Assembly (NCBI GenBank): GCA_030295235.1 | Contig: AP026164.1 | Coordinates: 372,001 to 436,000, forward strand | Length of the DNA stretch: 64,000 bases | Direction of reading: 5' to 3' | Source: Fistulifera solaris | Taxonomy: Eukaryota | Part shown: piece after piece, positions 1 through 64,000 of the stretch | Layout of the letters: every line of letters starts with the position of its first letter | How positions within the stretch are numbered: position 1 is the first letter of the stretch | Position numbers and translations under genes: made by a program | Notes under the pieces: generated by a model | Told to the model about the DNA's origin: nothing | The model's input: the letters and a program-made list of their open reading frames with translations, nothing else | The model's database searches: none

Positions 1-425
1 GGCTCAACCACAATCGTCCTTTTGACTTTTGGATATTGATGCTCTTTGGCCAGCTTTCCATGGTGATCGGTTACCCCCTGCTGAAATTGAGCCCTCGATT
101 CCTCGGCCACAACTTGTCCACATATCTTGTTTATATCTGGAGCCGCTACCATGAAGGAGTCGAAGTCAATATGTTCGAGATGTTCAACACGAAAGCCGAG
201 CTGTTGCCTTGGTTCTTTTTGGCTCAGACATTTCTTTTGGAAGGTGAACCTCCTGTCTTGGACTTTTTGGGGATTGTTTTTGGGCACATTTACCATCATT
301 GCAAAACAGTGGGTATTCTTCGAGCACCAGACGCGCTCGTGGCGTGGTACCATGGAGATTCGGAAGTAGCCAAGAGGATACGAGAAGAATACAAAGTGAT
401 TACGTCCGAGTTTGAGTTGGTATAA
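1..425 (+). CDS. Derlin (Der1-like) membrane protein, 3' part; 5' end lies outside the window
   Basis: Hydrophobic protein with Derlin-type motifs FLGHNLSTYLVYIWSR, LPWF and DFLGIVFGHIYH. Host ERAD versus symbiont-type (SELMA) Derlin cannot be decided because the N-terminus is missing. Confidence 0.8.
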   Translation, partial: LNHNRPFDFWILMLFGQLSMVIGYPLLKLSPRFLGHNLSTYLVYIWSRYHEGVEVNMFEMFNTKAELLPWFFLAQTFLLEGEPPVLDFLGIVFGHIYHHCKTVGILRAPDALVAWYHGDSEVAKRIREEYKVITSEFELV

Positions 426-586
426 AAATGTGGCTATTGACAGTCGATAGTAATGCTAAAAGTAAATGCAAACGTATCAGAATTCATTCTCTTAGTCTCT
501 CGTAGCTTTTTTTCAAGAATATTCTAGCAGGCATGCCCCGCAAAAGCAAGATCTACCGACTCGAGCCCTAAATGACTTCAAGTGCA

Positions 587-1232
587 CTAGCAATTTGTTG
601 AGAAGACGCTTGACTCAAATATTGATCTATCGCCTTTCCCAATTCGTTCAGGGGGGCGAATCAGCTGTTTTACATTAAATTCCGCAGGGTTCTGTTGCTG
701 ATATATATACTCGGCCAAGAAATCGTTGTACGCGACCCAAGCGTCGTTTCGTGAACCATATTGGAGCGTTTGCTTGACGGGAAGATCACTTTCTATAGAC
801 GGTCTACCAGGACCATCAAACCCTTTTGTGTAGTAGACAAGAAAAGCGTTCTGATCGACAAACTTTTGCTTGTACGAAAGAGGATCTGAGTACGCATCGA
901 ACAGACTCTTGAACGACTTTTCGTCCGAGGGCAATGACTTCAATAGAATGTCGATGGTTGCGCTAGAGGGATTCTTTTCAAGAATATCGAGTATTTGTTG
1001 CGATGTGCGCTGCAATTGCAGAATGGGGATCAGAGTTTCTACAGTACCGGTAGCTGGCTTTCGATTCTTTGACGTATCAGCTGACGCTTGCGGAGGTAAA
1101 ATAATGAGAGCAGAATTGAGCGCGACCAGCGTCTTCAGAAAAAGCCCTACGTTCGAGACTAGCAATTGACCATCCTCTACAAATAATAGATACAAGCAGA
1201 ACATGAACGAAAAGCTGTAGGATCCGTCTCAT
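587..1232 (-). CDS. Putative plastid/thylakoid-lumen protein of unknown function (frameshifted)
   Basis: ATG at 1232 gives a signal-like MRRILQLFVHVLLVSIICRGWSI followed by ERRAF. After a frameshift in the A-run near 1140 it reads LKTLVALNSALIILPPQASA (RR...AxA lumenal signal), then a core containing FVDQNAFLVYYTKGFDGPGRPSIE. The 3' end is probably also frameshifted. Confidence 0.55.
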
Positions 1233-1537
1233 TGCTGTCAACTTACACAAGTACTCCTATGAATTTGTGCGGTATAAATGTGCTGAATTCAAAAAAATGC
1301 AGATCGTGAGTCACGCACCCATCCCAGTCCCTTTTGTTATTGCACTATAGCGAATTCAGTGGACACCCCATTGAACGTTGAACAACACTCAATTTTGCGT
1401 GTTTCGCCAGTCCCGCAAGTGTTAGGGGTGCAACGCATTAAGGGATTTCTGATACACTTGCACGATGGAGCGAGTTCCCGAAAAATTTCACTAATTTTTG
1501 CACAAATTGCCTTTAATTGAAAGCACGTGCACGCAAC

Positions 1538-2484
1538 ATGAAGTCGAACTGGAAAAGCAATCGTAAAAAACGCGGATTCTTTTGCTGGTGTTCGGCTAAA
1601 TCGCAACCGAAACTTCCTCCGTCCGAGTTCTTATTGCAAAAGACGCCAAAGTCTTATGCCTACGCCACCTCTCCGATCTCTACAACTCAAGACAGTGACG
1701 ACGACGATGAACGAGCGAGTCTTCTGGATCACTCGTATGATGATGTCCTACCGAATGGCAACAATAGCAAAACGAAGGAAACGAGCGATTCATCGGTTTC
1801 TCCAAAGACCCCACCTCGACTTTCATGGAAAGAAAAATTGGTTCAATCGATTGAACGTCGGAAAAAACTCGGTTGGAACACTCAGAGAGGCTACAGACAA
1901 GTAGATGATACGCTACCGGAAGATGTCCTACCCGATGCAATCAGCAAAGAAAAGGATGTTTCCCCGGATTTTCTACCGCACACCCAGCAAGATACCCGTT
2001 TGACTCTAAGTTCTATATCAACCGGAAGTGCTTTACTTAATTTTTCTTTGAGCGCTGAATATCCTCAATTTGAGCTGGCGGACTTGGACGCAGAAACGAT
2101 GACCGGAAAGTCATAAAAACAGGCAAGAGACGCCCTAAAGAAAAAGAAAAGTTCGCTGCTACCACGAAAGGTAGTTTGAGCGAACCGTATCCTCTCCTGC
2201 ATTCAAAGCGCCGCTCACCTGATTGCGAAGCAAGCACGACATCAACATTGCATACCAGCACTTGCAATGAGGACTCTACGCCATGGAAGAAGATAGAGTC
2301 ATGGGTAGAGAGCCATTCGATTCAAAAGCCGAAACCGATCATAGTCAGAAGACAGCCTCTTTATAGTGCAGATGAAGCCGAGGATGAAGAATTATCTTTT
2401 GCAAACAGCGAGAGTACTCTTTTACGACTTCAGAGACACATTGAAGAACTTAAAAGCGAGAACATTTTTGGCTTTTGCGCTTGA
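1538..2484 (+). CDS. Hypothetical low-complexity protein (two ORFs joined by a probable frameshift near 2110)
   Basis: ORFs 1517-2116 and 2176-2484 are collinear, on the same strand and Ser/acidic-rich. No recognisable domain. Confidence 0.45.
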
Positions 2485-2628
2485 GATATAGGTGTATCAG
2501 CTCCACTGTTATTCGGCAACATTGACTGTGGATGATTTGATTATTATAACGCAACTTACATAACCTGCTCTTTGTGACTTCGTCCACCTTTCTACAATTG
2601 CCTCGTTGCTGTGATTAATTCAATTTTG

Positions 2629-3198
2629 CTAGGATCGCTTCCAAAACATCCACTTTCGTTTCTGCGGGACTTCTATAGACTCCATATAACCTTGCGGGTA
2701 CCATCCAATGGATAAAATATCAGCTTTCTCGTCTCTCGTCCGGCAAAGATGATAGTATTCGCCTGGACCGACATTCTCTTGCAGAATTTCAACTACATCA
2801 CCAACTTTGACCCCTTTCAATCCGTGACTTCCGCCCATCTTGTATTCTTCAACCACCTTACACTCGTAAAGTGTTGGCGAATCTTGATATCGCTCCATCA
2901 TCTCGCGTCGTTTCTCTTCGACCTGGTGTCGTATTTCTTGCACCGTATCTGTGACCTCTTGTTTGTTTTGATACTGCAGGAATCGATCCACTCCAACCAA
3001 GAACAAACTCGAAAATCCCAGCGTTAATAGAATTGTTCCGTCATCCCACCACTGTCGAAGCCGACTCGGTGATTTTTCCGGTGGGTGGTTCTCTGCTGCG
3101 TAAGACCTTGCCTTCGGACGGATCGCCCCAACTCTTCGAGTAACTTTTCGAGAAAGAGTTGCGTGTCGAGCACCGACTCTCAGCACTACTGATGACAT
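2629..3198 (-). CDS. Single-TM protein with mitochondrial-type presequence and C-terminal SH3-like domain
   Basis: Arg-rich N-terminus, TM segment ILLTLGFSSLFLVGV, a coiled coil, then GLKGVKVGDVVEILQE...GWYPQGYMESI resembling the SH3 consensus. Confidence 0.6.
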   Translation of the reverse strand: MSSVVLRVGARHATLSRKVTRRVGAIRPKARSYAAENHPPEKSPSRLRQWWDDGTILLTLGFSSLFLVGVDRFLQYQNKQEVTDTVQEIRHQVEEKRREMMERYQDSPTLYECKVVEEYKMGGSHGLKGVKVGDVVEILQENVGPGEYYHLCRTRDEKADILSIGWYPQGYMESIEVPQKRKWMFWKRS

Positions 3199-4360
3199 AG
3201 TGATGGCGCAAGTGATTGAATAGAATAACTCATGCGAGACGAAGTAAATGAATCGTCAAGTGACTCATTCGCATAATACAGCATACCTGGTACCAGGTAC
3301 TGGTATAGCCGACGAAGGAATTTTGTGTGATGTTGATGCGCGGTGCTGACGATGCGAAATAAATAAGAGCCAATGTTCTTACGTTTCACGACCGAAATCA
3401 GTCACGACTAAGTGATTTTTGTTTGGGGGAACTTCTGTGTTCTGTGTACGTGGTACCTTTTGAGCGGTTGACGGACGGAGTTCTTGTGCAAGGATGTAAA
3501 AGACCCTCTCGCGCAGCCACCAGTTTGGAACCTGATTTGCCTTTTTAACTTTCATATGATGATTCTGCTTGTTTGCAAATCAATCGACTCGCTACATTTT
3601 ATCAAGTAGACTAATAGGTAAGGCAATTGCATTCTACTGGGAATTCCATTCGCTAACAGCAGAAGGCGTCCACAATCATGACATCGTACATACGCCTCTA
3701 GGTATGTCTCTAGCCAGCAATAAATGAAACATGCCTAACCGCAAAAAGATTTCGTTATTTCATGCTTCTGGTATCCTCCGCTTGGCCAACATTCACCAAA
3801 GAAGCGTGGGTTATGATCTTTCATGCAATAAAGATGAGTTTTGCGTACCAGGTACCGCTTCGCTCTCATTCATACATCTCAAAGATCTAAGTTACTCCAT
3901 CCACTAGTCGTCCAAAAGAAAGAACACTCAAGAATCATAGATGTTGCTGAGGCGGCCTTGGTTTGTTGTGTCGTTCGTTCGTAATAAAACAGGCACGACT
4001 GGATTTTAGTCATCAGTGCTGGCTTCTTTCGTTCGTTGTTTCTGCTCCTTCCTTACTTTAAAACTATTGCATGACTTTAGCTTGACTAACCTTTTAAATC
4101 CAAAGTGTAAATCCAGAAACCTTTAATCGTGATGCTACTTGATGACTTAGTAGTAGTAAAGAATGCCTAATATTATGTGTTATAGTGCTTTCTCTAAAGT
4201 CATTTGTAACTTCCATAAGGTTTAATTCTTTGTTAAGTCACTGCGGTCACTGGTTGATGGATGGACTTTTTAAAAAGTTTTTCCGTCCAACACAAAATCC
4301 GGCGAGTAGAATGACAATGGCAAGCGAATCGCATCCTAAAGGATTTGAACAATACACTAC

Positions 4361-6692
4361 CATGCTATCACTGCTATGTATCTCTCTTTTACTACCAGCG
4401 TCGGCGTCAACAATTAGAGGAAGGAGGCACGCAACAGCGAATATTTTTGACCCAATAGCAGCTCATATCGTTGGTGGAATCGAGGTCCCTGATGGAAAGT
4501 ACCCGAGTTATGGCCATGTTGTTAGCGGTCAGCTTTGCGGTGGAACACTCATCCGTCCTGATGTGTTGTTAACAGCTGCTCACTGCTCTTCTGCGTTTCA
4601 ATCGGTTGTCTTTGTTGGATCGACAATGATTTCCGGTGGGCCGAATGGTGAAGAAATAGGAATCAAGCAAATTTTTCCACACGAAGAATATGAGTCGGGT
4701 ACCGAACAAAACGTACGTATTACCCCAGCAGCCAAAATTATGTTTTTTAGATTTGTAGTCAGACTCACGAGATCAACACTATCACCATTCTAGGATATTA
4801 TGCTCGTTTTGCTAGACAAAAGCAGTGCCGCGACGCTGACTACCTTGAACTTCAATGAGCAACTACCTGTTGAGGGTCAAGACGTTACAGTGATCGGATT
4901 CGGCAAAACATCGGAAGATGCAGAAGCTTCTCAAACGTTAATGGAAGTCGAAGTTCAAGTAATCGGTATGGAAGAGTGCCAAAAATTATTGCCTACCCTT
5001 GTGGAGGAGAAAATGAATTTGTGCGCTGGAGTGCTTGAAGGTGGCAAGGATAGCTGCTCAGGCGATAGTGGCGGACCTCTTTACGACTCGAAAAGCGGCG
5101 TTCAATACGGAGTCGTTTCGTTTGGAGTAGGCTGCGCGCGTGAGAATAAACCAGTAAGTGCCCTCTACGATTGCCTTGCTTAAACGTAACTTGAACTTTC
5201 TAAAGATGCGAAACAGGGTGTTTACACTCGCATAAGTAATTACAGGGATTGGATAAGTGCACGCGTTTGTGAAATTTCCTCTAATCCTGGAGAATACTGT
5301 GAATTAGCTGGAAAGACCGAACTTGACAACACTGATGAGCAGCCTCCTGCAGCCGACGAGAGCCATTCAGAGGTAACAGGCGAAGGAGGAACTAATTCTA
5401 CAGTAGGTCACGGAGGAAAACCAGAAGGTGTCAGCAATGGCCATGGAAAACCTGGCACAAAGCCGGGAGACGATCCCGTAGTCGAGGATTCAGGAGGCGG
5501 TGGGTCGGTATCTTTCAATAACACACCTAATGATGAGATAGAGCCTGATGAGCAATCAGGGGATGAGGAGCCAGACATTGATAATTCTGAAGAGGGGGAA
5601 AATAATGTCTTCAATTCGACGATTGATAATGGAGAGAAGCCGTTAGGCGGGGGTCATGGGAAGCCCGGTAACAATTCGCACGGCGTTGAGGACACTGGCG
5701 ACGGTGATCCGGTCAGTTACAATTCCACAATAAGTAACGGTGTCAAACCGGATAACTTCGATCAGGGCAAACCCGACGACAAACCAGAAAAAGATTTTGA
5801 GAACTCCGGGGACGGCGATACTGGCGACTTTAATTCGACATTAGGCCAAGGGGGGAAACCGGATGGTGCTGGTAAAGACAAACCTGGAAGTAAGCCTGTC
5901 GATAAGGAAGAATTTGAGGGCTCAGATGAAACTGAACCAACTGGCCTCAACTCTACACTGGGTAATCAAGGAAAGCCTGAAGGCGTCGGACAAGGCAAAC
6001 CAGAAAACGCAACAGGAGTCAATGAGATTGATGGCAAAGACTCCGAGGATGAAATTGAAAGCGGAGATTCTGATAAAGGCGCGGGTTCAAATTCTACGGC
6101 GGGCGACGAAGCGACTTCGGATGATGGCGGCCAAGGCAAACCCGGTAAGGATTCGGAAGACGATGAAGGAGTCAGCCTCAATTCCACGTCAAGCGACTCG
6201 GATGAACAGGATGACAACTATGAACCCGAGGATTCCAGTGCCACCGAAGTCAACTCCACGCTGAGCGACGAGGATGAATTGGATGACAATGTTGAATCCG
6301 ATTCCAGTGACAATGGACTCAACTCCACATCAACCGACGTGGATGATGTAGATGACGATGTTGAATCAGAGGACTCTAATGACAATGGACTCAACTCCAC
6401 GCTGAGCGGAGGTAAACCAGACGGTGTTGGTGAGGGTAAGCCTGAGAACGGCAATACTTGGAAGCCTGATGTGACTGCCCAAGGAAAGCCCGACGAGCCA
6501 AATGGGAGACAGAGACAACGAGAGAAAAGGAGGGAAAAGCGTTTAGAACGGAACAAAGAAAAGCGGCTAAAACGTCGTCAAGAGCTGCGAAAGAAGACAA
6601 GAATGCAGCGTCGCAGACGTAGAAAGAATGAAAACGATGAGAAGGGAACTGAAACAACCCGATATCTGCAAACTTTCTTCCTCGATTCATAG
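4361..6692 (+). CDS. Secreted trypsin-like serine protease (S1A) with a long acidic repetitive C-terminal tail
   Basis: Signal peptide [41 protein letters not shown] and GVYTR. Introns at about 4713-4793 and 5154-5216. Exon 3 is open in one frame from 5217 to 6692; the ORF track missed most of it because there is no start codon. Confidence 0.9.
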
Positions 6693-6948
6693 GGATCAAG
6701 TTGCATAAGGAATACATGGCGCAACGCCATTGAAGTGCATAATTCATATGAAAACAAAGTTAGAATACTCTCGTTCAAATAGATTCATTATGGGCAACGG
6801 AAGCTGGAGCTGCTGGGGCAACAGGGTTACAGAAACTACAATAACATGCAATTTCTAATAAACAAACGACTATAACATAGCAGTATTATAAGACTTTTGA
6901 TTAAAATTATGTTTAAGGTTCATTCGTTCCACGGCGATAGACAGGCTT

Positions 6949-7727
6949 TTAGTGCCTCGATGTGATCACACTCGGCAATTTTGTCAGCGAAAAATGTGCT
7001 TTGTTCACTATATGCCAGGGATTGTTCCCGCAAGCATTGACTAGTAATTTCGTATGAATCCTTGCACATTCTGCATTCTTTTGCTCGGCCAATACAGCTC
7101 GCACTAATTCCGTTCGACGGTCGCTCAAAAGAGACACTATATGTGGCTCCAATCCTCGAGCAAAACTTTCTTGAATGATTTTTCGCATCGCATCCTCCAG
7201 AATCATCTCCGCCTGAGGCGACTTGTCTCTATAAGAACTAGCAATTGTTTCCACCGCTTCGGTGTAGGTTGGTTCGTATTTTCGAAAGTAATTAACGGCT
7301 TGGATGGCATCGTATCGAATGTCATTCATTTCCTCCCCGAAATCCATAAATCCTTGAGATCTTTTAGAGAATCAATACTGTGAATATGGTTCTTAATACT
7401 ACCATCTTCTTCATCAAATCGAAATTTCTTGACAATTTTTCTGGCCGGCTGGCCAGATGACACGACAGTCTCTGCCATCGTTTCGACATAATCACTCGGA
7501 AGATTAAGGGCACGCGCGTGCCCTTGCATCAAATGCATCAAACTTCGGATCGACATTTTGTTCGCAATAGCCATAAAGACTGCGACATCTTCGTCTTCCT
7601 TTGTGGCATATTTCTTTCGTTTATCGGACTCCTCCTCGCTGTCACTGATCTCGGAAGGGACGGGCAGCTCATCGTCCTCGATCTTTGGGAACGGCGTTTG
7701 CTTTAGATTGTCGGGTATCGGAGGCAT
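6949..7727 (-). CDS. Hypothetical diatom-type protein (frameshift near 7335)
   Basis: ORFs 7326-7727 and 6949-7347 overlap at a C-run. Contains KKFRF...LKDLW...ARGLE...VLAEQ, a pattern common in diatom hypothetical proteins. Confidence 0.55.
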
Positions 7728-8479
7728 GATTGCAATAGAGTAATAAGCACACTATATCCTTCACATCCGATGCAACGCGAGAGTTTGTGGGAAAGCTCTA
7801 GTTGAATGGAGGAGGTCAACAAATCTTGGATTAAACAAAGGGAGACATCAAGACGTTCGTTTTTCTCCGTCGAGTGTACCAGTAACGTTTTTCTGTCAGC
7901 GTCGGCGGCAAAACTTACAACTCTCATTCTATTGCCAACTATGATCAACGACAATGACCGTTTTACCCAATCAATGTCCATAACCTTATTTACTTTGTAA
8001 GCAAGTACTTGTTACCGGACACGAGGGAAGATGTTCTTCTCAATTCATTCCTGCTTTACTGAGTCACTAGTCCGGGTCCTCTTTCAGCTACTTTTGGACG
8101 AAACGGAATTGAATCTTACAAGACCACTCACTCTAAATAAAGTTGTACCCACCTATCCCTACTTATTCTACGTAACAGCTACGCGAAAACCTGTCCTCTA
8201 ATTGCCAAATTATAGCACTCAACATCATAGAGTGCCCCCAAATTATCGTTTCTTTGCCTTTCTTTAACCGATATCCGATCACCCCCCTGATATCCCATAT
8301 GGGATATCAGTACCGGTCAGAAACTGTAATTATACCTGGTACTGTTTCTACGCAAATGTACTAATGATGCTATGAAATCATGGATCTTAAGTTATAAACC
8401 TTTGCAAAACTAACATATCATTGGTTGTTTCCATTGAAAGTCACCGAATAGTGAGTTGACTATATATAGATTACTAATT

Positions 8480-8962
8480 TTAATTTTTTTTCTTTCCTCT
8501 GTTGTTTGTTGTTGTCTGCATCTTCTTGTAATGGGCAAGTGTCAACTGTCTCACATCCTCATTTTTATGAGCCTCACTGAAGCAATCGTGATCACTCTTA
8601 CCATTGAAAACAGAACAAAGGGGAATTCCACAAGTTTCACATCTGTACCTTGACCTACTGTCCCTTCCTTGAATGGAACAATAGGCACATTTGGATCTCT
8701 GGTCATTAGGAATCTTCTCAGCCCTATGTCCTGCCATTGCCACATTCGGTTCATTTCCAGACATCTCTCCTGCAAGACTGGAGATTAGTTTTCCTTTGAA
8801 CTCCACAATATTTGTTGGCTTATAATCATTGACTCTTTGCTTCTGTGACTCGTTGTACAAGACAAGAGCATTAGAAGTCCCAACATCCAGCAAATAGAAG
8901 AAGAGTTTTAACCACCAACGACTTAGTCCCATCACCGTCGAGTTACAGTGCAACCGGAAATC
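8480..8962 (-). pseudogene. piggyBac transposase C-terminal fragment (post-catalytic helix plus Cys-rich domain)
   Basis: RWWLKLFFYLLDVGTSNALVLYN matches the piggyBac (K/R)W..++F.+LD+...NA..LY segment. It is followed by CAYC...RSRYRCETCGIPLC...CFSEAH (Cys-rich domain). The DDD catalytic core is absent. Confidence 0.85.
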
Positions 8963-9349
8963 ATCTTGCTTGGATGGATAAGTTCGCTGAATTGGCCATC
9001 TTCGACTTGAATACCGGATGGATTCAAAATCTGTGCCGACAATTCAATGATTTCGTGAAACTTTTTTGAAAATCCAGTGGTCTCCAAATCAAATACAACA
9101 TAAAGAATATGTTGCCAGTTAAGTATAGGAGGGAATCGAGGAACAAAAGCAGGCATGGGAGGTGTTGGTGGTGCCACAATAACATCATTTTGATGTACGG
9201 TCGTGTCAGGCACTGAATTTTGGGCTGGTAAACGGTTTCGCGCAGGACAATTCCGTTTGTCATGACCTTCGCTTTTGCAAAGGCCACACTTTCGTTTTTT
9301 TTGGTTGTTGTTGTTGATCATTATCAACCAGATTTGCAGGAGACGCCAT
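8932..9349 (-). pseudogene. Transposon-borne CCHC zinc knuckle plus truncated DEDD (DnaQ-like) 3'-5' exonuclease N-terminus
   Basis: ATG at 9349 (MASPANLVDNDQQQQP), then a homopolymer frameshift near 9300. Reads KRKCGLCKSEGHDKRNCP (CX2CX4HX4C), a Pro-rich linker, then YVVFDLETTGFSKKFHEIIELSA...FSELIHP (ExoI motif). Truncated at about 8962. Confidence 0.8.
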
Positions 9350-9860
9350 GGTGATCGAGATATTGGAATGAGAAAAAGGGCCTTGTGTGGGTGACAGACA
9401 GAGCAAAAAGTGCCGACGAGGTGCTCGATATAGCAGATAATAGGATTTGCAATGTCTGCCTAATTTAAAAACAAATTTCAGAACCAATTTACTTAAATAA
9501 CAAGGATTACAATATCAAAATGGGGATTTCGAAAGTTAAACAGAGATTAAGTTAGGTAACGAAATCTTCGCTAAAATGGGGTATGATATCCCAAATGGGA
9601 TATCATGACCGGATATGGGTTAATATGCTGATGATTAAGACACAAGACGCGGCTCGTTTCGTAACGTTTCACAACTACCCACAAGAGCAATCAATTCGAT
9701 CATCAATGATTCCTTGATTATTCAACTAAGTGAAATTCATTGATACCACTTTTGTTAATAGAAGTGCGGGGAGGCGCAAGCGGCAGTCCATTACTTCGCA
9801 ACAGCAAGCAAAAACAGCTTCTATCGACCAGGAGCAATCATCTCTCATCGCTACTCAAAT

Positions 9861-11214
9861 ATGGAGAAGTTTTGGGGATTATCACGCCTATTGCAAACTT
9901 CAGGTAGCAATACAACAGACGAGGGCAATATGAGCGAAACAGGAGGGAATGCACAAGATACCTACGAATTTGTGGCCTTTTTGCTGTGGTATCTTTTTCT
10001 TGTGCTTTGCTGCATCGTTCCGACGTGTTGTGCGTACCGAAGACGGCGGCTGGTGGAACGCCGGCTGGCGCAGCATCATTTTGATTTGCAGCGGTTACAG
10101 CAGCAGCAACTGAACGGGCATCCCAACTTCTTGCTGCTAGATCAGATTTCATCGTCTAACCCTCAATTGCGAAGACATAATGAGGAATACCGCCGCATCC
10201 GCAAAGAAAAAATCTCAGAATCATTGCAAGCAACGACTGTGGTGAGTATGAACTTAAAAAATATTGATTTCGGACATAAGTTTGCGAACTGAACATGATT
10301 CTAATACTGTAATGCTGCGTACAGGTGCTGATGAATAAAGATTTTGAAACGGAAACAGAACACGGTGGAATCCAGTTAGATCTTGCCACGGATGATTACT
10401 TGGGAGAGTTAGACGACTCAACAACGAGAGTGAAACTACCAGTCGGTGCCGCAAATGGAAACCGCAGTGTTTCAGGGTTGTGCGCTATTTGCTTGTGTCC
10501 CTACAGTGCCGGAGAAAAATTAACGTGGTCTCCGGAAACGTCGTGTCAGCATGCTTTTCACAAGGAGTGCATAATACAATGGCTGGCGAAAAAGAGGAAC
10601 TCAAATGTCCAGTTTGTCGACAAGATTATTGTCAACCAATTCACGTGGATGAGTCCTTTCCTGGCTCCGAAGATCTGTTTCTGGATAGTTTTGCTTTAGC
10701 ATTAAACTATGCTCGATCCCACGCATCGCGGTCATGGGCAGGCGAAGTTAGCAGAGGAAGTGGAGCCGGATCGTTCGCGTTCGGCTTTGAACCACCAGTA
10801 AGAGTTCATGTCATGGGAGGTAACAATGAATTTAGTCTTCGCGATCACAGTGAGGGGGTATCTCAGGATATTGAGATGGGCCCTGCCGTGACCTCTGAAA
10901 GCAGTAGTGCTCCACCTCCACTGATCACAGAAAGTAACGCCGGAGAAGGTGAAGTGATTGATTTATCAATCACTGCGGACATTACTGATGATCACGAACA
11001 ACAATTGGAAACGGCGACTGAAAGCTCGAATGGTGGAACCGCTATGGAAGAAGCTTTGATAGCTAATATAGATGAAGGAGTTGCTGTTGCGCGACGTCCA
11101 GACACTGCTGCGGGTGCGAATCTTGATGGCGAAGAGGGCGCGGAAAATATCACAGTAACAGATGCGGGCGGTACGAATGGGCTTGGTGAGGAAGTTTCAA
11201 GGAAAGATTCGTGA
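9861..11214 (+). CDS. Membrane-anchored RING-H2 E3 ubiquitin ligase
   Basis: TM segment FVAFLLWYLFLVLCCIVP and RING CAICL...CQHAFHKECIIQWL...CPVCR. Intron about 10242-10325. A 1-bp deletion in the A-run near 10590 splits the RING. Confidence 0.85.
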
Positions 11215-11562
11215 TGATTTTTTTTAACGATGAGGTCTACTTCGTTTGGTGTTGAACTGCATTATGCACGGTATTTGGCGGTTCCTCAAAGTGAAAGAGA
11301 AGAAAAAAGTATTTCGTTCGCAATTTGCGATCTTCTTCTTTGCAATGCGCTTAGATGAGCGCTGTACCTGGTATTGGCGACATTTTCTGTTTTGTTCACA
11401 GATCACATACAGCTCACGGTTTCTTTTCACCACCTATGTGGCTGTTTTGTGGAGGTGACGGCTAGGGTACGGGTACCCGGTACTTTATGCCATGTATAAA
11501 ACTATAAGCGATGGATATGATTATTATTTTGGCTTATCGTGCTGCCTTTTAACTCTATACTT

Positions 11563-14034
11563 TTAAACAATGATTCGGACTCGTTTCTCGCCAGATCTAC
11601 GCCTGTCGTTCTTGTCATACTTCATACACTCTACGTAGAGGAGGGATTCATACGGATCAGCAATTTTTAGCCTCTTCGTCAACCAAGATTGAGAAAACTC
11701 GTTATTGAAGGACCGCTTTCGTTTACCTGAATTGTAGCAGTTTAGCGACAGTTCGCTAGGATCTAAACCTTCTTTTTTCATGGCATACACCACACGAAGT
11801 GCAATATCGGAACGACGTGCTCGCCCACACACGTACAACAAACCATTATACGCCGCAAACAAATTCTTGTCTCTAGCTCGGCGCTGTGAGTCTGAATTCT
11901 TTCCGCCGTGAGTACCATGAGATAGGCAAAATGAGCGAATTTCCCCTTTCCAAGCAGAGATAGCAGCGTCGATGTTATCGCCAAAGCATCGAAATATTGC
12001 ATTTATAAAGCGGCCGTCTGCTGTAATTCCTACCCTAGTGGCTTGACGAAAAAGTTCCACAGCAACGGACGCATCCGTTTTTCCATATTGGAGAGTTGAC
12101 GCCACCAAGCAAAACGTTTGGGAATCTGGCTTCGGCAGATAATAATTCTGTCTAGTCATCGCTTCGAGAAGCGACACCGCCGCCTCTTCGCATTTTGACC
12201 CTTCCAAAAGAATGAAGCTGTCTGATTTCCGTCGGTGCGTATCTATCAACGAATCAAGGTGACGTGCGGCAGCTGAATCATTCATGCTCAGTCTCATAGA
12301 ATTGTCAGCAGCTGCGGATTCAGCAAAAGCACCCATCAGAACATTAAGTGTTCTCACCGAAGCCATGCGCATGTGTCCGTAGAATTTAAAGCAAAACCAG
12401 CAAGCGCTGGATGGGTCGGAAAAGACTTCCAAAGGCTGAGATGGCGGCACGTGCGACAACTCCAGTGCAGGCAACTTGTTGGTTAGCGAATGCATCGTAA
12501 AGCAGCTTCGAGAGTTCCTCCGATGTCCTGCACAAACCCATCATTGTTGTTGTCGTATATGCATCGGCTTTTGTAGATGACTTTTGCATCAGTCTGAATA
12601 ACTCCCACGCTTCATTGACAACGTTGGTAAGGGTAAGGTCGTCTTTCTTTTGGTATCAGATGAAGCTGCAATTTTTCTCGCAACATGTAATTGCCAATGT
12701 TTCCTGTATCCTTCTAAAAGTATGTTGAAGTGGCGCGTTCTGGGTCTTACTATCCGCATTTCTCCCGCAATAGCTGCAACAACAGAAGACAATGATGGTG
12801 CCATGTACATTTCAAATATGGCCCGAGCCGAAGCTAGTTCACCGTCTTGAATAAGCGAGACGAGGAACGCAGCGAATGCATTTGACACGATGCTTTCTGA
12901 ATTCTGCGAGACGAAACGATCCAAGAGATCCTCGACTTCCCCTATTCTCCCCGCGCGGAGTAGAGGAGGGAGGATCAAATCTAGTGTGTATTGATCGGGT
13001 AGTAAGGTGGATTGTGTTGAGACTTGATTGTCCCATAGGAAAAGCGCGTCTCGATCAGATTGTTCAGACTTGGAAGCGCTGAGAATGGCACTTAGGCGGG
13101 CATTGTAAGCAAAAATGTCAGGTTGAATGTTTTGCTTCAACATCAGGGTCCATGTGGCATCGGCAATAGTTCGGTTCATGGACGCTGCCGCGTGCATTAC
13201 GGTTGAATAGGAAACAGCGTCCGGTATGATCCCAAGGCTTGTTCTGGCATGATCGTTCGCAAGCCAGAAAAAAGCTTCATTTAGTCGGACTTCTACTCGA
13301 CCGGCGGTGTCCCTTTCTCGATGCCAACGGGGCGTCTTCTTCTCGCACAAACCAGCGAGGAACATATTGAAGCTTGTCAAACTAACTGACTTTTGTCCGG
13401 AACTGCTAGCACTGTCTTTATTCGTAACAATCGTTCCAGATCTTGTTATAAACTCTTTGAATAGCTCAAGCTTCCCCGCACGACGCAGCGCTGCACTCAA
13501 TGCATCTTGCGCCTTTACACTAGGAAGGATATCCCAGTTCAAAAATCCAGTGACCGTATAATTCCACGCTAAATCTTCCAACCCCGAGAACGCAGCCCCC
13601 CGAATTACGCGTTCCAATATAGCCTGTTCGGATGGTGATGGAGCTACGTGAGCACTGACTAGGGGTAGAGCTTGTAGCTGCCGAATCGCTTCCATCGATT
13701 CGGCCTTCGTAGATGCTTGCGCCAATTGGAATAAAACATTCACCAGCGCGTGTCCTCTGTCATCATCAAATGAAGTCTTTCTGTAAGATAGAAGCCGTTC
13801 GATGGATTGCGCGATTCGCTTCAATTGAAAATTTCTTTTGGAATAATTACTTGCCGAAGTGGAAGGATGTGCCAGGAGACATGTCGCGCGGGCATCATGA
13901 TTGAACGAGCTGACTGAAGGACAACTCGGACGGGCACTCGGACGGGTAACCAGCCGAAACGAGAGCACCTGCAGCGAAATGTGACTAAGAAAGGATATCA
14001 ACCCAAAGGGGAGCACCCAGCGTCTCGCAAGCAT
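11563..14034 (-). CDS. Pentatricopeptide-repeat (PPR) protein, probably organelle-targeted (frameshifted near 12500-12630)
   Basis: PPR motifs GIIPDAVSYSTVMHAA, NIQPDIFAYNARL, KADAYTTTTMMGLC and GLDPSELSLNCY. N-terminal signal-like peptide ending QVLS-F. Confidence 0.8.
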
Positions 14035-14544
14035 CAATAATGGTCGTTGAGAAGTGCAAAACGGATTCGATCAGCTATTTCTTGCTTTACGGAAAGGGCA
14101 TGTCGAAAGCCGTCCAACGATCTTACACTATTCATAAACAGCTCGAACTGTGTGCGTTTTGGTTTTGTTTATAGGAATGGGCAACTTTGATCTTTTCTGC
14201 AACAAAGCAAATTTTATTTTCATCACTTGGGATAGCAGTAAGGATCGAGTTTTGCTACCAGGTACCGGTACCGGTACGGTACCCGCCCCGTGCACCTTGT
14301 AGTGGGAGATGTTTATTATTCGTCCGGACGAAGGACAGCGTCGTGTGTGACGTACTATGGTAAATCGACACAGTGGTACTCGTAATCTTTGTGAAATTGT
14401 AGGCCATTTCTTGACAATCACCTCACTTCCGAGCTTTTTCACACGTATTTCGGAGGTCTATTGATGTCAATCGCCAGTGCTCATTTGCACTCATCGCGCA
14501 GGGTTTTGGTAACTTTTTAGAGCTTGCTTCGAAGTCACTTCGAG

Positions 14545-15699
14545 ATGGCTTCCGAATCTGTGGGCCGAGGCGGATTGCCGTACCAATCATCAGATCCTGT
14601 AAGAAAGCATCATCTTTTATTCATCGTCTGTTTGAACATTAAACAAAAATTTCGTCTTTTATCGATGAACAGCCTCGTTGATACTTGTTCTCGATACTCA
14701 CACTTGATTCATTGCTTGTTGTACATGATCACCAGAATGCGAGTCACACGGTTGATTTAGATGACATTTTCAATGATATTTACTACATGGACTTCTTGAA
14801 TCCGGACGGCTCCGTGAAGCAAGATGCTCTGCCAGAACCGGAAATAACAACTAGTACCACTAACAAGTCGGTGGAGAAGAAACGGTCTGCAAAAGACGCT
14901 GATTTGGATAATAGTAATAATGACGAAGAGGATTCCAAGGAGCTCACGGAAGCGCAAAAGTTGGAGAGACGCGAGCGCAACCGAGAACATGCCAAGCGCA
15001 GTCGATTGCGCAAGAAATTTTTATTGGAGAGTCTTCAGGAACAAATTCACGAATTGGAAGAGCAGATTACAGGTCTCAAAGATGCTATCAAAACCGAGAT
15101 TCCGCATCGTGCGGACGCTATCATCAAAACTGTCTGTGGCGATAAGGAGAAATATACACCACTTCCGATGCCGAGTGGCTTTGGTCCAGTGAAGACTCTT
15201 ATGGAACCCGATTTCAGACTTAGTAAGTGTATCTCGTGATTTCATCAGTGACTCGAGTATATCATTTTCTCACGATCGACGTACATTGCTTATTTCTACA
15301 GTGTCGGCGTTGTCTGGTTCTCAGCAGAACTTTGCCATTTCGGATCCGACCTTGCCCGACAACCCCATCGTCTACGTCAGCCAAGGCTTCTTAGACCTCA
15401 CCGGATACACTCTTGACCAAGTCTTGGGAAGAAACTGTCGCTTTTTGCAAGGACCGGGAACCGATCAAAATGCCGTTCAGATCATCCGAAAGGGTGTCGA
15501 GGAAGGCGTCGATACTTCGGTTTGCTTGTTGAACTACAAGGCCGATGGTACACCCTTTTGGAATCAGTTCTTTGTGGCGGCTTTGCGAGATGCCGAAAAC
15601 AATGTAGTCAATTATGTGGGTGTACAATGTGAGGTATCCAAGGCTGTTGTCGAGAAGCAAATGGCCAAGCAGAATCGCAAGATTACTGAAGGTTCTTAG
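14545..15699 (+). CDS. AUREO1c: Aureochrome (bZIP-LOV blue-light transcription factor), 1c-like
   Basis: bZIP RRERNREHAKRSRLRKK...L..LQ and LOV domain with GRNCRFLQG. Introns 14599-14735 and 15223-15301 restore one frame (PDFRL-MSALSGSQQNFAISDP). This A'alpha/LOV sequence is what I recall for diatom AUREO1c. Confidence 0.93.
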
Positions 15700-16349
15700 A
15701 CCCAAGAATATCGTCGCTCACTTCTTTCATTGTGTAAGCACATGCCGCCTTAATTGAATCTATGGTTTCTTTGTTTTAGCAAGCTTCTTTGTCGTTAACA
15801 ATTGCTGTATCACGTACAGAAACAGCTACTTTAGGCCATGAGCAGACGCATATCCGTTTTTGCCTCGATTTTGAAAGCAGATTCTATACTCATTGTTGAA
15901 AGTTTAAATAGCCAAAATCATCTACAAATAGACACAGGACTCATGAAACCATAATACGCGATTGATGGCTTGGCACGAATTCTTCAACAACCAAGCTGAG
16001 AGGCGCCAGAAAAGTGAAATGAATGGGATCTGCAAGTTCCGGGACTGCAATCGATTTGAGTCACAATTTGCCACCTCTTCACTTCAATAACCTTTAACAG
16101 TACCGGTACCTGGTAAATGCAATAAAGTGTCGCACCTCGCAACGTGCACAGCCAGGACGTTCGGTTCACTTATGTCAGACGTCATCGCTTACTTTCGCAT
16201 GCTATACTCGTATCGACGGTTTCTGAGGTCAACCGATCTTTTTGGCATTTTTGCTTTTTGGGCATCACAACAGACGCAACGACATCTCTTTCATGTCAAG
16301 TTGGATGAAGACTTGTATTTTAATTCAAGTAAAGAGAAATAACAACGCT

Positions 16350-17942
16350 ATGAAGTTTCGCCCCCACGTGTCTCTTTTCTTGTTGCAGTCCTCCTTCTGG
16401 CGGCGGCAATTCCTGTCATCGAGTCAAAGAAGGTCTTTAACCCGACTTCTTTCGTTCCTCAAAACAGCTCGTCGAAGGTGATCAGCACTAAGCTCGAAAG
16501 ATCTAGCTTGTCTGATGTTTCTTCTCAGATTAAAACCGTTCGTGGAGGCGCCATAGATAGCAATTTAGTCAACTGCCTTGCTGGATCTGTCGTCTGCGGT
16601 GTGATTGAGCAAGCTGTCAAGAAAGGGTTGATGAAGGCGAACATCAGCTTTCCGTCATCACTCGGGGGCTGCATCTTTCTCTTCTTCTTTCTTGTTGTAG
16701 CAGATAGTATCAGTCCCTCTGCAGCAAATACGATGTACGAAGCTCTAGCTCCGGCCGCTGCATTCCTAGCGAAATGGATGGCACCGCTCTTTGTTCCAGG
16801 ACTTGTTATGCTTCCTTTGTCGCCCTCGGTCGGTGGAGGGATGGAAGTAAGTATAGTTTAAAACACGACTCCAAATATCTCACCTGTGCTGCAGTTCTTC
16901 TCAAAAATTTCTTTTTGCAATGAGTGCAGATCCTAAAAGTAATCGCGACTGTCGCAATCGGTTTCGTTTTTACTATCACGACGAGCGCCTTTTCTGTCTT
17001 GACAATTCGAAAAGCTCAAGGAACACTCATTACTACTTCTTCTGGTCCCAGTAAGGCCGTAGCATCTGGCCTTAAACCCAAACCATTTAATCAAGCCTCG
17101 TGGAGTTTCTTTTCGAAGGGCGCCCTGCTATCTGCCGTGGCGACCGTCTGGGCTTCCAAGACCAATAACTCGTTCGCCTCTCCTATTCAAACCCTGTTCC
17201 TGTCCTTGTTCACGGTAGCATCTTACATTTGGAGCGCCAATTTACCTGCGGGTTTTGTCAAAATTGTGCATCCTCTTGCCACAAGCGCGACACTAGTTCT
17301 GACTGTCATTCGAGCAGTAGCTGCTATCACCGGAAAAGAGTTTTTCGATGTCCTCCGCTCGTATAAAGTAGGATCACTCGATCCTATGAAAGCCGGTGCT
17401 GGTGATATCCTCATGTTCTTACTCGGGGCTCCCGTAGTCGGATTCGCGATTTCTGTTTACAGTAGGCGCCAACTCCTTTTAATAACCTTGTGGTTGTTCT
17501 AACATCCGTCCTTGTCGGCAGTGCAGGCAGTTTGTTTGCAACAGCTGGTTTTGTGCGATTGATATCATTGGGATCAGGGGCGGCTGCGAGACTTGTGCGA
17601 TTGTCTCTCTTAGCTAGAAATGTAACGACTGCTTTGGCCATAGCCCTCACGAACATGCTGGGCGGTGATATTTCTATTGCCGCTAGTGTCGTCTGTCTTA
17701 CAGGTATTCTAGGTGGAACGTACGGTCAAGCATTCATGGATGCGCTTGGTATCAAAGACCCCATTTGCCGCGGTATTGGTATGGGGTGCTCATCGCAGGG
17801 TCTTGGTGTAGCTGCTATTTCTGGCGAGCCGGATGCGTTCCCTTTCGCAGCAATTGCTATGGTATTGACTGCAATTACAGCAACAACGTTGGCATCTATT
17901 CCAGCTGTAAAGGAAGCTCTAATTCAAACAGCTTGCGGTTAG
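16350..17942 (+). CDS. LrgA/LrgB-family plastid glycolate/glycerate transporter (PLGG1-like)
   Basis: Multi-TM protein with FPSSLGGC, WMAPLFVPGLVMLP, RNVTTALAI and RGIGMGCSSQGLG (LrgB signature). Intron about 16847-16929. Frameshifts near 16375 and 17480. Confidence 0.8.
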
Positions 17943-18127
17943 GCTAGCTAACTTGGATCCTTGTGTGATTGTCGGCCCCAGTTGAAGGTGCTTTTCTCAA
18001 ACCGACTTATCAATAAAAGCTGTATAAATCACTTACCATTTATCATTTTGAAGCCACTTATACACCGAAAACGATTGCAGTTTGAGTTTTACAATAATTT
18101 ATCATAGAAAAGCTAGTTCGATTGGAA

Positions 18128-19258
18128 TTATCTCGGCGAGACGCATTCTAGCTTTGATCCCTGCTCAGCTATGTTCTGCCCCGCTTGTATGATATCATTC
18201 TTCAAAGCTATAAAATCGTTCGTAAGCGTCTCGAGTGAGTCATACCAAAGAAATGAATCCATTTTGAAATTGGGAAGATTAGATGTGCACGCGGTCTCCT
18301 CGTTTTCCGCAAGAGCTTCTGTGTCTGCAGTTTTCGTTTCGGTAAGTTTAACCTTATCATCATAGGCCGGGAATGGGTTCCATTGCTTCATTGCTTCCTC
18401 GATTCCCAATGCACTGCATAATTGATCACCAAATCCAAAATCACAGCCATAATCCTTGACCGTTGCTTCCACATTATTTTTCGAATATTCGAGTGCATTT
18501 GCGACCTGGTCGATTTGAGGTTGCTGCTCTTCCACAAGAGCTGCTAAGTTTTTGTAGATATCATTAGCTTGATGAATACTTTCGTTCATCCGCATCAATT
18601 CCTCTTCTCGTTCTCTCATTACCTTTTCATAGAAGTCTTCCTTCTCGTCGCTATTGTAGCTCCAACCCACTGCACCAAGGCGACTAATTTCCGCGGATTG
18701 CTTTTTCTCATAAAGAGACATGGCCATGAGAAGCGTCTTGTGACTTCTTTTAAAGTCACGATGCAGCTTCATACAGGCCGTTTGCTCGGTTCGCAATTCC
18801 TCTTCTCCCGTCGAACTCAAGCTGTTCTTCTTCATTAACAATGTCTTTTCGTAATTGTAGAGCTTTTCCCAAAGTTTATCGGTTTCTTGAGCCGAAATCA
18901 TGAGAATACGAACGCGCCACGCCGCTTCGGGTGTTTCCCCGCTACTATCCAAGAGTGCCGACAGTTCCGAAACGAGTTTTTGGTATTGTTGCGTTTCGGC
19001 AGTCAACTGAGAGTAATCTGACTTTCGTTGTAGACGTTTTCGGATTGCATCGCGCTGAATTTGCACTTGTTCAACATCGTACAGTTCTTCGTCACCCCCA
19101 TCATCTAATAACTGTTGCACTTTTCCATGCAACACAATCGATCTCGTTTTCTGGGTAAGACGAGGTGGCTCCTCGTCGTCGGGTTGCTGAACAACAATTC
19201 GTGGTATCGTTTGCTGTGCCTCCGTGGGTAGTGTTCCGCTTAAATCCTGAAACGACAT
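18128..19258 (-). CDS. Syntaxin-like (Qa t-SNARE domain) protein without C-terminal TM anchor
   Basis: Habc-like helices (KLHRDFKR) and SNARE motif EREEELMRMNESIHQANDIYKNLAALVEEQQPQIDQV. Confidence 0.7.
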   Translation of the reverse strand: MSFQDLSGTLPTEAQQTIPRIVVQQPDDEEPPRLTQKTRSIVLHGKVQQLLDDGGDEELYDVEQVQIQRDAIRKRLQRKSDYSQLTAETQQYQKLVSELSALLDSSGETPEAAWRVRILMISAQETDKLWEKLYNYEKTLLMKKNSLSSTGEEELRTEQTACMKLHRDFKRSHKTLLMAMSLYEKKQSAEISRLGAVGWSYNSDEKEDFYEKVMREREEELMRMNESIHQANDIYKNLAALVEEQQPQIDQVANALEYSKNNVEATVKDYGCDFGFGDQLCSALGIEEAMKQWNPFPAYDDKVKLTETKTADTEALAENEETACTSNLPNFKMDSFLWYDSLETLTNDFIALKNDIIQAGQNIAEQGSKLECVSPR

Positions 19259-20085
19259 GAGATCTTCTTTGTTTTATCTAAGGAAGGGAAGTGAATAACT
19301 AACAACACTACCATCAATGTATTTTTCGTCTCCTTTACAGAAGGAACTTACTACGTAATAAAAATGCACCTTTTTGCTTATTTTTTGTTATCCGCGCTTC
19401 ATGACTGAAATTAGGCGGTCGTGAAAAAGGTCGCCTACACTTGGGTATACAGTACGTAGCACACGATCCGCAACGCCGTAAGTACCAGGTATCGTGACGG
19501 GACAACAGTGGTAAAAGTAAAAGATTTTATATTGTTCGAAGTTTCAAAAGCTGATACATCTATTTCTCTTTTCATAAAGCTCGATCTTTGTAAAATTAAG
19601 TAGAACGAAAATAATGCAGCTAGCGTGCATAGACGACGACTCAGTTACAAGATAGGATTCATGATTGAAATGCGAGCCGTGGTAAAGTTAACTCCACACC
19701 CAACACCCCACATTATTTGAGTTCATTTGGTTCATGTGGAGGCTCTATCGAAATACGACGATGATGTAGACTGTAGACGAGAGGAAGATTATGAGCTCAA
19801 GAACCTTTTATCTACCTCCAGACGCCCCATACGTCTGTACGCCACTCGGTTATTTCGCTGTAGTGAGTATTAGTGCGCCCTCTAATATTTCTATTCGGAT
19901 GATGGTGATTGCGTATCGGTAAGGTTAGAGTTCATGCATCACTCGGTTACAGCGCTTCTCTGACTCATAGCACACCGATCATAACGCAAAATGATACACT
20001 TGCATTAAGGAAGCGTCACATTACTCAATCTTCAAAGGACTACTGAAGAAAGACAGCAACGAATAGCATCGTGTTTTTCAAGAGG

Positions 20086-21944
20086 ATGCGAAGAGAGCAT
20101 TCGACAATCTTATTTTACGTTTCGACTTTTCCCTATTTAGTAACGTTAGTCAAAATCTTTCTCTTCGGCTTTTCTTTCACTCCGGCAATACACGCCTTTC
20201 ATTCAGTCCCAAACCTGTCTTCTGCACGCTCTGTTTCTTCGTTTTCCCGAATAAAAATGATCATTAATCCCGACCCAGTACATCATATTCCGAAATCAGA
20301 ACTACCCGAGTGGTTCATTCCTTCGCGATCACGACTTCTAACCGATCCCAATTTGACTAGCAAAAGTAGTAATGCAAAAGATGGTTCGGTGGTTTACTGG
20401 ATGCAGAGAGATATGAGGGCCCGCGATAACTGGGCTCTGTGTTTAGCGTCTTATTTTGCTGCACAAAAGGGACTTCCATTGCGTGTGGTCTATGCATTCG
20501 CGCCTCCCCCAAAACGATTGGATCCGATGCCGTCATTGCAAGATCTGCCGATGACACGGCGTCACGGAAATTTCCTCTTGGGTGGTCTTGAATTAGTACA
20601 CAAAGAGCTTGAGGAAAAAAAGATACCTCTGCATTTTGTTATGGCCGAATCACACGAATCGGTGGGTGAAGAAGTTTGTCGATTGCTACTAGAGGAACTC
20701 CGTGCTTGTCTCGTTGTGAGTGACTTTTCACCCCTTCGTCAATTTCGAGAATGGATGGAACTACAGGCGACACCTTTATTGAATAACGCTGCAGTTCCAT
20801 TTTATCAAGTCGATACGCATAACATTGTTCCAGTTTGGACCGCGGCCCCGAACCGACAAGTGGGTGCTCGGACTCTACGACCCAAGATCAATAACGTTAT
20901 TAAGACGTACCTAAAAGAGTTTCCCGTGATGGCGGGAAATACTCAGGACGTGGAACTACCGAAATTTGAACGTGATGTCTATGAAGCATATTTGAAAATT
21001 GATGAAACGGTTAAAGATGTGGATTGGGCAATACCTGGGACCGATGCCGGTCTGCAACAATTTCGTAAATTCTGTCAGGTTGGTCTACCGAAATACAATG
21101 AACACCGTAACGATCCAGTACAGCCGCATATCTGTTCGAACTTGTCCGCCTGGATTAATCATGGTCATATTTCGTTCCAGCGATTGACGATGGATGTTTA
21201 CAAACTAAACAAGTATCCGACAGGCGTAGCAGGATTTGTGGAAGAAGGCGTTGTGCGACGGGAATTGTCCGATAACTATGTATACTATGAACCGAATCAC
21301 TACGATAGTTTGGACGCGGCTGCGGATTGGGCCAAAGAAAGCCTTCAGCTCCACACGGCCGACCCGCGCGAGCATCTCTACTCAACGGAAGAGCTCGAGC
21401 AAGGAAAGACACACGATGAACTTTGGAATGCGGCGCAGCTCCAGTTGGTGAGAGAAGGTGGCATGCATGGTTTCATGAGAATGTACTGGGCGAAAAAGAT
21501 TCTTGAATGGACTGAGTCACCGGAAATTGCTTTAAAAACGAGTCAATACTTCAATGACAGATATGCGCTTGACGGAAAAGATCCTAACGGATTCGTTGGA
21601 GTTGGCTGGAGTATCATGGGTATTCACGATCAAGGGTGGCAAGAAAGACCAGTTTTTGGAAAAATCAGATACATGAATTACAATGGATGCAAAAGAAAGT
21701 ACGTGGATACACCGAGACGTATCGTGTCTTGCATTTCAAAATCCCCACTCACTGTCTACGTTTCCGCGCAAATAGATTCTCGATTCCACAGTATGTCGCC
21801 CGATACGAAGGTGCTCTTCGAAACGCTGAAACCGTTCCTAGCGTAAAGGTCTTGGGGTCAAGCGCCAAGAGTTCAAAGGGAGCACCTAAGAAGCGTGTCA
21901 CGAACACCACATTGGACGTGTTTTTAAAGAAAAAGAAACATTAA
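20086..21944 (+). CDS. Class II CPD photolyase
   Basis: VVYWMQRDMRARDNWAL, GARTLRPKI, RRELSDN, MHGFMRMYWAKKILEW, DGKDPNGFVG and GKIRYMNY. Intron 21699-21775 joins KRK to FSIPQYVARY. Confidence 0.95.
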
Positions 21945-23119
21945 AACGGTTTTAATTGATTATCACAAGTTGATTGAAAGTCTAGTGTTATCTACTTTTA
22001 CCGAGTCTTTGAATACAATGGGACTGGTGACTAGGAGGAGGCGTGAAACCCCAAATCTTGGACCTTGATGTGCAAGTTAAATCTTACGAAAATCTGAATA
22101 GGACATAGGCAATCAATTGAAGTCCTTGCCGACTGCCGACCCGTCGACTACAGTCTCGTCTCGAGCTCTTCAAGGAAAGTGTTATCTATCCGTGACCTCT
22201 TATCATCTATACGTTTTCGTGAACGGAAAATGTGTATGTGCAGATCAGTGGGAACTAAAGCAAACTCATGGTCGCTAAAAGGTACCTGCAATAGATCACG
22301 TCAACCCACGAAAATGACAGAGTCATCGCGATCTTTTACCCAAGGCATCACACAGTCAACATTTCTTATCGGCAAAAAGTGGTGTGTCTGAATGTGGTTT
22401 AAGACGATTGAGGCTTGGCTCAAACCTCTTCTGTTCGTTGATTCGATCCGATTGTTATTTTCTTGGGTTTAAAAGTCGAAGACACCAATTTTCTGTCAAC
22501 TGAGAAATTTCGTTGGAGTTCTTCCGGCCCCCTAACCGGTAGGGCAGAGGCAGTGTAAGTACTGTAAGTAGACTTGACTTCGGACCGGTACTTCTCTAAC
22601 TCGATATGTCGGAGAGTGTATCGAAATGTCCCTCATGACGCACGGACATACTGGAACCTTTAGACTCGTGACTAAATTTTGAACCCTGACTCGCACTATT
22701 TGCTACTTCTACTTCTTGTCTCTTAGGACTTAGGATGGATGGAGGAGTAGTCATGTCACGTCGGTCGTCGGTCGCTTGTCGCGTCCGCTCGTACGTCTCG
22801 TCTTCAACAAGAGTGCAACGTGCAACATGTGGACGATTTTGGCGAAGCGGATACATTATTGTCAGACTGTTCAGTTCACTTCTGTATTTTGATGTTTCCG
22901 TTCAGTACAATCGACAATACTACATGTTCTTCGATGACCAAGAAAGTAACCCAAAAGACTTTTGAAAATTTGAAACGACAGATTCTGTGCAGGGCAAAAG
23001 TAGGCTTCCAACTTCGACGGCCTTTCGCCTTTTGTCGATACGAGTTTCCTCGCCTCTCTATCATCATGATCAAGTCGTTGCATCAGTGAAACATCTAAAG
23101 AGAAAGCGATAACATCACC

Positions 23120-25484
23120 ATGAGGACCAGTGCATTAGTTGCGCACCTCGGCGTTCTAATTGCTGGTGCTGCGGCCACCGCCGAAGCTCATCAAGCGCGA
23201 TCACTTAGGCATCGGCACGTGCGACGGCGTCTGGAACAGGATTTTCAAATGAAGCTTTTTGCTGGAGAATTTGTCGATATGGAAGGAATTGTAATTGAGA
23301 ACTCTACCGAAGGGAATAAAGCTATAGGCTGGATTGATCAGGGTGATTGGGCGGCGTACAATATAACTTTACCATCGTCGGGGACTTATGATTTGAAACT
23401 TGAGGTGGCCAGCCCCACCGGAGACGGTTCTCTATCAGTCTCTGATTATGTAAGCAATCAAGAATATGCTATTTTCAGCGACCTACCGAACACGAGTGAT
23501 TGGCAAGAGTGGGAAACAGTGAGTGTCTCGGTCGAGTTGCCCGAGGGCTCAAACACGTTGAAATTGAACTTCTTAAGCTCTGGTTTTAATCTGCTCTCCT
23601 TGGAGCTTTCCGAGCCTATTGTAGTCATCGAAGGCGATGAAAGTCCTAGAGAGATTTATCAACACATATACGAGAGTGGGAGTTTGCGAATTCCGGCGGA
23701 TAAGTTCAGTTCGATGGAGGGGATAGTAGTCGAAAGTTCGAGCGAAGGAGGGAACAGTATAGGGTGGCTCGATGCGGGTGACATGGTAACCTACAACGTG
23801 TCGCTCCCCCTTGGCCGGTGTCTATAAGTTGGAAATGCGTATTGCCTCTCCGTCTGGTAATGGAGCATTCAGTATCACGGATTCATCTAATCAAGAGTTC
23901 GCATTAATGACTCGTCTCCCTCAAACAAATGATTGGCAGAGCTGGCAAACAATCAGATTTGAGTTTACTCTGCCGGCTGGTCCATCAAATCTCGTTGTCA
24001 ATGTTTTGAGGTCTGGCTGGAATCTACTCTGGTTAGAACTTTCCAGCACTGACGAACCATCATTTGAACCACAGGAAGATGAATTCCGCTTGAGAATACC
24101 TGCTGATGAATTCTTGTCGATGCAGGGCATTGTTGTTGAGACACTCCCCGATGGCGGCCGATACACTGCTTGGTTAGATCCAGACGATTGGATGACATAC
24201 TCGATCACAGTGCCTAGCAACGGAACTTACAGAATAGATTTGCAAGTATCAAGTCCTGTGGGAATCGGTGCGTTTGAGCTTTCAAATTTAGACACGAGAG
24301 AAGTGTATGGTTTTGAAAACTACTTCCCCGCAACTGGCGGCTGGCAAAACTGGGAGACTGTACGCTTAAACGCTACACTGCCGGCGGGTTCATTGACTAT
24401 GAAGGTTCACGTTCTAGATCCTGGATGGAATCTGCTTTCTATAGAAATCGTTGGGCTCATGTCAGGAAACAAAACCGATGACACTCCAGAAGGCGACAAT
24501 GACGATGGAGTTGTTGATGAGGACTTTCGTGTACGAATCTTTGCCAGTAACTACTCATCAATGGAGGGTATTGTTACTGAGACGTCCTCTGAAGGCAGTG
24601 AGAGCATCGGTTCTTTGGACGCTGGGGATAATGTGAACTATGAGATAGTACTGCCCACCAGGGGTCTTTACGGAGTGCAAATGCGTGTATCCAATTTTAC
24701 TGAAGAAAGCGCTTTCGCTTTGACTAACACGCACAATGGCGAAGAATATGCTTTTGTGAACAACACTTCAACAACGGAAGACGTAGGAAGCTGGGAAAAT
24801 ATTTCTTTTACCGCTACCTTGCCGAGTGGTTTTTTACCTTTGCAACTCAGCATTATTGGTCCTGGATGGAGTTTGCTTTGGATCGAGTTTAATTTGCTGG
24901 AATCACATCAAAATAGTACTCACTACGACCAATTTCAAGCGACGATCAACGCCAGCAATTTCTCATCTATGGAAGGTGTGGAGTTGCAAGAATTTCCTGG
25001 AGGGCTACAACAAATTGGCTTCCTCGAGAAAGGCGACTGGGCAGTATTTAATCTGTCAATACCCTATGAGGGAACTTACAAAATGATAATGCAAGTTTCG
25101 AGTCCTTCAGGAGAAGGTGGTTACGAAGTTGTGGACATGGAGTCTGAAATCCTTTACGCCACTGTAAATACCTTGCCTGAAACAGGAAGCTGGGAAGCAT
25201 TGGGCAATGTCACTAGGTTTATTCTTCTTTCAGCTGGACCTGTGTCTTTACAAATTCGAGTGCTTGAGCCAGGCTGGAATTTGGCGAGTATATCTCTCGA
25301 AAAAGTATTACCTCTTTTAGGGGCAAATGGCGAAAACTTTACCATTGAAGCCCCTGATACAATAAACGGCAAACCTTCATGGCACGAACCGATCATACGG
25401 GATCCCTGGACTCCAATTTTGGACGATGCCGTCTTCCGGGATCCGCTCGCTACTGATATTGCCGCCCTGGTCAGTGACCCGTAG
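23120..25484 (+). CDS. Secreted protein with five tandem CBM6-like carbohydrate-binding modules and no catalytic domain
   Basis: Signal peptide plus RSL/RRL pro-region. Five repeats of A..F.SMEGI..E...EGG..IGW.D.GDW..Y...P..G.Y...ASP.G.G...P.T..WQ.W...GWNL. Intronless; 1-bp frameshift at the C-run near 23810. Confidence 0.85.
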
Positions 25485-25980
25485 GATGGAGTCGTCGACT
25501 GCGACCAGAACAGAAAACGACACTTCGCATCAGAAAGCCAATCAAATAGATTGTGTACCTTTCGAATCGTTCAGATGGATGCTCACATTGGATAGCTTGT
25601 AAATACTTTCCATTGCGCAAGGGCTGGCAGAGGCCTGCTCCGTCCTAGCGTGATGATGATAAGCAGCTTACTGGGCTTATGTTTCGCGGATTAATCTAAA
25701 AACTTCAATCAGCAAAATAGCTCTCCTTTTAGTTTTCGGTGAGCATCATTACAGACACAACTCGGGAGTCAAACCTAGATTAAGTTGGAAAGAAATCGTT
25801 GGTGCCGCACAAAACCCCATCCTCAATGGATTGGATACCCACAACGTCAGCGTCATCGTGTTACCAGGTACCGATACTACTTTTTTTTGCGCAGGACGCG
25901 GTGAAATGCCAATGCACAATGCATTCTTTATCAGTTTATCCGCGTTTATCGTACAAGGTACCAGGTAGCCCGATCAAGCA

Positions 25981-27189
25981 ATGAATTTCTTGCTAATTAT
26001 TCTTTCGGCGGCACTAGCTGATCTAAGTTGTGCGTTCGTAGCAGCACCAATACATCCGAAGCTCATCCGCAATAACGATGACCGCAGTTTGACATTGTTA
26101 TCACGAGACAGCGCAAATACAAAAGATACACGCCCTGATACTACAAGTACAGAAAATAAGTTACTTCAAGACTGTGTATGCCTCGTCACCGGAGCGTCTC
26201 GAGGGATCGGAAAAGGAATCGCCATTGAACTGGGCAAACAGGGAGCAACCGTATACGTGACAGGCACGTCAAGCGCCAGTGCCGACACTGCTCAACAAAC
26301 TCGATTCAGCTCAATAAATGGAGAATCGGGACCTGGATCGATTGAAGAAACCGCCGCTGCGGTTACGGCTGCAGGAGGACAAGGTATTGCGGTGTTTTGT
26401 AACCACGGAATCGACGAGGATGTCCAAAAACTCACGCAATTAATTGAGGCGAACCACGGGCGACTAGACATACTGATCAACAACTGCTTTCGTATGCCAA
26501 AAGGCAGTGTTAAGGACTTGAACAAAAAGTTTTGGGAGCTTCATCTCGATACGTGGGATAATGTGCATCAAGTGGGCCTGCGAAGTCACTACGTCGCCAG
26601 CTATTATGCTACCCCGCTTTTGATCAAAGCGGCCGCCAATCCCGACAAGCCCGCTGGTCTACCCAGGCCTTTGATCGGAATGATAAGTTCTTTTGGAGGA
26701 TTGACTTATACATTTAATTTGCCCTACGGTGTTGGAAAAGCTGGCGTTGACCGAATGGCGAAAGACATGGCGACCGAATTTGCGTTTGCCGACAAAGATA
26801 TCTGCGTTGTTTCATTCTGGCCGGGTGTCGTTATGACAGAGAGGACTGAAATCGCTCTGGAGAATGGAGATTGGGACAAGTACGTCGGTGTTCCACTTGA
26901 AAATGCCGAGTCTCCCGGTTTGACGGGGAAAGCAATCGCAGCTCTTGCGGCAGATCCAAACAATATGAAAAAGTCTGGCAGTTATCAAGTTGTTGCCGAG
27001 TTGGCACAAGAATACGGATTTACAGAAGATGACGGCCGCACTCCTCCAAGTATCCGCTCGCTTCGCTTTCTTCTACCATCGTATGCCCTGGACGAGACGA
27101 CCAGGAAAAGAATTCCCTCTTGGCTTATTCCAGACTTCAAGCTTCCTTTTTGGATCATGTCTCAGGGACAGCCTCCGAAACCGGAATGA
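25981..27189 (+). CDS. Short-chain dehydrogenase/reductase (DHRS1-like), plastid-type presequence
   Basis: VTGASRGIGKG, GRLDILINN, YGVGK (YxxxK) and SFWPG; N-terminal SCA-FVAAP. Confidence 0.9.
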   Translation: MNFLLIILSAALADLSCAFVAAPIHPKLIRNNDDRSLTLLSRDSANTKDTRPDTTSTENKLLQDCVCLVTGASRGIGKGIAIELGKQGATVYVTGTSSASADTAQQTRFSSINGESGPGSIEETAAAVTAAGGQGIAVFCNHGIDEDVQKLTQLIEANHGRLDILINNCFRMPKGSVKDLNKKFWELHLDTWDNVHQVGLRSHYVASYYATPLLIKAAANPDKPAGLPRPLIGMISSFGGLTYTFNLPYGVGKAGVDRMAKDMATEFAFADKDICVVSFWPGVVMTERTEIALENGDWDKYVGVPLENAESPGLTGKAIAALAADPNNMKKSGSYQVVAELAQEYGFTEDDGRTPPSIRSLRFLLPSYALDETTRKRIPSWLIPDFKLPFWIMSQGQPPKPE

Positions 27190-27540
27190 GGAGCTTCTTT
27201 GGTGTGAATTGTCACTCGCATTGTAGCTAGTCTAATTCTGTTGGTGTCGGTACTCTTGTAAGTAATGGATTTATCGTGTTGAACGTTGAACGGTGAACAC
27301 CTAATGACGACGATGGCCAGCAGTCACGGACTGACGAATCGCGAGTTCGAAATCTTTCCGGTACCCAACGTCCATGGTTCTTGTTTTGATCAGACGCTTC
27401 GCATTTGAGCCCTTTCTAGCACAATTTGAGTTCGGATTGCACATCGCACCGATTATTCAAGAAAGCGATATTGGTGTTTTCTTTTTCCCCCTTGGTCGCA
27501 TAAAACGAAGTCATCAAGATCAGAAAGTCATTTAATCGAC

Positions 27541-28960
27541 ATGAGACTTTTCATCCTTGCCTTGCCTCCCCTCTTGGTCTCGGCCAACGTCGTTAGCGAT
27601 GCTGGTGGTACATGTTTGAATAGAAACCTCTACACAATAAGTGATGGCCTAGGAATGTTTGACGTGGCATTGGAGACCGCGCGCGGTTGCGAGAACGACA
27701 TTGAGGGAACAACTGCTATCTCCGAGTCATCCTATGAAGAGAATCGCCAGCAGTGCTGGAAAAAGATAAGCGTATCGGAGCAGATATGGGCGAGCCACAG
27801 GTTATCGATGGCGACCGAACCAAAGAGATTTTAAAGCACATCGCCGACACCCGTGTCTACCTAAAAGAGAAAGTCATGGTTGAGCCACAGTACGAGAAAG
27901 TGCGAGATATTTGTATGAATAAGCACGCCTCCTGCACCTTTTGGGCCGTTATAGGCGAATGCGAGAAGAACCCTGCTTACATGGAATTACAATGTGCTCC
28001 AGCGTGTCGTACCTGCGAGCAGCTTCACGTCGAAACTCGCTGTCCCTTGGATGTAAATGCTGTTGATGCATTGTATCCCGGTGATCTTGATAAAATGTTT
28101 GAAAGAATTATCACCGATGCTGGACTTCAGCAGTATGGGCCAGTTGTCTTGTCTCGTCCTAGCTACGCTCCAGGCGACGGGCCAAACAATGCCACATATA
28201 GCATCGGAATTTGGATGATTCAGTTTGAAAAGGCACTTTCAGAAGAAGAGGCGGATAGAATGATAGAATTAGGCGGAATAAAAGGGTATGAGAGAAGCAA
28301 GGATGTTGGTGAAAAACAACCCGACGGCACATACCAAGCCTACGTTAATACAGGAAGAACATCAACCAATGCTGTAAGTTAACCTTCATGTCATTCAAAA
28401 CTGACAGCGTGTCATCAATCTTAACTGCCTTTCCCTTTCATTAGTGGTGTGTGGACTCTTGCTACACCGATCCAGTGGCACAGGCGCTCATGGGTCGCAT
28501 CGAGACTATAACTGGCATCCCGGAGACGAATTCCGAAAATCTACAACTCCTACGATACGAGGAGTCACAGTTTTACCAAACACACAACGACGTAAGTCGT
28601 GTCGAATCTCTCTTTCATATCTGGTTCAATGTTCCTAATGTCTGAACTCTCCTCGTATCTTTTTTTCAGTATATCAATTATCAAATTGAAAGACCCTGCG
28701 GCGTTCGTGTGTTAACATTCTACGTGTACTTGAATGACGTGGAAGAAGGCGGAGGAACTGACTTTCCTAGATTAAATATGACAGTAATGCCAAAGAAAGG
28801 TCGAGCTGTCATGTGGCCCTCGGTTCTAAACATGGACCCCAACAGAAAGGACCCTCGAAGCGACCATCAAGCATTACCTGTAATCAAGGGCGTCAAATAC
28901 GGAGCAAATGCTTGGATCCATATGCGGGATTTCAAAACTCCCAACAAAAAGGGATGCTGA
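27541..28960 (+). CDS. Prolyl 4-hydroxylase alpha-like 2OG-Fe(II) oxygenase with ShKT domain
   Basis: Signal peptide and ShKT domain CMNKHASCTFWAVIGECEKNPAYMELQCAPACRTC. Catalytic region has RTSTNAW, LQLLRYE..QFY..HND, YLNDVEEGGGT.F and HQALPVIKGVKYGAN.W. Introns about 28374-28445 and 28592-28669; the 5' junction is frameshifted. Confidence 0.9.
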
Positions 28961-29143
28961 TTCCTAAAGACTTGTATGAATACGTTACCCCAAGTCCGCA
29001 GCTTAAAGTAACGCATAATTATAATTGTTGTTTAAGTCAATTTACGTTGTGCCGCCTGCTAAGTTACTCCTACTTTTTGGTGAGGTCGCAGGTGGTTTTG
29101 CTGGATCAAAGTACTATAGCCCAAAGTGTTAGCCGTTTTTTGC

Positions 29144-29169
29144 CATGACTGAATTTCAGTCATGAGAAT
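29144..29169. promoter_or_regulatory. Candidate palindromic cis-element CATGACTG-N5-CAGTCAYGAGAAT (copy 1)
   Basis: Perfect 10-bp arms CATGACTGAA-T-TTCAGTCATG about 125 bp upstream of the CWC24 ATG. 23/26 identical to 44790-44815. Confidence 0.4.
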
Positions 29170-29289
29170 CGATCTTGCCTGTTTTTTTTTGTGCGTTTGC
29201 GTCGCTGCAATTTATCTTCAATATATCTCCTCTCTTATTTCTAAGACTTTTCATTCGGCTAATAACGATCTCTAATTCTCATCAAAGTC

Positions 29290-30194
29290 ATGTTTCGTAA
29301 AACGAAACGGAGAGCGAATGCTGGTCTGAGACGCAAAGACTCGAGCGATGATGATGATGAAAACGAAGCAGCGCAAGATGAGGACACGACTGGCTTACTT
29401 TCCGAAGCACGGAAGCGTTTAAAGGGCTCAAAGGTTAAGACAACGAGTGCGGAGACGACAGAGCAGCAATCTGCTTCAGTCATGCAAACGTACGAATCTA
29501 CAAGATCGCGCATCACGAACGCCGACCTGGCTACTAGCACGGCCCAACACCTTCCTGAGAAAGAACAACAAGATGAAACGGTGGGAGTTGGCGCTGATGG
29601 AATTTTTCGTAATACGCAGCGGAATAAGTTTTTGGCGGGTCCAATCAAGGTTGCCCAGAATGTCCGCGTTACCGCTCGGTTTGATTACGAGCCAAGTATC
29701 TGCAAAGATTACAAAGAAACAGGTTTCTGTGGCTTCGGTGATACATGTATCTACTTGCACGATCGAGGAGATACGATGACTGGATGGCAGTTGGAGCAGC
29801 AGTGGGAGGAGCAACAGAAGAAGAAAAAAAGAGCAACAGGAGAAAGAGATACAGGGCTTTGTCGATGGCATGAGCGAATCGAAATCGAGGACGAAAGAGG
29901 AGTTTGCTATATCCGATGGCCTCCCGTTTGCATGCTTTTTGTGCAGAGAGTTCTTCAAGAATCCTGTCGTCACGGTTTGTAATCATTACTTCTGTGAATC
30001 TTGTATTATGAACCATGTGAAGGAAGAGAGTGATGCATGCCCAATCTGTTCTCACGACACGAGCTCTGTTTTCAATCATCCTGCAAAGCTAATTGCCAAG
30101 AAAAAGAAAAATTCTGGGAGCGGAGCGATCAAATAATCCTGACTCTTGGAAAGAATACGCTAAGACTATGGCGAAGGAAGATGATGCGCATTAG
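29290..30194 (+). CDS. CWC24: Spliceosomal CCCH zinc finger plus RING protein (Cwc24/RNF113A)
   Basis: [31 protein letters not shown] and [28 protein letters not shown]...CPIC. Frameshifts in A-runs near 29825 and 30105. Confidence 0.92.
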
Positions 30195-30504
30195 ATATCG
30201 GTGTTGAGGCCAACGACAAAATCGCTGCTCTCTATCTAACAAAGTTACTTTGTGGTCACCAGGAACAAGCTAGGATAACGAAACTCGTCCCTCTTATAGC
30301 TAATAAGTTATTTCGCTATGTTGTTGCTTTTGCTAGTGCCAAGATTCTATTCATTCCGTCTACTTCTGACAATTGTTATACAGCAGATTCGTCGTTCTCT
30401 GCATTTCTCTGTTCGTTATACCTTGCATTATGAATGAGATATCTTTGAACAATCATCAAATCACCCTTATCAAAAGATGCTACAGATAACCCTCCAAACT
30501 TTGA

Positions 30505-31289
30505 TTATACTGATCCTTGGAGAATAATCTCTTCCAGGTCGGAGTAGCTCCAACATTCTGAGACTTGTTCGTTGTCCATCCATACTTCTTCCGGAACACC
30601 TTTTTCTGTGCTCGATATGTAATAAAAGCACATTCCCCATGCACATATCTTTGTTTCTTGTTTGTTATTCGCGGCGATACTCTCATAGTCGCCATTCGAG
30701 TTATCGTCGTCGTCGTCACTTACAACAACACTACGACTTGGATTCATAGAGTCAACCGTCCGCGTTGCTTCTTCTTTAAAAGGCAACCACACCAGGTTAT
30801 AGAAATCTGGCTCGTTCTCTGGGTTAGACTTGGCCCGAACTCCAGTGCCTTTGACCTTGACTCGTTGAATCTTAGTTACAAGAAACTCTTTGCCACGCAA
30901 AAGAATTCGTTGTAATAGCCTCCACGGTCGGCACCTTTCGTGAGTCTTTGGAAGTTGTAAAGATTAAGTTGGCGCTGGAACGACGCTGTTTTTGACTGCT
31001 TGAAGTACCTCGGAAGGATTGCTGTGAATTCTTCTGGCTTGTGTACGACGAAACAACGGCCATGTGGTTGCCACGACACAATGTGGTCAAGACCATCACG
31101 CTCAACCAACTGGAGCATTTCATACAACCTGTAAGGAAATGCATTGTGGTTCCGGGTATCATTGAAGGCGTAATCATAATTGGAATTAGGTGCCGGTACA
31201 GCAGAATAATCATGATAGTCGTGATGGACAACATGGAGGGCTTGATTGTTGCTCGATGCGCCTGAGCGTTTTCGTTGAAGCTTTGCCAT
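30505..31289 (-). CDS. Heat shock factor (HSF DNA-binding domain) transcription factor
   Basis: HHDYHDY...FPYRLYEML...IVSWQPHGRCF...YFKQSKTASFQRQLNLYNF.R...D.GGYYNEF. A 1-bp deletion near 30900 interrupts FLRG; continues to EPDFY. Confidence 0.9.
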
Positions 31290-31928
31290 TTCGATCGAGG
31301 AAAGCGAAGATGGATTGTTTTGTCTATTTTGGTTGGAAAAACACATTTACAACAAATGTAGTTGTTGTCTTGAAGCGTGGAGTTGCTTTGAGATGAAAGA
31401 TCGAGATCAAAGATTGAGCGAAGGAAATGCGAACTGTATAATCTGTGAGCAGATTTTCTTCAATCGTACAGTTTATTGATCTTTGATCACAAAGGAGATT
31501 GGAAATCGGGAACGCGACGAACACGAAGAATAAAAGGAGAACGGAGAACAGTTGAGCACCTATTTCAAAAGTACACAACTATTCTCTTTTCTGTTCCTCT
31601 GTTCTGTTCTTCTGCTAATCATACTCCAGAGTAATAACGATGCCACGTAGTAGTTGCAACAAGCAGTCTGGGTCACGCACCACATAAGTCACGAAGGAAT
31701 CATCATGACTAGCGAAACTAGCATGACTGAGAACAAAGGCACAAGAACTAGAATCGCAATCTTTTATTTCATTTATTTTCTTGGAAACAACTAACTAGGA
31801 ACCTTTGAGGAATGGGGCTTCTTGGAAGCAAAGGTTGAGTTGACCACCTTTAATTGCATGTATAAAGCGAGACTCTCGAATGGCAGATTTCTGTGGGTAA
31901 TAGTAACAACAAACCCTGTTCCGCGTGT

Positions 31929-34900
31929 CTAATGGCATCGAGTCAACTGAGCGACGGCTGCATGATCAGTCTGAATATCCGATAGAAGAGCCTGTAGTTC
32001 CTCGGAATCACGGACGAAATCAGGAAAATTGTTCATTGCTTCTTGAAGCAGATGACTTCTGGTGGCGACATGCTGAAACATCATTGACAAGCATGATATG
32101 TACGACGCGTAAAGCTGAATATTTTTGTTCAACTCGTCTGTAGCAGTAATATCCGACAGCGCAATGGAAGTAAGTTCACCCGCTTCGGTGGTAGTGCTTG
32201 TAGCAAGCGAACAATGGTTAAAAATCGTAAGATACGTTTCCGCATTCGGTTTAGCATACTGATTTCCACATCGATAATCGACTTTCATTCTTTCATAGAT
32301 GGAAGCCAAATCTTCTATGCAATTTTCACCCGCATCACTTCGAAATGCGTCCATCACAAGATGATAACATGTCGCGGATGGCAGAGGAGATAGGCTGCTG
32401 ACGAGGTGTCTTTTCGTCATTCGATCCAAAATCGCCAATGCTTCCTTGCCAGCTTCCCCGCCAGTCACTGTTGACCAAGCCTTAATTACACCCTGATAGC
32501 AAGCTTCTGTGGGCCTCAACGGATCAAGAGCTCCTGAATGATCATACAACGTTTCTAATTGCTCTAGTATTGCCCCAGCGCGTTCTGCCGACTCCTTTCC
32601 TCCAACTTGGGCCCAGCTGTTTATCACATGAGAAAAATTGAACGTGCTCGGGCGGCAATTAGGGTTCTTGCCACTTGCATAATTCTGCTGCATCTCATTT
32701 AAAATGGCCTCCACTTTGATGGGAGCATCTTGTCTCCCGCTGTTTCTCCAAGCAATTTGGTAGGCAGCGTATATATATGAAGATGGTTTAAAAAGTGATC
32801 GAACTTCAGCGAACAGTTGCTCGACGTTTTTCAGGTACCTAACATCTTTAGACTTTGTCCATGCGTGAATCATAGCCTAATTTCATACGGAGTATTCGAA
32901 TGAGTTTCTTTCTTTGAAAGAATTGTTTTGTTTTGATTGATGGCTAACTTACCGCATAACTCTTTTCCGAAGGACGGAAATCAGGTCTATCGTGACCTAA
33001 CGCTTTCAGTCGCTGGAACAAGAGATGGGCCCTGTGTACATCACCTTTCTTCCAGTATTCTTCTAAGATATATCTGTATGTGTTTTCTTCCGGGGGGACA
33101 TCACTTTGTTTATCTGAATACATTTTTTCACGAGACTCGATATAACTCTCAGCTTCACCATCTTCGCCAAACCTCGCAAGTAAACGCGCATATTGATTCA
33201 TTACGCCAATGTGAAGAGGAATCTTATCTTCCTCCATTTGACGGATCAAGAACTTGCCGTAGTGTAGCATCTCTGGTGAGAAAGATGAACTCAAGCCTAA
33301 CAACATGAAACGGTATGTACTAGCGTCAACTTTTCTATGACACTCTTGTCGCCATTTATTGAACAAACGAACCAGCCGGTCGGTTCGTGTTCTTGACCGT
33401 GATCTCGCCCATCCTTTTAAGCAATGATTCAGATCCTTTATCGTTGGACCTCGAAAGTTCTTGTCCAATTCACCTCGTGCACACAGTCGCGTGAATACAT
33501 TCTCCATTTTCAGCGCCAGCGCTTCCCTTTCTTGCGGTTCGTGAGCGCGTTCTTGCCGAAAAAGCAGACCACCTAGAAATTCAGTGTACAGTTGAGAGTC
33601 TATAAGCGATTCCCTCCCATTTTCAACATTTTCAAGAGATTCCAACATCTCCTCAGCCTTGGCAATACCATCCTTCGATGAACTTCGGAGGAACGCCAAA
33701 ATAACTGAAGTATAAGTGATTCGATCAGGCTTGGTGTTCATTCCAGATTGATGCATTTCTACCATCTGACGCAGAATTGCTTCAACTTCGTCGACAGAAA
33801 CGGAGGAACCAAATGTGCACGCATTCAAGGCAATATTGAAGTGTATTGTAGTCACCTTGACGCCTTGAGACAGCATTTCGTCTAAAATCTCTTTGGTTTT
33901 CCTTGCGTCTCCAGCTTTGCTGCAAACATTCATCAACGACGAGTACACAAAAGGATCTCTCATGAAATCATATTGTTTCATGGAGTCCCACCATTCGAAC
34001 GTACGTTGCAGGATCGCGGATGTGGCAGAATTGTTACCAACCGACGCCTCCACTTCATTCGCGAATGCCGATAATATTGATGTACAGATCGGCTTTACAT
34101 CATCGATGGAGTCGCTCAGCATTGCAGGTTTGCGCTTTCTGAGCTTTTCGAACAGCTTTAAACTTTCCTCCGCTCCACCGGGTAAACGTCCTGCGGCTCT
34201 AGCAGTGAACTGAAAGACGTAACAAGAAGCATCCGGCGATAAAGTGATCGATTTTGATTGCTCCATATCTTGCACAATTTGATCAATGATCGTGATACAC
34301 CCCCGTGAACTGCGCGCGCCTCCCAGCGAAAGAGACAACTTCTCGTCGTACTGACTGGGATTCCATGACTGATCATTCTGCAAGTGCGCCAGAAACCGAC
34401 ATCGCTTGTACCAAAGATTCAAAAGTCCTCTTTGACTGTTGACGTCGGGAACCAGTTTGGAGTACAATCGATCGTCATGGCATTTCTGCATCATGGCAGC
34501 AATTTCCGAGGCTTCTCTCAATGCGTCTATCATTTCAGCATTACTAGCCTTTGATGCATTCCCTCGCTGGTGTCGAGCTCTCTGCGTAAATGCGCGCGTC
34601 CCTTCGAGTGGTTGCAGCACTAGATTGATGAGTCGGACGAAGCCTCGGTTCGGAGCAGGTAGAGCCTGCGAATTGTCGCAAACCAAGTCCTCGAGTAGTT
34701 TGGGGTTCTGCTTTTCGTGATAATAGTAGTCAAGGATCTTTCTTGCATTAATCAAATTTGTTTTGTCATGATTTCCTTTTTTCGCCGCAGATTCAACGGA
34801 AAATTTGCCGAGCCAAAATAAGTAAGCGGCTTTGAGTGCGGAGTGACTGTGAGTGGACGGATCCGCCGTGATCTTTGCCATGCTTTCCGTGCGACGCGTA

Positions 34901-35082
34901 TCGATACCGTGCCATTCATTTTGAGCGTTGTTACTTTTCGTTTCGCTGAGCCATCGGAAAGCACATAATGGTTGTGGGTTGTTGCGTGCGTTTGGAAGGA
35001 CGATTGGTTTTGAGAACGAAACAAGCATTGTCGTAGGCCTTGTTGTCACGCGTGGCATCTTCGAAAAACAGAGACGAAGCAT
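31929..35082 (-). CDS. Large PPR protein with mitochondrial-type presequence
   Basis: DPFVYSSLMNVCSKAGD, KPDRITYTSVILAF, RPSTFNFSHVINSW and RPTEACYQGVIKAW. Intron 32877-32952 joins the two ORFs. Confidence 0.85.
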
Positions 35083-35719
35083 CTTGATGGTTCGGTCTCA
35101 CTCTATCTAGAAAGGATTCTTCTCGATTAAAAACAGTTGACCGATTTTTAGAGAATACGGAGTACCTGGAAATCGAATCATCAACATCATCGGTGTGGTG
35201 TTGTTGTTGCGGTGTTTTCTAATCATCGCGAGGGTGTGTGATTAAGCAGTCGGTATAATTTTGTTAAGGTTATGAATAATTTATAGGAAGTGTCAGTCAC
35301 CGCGTAACTGAGTCATGGATGCCAGTTGGCTCTGCCCACTGAATTTTGCCCTATACCTGGGAACGGCGTTAAAATTCTGCCTCGTCGTAGAAGCTACGTA
35401 GAATCTTGTACTGGGAGGCAGAATTTAACGTCCTTCCCTGGTAGTGAAAGACCATTACAAAGTATGAACTTGATCGTGTCTTTGTACTCCAAGCAAGTTT
35501 TATAAATAGGTGATTGCCGATGAAATTTTTCCCACTGTGAGTGAATAACTGGAAGTTTATGACGGTTAGCTTTTGTTTAGCGTTTTGCCTGTCCACGAAA
35601 AAATGCCTGTTCGTCAACAACAACAATGAAACGTTGCCCTTGAAATACTTGCAAGTGCAAGCACATAGAAAACTAATTTTATCTAGCTCAATACAATTGA
35701 AATCGCTAGATAAGCCGCA

Positions 35720-37441
35720 ATGGATCCGAGTCGTTCGATACCCAACGTGTATAATTTGGGCTTCAAAGCGGGTAGCCTCGTTGCGGAGCTCCTCTACATG
35801 CGACGCCGTCTTACTTTGTCCGAAGTAGCCGATGTCCTTACAAGTTTCCCTGTCTTATACAAAGAATGGTGGCTCAATCTTGTTGCGAATGATCCTATTC
35901 ACGTCTTGGTAGAAACTACGTTGATTATTGCGATTGTCTACTTTCTTGTCAGCCGATCAAAAGACTGGAAAGCTTCGGATGAAAAGGAGAAACTAACAGC
36001 GAAGGAAGAAAACGAGCTTCTTTACGACTGGAAACAAAACATTCGAGCACCTCTGGCTCCGAAAGTCCAGCATCAACCCGAATATGCTGTGATTCACAAG
36101 ACAGACGGAAGAACTATCACGCTGCAAGTCAATGTATCATCGTCCATGTCCGCTTCATCGGTCAGCACCGACTCGACCCCTGTAACAAACAACGTTTCCA
36201 CGGAAGATGCGTTCAAAGGTGGAGCTACACGTGCCAGTGAAAACACTCATCCTGCTCCTGAATTCAAGACGGTACTGAACTTTGGAACGTCAGATTATTT
36301 GGGGCGATCGGCCTCAAACTCATTAATCAAAGAAGCTGCCCTCAAGGCGTTAGATAAGTACGGCTGCGGATCGTGCGGACCTCGTGGCTTCTACGGGACG
36401 GTCGATGTTCATCTGGAGCTGGAGAGTGCAATGGCGAAATTCATCGGGACTGATGATGCTATTCTTTATTCGGATGGCGCCAGCACCGTGAGCTCGACCG
36501 TTGCTGCATTTGCCAAGCGGGGTGATTTGATCGTAGCCGATGAAGGCATTTACGAGCCTCTCATGACGGGTGTTTCGCTTAGTCGAGCAAATGTCAAGTG
36601 GTTCAAACACAATGATATGGCGGACCTACAGAAGGTCCTTGCCCAAGTCCAAGAGTCCGACATAAAATTAGGTCGAAAGCTGAACGATCAACGACGCTTT
36701 CTAGTTGTGGAGGGCTTGTACAAAAACACAGGCAAAGTTGTTCCTTTAGACGACTTGATCAAATTAAAAGAGAAGTACTGTTTTCGGTTGATCCTTGATG
36801 AATCGAACAGTTTTGGTGTTCTTGGCAAAACAGGCCGAGGTGTAACCGAGTTGTTTGGCAAACAGCTCATGAGAGACGTGGAAATCACAACGATTTCGCT
36901 CGAGAATGCCGTTGGAAGCATCGGTGGTGTAACTGTGGGATCGGAAGAGGTTGTGGATCATCAGCGTCTGAGCGGATCTGGCTACTGCTTCAGTGCATCG
37001 TCTCCCCCGTTCACGGCTACAGCGGCTATCAAATCCATTGAATTGTTGGCGGAACAACCCGAAACATTGAAGCAGCTTCGTGAGAATCAACTCTACCTTC
37101 GATCGAAGCTCCTCAATTTGTGTCAGCATAAGTTGGAGGAGGTACTTGTCATCACAAGCGACGAACGCTCTCCGATGGTAATCTTGCAAGTTGCAGACAT
37201 TCCCGAAACTAAGAATCTAGACGAAATAGCCTTCTTGAGCGAAGTTGTCAAAGAGAGTTTGAACAGGGGTGTTGCATTCGTGGCGACTGGTCACCAGAGT
37301 GTTGGTCTCGTAAGAACGGCGCCTCCTCCTGCTATTCGAATATGCGTATCTTGTCTCCACACTAAAGAAGACATCGATCATGCGGTTACAGCACTTGGAG
37401 AGTCGGTTGATTTCGTACTCAACCGCATGCATGACTCTTAA
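35720..37441 (+). CDS. LCB1: Serine palmitoyltransferase subunit 1 (long-chain base biosynthesis 1)
   Basis: N-terminal TM, KYGCGSCGPRGFYGTVDVH, FKHNDM, ILDESNSFG and GYCFSAS. Lacks the PLP lysine (SLENA), as expected for LCB1. Confidence 0.92.
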   Translation: MDPSRSIPNVYNLGFKAGSLVAELLYMRRRLTLSEVADVLTSFPVLYKEWWLNLVANDPIHVLVETTLIIAIVYFLVSRSKDWKASDEKEKLTAKEENELLYDWKQNIRAPLAPKVQHQPEYAVIHKTDGRTITLQVNVSSSMSASSVSTDSTPVTNNVSTEDAFKGGATRASENTHPAPEFKTVLNFGTSDYLGRSASNSLIKEAALKALDKYGCGSCGPRGFYGTVDVHLELESAMAKFIGTDDAILYSDGASTVSSTVAAFAKRGDLIVADEGIYEPLMTGVSLSRANVKWFKHNDMADLQKVLAQVQESDIKLGRKLNDQRRFLVVEGLYKNTGKVVPLDDLIKLKEKYCFRLILDESNSFGVLGKTGRGVTELFGKQLMRDVEITTISLENAVGSIGGVTVGSEEVVDHQRLSGSGYCFSASSPPFTATAAIKSIELLAEQPETLKQLRENQLYLRSKLLNLCQHKLEEVLVITSDERSPMVILQVADIPETKNLDEIAFLSEVVKESLNRGVAFVATGHQSVGLVRTAPPPAIRICVSCLHTKEDIDHAVTALGESVDFVLNRMHDS

Positions 37442-37587
37442 AAAGATAAAATGAGTTGTAATCTACGAAATCCTTCGCGGAAGCAATTGATTCAATAGTA
37501 AAGAGGTCCACGAACTCATTACGGGCCAAGCTCAATTTCATTGCAATATACTCCCTATCTATTTATCGACTTAGAAAAATGAAATCG

Positions 37588-39278
37588 TTATAAATCTTCT
37601 GGTGTAAGGAGGCTTGTCTTCGATTCAACTGTTATGTGCCTTGCTTCCACGGTAGAGTCACGAAGAAGTGTACGCCTCCAACGTTGCTGGTCTGTCGTGC
37701 TCCAAAAGCCTTGCAAATACCCATCTAGAAAAGAACGGACTTGCGTCATAGAAGGCCTTCCCCGTGGATTAGATGCGAGGCAGACTCGCACCAACTCTTG
37801 AAGATCATCTGGCCAGCAGGAACAAATTGGCAGCCAGCAGTCTTTCAAATTTTCCTCCTCAATCTTTGCGCGAGAATGGGTCGCAAGGCCATCACGGGGG
37901 GATGCCAGGGACAACACCTGCCAAAGAACCACCCCGTAGCTGTATACATCGGCTGGAAGGCCATACGTCTTCTTTGCCCGGACTTCGGGTGCCATGAATA
38001 ATTTGGTACCCACCGGTGACATTTCGTATCCACCATCCACCATCTTCTCTGGGAGGAAACGCGACAAGCCAAAGTCATAACACTTCAAAACACCCTTTGC
38101 ACAGAAACCAATGTTGGCCTTTATTTTTGAAGTGAGTGAAAGTACATTGCAAAACTTGCGAATGAGCGACAGAAAGTGAACGTACCGCTTTAATGTCGCG
38201 GTTAATGATGCGTCGATCATGCATGTATTCAATCGCGGAAGCAAGATCGTGTGCTACTTGAATACGTGCACGAAATAGATTATGTATTTTTGTCATCGCT
38301 TTCTGTTTCAGCCATGGAAATGCTAAGCGAGATCTGTATTTGCGAAGAAGACCCCGCCAGTCTTCTATTCTCTCGTCCAAACTCTCCACTAGACGGTCTA
38401 AGATCAAGAAATAGTCCGAGTACACAAGTGATCGAAATGCATCCGCTCCCGCACCATTCCAACCCCTTAATCCTATTATGTTCGGGTGATTCATCGTACA
38501 AAGCAATTGCCCTTCTAATATGAGGTCGATGGCAGCCCTTTCAAACCGATCTTCGTCCTGCGCTAATTCATGTCGCAATCGCTTGACGGCGTACCGATTG
38601 ATTTCATACTCATGCCCATCTACTTTCTTTTTGGTGTGACAATATCGACGATAGGTTTGTACAATATGCTTGGAAAGATATTCTCGCGCTAATTGTTCTG
38701 GTTGCGTCATGCCCTGTGAAAATGATTCATGCAAGGAAAAAGAGCTCACTTCATAGACACTTGAGAAACCCCCGACACCAATTAAACGGCCAACCTGGTA
38801 TTCCGAGGTCGCGATTGGCTGTGAAGATCATCATGTAAGACACATACATCGAAGAAAACATCAACACGGAAGAGATACTTACTGCCACCACTTTCTCACT
38901 TTGTGACTCGCTGGGTTTTAATAATTTGTTCATTTGTAAATGTTTTTGAAAGGATTTGATGTTTCGCCGCGCCGCTTCAGCGGTTCTATTCGCCAGTTTC
39001 TGATCGATCTTAAAGTCTTCTGGGGGTTGTGATGTGCGGCTTACAACCTCAAATAACCCGAAATCAAGCTCGAGACAATCGCGACTATTCAACGCATGCA
39101 TGGATACGAGTCCTGGCTTTCTGTGAAAAGGAAGTTTCGCACATATTTTGCATCTTCTGTCGGTGACTAGAAATGTATTCGAGCTTGCTAAATCGTTTAG
39201 AGGTTTGCTGCCGACTTTCTGGCTTAAATTGTCGTCTCTAACCATCGAGATATGGTTGCTTTTACTGGCTGGCATCAT
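37588..39278 (-). CDS. Protein kinase (diatom-expanded TKL-like family)
   Basis: IGVGGFSSVY, YAVKRL, HPNII, INRDIKA|ANIGF, DFGL, GTKLFMAPE and ADVYSYGVVLW. Introns about 38819-38882 and 38119-38185. Confidence 0.88.
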
Positions 39279-40328
39279 TGCCCTATCACTTTAGTTATTG
39301 ATTTGAATCTCCCCTCTAACATGCGCTCTATGGTAGATTATGATCGGTTGTTTGACTTTCGATAAGAAGAGAGACGGACGACATAGTCTGCTTAGAAGAA
39401 AAGCCGGGCCGCAAAAACAGCAAAACAGGCACGGCGTGGGGCGTGGGCAAACAGAGGCACGCACAAGGCACAAGCACAAGGGCTCAGGGTTCTGCAGTTC
39501 GGACGTTCGACCAACAAAAAACAAAAAAAAGTAATCCAGTCGACGAGTGATACGAAATATAACAGTCTACAGTAAAAACGATAATCTGTCATTACGAGAA
39601 CATTTCTTATAATCCTGTATGGTGGACAAATTATACTCCATAATAGATAATACCCAGGGTAACCAGAAACAGTTAAAGAAACTGTAAACAACCCCTCATA
39701 GTTCAAAAACAGATTTTTTTTACAGAGAGTACAATATTTTGGATTGATGCGTGGTCTCATATACTGAATATCAATCTACCAAAAGACAGCTGTTTTTAAG
39801 TTCAATCTTGATGTTAATTCACGTACACATACTTCAGACTTGAGAGTTATAATCTACGAGTAAAAGACTGCACAGCCGTAGCTAATTATTGGCGTAAGGG
39901 CCTCTTATTTTTGATGTCAGAATTACAGTATACAATGTGGAAATTATTTCTAGTCTCTGTGCAGGATTTGAGATCGGCGACTGGCCGTCGTTGTTGTTCT
40001 TTAAAATTTGCGACGACGACTCACTCGCGACTAGCTGTTCGAGTGATGTGAACTAAAAAAGGAGTAAAGTAGTAATAAACTGGTCTACTTTGCAGTCTAA
40101 AGCCCCACCTTGTAGACGAGGAGAGGCCTTGTTTCTACTTGATGAAGCTGAAATGCTTTTCCAATCACTCTCAGCGGCTGTTACCTTCGTGAAAGGTTTG
40201 GTCCTGATCAAGAGCCCATTCAAATCTGTTTACTTTCATCTCTGTTTACTGTCCAAATAGCATAACCCCGGACTTTGACCTTTAATTAGCAGCCAAGTAC
40301 TTTGCGCCACGACGACTCAGCTAAGGTA

Positions 40329-41585
40329 TCACATTCTTGTCTGAAAGTATTGAATAAGGATGGGGGCAACTAACTTCCGACTGGCCTTTGCATTGCCTTG
40401 ATATAGCACAATCACTGGCTGACCACAACTATCCAACAGCTGTTCTCGGCAGGACAGTTGCAAAGACCCTTCTGTTTCGAGCCATGCGTACACGTTTGAT
40501 GAATCCTTCCCACACAGTAAAAGCTCTCGCGTAAGGGGCGTAGCGGAATTTTTAGCATATGCGAACATGATGACAAAGCACCTAATTTGCGTGCGCTCCA
40601 TGAAGGCTTCAATGCTGCCGATCGCATGTTCCTTGTCCAAGAAATTCTGTGCGGATATAAGAACCGAAGAAATGCCGAATGCTTCAACACCCGCTTGGAA
40701 TAATTTGAAATCTAGGCGCAAAGCATCTTCCACCGACAAAGAATTCCAAAACAATGGATCGAACTTTGCGTTCTGTAACGCATTAAAAAGATGAGATGTA
40801 CTCGGTTGTGCGGGGCTATCTATGCAAATGCTAGCATCCAGATTCAGCTCCTGCCAGTTTGTCGCCTTTAGAAGTTTTTCTACTGCTGCTTCGTCTCTTG
40901 GTGTGACTTTGCCGGCATTAGGTGACATATTGACGGAATCGATCAGAATGACTCCAAGTAGTAACAACGATAAATCGGCTGGCCATTTCGTCCTCTCCAT
41001 TCTTTCTACCATGAGCGTGCAAGTGCTCGCGACAGTCGGTTCGCCCTTATCACTAAAGGCTATGTTTCGTATTGTTGCGCTGTCTTTGTGATGACCTTCG
41101 TCCATGTGATGATCGTAAATCGTTTTCACAACATGGCTACCTTGCTCTAGTACAGGTGCATCTAAACGATTGTGATCAACGAGCGTCACGGATACCGGTT
41201 CAGCTGCTAGAAAATCAAGCTGATCCGCAAACCATAGATCCGAGATTTCCAGACCAGCCATTTTGAAAAGTAGCATGGTCTCCGGACGTTGTGTTCGGAG
41301 ATCCTTTTGACGGATCGATACAACAGGAGTAGCATCGTCAAGATATGCGGCGGCTAGCGCCGAAACGATACTGTCAGCATCCCCAGCTTTATTGCCGATG
41401 ACCAAGTGATTTGTCGGCCTGTCACGGCGCTTTTTTAGAAAGGCACTCAAGCTTTCGTCAGAGGTCATCATGACAGCCAACGGACGACTAAAGAATCGAT
41501 GCGTCGTTTTCGGCACACACCAAGCTGAAGCAGAGCGTTGGACGAGTGATATTATCAGATGCAGAATTGTAAAGATATTTTTCAT
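40329..41585 (-). CDS. DHH-family exopolyphosphatase (Prune/PPX1-like)
   Basis: GNKAGDADSIVSA, LVDHN, IYDHH, ASTCTL, GVILIDSVN, LRLDFK and ASRKLVAP; N-terminal signal ending ASA-W. Confidence 0.88.
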   Translation of the reverse strand: MKNIFTILHLIISLVQRSASAWCVPKTTHRFFSRPLAVMMTSDESLSAFLKKRRDRPTNHLVIGNKAGDADSIVSALAAAYLDDATPVVSIRQKDLRTQRPETMLLFKMAGLEISDLWFADQLDFLAAEPVSVTLVDHNRLDAPVLEQGSHVVKTIYDHHMDEGHHKDSATIRNIAFSDKGEPTVASTCTLMVERMERTKWPADLSLLLLGVILIDSVNMSPNAGKVTPRDEAAVEKLLKATNWQELNLDASICIDSPAQPSTSHLFNALQNAKFDPLFWNSLSVEDALRLDFKLFQAGVEAFGISSVLISAQNFLDKEHAIGSIEAFMERTQIRCFVIMFAYAKNSATPLTRELLLCGKDSSNVYAWLETEGSLQLSCREQLLDSCGQPVIVLYQGNAKASRKLVAPILIQYFQTRM

Positions 41586-42302
41586 GCAAATTACATCGAG
41601 CTTGCTTGTTATCACAAGAAATACTTCAAATGGAAGATCGGTGTGAAACATTAGTTATCGTTATTCATTATTTGCCACTAATACTTGTACCAGTATCGGT
41701 ACCAGTACCGGGTACCGGTAAGCAGCACCACGTTTCATGACCACAATGAAAAGATATCCTACTTTGTACGTGTACCTGGAAATATAATTTTATTCCCTAA
41801 TTTCCCATAGTCAAAGTGCAATTTTGGCATTCGGACTGATTTTTCCATTGCCATTTTCATTCTCTCACAAATGTATTCGTGGTTGTATTGATACTTGGTA
41901 TAACAATGGGGGTGTAGTGTTGTGAAATCCTAGAATTCGCAGCTTTTTCCGCCTTAAATAAAGGATCAATTCTTGTAATTCGAAAGGTGATAAAGGATAA
42001 CTTCAACGTAGTGAATAAAATTGAGCTTAAGTGCAAAATGCAGTCGTGTGTACTAATGTTTCCGAATACTTTGGAGCGTGAAATGAAATTGCTGTTAAAG
42101 ATAATTGCACCTGGAGCAAGGGCATGCTAGTCTGCTAAGTGTACAGGCGAAAGATTATCGGTAAGTCGGACTCTATCGAGTTACGGGCGCGTACGCCGTG
42201 CCTACGTTTCGTCTCGAATATAAACAAGATATTTTATCTATTGAAAGCGCGCCGTGCATTTTTACTGCACCTATATTCTTTCTAAAATTTGCGCTGACTG
42301 CT

Positions 42303-43127
42303 CTACGTTCGTCTGGTCACGCGCAACCATGTTCTCGGCTGCGAGGACGCTACCCCACCAAAATGGCCATTTGTCGAACCAGTTAAGCCGGTCATATTGA
42401 ATGTCGAAGACTTCTTTTTTGTAATGCTATCAACAGCAAAGCTGGCGTACTCAAGATCTTCTCCATCACCGACAACTGCTTTCTGAAAAACAATCGCAGA
42501 TACTCCTAGAGATTTCAGCTCGCGAGCTAATTTGATTTCGTTGTTATTCTCCTGCATACTTTGTAAGCTCGCAAGCACAACAGCAGAGTCAGGAATAGCT
42601 TCAATAAGCGTTTGCACAGAAGATAACTCATTATCGACATCGACCCAAAAGGCTCCGTGGTCCGAAACTCGGTGAAGCTCCTCCAACGATTTGACTCGAT
42701 AAATGACGTCTGCCCCAGGCTCGCAATCACCAGGCGATACAACCACCGAATCGACTCCTGCAGCTCGTGCCTCTTGAAAATCACTACCAGTGTACAAAAC
42801 TGGACAAGGCCCCGGAAAGTTTCCTTTCGCGGTAGCTTGTTCGTTCACGCACAATTTGGCAACATCGATGTCCGATGTAACGAGCGCATTTGCTTTCAGC
42901 TTTCTCAATTGCATCGATCGGGATTCGTCGACACTGAGCACCTCCAAGACGACGGCCAAGGTTTTGCTCGGTTTCTTGAGTGCACTTGCTACATGGTCAT
43001 TCAAACGGACTTGTTCAGAGACCTCTGCAATCCGCAGGGCATATCTTGAACGAGCAGCTCCATGAATCACGAAGCCCAGAACCGTTGGCGTCAGGAGCAA
43101 CAATGTTGCTGATTGAATGAGACGCAT
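42303..43127 (-). CDS. Plastid-targeted TIM-barrel protein, degenerate indole-3-glycerol-phosphate synthase-like
   Basis: Signal peptide VLG-F, then SALKKPSKTLAVVLE, SMQLRK, EQATAKGNFPGPCPVL and EARAAGVDSVV, recalling an IGPS fold without its canonical catalytic motifs. Confidence 0.55.
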   Translation of the reverse strand: MRLIQSATLLLLTPTVLGFVIHGAARSRYALRIAEVSEQVRLNDHVASALKKPSKTLAVVLEVLSVDESRSMQLRKLKANALVTSDIDVAKLCVNEQATAKGNFPGPCPVLYTGSDFQEARAAGVDSVVVSPGDCEPGADVIYRVKSLEELHRVSDHGAFWVDVDNELSSVQTLIEAIPDSAVVLASLQSMQENNNEIKLARELKSLGVSAIVFQKAVVGDGEDLEYASFAVDSITKKKSSTFNMTGLTGSTNGHFGGVASSQPRTWLRVTRRT

Positions 43128-43614
43128 GTGAGGTGTGCTTTATCAATGGTAATCGATTAAAGAGTTAGCTGTTATGATGAATGATGATGTGAGAGTGACG
43201 AATGTCCAAGTCGAAACGTGTGCAAAAAATACCAGAACCTCGGATGGAGGGGGAGAAAATCTTGCGTAGCAAGCTTTACCTCTAATACTATAGAGTTTTA
43301 AGTAGCTTTAGTACCTATCCGATACAACATTCTGTACGTCTGTCCCACTTTCTTTTCTGCGCGCAAAAGAAAAACAGCAACGCGCCGCACACCATCATTT
43401 TATCAATAATAATCCCCCACTTTTTTTTTTCTACAAATCAATTATTCGTCAAGGTGAGCGACAAATAATAACAGCATCGCGAAGATCGAAGATATAAGCC
43501 AGCATTACCTGCCATTGTACTCGCGGTTACTCAGGCCCGTCCCTGCGTTCTTTTGCATTTCGTTTTGCTTACTCAACTAGAGTGACATTGTAACCGCGGT
43601 TCATCGAAACTATC

Positions 43615-44354
43615 ATGCGTTCCTGCTTGACAATTTTGATCTTGAAGTTCTTCTTGGTGAAGACTTCTTTCTCTTTCACCGTCGCTCCTACTTCTCAACG
43701 ACAACTATCTCGAATATCGACGTCTCAATTGCATGTGGCTCTTCCTCCGAACGAATTCTCTCGTACCGTCGATTTGGAGAGAATACTAAAGAAAGCGACT
43801 CGACAACGTGGTTATCAAACCGAAATTGTTGCTACGGAGCAAGAATGCGATGCTTTAGCCAAGCGATTCGCGCTACCGTCTCTCGCTTCGCTGCAAGCCG
43901 ATCTATCGGTGAATTGGGAAATGGCGCAAGAGGGTGTCCAAGTTGAAGGCACGATGAAAGCAACACTGACCCGCAAATGCGTCCGAACGAACGATGATTT
44001 CACCGAAGACATTGAGCTTCCCCTTTTGCCATTGTCCGACCCGTTGTCCCCCTCTCGTTGCTGGCTTTACAACAGCAACAACTAGAAGACCAGTTTGGTG
44101 GTAAACAGAGCAATAACAAGAAGAAACAAAGTAGAGCACAAAATTTTGATGCTATGGATGTAGCAGAGTTGCAGCGGTTGCTGCAAATTGATATTCAAGA
44201 TGAGGAAGATGTCTTGATGGAAGACGAAGCCATCTATGCCACAGATGGACCCCTCGATCTGGGAGAACTAGTTGCTCAGTTGTTCTGGTTGGGTCTTGAT
44301 CCTTATCCCAAGAAACCTGGGACCGATCCGATTCAGATAAGTATCACCGGATAA
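43615..44354 (+). CDS. DUF177/YceD-family plastid protein (frameshift near 44020-44040)
   Basis: SFS-F presequence, ATEQECDALAKRF, ATLTRKCVRT and LDLGELVAQLFWLGLDPYPKKPG. Confidence 0.85.
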
Positions 44355-44789
44355 TACTAAAATTGGACAGCACCAGTTGTTCTGTGTTTATCACTTCACT
44401 TGCGGATACTTTATTTTAAAAATGGCGCAATGAATTTGGCCTGTTGGGTTCCCCGCGACGGAAATTTTATTTGGTTCGTTCCGAAATTGCCTACAAAACA
44501 AATGCGAAAGCAATAACGCTAGACTTGTCTGGAGTCGGTCGTAACCAATCATCCTAGTGCTCGGTATCATGTTTAGCCCAAGTGTTGCCCATTCGTCCGC
44601 TGGCAGATTCAAAGTGGGCTGCAGAATGCACTCTTTTACCGTGTGCTCGATACCAGGTACCAGTACCGGTACTTATATTTTGTCTGAATCAGATGACAGC
44701 CCCCTTGCTCACCACCCCAGTGACCTGACAATCTTAGCTAGACAGCGTCGAGCGATAGATCGTCATCGGGTTCTGTCATAGGGATAGCT

Positions 44790-44815
44790 CATGACTGCGT
44801 TTCAGTCACGAGAAT
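44790..44815. promoter_or_regulatory. Candidate palindromic cis-element (copy 2)
   Basis: CATGACTGCGTTTCAGTCACGAGAAT about 165 bp upstream of the ATG at 44981, with the same arm spacing as copy 1. Confidence 0.4.
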
Positions 44816-44980
44816 TGTTCTTGGCAAAATCGACACGCGATTGATAAAACTACAAAAAAAAAAGAATATGCGAGAAAGATCTCCTCAACATCCCACTTAA
44901 TAGTTTAAAGACTATAAAAAGCATCACCGATCAGCAATCTCCAACACATTTATTATCTTGGAGCAAGTAGAAACTAGCAA

Positions 44981-45734
44981 ATGGACACCCCACGCCTAAA
45001 AGTTACACCACAGCGAATTGCAGCCGCGCTATTGTTTGTGAACGTTGCATCCGCGTTTCAACAATCTTGGGTGCCAACAAGACTTCTTCAGCGCCTCCCC
45101 TAATCGTGCGTTTCGATGGCTTGAATCGCCATCCGATCGATGTAAACATCCCTGTTCTGAGGAAGCGACAAGTGATGATCTCATGATGGATCGTCGAGAA
45201 GCTGGTTATGCATTGTTAGGACAATTGTGGGCGGCTGGGGTTCTGCCGTCGGCTATAATTTTCCCGGAGGCCGCCTTTGCTGGCGCAGAAGCCAACATAC
45301 AGTTACCCAATCCTCTGGAAGCGATTACGGATCGCAGCACAAAGAAATGTATGGTAGAAAGTTTAGGAAATCGAGAGTGTCTGGTCTATGAAGATCCAGA
45401 CAACAAATTGTATCAAGGTACCGATGATCAAGTTTGGCTCGATCGCATTGAAAAAGCGTCATCCTCCTTTGCTGATATTCCTGAACTAGTCGAGGCTAAA
45501 AAGTGGAGTCAAGTAACAGGGATCTTAACGGGGCCTTGTGGCGATCTTATCCGTACTCTGGGGCAGTTAGCAGAGAGTTCGGACAATTCCGATGTTGCGA
45601 AACTAAATGTGAAAAAGCTGAAATCCAACCTTTACGCAATACAGGCGGCCGTCGACCGAAAACAAGGTGACCTGGTGATGAAATATCACAAAGCGGCAAC
45701 GGATGACCTAGTGGCGTTTGTTCAGTCGTTGTGA
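44981..45734 (+). CDS. Thylakoid-lumen protein, PsbQ-like helical bundle (frameshift near 45100)
   Basis: ATG at 44981 gives a signal ending VASA-F. MDRRE...PEAAFA is a Tat-type lumenal signal, followed by a helical domain ELVEAKKWSQVTGILTGP...DDLVAF. Confidence 0.65.
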
Positions 45735-45839
45735 TCGACTCGTCTCAAGCGCTAGACTTTTTTAGAGCACTATGAACGGTTTACGACGTTTACACAGTTC
45801 TTTCGACTGAACAGATCTAGTTATCTTTATTAATGTGCC

Positions 45840-47118
45840 TTATAACAGAAGAAGGATTCCGTAAGAAAGCCAAATGATGGCTACCGGTGAATAAGCATAG
45901 CTGCCAGATATCTGTATTCCTGCCAGAAAGAATGTCGGTGCCATTGTTTGAGCCCCATCTTGTTGCGAAGTCTTTGGATCAGTCGGTGGTGCATTTACTG
46001 GCTGTTCTTTGGGTGGCTCCCCCGACGTGGTAGATGTTTGTTTTGGAACACGCGAAATAGACGGAAAGAGTGTCGGCTCGTGTGTCAATACAGGAGTGTT
46101 TGTTGGTGCCACAGTTGGAGGGGTTGTTATTTTTGTCGGGGTAACAGTCGGAAAAGGCGTAGGAAGAGGGGTAGGCGATAACGTATTCTCGCCCCAGCAA
46201 GATGCCGGCGGGGAAGCTGAATTCAGGCAAATGAAATTTTCTATCCAATCCTTGTAATAACTCACTCGAGTGTAGGCTGCTGGTGTATTAGGGCGGGCAC
46301 ATCCAGCACCAAAGGAAGTAATACCATACACCGTATCATAGCTGCCTGCAGGGAGAAGCGGACCGCCAGAATCCCCATCACTAGCAATCGAAATTGTCAG
46401 GAAAACGTCAAACAAAGTCGAAAAAGTCACCTAAAGAACGCACTCACCATGAATCTCTCCCTCCCTCTGGGATACCTGCACAAATATGTGATTCCAAATT
46501 CACCACATTACCTAATCGTTCTTTACAGTCTTCTGTGTTCATCACAAGCAAATCAACTCTTTGCAGTGAAGAGGATATATTCCCATTTTCTTGTGTCACC
46601 CCGAAGCCCATCGTGGTCACCATTTCGTTATCGTAAGGAGAATTTGGATCATAATTTAGCGAGATGAAAGGATTCACACTTGGCTGTTGCAGCTTGACCA
46701 ACATTATGTCATTGCTCTCCGGGCCCGGAACATAATCCTCGTGGGCGTTAAGAAAATCAATCAATATTCTTTCAGCTCCATCTCGGCCAAACACATCGGA
46801 TGATCCGATAATTACATCAACTTGGTAGGCTCGTTTACAGTGCGCAGCAGTGAGAACAATCTGAAGCAAAGCGATCACAGGTGAGATTGAAAAAGAGTCT
46901 CTAAACCGAGATGATACTTGATAACGTACATCCGGCCATATCAAAGTACCACCGCAAAGTTTATTTGAGGTCCCAGCCACAAAGAAAGGGAATTCTCCTG
47001 GCTGGGCTGTTATTCCACCGATTATACGTGGCTCGACTTCAAGATCACCCTCAATCCTCCTTATAAATCCCAAAATAATGAGGATCAAATAGCGAACCAT
47101 CATCATTTTCATTTTCAT
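45840..47118 (-). CDS. Trypsin-like serine protease with Pro/Thr stalk and C-terminal hydrophobic (GPI/TM) anchor
   Basis: RIIGG, LTAAHC, NDIML, GRDS(C)..GDSGGP and AYTRVS; PT-rich stalk and hydrophobic tail. Introns about 46861-46929 and 46382-46447. Confidence 0.9.
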
Positions 47119-47883
47119 GCCAGCGTCTTTTCGCTTTGGAATTATTTTCCGCTCCTTTTGGCCTCTCTCTTGGCGTTGACCCTAGTTCGTTTGCTTTGAA
47201 TTTGTTGGCCGAAAGTGAAATGCCAAAGAAGGCATTGTGAGGAGACGAGGCACACCGAAGAAAAAGCAGACACGATCGAAATTTTGTTGCTCCGATCTCT
47301 CATCGGGGAATTTGTCGTTGACGTACTACGTAATAGTTGTGTACTAAGGGTGAACTTTACCTGCTACTCCGGTAATGACCTTCCCAACTTCCGCGAACGC
47401 GGCGCGGCGAGCTAGCTTACGGTGAGTCACGATTAATCCGTGAACAAAATTAAGCCAAAGAAGCTAATCTCGGTCTTTCTCCCCCATAAGTCTCATTTGT
47501 TGAGATACAATTGCTCAAATCTCACAGCTGGACTAGTGTATCTCAACCAAATCAGTGTTTATTGTATACTCTAAGTGTAGGCGACCTTTCTCCACGACTG
47601 CATTCAGTCATGAATCATCATTCTTCCGAGCCAGACTGCATACCGTTTCTCCTATTTTGTTGAGCTACATTTGCTTGTATCTCCTTCAAGCCATTGGTAG
47701 CATTATCGGCAATGAACGCGTCGTTCCTTCATGTTAAAAAGTTATTGATATCTGTAATTTCGGTATTTACCATCACCGAAAGGGTTTTCTCAACTTTACC
47801 AATACTATACATCTCAGTCATGAATTATCAAATTTTCCCAAACCAGGATGAGACTACTAATATTTTCTAGACCCTTGATTATT

Positions 47884-50818
47884 CTAGCCGTAGAACATCT
47901 CCAGTTGAGCATTGGTCTGTTGTCTACCTTGAACCTCAACTACCCCTCGCTTTTGAGCATCTTCCACCAGTTGCAGCAACGTCTCGGCTCCCTGCATCCT
48001 TCCGAGAGCACTCGCATTCCCTACACATAAAAGTTGGTATCGTGCTCGAGTCAAGGCTACATTCATTCGGCGATCGTCAGTTAGAAAGCCTGCGTCTTGT
48101 TGGTTCAAAATGGCCTTGGAGTTGGGAGGGCTGCGGACAAACGAGACAATCACAATATCCGCCTCGCATCCTTGGGAAGAATCGACTGTCGCAACAACAA
48201 CTTTCTTCGCTAATCCTTCTTTCATGAGAGCACTCGTGATTGCCGTCACTTGAGCTTGGTAAAATGTAATGATACGAACGCGATCCGATGAAAACCATTG
48301 TGGGTCCGTTGCCTCTTTAAGGGAACGCAGCTGCTTTAAGAGCTCAATCACTACTTTCACTTCAGCCATGTTACGATGAGAGCCACCGTGCATCTGCTCT
48401 TCCATGCCATTCACTTGCAAGAACGTGTACGGCTGTCGACTTTTTAAACATGGGCCATTAGTGTAAGACGATGACGAAACATTGTCGCCATCGGCAATCC
48501 TGTTTTCATAGAATCGCCGGGAAGGGAAGACGGATATGGAAGGGCTCATTCGGTACTGGACATCGAGAATGATATGCTCGTAGTTGCATTCGTACATCAA
48601 TCGTTCATGAAGACTTTTGGTTAATCCACGATCAGTTGCGTATCGACTTAGAACAGTTGCCGGTAGCTGCAAAGGGTCTCCGACAGCCAGTAGTCTAGAT
48701 GGACGCAGTTGAAAGGGTATGTATACTGACGAACAAACGTGAGAGGATGACACGTGCAAAGTAGAGTCGCAGCTGGAGATAACGTACTTTGTGGTTCAGT
48801 GGCTGCAGCTGCTTCATCGACAATGAGATCCGTCACCTGCAACATAGACTGCCGAAAGACAGAACCACCAGCTGCAGCTAACGTACAAAAAATTACATCG
48901 GCAGAATTCACCAATCTACCCCAGATAGATTCCTTTTCAAACGTCTTCAGAACTTTCACAAGATTTTCAAGGAGTGCGCCGATGCCGTGTTCAGGCCCGC
49001 CAAACTTGACTGTTTTGAGCCTGTCGGTAAGCTTTTCGGTTAACTCTTTGATTTCCTTGGGTAAATCTGGGAGGCTGTTTGACAACCTTTGCCGAGACGT
49101 TGTGACATGATGTAGAGATCTTCTATCGAAAATCCGCGGGCATCCGAACCCGGGACAAAATAGCTCTGGATCTTCTGGTAGCCACGAATGATACTCTGAA
49201 TCCAGGTATAGAGAAAAATAGACTCCATTGAACGTTCGTTTTCCATTGTATCTGGTGGAGGGCGTTGGTTGCCTTTCTTCCGATGAGACTTGCTGCTATC
49301 CGCTAAAAGCTTGTCCGCGTCGCCTACGAGCAAAACATTGCAATTACAGCGATCTTGATCCATAGCTTTCAAAAATCTTGCTGCGAGAACAGTAACAGCT
49401 TTGTTCGTAGGCGCGCACACAAGTAGCTTAGGAGGCGTTTTCGCCTTCAGCCCTTTAGATAATACCTACAGATGATTGACACTAAAAGCGTCGTTTTCCC
49501 GGTCCCTAAGGCACTCAAAAGTAAGAACACTTTAATGATCAGTGCAGGACCGACCTTCCCTACCTCACCTGGTGGACCTTGTATTAAATTTAAAGTATTC
49601 GGATCGGCGTCGAGAAAGGTAGATGCTGCTTTCTCTTGGGTTGGATTGAGAAGAGGAATTTTGAACATGGAATTACCTTTTTGGGATTCTCTTTCTTGTA
49701 GTATTGAAGGATAGTATTCTCTTTGTTATCGGACTTTTTTATCTTCGAGGATTTCACCAACGCTGTCGAAGCGTGTGTGGCGCGGAGTTTTCCCACCCAA
49801 TATACTGTTGACAAAACCAACTCGGGCAACGGCAGTGCTGGTCAAGGCTTCGAAGCAGCGCAGTTCTGTGATGAGTGTTGTGATTGGCAAGACGGTCCAC
49901 TCAGTGTCTTCGGCTTGAGGTGGTAGATTGCGGAGGACGAGGACCTGAAACCGTTTGTGCATCTCCAGCTCTTCTCGGTTCCCCGACGTGACAACACCAA
50001 GTATGACATTGTGAATGTTCACGTCTCTGTCACGAGGGATGCACTGGAATACACTTCCAGGGCGAATCTCATAGAGTTGATCTTTGTAAAGTCCTTGTGG
50101 TTCATAAAAGTGATTTTTGAGTGTTGACTGGCCGGAATCATCTCTACAAGATGTGATCGGAGATACATCGTCTTGGCTTTGTTGATTTGCTTTCCGTTAC
50201 TCTTCCACACGCGTTCCAGTTCCGTAGAAATGGCGTTTCGCGCTTCTTCAAGTACTAGTGCGGCGCGTAAATCAAAATGCAGTTTTGGGACTTCGTATGT
50301 GGATGACAGTGGTTTGTGAAATGGCTGGAGACCAACTCGTTTGCAAATGGTCTCCCAAAGCGCCAGCCAAGCGTTTGACGATGAGTTCGCTGCGTCGAGG
50401 AACGCCTTAGGTTCTGAACGTAATAGCGCGCCGTAAAATCGTTCTAGCGAGTTCATAGTGCGAGGAAGCTCTTCGTTTAACCGCTCTTGGTCGATCGGTG
50501 TTGTAATGGGCGTGCCTTTTTTTCTTTTTTGTTTTGCGCGTTGCGCCGTGCTTGTTCTGAGCCGCCAATGAATTTCCGTTTTCCGTCTTTGTCGACTGCA
50601 GTGTAGGGATTATTAGCGGGCTTCTTCTTTTGACAAGAGCTCTTTTGATAAGGGTTGAAGATAGGTGTTTTCACCGAACTAGAGGTAGGGGTGGGACGGG
50701 TCGACAAATAATAAGGGTTCGATAACAAATGACCCGCTGTACTCGTCCCAGTTGGTGTCCTATCCGGACTATCGTCAACGACGATGACCTTGTCAGCTTT
50801 TGGAGTTGCCGAGCTCAT
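47884..50818 (-). CDS. Superfamily 1 helicase, Sen1/Upf1-like (several frameshifts)
   Basis: LNPTQ, IQGPPG|TGKTT (intron 49506-49568), CAPTNKAV, IVDEAA, VGDPLQLPAT, QYRM, ITFYQAQ, TVDSSQGCEAD and RRMNVALTRAR. Second intron 48727-48787. Confidence 0.9.
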
Positions 50819-51312
50819 TGCAGTCAAAGGAATGAATTTCTAAAACATATGTTGTCTTCTAAAGAATGCCGTGTGATGTGACTGCAGCAAGCAGGTGCGC
50901 CGCCGTCTTGCAAAAAAAATTGTGCGCAGGTTTGTCGCCCAACTTGGCTGTGGTACGGTACCAGGTACTACTACTTGTACTTTTTCTTCGTAGAAATGCG
51001 CCAGCATTGTTTCTTTCAAATAATTCGAAATTTGCCGCCATTCGTTTCCCCATCATTCCAAAATCTGCTCTGCATCGCACGGGTATCTTTTAGTAGCAGT
51101 ATAAATAGATATTGAATTCAAATCATTCCATAGTGCGCTTTGCCGGTAAGACGCAGGAGAAAACCATGCATTTTTCGCGGCTCTTATTACCAGTATTCAA
51201 AAACAAATGGCAATCATTTAGCAATCAATGATGATGTCAAATGCCTTTTAATCTCTGCTAGTTTATCTGAATCTCTGCAATAATAATAGTGATAAGCCGC
51301 GTCTCAAGCACT

Positions 51313-52008
51313 ATGGCTGATCATGAAGAGGAAAGCGAGATCCGAGCGGCCATTCAATTCGCCGTCATACAAATTTGCGCGCAAGAAGGAGCTCATACGA
51401 AAACGAAAATCACACCGCAAGCCGTTCGTGCTTTGTCTGAGTTGACTTACTTGTACGCGACAACCTCTTTGAGGAACGATTTGGATGCATTCGCAACGCA
51501 TGCGGGCCGTAAGACGATACATGAAGCCGATGTCAAACTGGTGGCGCGAAAGAATCCGGATAATTTGCTTGATAAAATAAATCAGTACGCGGAGCAAAAT
51601 TTTACAGCTTCAGCTCCAAAGCTAAATGCAGCGAAACCTCGGAAAAAAGAAAATTCTTTCAACCTTGACAAAGACGTCCTATTGTCGTCCAGTGACGAAG
51701 ATGATCTCGGCAATCCACCCAAAAAGGTCCCGAAGAAGTCACTTCCTCCTCCCAGTGACAGCTCATTATCGTCTGCCGATGAAGATTGTTTCAAACTGCC
51801 CGCTCGTCCCGAGCGAAAGCAGAGATTGTCGATTCACGATGAGTCCTCGAGTGACAGCAGTATTGAAAACACTCGACCGGCGAATTCGCGTGCAACAGCT
51901 GGTTTTCAGCCTTTGTACAGCGCTGGTGGTTCTCGAATAAAGAGCATTCTCGATCAGCTATCACAAGATTCGTTCGAAAAAGAGACCGACATGGACGTGC
52001 AAGAATGA
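51313..52008 (+). CDS. CENP-S/MHF1 histone-fold protein with Ser/acidic C-terminal extension
   Basis: AAIQFAVIQIC...TPQAVRALSEL...DLDAFATHAGRKTIHEADVKLVARKN matches the CENP-S consensus. Confidence 0.85.
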   Translation: MADHEEESEIRAAIQFAVIQICAQEGAHTKTKITPQAVRALSELTYLYATTSLRNDLDAFATHAGRKTIHEADVKLVARKNPDNLLDKINQYAEQNFTASAPKLNAAKPRKKENSFNLDKDVLLSSSDEDDLGNPPKKVPKKSLPPPSDSSLSSADEDCFKLPARPERKQRLSIHDESSSDSSIENTRPANSRATAGFQPLYSAGGSRIKSILDQLSQDSFEKETDMDVQE

Positions 52009-52214
52009 GACTTGCTTGTTGCCTTATCTTTGCTAAATATCCTAATGCACATTAAACATGTAGATAGATTCTTGTAGAAACTAGTTTCGGCTACCGATGA
52101 ATAGCAGTTTATTTGAAGACTAGACCTAGTTATTAAATGTCAACAACGAGGAGTATCTATATTAGAATTCACTAGTTAAATCAGAATAAAGATAGCCCAA
52201 TGACAGACGCATAT

Positions 52215-53029
52215 TTATTTGCTTCCAATGATTGAGAGGAACATGTTGAAAGCAATCTGCACGGCATTGATAAAGACGAGGCGGTGCTTGGTGGAGATGA
52301 ACTTGAAGTTGACGGCATGAACAATCGGCCATACTTTCCACGATCCTTGGCAGGCTGTGAAGAGATCACTTTTGACTTTGTCAACAATGACAGCGACTGA
52401 ATCGCCGTTCACCAACCCCAAGTACGTGAAGAAGACAGTCATGAAAATAGGGCACCAAATGAGTTGATCAATTCCAACCTTCAACGCGACGTGTTGGGCT
52501 TCCTTTCCTTCAATCTGCTTATCAAGCCAGTTGTAGAAAAAAGTGACCAGAGGGTCCGTGGTAAATGAAACCAAAGACACTCAGTGTGATGAATCGCTTC
52601 ATATCGAATGGTCCACCGCTGATGAAAATCTGTCGAGACGAATGCGAGGAGTGAGTCAATCAACCTGATGCAAAAAGGCGAATTCGACTTTGCTGGCAAT
52701 GATCTCATTTGCCCTATTTTACACAAAGCGAACACACAAAAGAGCCATACCTGAGCAAGCAAATCGCCAAGGGCCCATCCTACCAAGGAAGTCATAGCCT
52801 TGGTAATCAAGGGCTTCTTATCAAGGGCCTCATTGTAGGCAGCCCATCCAGGCACCGCACCTCCTCGGACCTTTGACTGATCTCGGAAGAGCGAGCTTGT
52901 GACAGCTTTGTCTTTGAGAAAGCCTACGCTGGTAGTGGAAGGCTTGGTGAGCGCAGGCTTCGGTGAGACGCCGAAAGCACTGACGGCAAGGAAAGAGCTA
53001 GCAATAACGAGGATGGAAGTCAACTTCAT
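52215..53029 (-). CDS. Mpv17/PMP22-family membrane protein with bipartite presequence
   Basis: AVSA-FGV presequence, PLITKAMTS...GDLLAQ, KVGIDQLIWCP and SWKVWPIVHAVNFKF. Intron 52630-52750; frameshift near 52545. Confidence 0.9.
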
Positions 53030-53654
53030 GGTGTTTAACTGTAATAAGCAATTGGCAATTGAGATTCAAATGAAGGAAGTGCGCTTCTCACTTCATTGAC
53101 ACCTTCTGTTTGAATCGGCATCGGTGTACACGCGTGACACCATTGGAAGATACGAACGCAAGATCCACCTCAACAAACTACCCTACACAATATTTCTTAT
53201 AGTAATTAGCACATGATACAAGATACCTTGGTACCGGTACGGTACCATACCGTACCATGGAGACGATGGACTTCCCCTTCCGCTTCTCCTTCTTCGCCCA
53301 TGCTGGATGCGAGTCGCAAATGTACTGGTAGAAAGTGCGCATTACCCGTCAGACACTGCTTTATGTCGTGCAGTGTGCAGTCTGTAAAATAACCGGTGCG
53401 ATATACTCCGTATATAATTATAAGTGACGCACTGGTACTTGGCATTTGGCGATTGGCGTTTTTTTGGTTACGTTCTGCTTCTGCGGCAGCTGACCGAGAA
53501 CACTCCTCGAACTCGAAGCCTTACGAAAATGAATGACATTGGAGACGGATTGTCATTCTTTTTGAACAAGTGACACTGGTACTGGTACCTTCTCTGTTCG
53601 ATCTTCGTCTAACCGTATAGCAATCGTATATTCGTCTCCTGTTCATCTCTCACT

Positions 53655-54555
53655 ATGGCGATTTCTATTGAGAAAACGCCGTTTGATTTTGGACCGCGAG
53701 AACTCGACAGATTCGATGAGGGCCAAACCATTCTTTGGCTCTCTATGTTTGCGTTTTAGCAATATGTTGCGTCACACCCATGGTTTACTTTATTCGATTA
53801 CAAATAGAATATCGGCATCATCAGCATCTACGACGGCTGGAAGAAGCAGGAATTATTGCTGCTCTCCAAGAGTCGCACCAGAATCGAGAAGAGAATCGGG
53901 CAGCGCGACGCAAGTATTTAGACGAAAGGAGAGCTCGAATATCTCAGCTTTTTCGTTCGTTTCGATTGGTACGTGCCTTTCAAGTTCTTCAGTACTTTTT
54001 CAATCGAAGACCTCAGGTATGCTAACGTTTCTCTGACAGACTTTGCAAGATGAACATTTCGTCGGTCAAGTCGACACAACCAGCAACGAATGTATAACGA
54101 CGGATGTACAAAACGAGAAAGATACTGCCGACGCAAACGATTACAATAAAAGAGATTTAGAGAATGGGGATAACGATGGTGTTGACAATAGGGAACTTAC
54201 TTGTGAAGATGGCTCTTCGATGATCCGCGTTCCGCTCCCTGGACTTTACGTTGAAAAGAAAGGAACTCGCTTAGTTCCAGGAGTGTGTGCCATTTGCTTA
54301 TGCGACTATGAGGTTGGAACAGATGTCGTTTGGTCTTCAAATGCATCTTGCGAACATGTCTTTCACGCAGAGTGCATAGAAGCTTGGCTCATGAAACAGC
54401 GCGAGGGGCCACTTTGTCCTTGTTGTAGACGCGATTTCGTCATTGACCCATATGATTGTGACGGTGAAGAATGGGATAATCGAATGATGGAGCTAGCGCA
54501 TACGTTCGACTCGGAAGAGGTGGAATTGTCATTTCGACAGGATGTACACGTATAG
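53655..54555 (+). CDS. Membrane-anchored RING-H2 E3 ubiquitin ligase
   Basis: TM segment LALYVCVLAICCVTP and RING CAICLCDY...CEHVFHAECIEAWL...CPCCR. Intron about 53969-54039; 5' frameshift near 53675. Confidence 0.85.
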
Positions 54556-54920
54556 TTTTTGATTCTTGGTTGGTCTGGGGAAAATCTTTTCAAAGTATGC
54601 GTTCATTTCCTGGCGTCAATCACTCTTCGATTTTGGGCTAATCAATAATGTTTGATCTTTCTTATTATTCCTTTGACAATCTGCCGATTGAAATGAGCCT
54701 AAAAGATTTAACATACATTTTTCACGAAAAGTAGCAGCAAGAAATCAATGAGTGTGAAATACGAGTTACTTCGACATGCTAGATCCATTTAACAGGTGCG
54801 AATCTGTAAAGCTGAAGCCAGGTTTCTACCGTGTTCTATGTTGAATAGCCAAACTTATTTTGAGGACATCAACAACATCAAAAAACAATAAACAGTCGTG
54901 GGCGGAACCTGCAAGTCGGC

Positions 54921-55268
54921 AATATCCCGATTTTCTGGACAAGTAAAAATATCAAACGCCCAGATTTTCTGGATACCTCAAAATGGATTTTATGGATGTG
55001 TCAAAAATTTAAAACGCCCAGATTTTATGGATGTGTCAAAATATCAAACGCCCAGATTTTCTGGATACGTCACAATATCAAACGCCCAGATTTTCTGGAC
55101 ACGACAAAATATAAAAAGCCATTTTCTGGATACGTCACAATATCGAACCCCCAGATTTTCTGGATACGACAAAATATCATGCGCCCAGATTTTCTGGATA
55201 CGACAAAATATCATGCGCCCAGATTTTCTGAAGACGACAAAATATTAAACGCCCAGATTTTCTGGATA
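54921..55268. repeat. Tandem minisatellite, 11 copies of a 34-bp unit with an internal palindrome
   Basis: Consensus AAAATATCAAACGCCCAGATTTTCTGGATACGAC. Cores start at 54929, 54963, 54986, 55021, 55055, 55089, 55120, 55154, 55188, 55222 and 55256 (spacing mostly 34, with one each of 23, 35 and 31). Confidence 0.95.
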
Positions 55269-55362
55269 AGTGAAAGTGAATCATCGGAATGCATGCCTGC
55301 CATGAACGTTGGACGATGGCAGATTGCAGCGTAACAGCGGCAGCATTCATTTGAAGCAAATC

Positions 55363-56541
55363 ATGAGAAACAATAGGAAATTAAAATTTAGCTTTGTTGT
55401 CCTCTCGTTCATTTTTCATTGGGTGAATTCAGCCGCTTGGGTGGCTGCCTTTCATTCGAGAACAATAGCATCAAAAGCGTCGCCCTCCTGGGCCAACAGT
55501 CGCAGTCCAGATGAAGACGTTTCCTTTTCGCTAAATGGCAACCCAAGCGCAAATTCTACAGTGCGTGACAATGACAATAAGAATAGTGATAGCTTACAAG
55601 CAAGTTCGATGCGATCTGGTTTTAATTCTCAGCTATCCGCACTTCCGTATAACCCTCGACAACCTGAATACTTTTACGGAGATCGAAGCGGAAGAGAATA
55701 TAAGTCACGTCGCAGAAACAAGTCAGACAGTTGGGATAACGATCAGCAACAACAGGTATTTGCGGCACTATCTGAGATAATACAGCAAGACGCTCCGGAT
55801 TCGCCGTGGGAAGTCATTTCTCCCACTGACATGGCGCAAGGCAAAGAATTGATCGAGGCTTGGAGTAAATCAACACTCGAATTCGATCCGACCGGTGTAT
55901 ATGATGACGAACTTTATCGTGCTGTCTTTTCTCAAGAGCCGGACTTTTTTAAAACGAAAGAGAAAGAGAAGGAGGATCTCGAACAAAAGGAGCGAGAGTT
56001 TGGAGAGCTGTCACCCGCACGCCTGAGACAAAAAGAGCTACAAGATCAACGAAGAGAAGCGAATCGACTAAAATTAATAAAAGGCTTGGAGGACTATATC
56101 AAAGCTTTGGAAGCAGCCGAAGAGAAGCAACCGACGCAACTCAAATGTCGCCGATGTAAGTGCCTTATGACTTCCCAAGCGGCAGCGTCACAAGGGCAGC
56201 TGTGCCAAGTTTGTCAAGCGGAGTTGTTGATAGCTTCTACGAAGAATGAACCCGGTCGACCGCAGCGACGGCAGTATTGGACGAATCCCAACTTACGAAG
56301 TTACAATCCACCCGTACAGCAGAGGCCGCGACCTCCAAGAGACGATGGAAAAGCCATTGCTTTTGGTGACTTGATGAATGGCATGCTAGAAAATGTGAAT
56401 AAGGAAGAAAACAATAACACAGCCGTGTCTGATAGCAACCAAGACGAGAGTACTAGCCCTTGGTGCGAAACGATTGACCCGGACACCGGTAAAGTCTTTT
56501 ACTGGAATGAAGAAACCGGTGAAATGCGGTGGGAACTTTAA
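55363..56541 (+). CDS. Unknown protein with bipartite presequence, C4 zinc ribbon and C-terminal WW domain
   Basis: VAA-F presequence, CRRC...CQVC, and terminal SPWCETIDPDTGKVFYWNEETGEMRWE (WW consensus). Confidence 0.7.
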   Translation: MRNNRKLKFSFVVLSFIFHWVNSAAWVAAFHSRTIASKASPSWANSRSPDEDVSFSLNGNPSANSTVRDNDNKNSDSLQASSMRSGFNSQLSALPYNPRQPEYFYGDRSGREYKSRRRNKSDSWDNDQQQQVFAALSEIIQQDAPDSPWEVISPTDMAQGKELIEAWSKSTLEFDPTGVYDDELYRAVFSQEPDFFKTKEKEKEDLEQKEREFGELSPARLRQKELQDQRREANRLKLIKGLEDYIKALEAAEEKQPTQLKCRRCKCLMTSQAAASQGQLCQVCQAELLIASTKNEPGRPQRRQYWTNPNLRSYNPPVQQRPRPPRDDGKAIAFGDLMNGMLENVNKEENNNTAVSDSNQDESTSPWCETIDPDTGKVFYWNEETGEMRWEL

Positions 56542-57246
56542 GGTGGCGCAACCGAATATCCGAAGACCTGAACGCTCCATAGTGACACACCCCAGCCGCG
56601 GTGAAAGGGGCTTCTGATCAGAATGTGCAGCTGTTGGATAGGTTCGGTTGTTTTCAAGTGCTGATAAGAATGTACAATGTGGAGAGGAAGCTTTTGATTT
56701 TTGACTCCAGGAGAAACACCCGTTTCGTGTACAGTTCGATGGCGTTGTAGAAATGATTTGACTTTCGAATCGAGTGTCCAGACTGATACATTTGCAAGTG
56801 TTTGACCCCGTATCAGGTAGTCATCGGAATAGGCGGTTTCCCAATCCAAAAGAATATCCGTTACACGCACACTTTGTCGAAACTGCATGACGACCCAGTG
56901 TTGACCTTTGATTTCTGTTCCATGCATGTCACTGGCTGCTTGCCATCGATCCTGTAGCCAATTTGTTCCGTTATTGAGCATCACTTCTGGTGGCCCCAAA
57001 TTTCCCCGCACATCTGTTTGAATGTACCGGACGTGCTCGGGCGTGGATAACAAATGAATTGGTGTCGAAAAAGAGCCTTTCCCTCTTTTTTTGACGCAAA
57101 GATGAGCGACGGAGTAAAGTGTAGTCGCTTGTCAGGTGGTCGATAAAGACTATGCAAAGAATACAGCCGAGGGCCAATAGAACGAAGGCAGTTTGTAAGC
57201 GATTGATGATACTTTCCGCCTTGCGGCGTCGAATTGGTATTGCCAT
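56538..57246 (-). CDS. Type II membrane protein with F5/8-type C (discoidin/galactose-binding-like) domain (frameshift near 57055)
   Basis: N-terminal TM, then DRWQAA...QHWVVMQF...DILLDWETAYSDDYLI...WGVSLWSVQVFG. Confidence 0.7.
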
Positions 57247-57666
57247 GCTTATCACCAAAATATGAAAAGAAATCCTTCTTTATTCTTTTATCGATTTTCT
57301 ACATGGCTTTCTAGCCTCTCGTCGTCCCAAACGCTCGGTGACTGCATTATTATTATTTTATGGGTGCCTTCGTTTTTTTTGCGCAGAAGGCGAACATCCG
57401 GGTTTTATTTTTCTATCGTCAAACCTTTGACAAACCTACGTGATGAAATACCAGTAATTCGTCAACTGTGCCATTTTAAACCATATGTACTATAGATTCT
57501 AGAGTGAACGTTCGTGAAAAATTCTCTGCCAAAATTCTCCCCACAAACGACGCAACAGCAACCACAAAGGCGTTTATCATTGTGAATTTTGCTTATCTTT
57601 GCCAAGCGAAACAAACCTTACGTACAAGTTATCTATTTTTAAATAACATTATCAAGAAGCATCAAG

Positions 57667-59696
57667 ATGTCAGAAGAATACAATAGCACTGCCTTGAACG
57701 CCCGCGAGTTGGAATGGGCCAACAATCCCCCCGAGACCATGGCCGCTCACAAGGCGAGAAATGGGCCGATTTGTCGTACGCGTTTTCCTCCCGAACCGAA
57801 TGGTTATTTGCACATCGGTCACGCCAAAAGTATGAACATGAACTTTAGTTTGGCTTTCCAGAAGTTAAATGTGCCTCCGGAACATCGTCGTACCATCTTT
57901 CGTTACGACGATACGAATCCCGATGCCGAAACGGCCGAGTACATTGATTCGCTCAGACGCGATCTTGAGTGGCTCGGATGGAAACCGGAACGGACGACCT
58001 ATTCGTCCGATAATTTCGGAAAACTCTACGATTTTGCGGTGGAACTCGTCAAAAAGGAACTCGCCTACGTGTGTGACATGACCAAGGCCGAGATGGAGGC
58101 GCAACGCGAGCTCGCGATGAAGAGAGCGCATGCGCGGGCCCGGGGACTCGATCCGGACGTGGAAGCTCCAATTACGGATCCGGATATTTTGCCGGGTCGG
58201 AACCGCAACACGAGTGTGGAAAGAAACTTGGAGTTACTGGAAAAGATGAAGATGGGTCTCTTTGCCGAGGGACAGTACACCTTGCGATTGAAGATGGACT
58301 TTGAATCGAGTAATCCGAATATGTACGATCTGGTGGCTTACCGCATCAAGTATACGCCACACCCGCATGCGGGTAATGGATGGTGTATCTACCCGTCCTA
58401 TGACTTCACACACGGCATTTGCGACTCGCTGGAAGACATCGATTATAGTATCTGCACGCTCGAGTTCGAAACACGCCGCGAGCCGTACTACTGGATATTG
58501 CACGCACTGGATCTCTTCCGTCCGGCGGTGTACGAAATGTCACGTCTCAACTTGCAGTATACTGTGCTTTCGAAGCGTCGATTAATCAAGCTGGTCGATA
58601 CAGGTGTCGTTCGAGGCTGGGATGATCCGCGCATGCCCACCGTCTCCGGTTTGCGACGACGAGGATACACTCCAGTCATCTTGAACAGCTTTTGCGATGA
58701 CATTGGGGCGACAAGATCGGCAAATGTTGTGGAGGTAAAAAACTGGAACAGACGGCGCGATTGGCACTTGCCGCGACCAGTCGTCGTGCGATGGCCGCCT
58801 TGGATCCGATTAAAGTGGTAATCACAAACTACAATGAACAGTCCGACGAAAACATGGTGTACGAAGTGCAGAATAGTCCCACAGACCCGGAAGCAGGGGT
58901 TCATACGGTCATGCTTACTGAAGTTATCTATCTTGATTCGACGGACTTTCGCATTGAAGATTCCAAGGATTATTTTGGATTAGCTCCGAACAAAGCTGTT
59001 GGTCTCAAGTACTATGGAGGCAACTTAGTATGCGACGAAGTTATTGAGAAGAACGGCAAGATCGTCGAATTGAAAGGTCATCTGGATAATAGCCCGGATC
59101 GTGTTAAACCTAAAACTTATCTGTCGTGGGTTCCGTCGAATAGCTTTCCGTGCGAGATCCGAGTGTACAATCATCTCTTCACCGTTCCTGAGCCATCCGA
59201 TCTTTGGGAAGATGAAATCAACCCAGATTCGGAGCAGGTGTTTGCGAATGCGTTGATCGATCCGTCGGTAGCTGAGGTTATTGACGTAAACGAAATTGAC
59301 AAGTGGAAATCCAACACGGCGTTGCAACTGGAACGATTCGGTTTCTTCGTGGTTGATCCTGACACAACTTTTGATTCAAAGACGCGCATGGGATGGATTG
59401 TCTTGAATAGGACAGTAAGTCTTAAAGAGGATAAAGGCAAAAGCGGAGGCGAGAAGTCGGCGCCGGTCAATGATGGAAGAAAGGTAGTCTCCGCAGACGA
59501 GAGAGAAGCTAGAATGAATATAGCCCCCGAGGATTTCTTTCGCCTGGCTCCTGAATACAGTGGAAAGTTTAGCAAGTTCGATGATGAAGGTTTCCCTACA
59601 CATGATGAAGAAGGCAAAGAAGTGACTAAGAGTATGTCGAAGAAACTGAAGAAGGAGCTTGACAAGCACAAGAAACTTGTGAGCAAGAAGAGTTAA
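57667..59696 (+). CDS. QARS: Glutaminyl-tRNA synthetase (1-bp deletion in the A-run at 58737-58742)
   Basis: TRFPPEPNGYLHIGHAK (HIGH), RYDDTNP, DLVAYRIKY, YPSYDFTH, LSKR, GWDDPRMPT and QLERFGFF. Confidence 0.95.
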
Positions 59697-59830
59697 CGGC
59701 GTAATTGTAAATCATTCTATCAAAAACAAATGATAAAAAAGCAATAATTGATCAATAGTTCTCATAATCTGAAGCAAGATTTATTAGAATTAGCAGCGTG
59801 TCAAAATCGAACTCCATGCAATGAGGCCGA

Positions 59831-62287
59831 TTATAAGATAAAGGATTCTTCGTGTAAAGAAATCTTCTCAGGGCCACATCGAGGTAGGTTGGTGCACCCA
59901 GAATTTTGTCCAACAACCAGCTTCACATTTTCTACAAGTGATTCGGGTCCGCATAAAAACACGCCTGGGCGCTTCCCTTGATCCAAACACCGAAGTAATT
60001 GCCTCACGTCCGGGCGCCCTTTGTTGACTTCTAAAGTCACCCTTTCGTTAGACGTTGAAGCCGAGGCTGTTTCGTCGATCGAAGATTCCTCAGTAGAATG
60101 TGCATTGTGCAGCTTATTAATCATTTCGAAAGATTCTCCATCGTTCGGCTTGTCAAGTGAGGTGAACGTTACAGGAACTGCCATGAAATCTTCTTCCGAA
60201 TCAAGCCAGAAAAAATATCTTTTGGCAAGATTCGCCGCGATTGCAGTAACAAGCGCCAGCATTACGACGAGCGCAGGACTGAGAAGTCGTGTCGAGATGC
60301 TTTGATCTGTCTGTACGTGCCTGTAAAAGAACCAGACGACCCACAGTCCGGCTACCGAATTGGTGGCAATGGAAATAAAAGGAAGTAGGTTGCCTTTGTA
60401 AGTGCGTTTTGACAATGGTGCAAACTTCGTAGGAGAAAATGGTACTCCTGCCATGATCGTTTCACGGCTCTCTGTATCATCTATACAGTCCATCTCTTGC
60501 ATTAAGGCACCGCCTAGTGCAGATTCCTGCCCTTCACTCAAAAATCTGTCATTCTTATCACTGATAGCCTCTGGATCGTCATTCAACTCTGCCGAATCTG
60601 CTGTCCCAGTAAGATGCACCGCCAAAGTCATTGACACGCCCGCTGAAGCTCCACGCGCAAGGAGAGGATTAAAGAATACCTGCTTCACATACTTGAATAG
60701 AGTCTCCTCACGACATATCCAGTGAAGTACGACTTTCTTTGTTATGCCCCGATTTTGGTTCATTGAATCGGAAACTTTGTGCAATAAGGACAGAAACGGA
60801 GTTATACCAACCCCTCCCGCCACAAGAACGGCAACATCGTGTTGCAGCACCTGGCTAGTGCGACATGATGATCCATAAAAGCCGTCGATCGTCAACGACG
60901 GTCGCGTTTTGCTGCCCGGATGCCCGTTTCTTTTCTTGTCCGCTGTGGGTATTCGGCCGTCAAGGAGAGAGCTGGCTAACTGAGTAGTGAATTTACCCGT
61001 CGACCGAAAAATAATACACAATTGGTTGGGCTGACCAGGAACAGGGTTAATAGTGAATGGATGCGATATGGCTTGAGCTATTAACGGAGCTGTGACTCGC
61101 ACATATTGTCCTTTTCAACAGTGTGGCGTGTGAGCTGCACTTGGCAGCCAACATGGTTCCAATGACAAGTCTTACCTGCACGATAACGCGATAGCGCTGA
61201 ATCACTAGCTTCAATTGTCAAGACAGTGCAAGCTCGCCTGTCATCCATGGAAACAATCTGTTGCACCGAAAGAATTCTCGTCCCTCCTTGCCTTTGGATC
61301 ATGTACTTCTCTAAATAAACAGGGACACTGGACGCCAGATAGTACAATATCCCTCCAGCCAAATACGGCATGGCACGTTTGTAGTGGCAGATTACCATCA
61401 AGAACGCCAGTGGTCCCGAAATGATGTGGATCCGGTAAAAGATTGAGTAGTAAGGGCGGCGCACATTGTTGAGACTCGTCAGAGCGATTGCAAGAAAAGC
61501 AGAAGAAGCCAGAACACCCGTAAAATTTCGAAACCGAGAGTAACAAGTACAATCAATGTTTTGGCAAGTCGGCGTAAAGTCTGTATCACGCAATGTCCAA
61601 CAACCCGCCGGTGGTACAATGAGACGAAGAATGCTTGCTTCTTGTATATATTTCCATCGATACATATAGAGACTACCATGAATCACCGCCGCGGAAATCA
61701 ATAAACGGCCAGCCCATATGTGTAGACGAACAGCACTCACTGGATCCCATCCCATAATACTCAGAATAGCACTATGCTTCGTCGTAGGGATGAGTAAGAA
61801 AACGGACATGAGAATGACGGCAACCATCCCAAAAGAATCGGCTGCTTCGGCCACGGCTGCTCCAAATGCATCCGGATCGGTCGAATCAATATCCTTCAAG
61901 TGCCGATGCAGAGAAGAAGCAAGGTATTTAAAGGATGGCAAAAGACCAAGACGAATGCCAGCACATTGAAGTTTGGGTCTTTCTTAGGGGCATGAAACCA
62001 TGTGAGTGTACAGCGTGCTAGAACTTGAATACGGGCCGGAATCTGATGCGGAAGGGCAACTCCCCTGTGTAACGCCATTCCATCCGGTACATTTTGCTTT
62101 CCCAATAAGAGAATACTGCATGCAGCTATCAATAACGGACATGCAATTGCGACGAAAGGAAGTCCTCCTTTTTGTCGAGAAATATATAAAATGCCAAATC
62201 CTGAAATAAAGTCACATTCGAAAAGATGAGAAAGGACAAAGTCCAGAGACAGCAAGCGAGAGTTATAGCAAGAGCAGCAGCGTTCAT
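59831..62287 (-). CDS. Ferric reductase-like (FRE/NOX family) transmembrane flavocytochrome
   Basis: Heme His pairs (LHIWAGR...IHG; IHI...ICH), HPFT (FAD), IDGFYG, VAGGVGITPF (NADPH), CGP and terminal EESF. Intron about 61109-61175; 5' frameshifts make the start approximate. Confidence 0.88.
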
Positions 62288-62908
62288 GATAGATTCTTGG
62301 AGGAAAATAAAAATCCGATCTCAAATTTCAACTCGTCCGCAAAAAGCAGATTATCTTGATGGCGCCTAAATAGAGGGATCGGACGTGCGCTCTCTATAAG
62401 CTATTGGCAATGTTCTGAGTTTTGAGACGAATGAACAAGTTGTGATGTATTAGGCGGCACATCATGATCAGCAATGAGACCGTCGCATGTCAAAGAAAAG
62501 GTGCACACTTAAATTTCTTTTATCGCACGTGTTTCGCACGTGTTTGCCACGAGCTTAAAAGCATTTGTTTAGCGTTTAAGAATTCCGGATTCCAACTTCG
62601 ATGTGGGTCCAACCTTCGTACGTTCGGAATTTGGGACCTACCTCAATAAATACTTTGTATCATGTCCATTTTCATTTCACACCATGGCGGTGGTGATGAC
62701 AACGGTGATACAGGATCATAACAATACCATTTTCTCTTGCGAATCTATTTCAATCATAAAGACCTACCTGATTCCTTACAGTTAACCTGCAACCCTTGTT
62801 ATTGCGTGTTTGGGTTGATCTACTGTGACGAAAACCGCCGTTCATTTATTGCGCCGCTTCTCCACAAACGCGTCAACTTGCTTGAGTTGTTCAACAGATC
62901 AAAGCATC

Positions 62909-63923
62909 ATGGAACGATATCAACGGCTAGAAAAGGCCGGAGAGGGAACATATGGTGTGGTCTACAAGGCAAAAGACAGAGTCACAGGAGAAATTGTCGC
63001 TTTGAAAAGATTCGTCTCGAAGCAGAAGACGAAGGGATACCCTCAACTGCTATTCGAGAAATATCATTACTGAAAGAACTTCAGCATCCGAATATTGTTC
63101 GCCTGTATGATGTGGTTCATACCGAGAGAAAATTGACACTTGTCTTTGAGTTTCTAGATCAAGATTTGAAAAAGTATCTCGACATATGCGACACGGGTCT
63201 GAGCTTACCGATTCTCAAGTCCTTTTTGTATCAGCTGCTGACCGGCGTGGCTCATTGTCATCACCATCGAATATTGCACAGAGATTTGAAACCGTAAGTC
63301 TTGGCTGTTTTGATTGAAAGGAAAATGCCACGGAGATAGTTGTACCAGCTCGATCGTTTATGTATGACTACGTACTCATTTGTGCTAACCGCCCCTCTGC
63401 CTCCGTAAATAATCCTGCGAACAGTCCCAACTTACTCATTAATCGCGAAGGACAACTAAAATTGGCAGATTTCGGTTTAGCAAGGGCTTTTGGTATCCCT
63501 GTACGATCGTATACCCACGAAGTGGTTACTTTATGGTATCGTGCACCAGATGTTTTAATGGGGAGCCGCAGATACTCGACCCCGGTCGATATCTGGAGTG
63601 TTGGGTGCATCTTTGCAGAAATGGCGAATGGGCGACCCTTGGTAGCGGGGACTTCCGAAGCGGATCAACTTGATCGTATATTCCGATTGTTAGGGACGCC
63701 TTCCTTACAAGATTATCCAGGAATTGTTGATCTACCGGATTATTCACCGGACATGCCACCCTATCCCCCACCTCGACAGGGTTTAGCATCTCTAGTTCCT
63801 TCTTTGGGTCCAGATGGTGTCGATCTTTTGTCAAAAATGTTGCAATATGACCCAGCGAGACGTATTACAGCGCAACAAGCACTCGAGCATCCTTTCTTCT
63901 ATGATATGACAGGTCGACGTTGA
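62909..63923 (+). CDS. CDKA1: Cyclin-dependent kinase A (PSTAIRE type)
   Basis: [43 protein letters not shown] and [13 protein letters not shown]. Intron about 63294-63424; 1-bp deletion at the A-run near 63005. Confidence 0.93.
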
Positions 63924-64000
63924 CAAATAATCAAGTTAAATTACAGCACTTATACATCTTGCCCACAAACTTTCAATATCTTGCGGTGAAAGGGGCTTTA

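Follow-up and report, generated by a model that had tools for sequence, protein, structure and literature searches.

A piggyBac family with a fused, predicted 3'-5' exonuclease and its probable internally deleted copy in Fistulifera solaris

Introduction

piggyBac is the textbook example of a seamless transposon and a major tool for genome engineering. Canonical elements, represented by the Trichoplusia ni transposase (PB; 6x67 and 6x68) and piggyBat (9c0f), insert at TTAA, carry CC...GG tips, and encode a transposase with a DDD core of the DDE_Tnp_1_7 type and a C-terminal Cys/His-rich tail. Passages of PMC7351741 describe excision and integration by piggyBac as seamless and the ends of PB as asymmetric, and state that a dimer of the Cys-rich domain binds an internal repeat of 19 bp (bp 17-33), which is palindromic and lies near the tip. 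This chemistry, as it is known, does not require an exonuclease.

DnaQ-like exonucleases have been described in two other superfamilies of DDE transposons. KolobokD, according to passages of Kojima 2022 (PMC9587614), is a TTAA-targeting DDD/E cut-and-paste lineage of the Kolobok superfamily that is found in molluscs, arthropods, and cnidarians and has RR...YY termini. Its DEDDh (DnaQ) exonuclease is reported in the same passages to resemble exuperantia, TREX, and ERI1, and the role in transposition that the authors propose for it is degradation of DNA intermediates, starting at the 3' end. In Dada, passages of Kojima and Jurka 2013 (PMC3706591) place a DnaQ-like 3'-5' exonuclease of the DEDDy type within the DDE transposase, between the second catalytic Asp and DxxH, propose that it processes cleaved 3' ends, and include the stramenopile Ectocarpus among the hosts.

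Here we describe an element in a window of 64 kb (the whole stretch of F. solaris DNA that was analyzed, 64,000 nucleotides) together with its full-length relatives. The family shares with canonical piggyBac its TTAA sites, tips, DDD core, and asymmetric ends with a palindrome near the tip, and it has a putative counterpart of the Cys/His-rich tail, but it has ∼280 to 400 extra N-terminal residues in which a zinc knuckle is followed by a DEDDh exonuclease that is complete. It differs from KolobokD in its CC...GG termini and DDE_Tnp_1_7 transposase, and from Dada in superfamily, in target sites, and in having an N-terminal DEDDh domain rather than an inserted DEDDy domain. The nearest relatives of its exonuclease are PolC, DinG, and DnaQ, which by description sets it apart from that of KolobokD, and the two were presumably acquired independently.

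The proofreading domain of PolC, the N-terminal exonuclease of DinG, and the Pol III epsilon subunit are the best matches in sequence and fold and have the same ExoI, ExoII, and His-containing ExoIII motifs. The domain is all that these bacterial DnaQ-family proteins have in common with the family, whose members join it to a zinc knuckle and to a transposase of eukaryotic type. In CRISPR adaptation, Cas2-DEDDh fusions trim the 3' ends of prespacers. They also carry a DEDDh exonuclease on part of a DNA-integrating machine and give a profile match to the family (PDB 8fy9, E = 1.8e-5), but they are prokaryotic and without transposase homology. The likeness is a functional analogy only.

Results

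The element occupies positions 8268 to 9619 of the window (1,352 bp), has TTAA at each flank, and is encoded on the minus strand. Its features are listed below in window coordinates, with 5' and 3' in coding orientation.

8264-8267: TTAA target-site duplication, low-coordinate side (downstream in coding orientation)
8268-8309, minus strand: 3' terminal inverted repeat, consisting of a 14-nt tip (8268-8281), a C6 spacer (8282-8287), and a 22-nt palindrome (8288-8309)
8480-8956, minus strand: C-terminal remnant of the piggyBac transposase, which begins right after the third catalytic Asp and holds the last ∼155 residues
8482-8480, minus strand: stop codon
8689-8567, minus strand: Cys/His-rich block
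8920-8885, minus strand: RWWLKLFFYLLD, in the transposase remnant
8956-8936, minus strand: RLHCNST
8957, minus strand: deletion junction and frame break, with 1 nt common to both sides (alignment A1)
8958-9102, minus strand: DEDDh exonuclease remnant with ExoI (Asp at 9090-9088, Glu at 9084-9082); the deletion has removed ExoII and ExoIII
9057-9034, minus strand: HEIIELSA
9102-9073, minus strand: YVVFDLETTG
9247-9288, minus strand: zinc knuckle CGLCKSEGHDKRNC, CX2CX4HX4C, with a basic KKRK stretch just upstream
9295-9302, minus strand: A8 homopolymer, which leaves the ATG and the knuckle in different frames
9296-9349, minus strand: start codon ATG (9349-9347) and first 18 codons (MASPANLVDNDQQQQPKK)
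9584-9619, minus strand: 5' terminal inverted repeat, consisting of a 14-nt tip (9619-9606) followed without a spacer by a 22-nt palindrome (9605-9584)
9620-9623: TTAA target-site duplication, high-coordinate side

A first-pass annotation, made from the letters of the sequence, had proposed a piggyBac element between TTAA duplications and matching terminal inverted repeats. Both were recovered, and the inverted termini align with a gap over 47 nt at 79% identity. In coding orientation the 5' tip is CCCATATCCGGTCA, which the 22-nt palindrome adjoins, and the 3' end comprises CCGATATCCGATCA, CCCCCC, and the palindrome; CCCATATCCGGTCA and CCGATATCCGATCA (reverse complement) are CC...GG tips of the piggyBac type. 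The 64-kb window contains four matches to the palindrome motif, each of them at one of the two ends of the element, against an expectation of 0 from 100 shuffles. The ends are asymmetric, with the palindrome abutting the tip on the 5' side and set off by a 6-nt C-rich spacer on the 3' side, in the window element and equally in the metagenome loci L002, L008, and L011. The order of tip, spacer, and palindrome recurs at the 3' ends of these three loci and of L006 and L003. TTAA and matching tips at both ends are found in L002, L008, and L011, of which L008 is full length, while tip and palindrome are also alike in L003, L006, and L012, and a CC[C/G]A.ATC tip is common to six loci. A second copy of the element was not found within the 64-kb window, including by tblastn with full-length relatives.

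The zinc knuckle, ExoI region, and piggyBac C terminus were all located on the minus strand in the order that the first-pass annotation had given. The out-of-frame junction that it had put near 8962 exists as well, with its position now placed at about 8957. The N termini of relatives start in a way similar to MASPANLVDNDQQQQPKK, and a contig of run X1 with one A fewer in the 9295-9302 run, a feature that the annotation does not mention, has a single frame from the ATG through ExoI. When full-length relatives were used as tblastn queries, this element was their sole match in the window, at a level well outside chance. The best E value of the N-terminal piece was 5e-26 and that of the C-terminal piece 4e-39 (P0011 residues 750 to 905), and both pieces matched all six queries. 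The pieces are 36 to 55% identical to the relatives by tblastn and up to 64% identical to a 238-aa fragment. Pfam alone cannot assign them, because RNase_T scored 21.0 bits on the N-terminal piece against a cutoff of 24 and the C-terminal piece matched no piggyBac model, giving weak matches to zf-HIT and FYVE only.

The window element is very probably an internally deleted, nonautonomous copy from a family of exonuclease-fused piggyBac elements. A deletion of ∼1.8 kb (∼600 codons) joined the exonuclease after ExoI to the transposase after the third Asp, leaving none of the three transposase Asp residues, and because the joint is out of frame, the copy encodes no enzyme. Contigs of X1 break at 8957 and at the TTAA ends of the element. 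Contigs of X2 and X3 match exactly up to 8957 and then run into the missing sequence, reading (by hand) GGVDLADMR on the transposase side and DEIIALTGIT on the exonuclease side; in X2 to X4, most of the stretch is without cover. No RNA run was listed among the sequencing runs that share sequence with it.

ExoI and the part that follows the third Asp are all that the window copy retains of the two enzymes, and the fusion architecture is deduced from its relatives. These are ∼3.2 kb long when complete, are flanked by TTAA, and have the end architecture seen in the window. Intact members have a single open reading frame of ∼860 to 930 codons that encodes, in order, a basic stretch with the CX2CX4HX4C knuckle, a Pro-rich linker, the DEDDh exonuclease, an acidic linker, the DDD core, and the Cys/His-rich tail. 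An autonomous parent of several kilobases had been predicted, with knuckle, exonuclease, and transposase in one fusion or in two co-oriented frames; the elements found have the fusion form. An uninterrupted frame of 894 to 967 codons is present in 5 of 21 metagenome loci (L003, L004, L006, L008, and L009).

The two window pieces align along their full length with proteins of 855 to 913 aa that contain both domains in one chain, and in alignment A1 they match the two ends of full-length fusion proteins. Pfam matches in such proteins have E values of 1e-14 to 1e-23 for RNase_T and about 1e-62 to 1e-68 for DDE_Tnp_1_7, as in P0007 and P0011 (RNase_T at residues 84 to 269, E = 4e-23; DDE_Tnp_1_7 at residues 385 to 761, E = 1.5e-67). 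PF00929 and PF13843 occur together in 4 of 10 matches to the N-terminal piece. The C-terminal piece has 340 relatives at E ≤ 1e-3, and both domains are found in 5 of its 16 longest matches.

Among the 120 relatives listed, every protein of at least 780 aa (69 of 69) contains both exonuclease and transposase. The first-pass annotation had left room for full-length members without the exonuclease; there are none among these 69, which argues against a one-off capture. All eight catalytic residues (D, E, D, H, and D of the exonuclease and the three transposase D) are kept in 66 of the 69. Taken singly, ExoI D and E, ExoII D, and ExoIII H and D (Hx4D) are conserved in 67, 67, 69, 69, and 69 of the 69 proteins, and D540, D624, and D744 of the triad in 69, 68, and 68. 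The eight residues are invariant across six proteins that are only 40 to 51% identical (alignment A2). A further 13 close relatives have no exonuclease match, and all of them start either partway through the linker or where the transposase domain begins, several with non-ATG starts. We read them as truncated gene calls; a transposase-only isoform may lie behind them. The knuckle is present in 38 of the 69 full-length relatives, a shortfall that stems partly from gene models starting downstream of it, and Pfam matches to the knuckle are weak only. The next-nearest piggyBac proteins without an exonuclease, an outgroup of eight distant proteins, are only 25 to 30% identical.

Judged by its sequence, the N-terminal domain of the family is a predicted DEDDh (DnaQ/PolC-like) 3'-5' exonuclease with complete catalytic motifs. 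PDB profile matches include the exonucleases of PolC (2p1j, E = 5e-15) and DinG (8zef, E = 1e-13) and DnaQ, along with ERI1 chains at an E value of about 1e-6 over the first part of the domain only. In NCBIfam the matches include the DEDD exonuclease PRK07883 (E = 3e-24) and PolC (E = 3e-19), with scores so far under the whole-protein cutoffs that only the exonuclease domain is in common. An AlphaFold model of the L003 N terminus predicts an RNase H-like exonuclease fold for the domain (pLDDT of about 87 to 98), with PolC, DinG, TREX1/2, ExoI, and DnaQ as the best Foldseek matches (E of about 1e-10 to 1e-11). The transposase gives PDB profile matches to piggyBat (9c0f, E = 3e-37) and T. ni PB (6x67, E = 1e-29), and the alignment to 6x67 reaches residue 594, the end of the PB Cys-rich domain. 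Six Cys and two His of the tail are invariant in six relatives. Pfam scans for zf-Tnp_2 gave no match in the window piece or in the full-length fusion proteins, a further difference from canonical piggyBac.

The diatom Nitzschia inconspicua has eight members on at least six scaffolds, and its copies are annotated as "PolC-type DNA polymerase III." Other names in public records are "DNA polymerase III epsilon subunit-like" and "transposase IS4," and family proteins are also among the annotated genes of a cyanobacterial metagenome-assembled genome (MAG). A scan of viral contigs gave 90 pattern matches, of which none was confirmed. Terminal inverted repeats, TTAA flanks, many decayed or deleted copies, and several members in N. 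inconspicua speak against a domesticated single-copy gene.

Discussion

The exonuclease-fused branch of piggyBac is widespread and apparently has not been described so far. In the full text of the literature searched, no piggyBac is linked to an exonuclease of the DEDD, DnaQ, or RNase T type. An existing catalogue entry for the architecture, such as a piggyBac record in Repbase or Dfam, is conceivable, though we think it rather unlikely. Repbase curators described the DEDD exonucleases of Kolobok and Dada (in the passages cited above), and Repbase Reports, Repbase, and Dfam lie outside the scope of the literature search. On the other side, passages of PMC9587614 that list accessory nucleases and discuss piggyBac mention no such piggyBac, and public records label the proteins as polymerase III-like or as an IS4 transposase.

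More speculatively, the family could be an unrecognized large clade of piggyBac, in diatoms and probably other protists, in which a bacterial-type proofreading exonuclease, usually accompanied by a knuckle, is an obligatory N-terminal part of the transposase and alters the seamless TTAA outcome. If this doubtful but testable reading were true, ends would be trimmed before integration, or the donor break would be resected with a replicative gain for a cut-and-paste element. The clade would then be hidden in genome and MAG annotations under polymerase names such as that used in N. inconspicua, and misannotation of the elements as genes for DNA polymerases or exonucleases skews both gene counts and taxonomic binning.

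With regard to function, a plausible reading, to which we give tentative preference, is that the exonuclease acts in cis as a component of the transposase, its substrates being the DNA 3' ends that arise during TTAA cut-and-paste. Ahead of strand transfer, it might cut the 3' ends of the transposon back to precisely the tip. Alternatively, it might resect the donor break at its 3' ends, upon which repair would restore the element by copying it from the homologue or the sister chromatid, in place of the seamless sealing of TTAA overhangs. The knuckle would give the exonuclease a grip on single-stranded nucleic acid, and the subterminal palindrome is the predicted binding site of a dimeric Cys-rich tail, by analogy with T. 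ni piggyBac. End processing is favored because the domain is most closely related to DNA exonucleases, and the covalent tie to the transposase suits action at the transpososome.

It is improbable, in our estimation, that the exonuclease instead shields the element from silencing by the host through an ERI-1-like degradation of small silencing RNAs, with the knuckle binding RNA. CCHC knuckles often do bind RNA, and the ERI1 chains among the PDB matches point the same way. The known chemistry of piggyBac also has no evident need for an exonuclease in the passages of PMC7351741. Nevertheless, the best matches in sequence and fold (PolC, DinG, DnaQ, TREX, and ExoI) are DNA exonucleases, and all full-length members carry the domain in covalent linkage with the transposase.

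An arrangement of two co-oriented genes, with a separate accessory exonuclease encoded ahead of the transposase and the long proteins explained by gene calls that read through, is very improbable. It would account for database proteins with the exonuclease only (243 to 327 aa; 6 of 10 matches to the N-terminal piece) or the transposase only, but these short proteins come from short contigs or from decayed copies with mutated motifs or internal deletions, and the five metagenome loci with a long frame have no stop between the domains. Transduplication of a host exonuclease fragment in a single copy of an otherwise transposase-only family, which would suit both the abrupt, out-of-frame fragment on the transposase tail in the window and the general frequency of captured gene fragments in DNA transposons, is ruled out by a junction that arose through internal deletion within a longer fusion frame, by the presence of the domain in all 69 full-length relatives, and by catalytic residues that stay invariant at such low identity.

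A natural lineage that keeps an active-looking fused 3'-5' exonuclease may carry out an unstudied step of end or donor site processing. piggyBac would be the third DDE superfamily with a DnaQ-like exonuclease, after those of KolobokD and Dada, and recruitment was probably independent in all three. TTAA is targeted by two of the three, a pattern that suggests a recurrent need rather than an accident.

With both ends kept and no enzyme encoded, the window copy would be mobile only if a full-length copy supplied the protein. In X1, a run that has 96% of the stretch's sampled words, at least three different foreign flanks adjoin each end of the element as loose ends. Contig depth in this run is 86 and 93 on the element, ∼19 to 20 on the flanks, and 30.8 on a 59-nt junction contig; these values fit several copies, contig depth not being a copy number. 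A 766-nt contig of the same run (depth, 19.4) covers 9858 to 10200 with 21 differences and has 28-nt anchors at 9668 to 9695 and ending at 8265. It is too short to contain the element and, with anchors this short, gives a hint of a second, empty allele.

The window copy is a deletion derivative

The element is 1,352 bp long and lies between a TTAA at 8264 to 8267 and another at 9620 to 9623. Its termini are inverted repeats of 47 nt that are 79% identical with a gap, in agreement with the target duplications and matching ends reported in the first-pass annotation. That annotation had also described a zinc knuckle, a proline linker, an ExoI region, an abrupt out-of-frame junction, and the C terminus of a piggyBac transposase with its cysteine-rich domain on the minus strand, and all of these were recovered.

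Features of the element, in minus-strand order
5' end, minus orientation: 14-nt tip CCCATATCCGGTCA, with a 22-nt palindrome directly after it (bp 15-36 of the end)
9349-9347, minus: ATG
9302-9295, minus: A8 run, which shifts the frame
9288-9247, minus: basic stretch and CX2CX4HX4C knuckle
between knuckle and ExoI, minus: Pro-rich linker
9102-9073, minus: YVVFDLETTG, ExoI motif of a DEDD exonuclease, then HEIIELSA
8957, minus: frame break
up to the stop at 8482-8480, minus: RLHCNST, RWWLKLFFYLLD, and Cys/His-rich block
3' end, minus orientation: tip CCGATATCCGATCA, six C, and the same palindrome (bp 21-42 of the end)

The palindrome motif occurs in the 64-kb window only at the two element ends (0 expected from 100 shuffles), and no second copy of the element was found there. 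The neighboring ORFs belong to ordinary nuclear genes of a eukaryote, among them those for PPR proteins, a photolyase, and a Glu/Gln-tRNA synthetase.

The two coding pieces cannot be assigned by Pfam alone: RNase_T scored 21.0 bits on the N-terminal piece against a cutoff of 24, and the piggyBac model did not match the C-terminal piece. Aligned with full-length fusion proteins, the N-terminal piece covers the first ~130 residues of proteins such as P0007 and P0011, two database relatives, and the C-terminal piece runs from just past GGVDLADMR to the protein end. Matches of six full-length proteins to the window in tblastn were confined to these same stretches. The window copy has therefore lost ~600 codons, the gap opening right behind ExoI and closing right behind the third catalytic Asp; 1 nt is common to both sides of the deletion junction. 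It is a dead, non-autonomous derivative that kept both ends and would depend entirely on transposase made by a full-length copy for its movement. As a decayed copy the locus is of little interest by itself, and it points to a large, conserved clade.

Copies at other sites and a longer parent

Sequencing run X1 contains 96% of sampled words of the stretch. Its contigs over the element break off precisely at both TTAA ends and at position 8957, and at least three different foreign sequences adjoin as loose ends on the left and at least three on the right, so the element is present at several sites. Contig depths of 86 and 93 over the element, ~19 to 20 over the flanks, and 30.8 for a short junction contig agree with several copies, depth itself not being a copy number.

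Three runs of one study labeled soil metagenome contain pieces of the element: some are identical to it, some differ at a few positions, and some adjoin different flanks. One contig is exact over 8677 to 8957 and then continues, by hand translation, into ...GGVDLADMR, the third-Asp motif; another is exact over 8957 to 9059 and continues into DEIIALTGIT of the exonuclease. A longer parent with identical sequence at the junction therefore exists, and it is probably full length.

An X1 contig is one A shorter at 9295, so that the ATG, the knuckle, and ExoI share a frame, and X1 shows another one-A difference at 7836, a homopolymer run in unique flank. On this basis, the A8 frameshift may reflect a homopolymer error or a change specific to this copy; length errors may lie in the window assembly or in the run, and the frameshift before the knuckle is perhaps not real. 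Over the flank at 9858 to 10200, X1 has a second contig with 21 differences in 343 nt and similar depth (19.4 versus 18.5), which suggests that the host is diploid and that its two alleles have diverged. This contig, 766 nt long, is also anchored on either side of the element; its anchors are just 28 nt each and give a weak hint of an empty second allele.

A related copy from run X4 reads 24 other letters where the window has 57 bases at 8706 to 8764, and it shows 12 more differences in the following 94 bases; it is a diverged variant of the transposase C-terminal linker region.

Relatives encode an exonuclease-transposase fusion

Searching longer proteins with the N-terminal piece gave 10 matches. 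Four (510, 653, 892, and 913 aa) combine PF00929 (RNase_T) with PF13843 (piggyBac transposase), and the other six are exonuclease-only fragments of 243 to 327 aa. In line with one of the two arrangements inferred in the first-pass annotation, Pfam found both domains in one chain in full-length relatives: RNase_T at 84 to 269 (E = 4e-23) and DDE_Tnp_1_7 at 385 to 761 (E = 1.5e-67) in P0007, with P0011 similar. With the C-terminal piece as query, exhaustive HMMER searching returned 340 relatives at E <= 1e-3, mostly fragments; among the longest 16 of the 150 listed, Pfam found both domains in five, and a sixth case, P0039, starts inside ExoII.

The transposase part of P0011 was then used as the query, and the 120 proteins listed were scored with custom HMMs of both domains built from six of them. 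Both domains were present in all 69 proteins of at least 780 aa, on which ground a one-off capture of the exonuclease, the outcome that would have spoken against a fusion family, was rejected. Among the 51 shorter proteins, the exonuclease was at least partly present in 30 and absent from 21. Eight of these 21 are distant piggyBac proteins of canonical length (25 to 30% identical). The remaining 13 are close relatives that begin inside the linker, at the tail end of the exonuclease domain, or at the transposase domain, several with non-ATG starts; we read them as probable truncated gene calls, and a transposase-only form could conceivably exist among close relatives.

The full set of eight catalytic residues (D, E, D, H, and D of DEDDh; D, D, and D of the transposase) was found in 66 of the 69 long proteins; two of the three exceptions start after ExoI. 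The eight residues are invariant in six proteins that are only 40 to 51% mutually identical. Mean pairwise identity was 0.37 for the exonuclease, 0.59 for the transposase core, and 0.13 to 0.24 for the linkers. The knuckle is present in 38 of the 69; many proteins without it are models that start downstream, and some lineages seem to lack it.

Full-length elements and their ends

Scanning metagenome contigs turned up 21 loci, five of which (L003, L004, L006, L008, and L009) hold a single uninterrupted frame of 894 to 967 codons. L002 has the same frame interrupted by one frameshift, and the others are partial or decayed. In L003 the frame encodes, without a stop, the knuckle, exonuclease, an acidic/Ser-rich linker, transposase, and Cys-rich tail. 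The parent had been expected to span several kilobases and to encode either a fusion or two co-oriented ORFs; the five uninterrupted frames uphold the fusion and led us to reject two ORFs for the family. Restoring the missing ~1.8 kb to the window copy gives ~3.2 kb, in line with L008 and L003.

A TTAA and matching tips flank L002 (~4.1 kb), L008 (3,151 bp), and L011 (a 2.4-kb deleted copy) on both sides, and in L003, L006, and L012 this tip and palindrome are present at one end or at both. The common layout is a tip CC[C/G]A.ATC... followed immediately by the palindrome at the 5' end. The ~6-nt C-rich spacer between tip and palindrome occurs at the 3' end only (window 8282 to 8287; L002, L008, L011, L006, and L003) and is kept across members whose palindrome sequences otherwise differ. 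The palindrome half-sites co-vary between elements, as expected of a protein-binding site evolving with its protein. The gene call for P0009, on a related contig, starts within the inverted repeat, so that its first residues are translated palindrome; this peptide almost equals that from the window copy's end (9571 to 9690, minus), so the palindrome is conserved even between fairly distant members.

Domain identity and possible role of the exonuclease

A profile from six full-length proteins was searched against solved structures and matched the piggyBat transposase 9c0f (3e-37) and T. ni PB 6x67 (1e-29, reaching its last residue). Its N-terminal part matched the PolC-type exonuclease 2p1j (5e-15), DinG exonuclease 8zef (1e-13), and DnaQ, with weaker matches to ERI1, Cas2-DEDDh, TREX, and RNase T. 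NCBIfam matches to DEDD exonuclease PRK07883 (3e-24), PolC (3e-19), and DinG were all far under whole-protein cutoffs, so only the domain is common to them. An AlphaFold model of the L003 N terminus (18-row alignment) had a mean pLDDT of 76 (exonuclease ~87 to 98, knuckle ~80), and its best Foldseek matches were PolC, DinG, TREX1/2, ExoI, and DnaQ. By sequence and predicted fold, the domain is of the DnaQ-type DEDDh exonuclease class, and its nearest relatives act on DNA 3' ends.

For T. ni piggyBac, the Cys-rich domain is reported to bind as a dimer to an internal repeat of 19 bp, palindromic and located at bp 17 to 33 of the end; the ends are described as asymmetric and excision as seamless (PMC7351741). 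By analogy, the 22-nt palindrome is a likely candidate binding site of the Cys-rich tail.

Tentatively, and with slightly less than even confidence, we propose that the exonuclease acts in cis on the DNA 3' ends that transposition generates. One possibility is that it trims the 3' ends of the transposon back to the precise tip. Alternatively, it could resect the donor break, which would prevent simple religation of the TTAA overhangs, and repair would then recopy the element from the sister or a homologous copy. Internal deletions are frequent (the window copy, L011, and P0177 and P0015 of Nitzschia inconspicua); as the expected residue of interrupted copying repair, they would lend weak support to this resection. 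An RNA-directed, anti-silencing role seems improbable for the domain.

Comparison with known elements

By its TTAA duplication and tips, its DDD core, and the layout of its ends, the element belongs to the piggyBac superfamily; the Cys-rich tail is conserved, with no match to the Pfam tail model. Searches of full-text papers, as distinct from Repbase, Repbase Reports, and Dfam, turned up no published link between piggyBac and an exonuclease of the DEDD, DnaQ, or RNase T kind, and in two reviews that name both piggyBac and DEDD the contexts are unrelated. Among the closest precedents, KolobokD, a TTAA-targeting Kolobok lineage, has a DEDDh exonuclease described as like exuperantia, TREX, and ERI1 (PMC9587614); Dada of Laccaria and Ectocarpus has a DEDDy domain inside the transposase (PMC3706591); and ISL2EU has a YqaJ exonuclease (PMC4122938). 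The likeness between KolobokD and our family is drawn from published descriptions. As far as searched, this large and conserved piggyBac clade with an exonuclease fused to its transposase is undescribed.

Carriers and annotation

Named records come from the diatom N. inconspicua, in which a single 90% cluster comprises 8 members spread over at least 6 megabase-scale scaffolds. Their record names are "PolC-type DNA polymerase III," "DNA-directed DNA polymerase," or "exonuclease," and deleted copies in this genome go under "transposase IS4." The polymerase and exonuclease names given to transposon copies there (P0217, P0177, and P0289 to P0294) are an annotation artifact that inflates the replication-gene count. 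P0026, which is full length and has both exonuclease and transposase, was deposited on a 3.9-kb contig from a MAG labeled as the cyanobacterium Nodosilinea, probably a misbinned eukaryotic transposon contig. More distantly related members (37 to 38% identical) are MMETSP transcripts; one is from a transcriptome labeled Mayorella sp. (amoebozoan) and is possibly from prey or a contaminant. The nearest Atlas cluster is 75% eukaryotic, and most members lie on metagenome contigs of ~3.0 to 3.6 kb, the length of one element.
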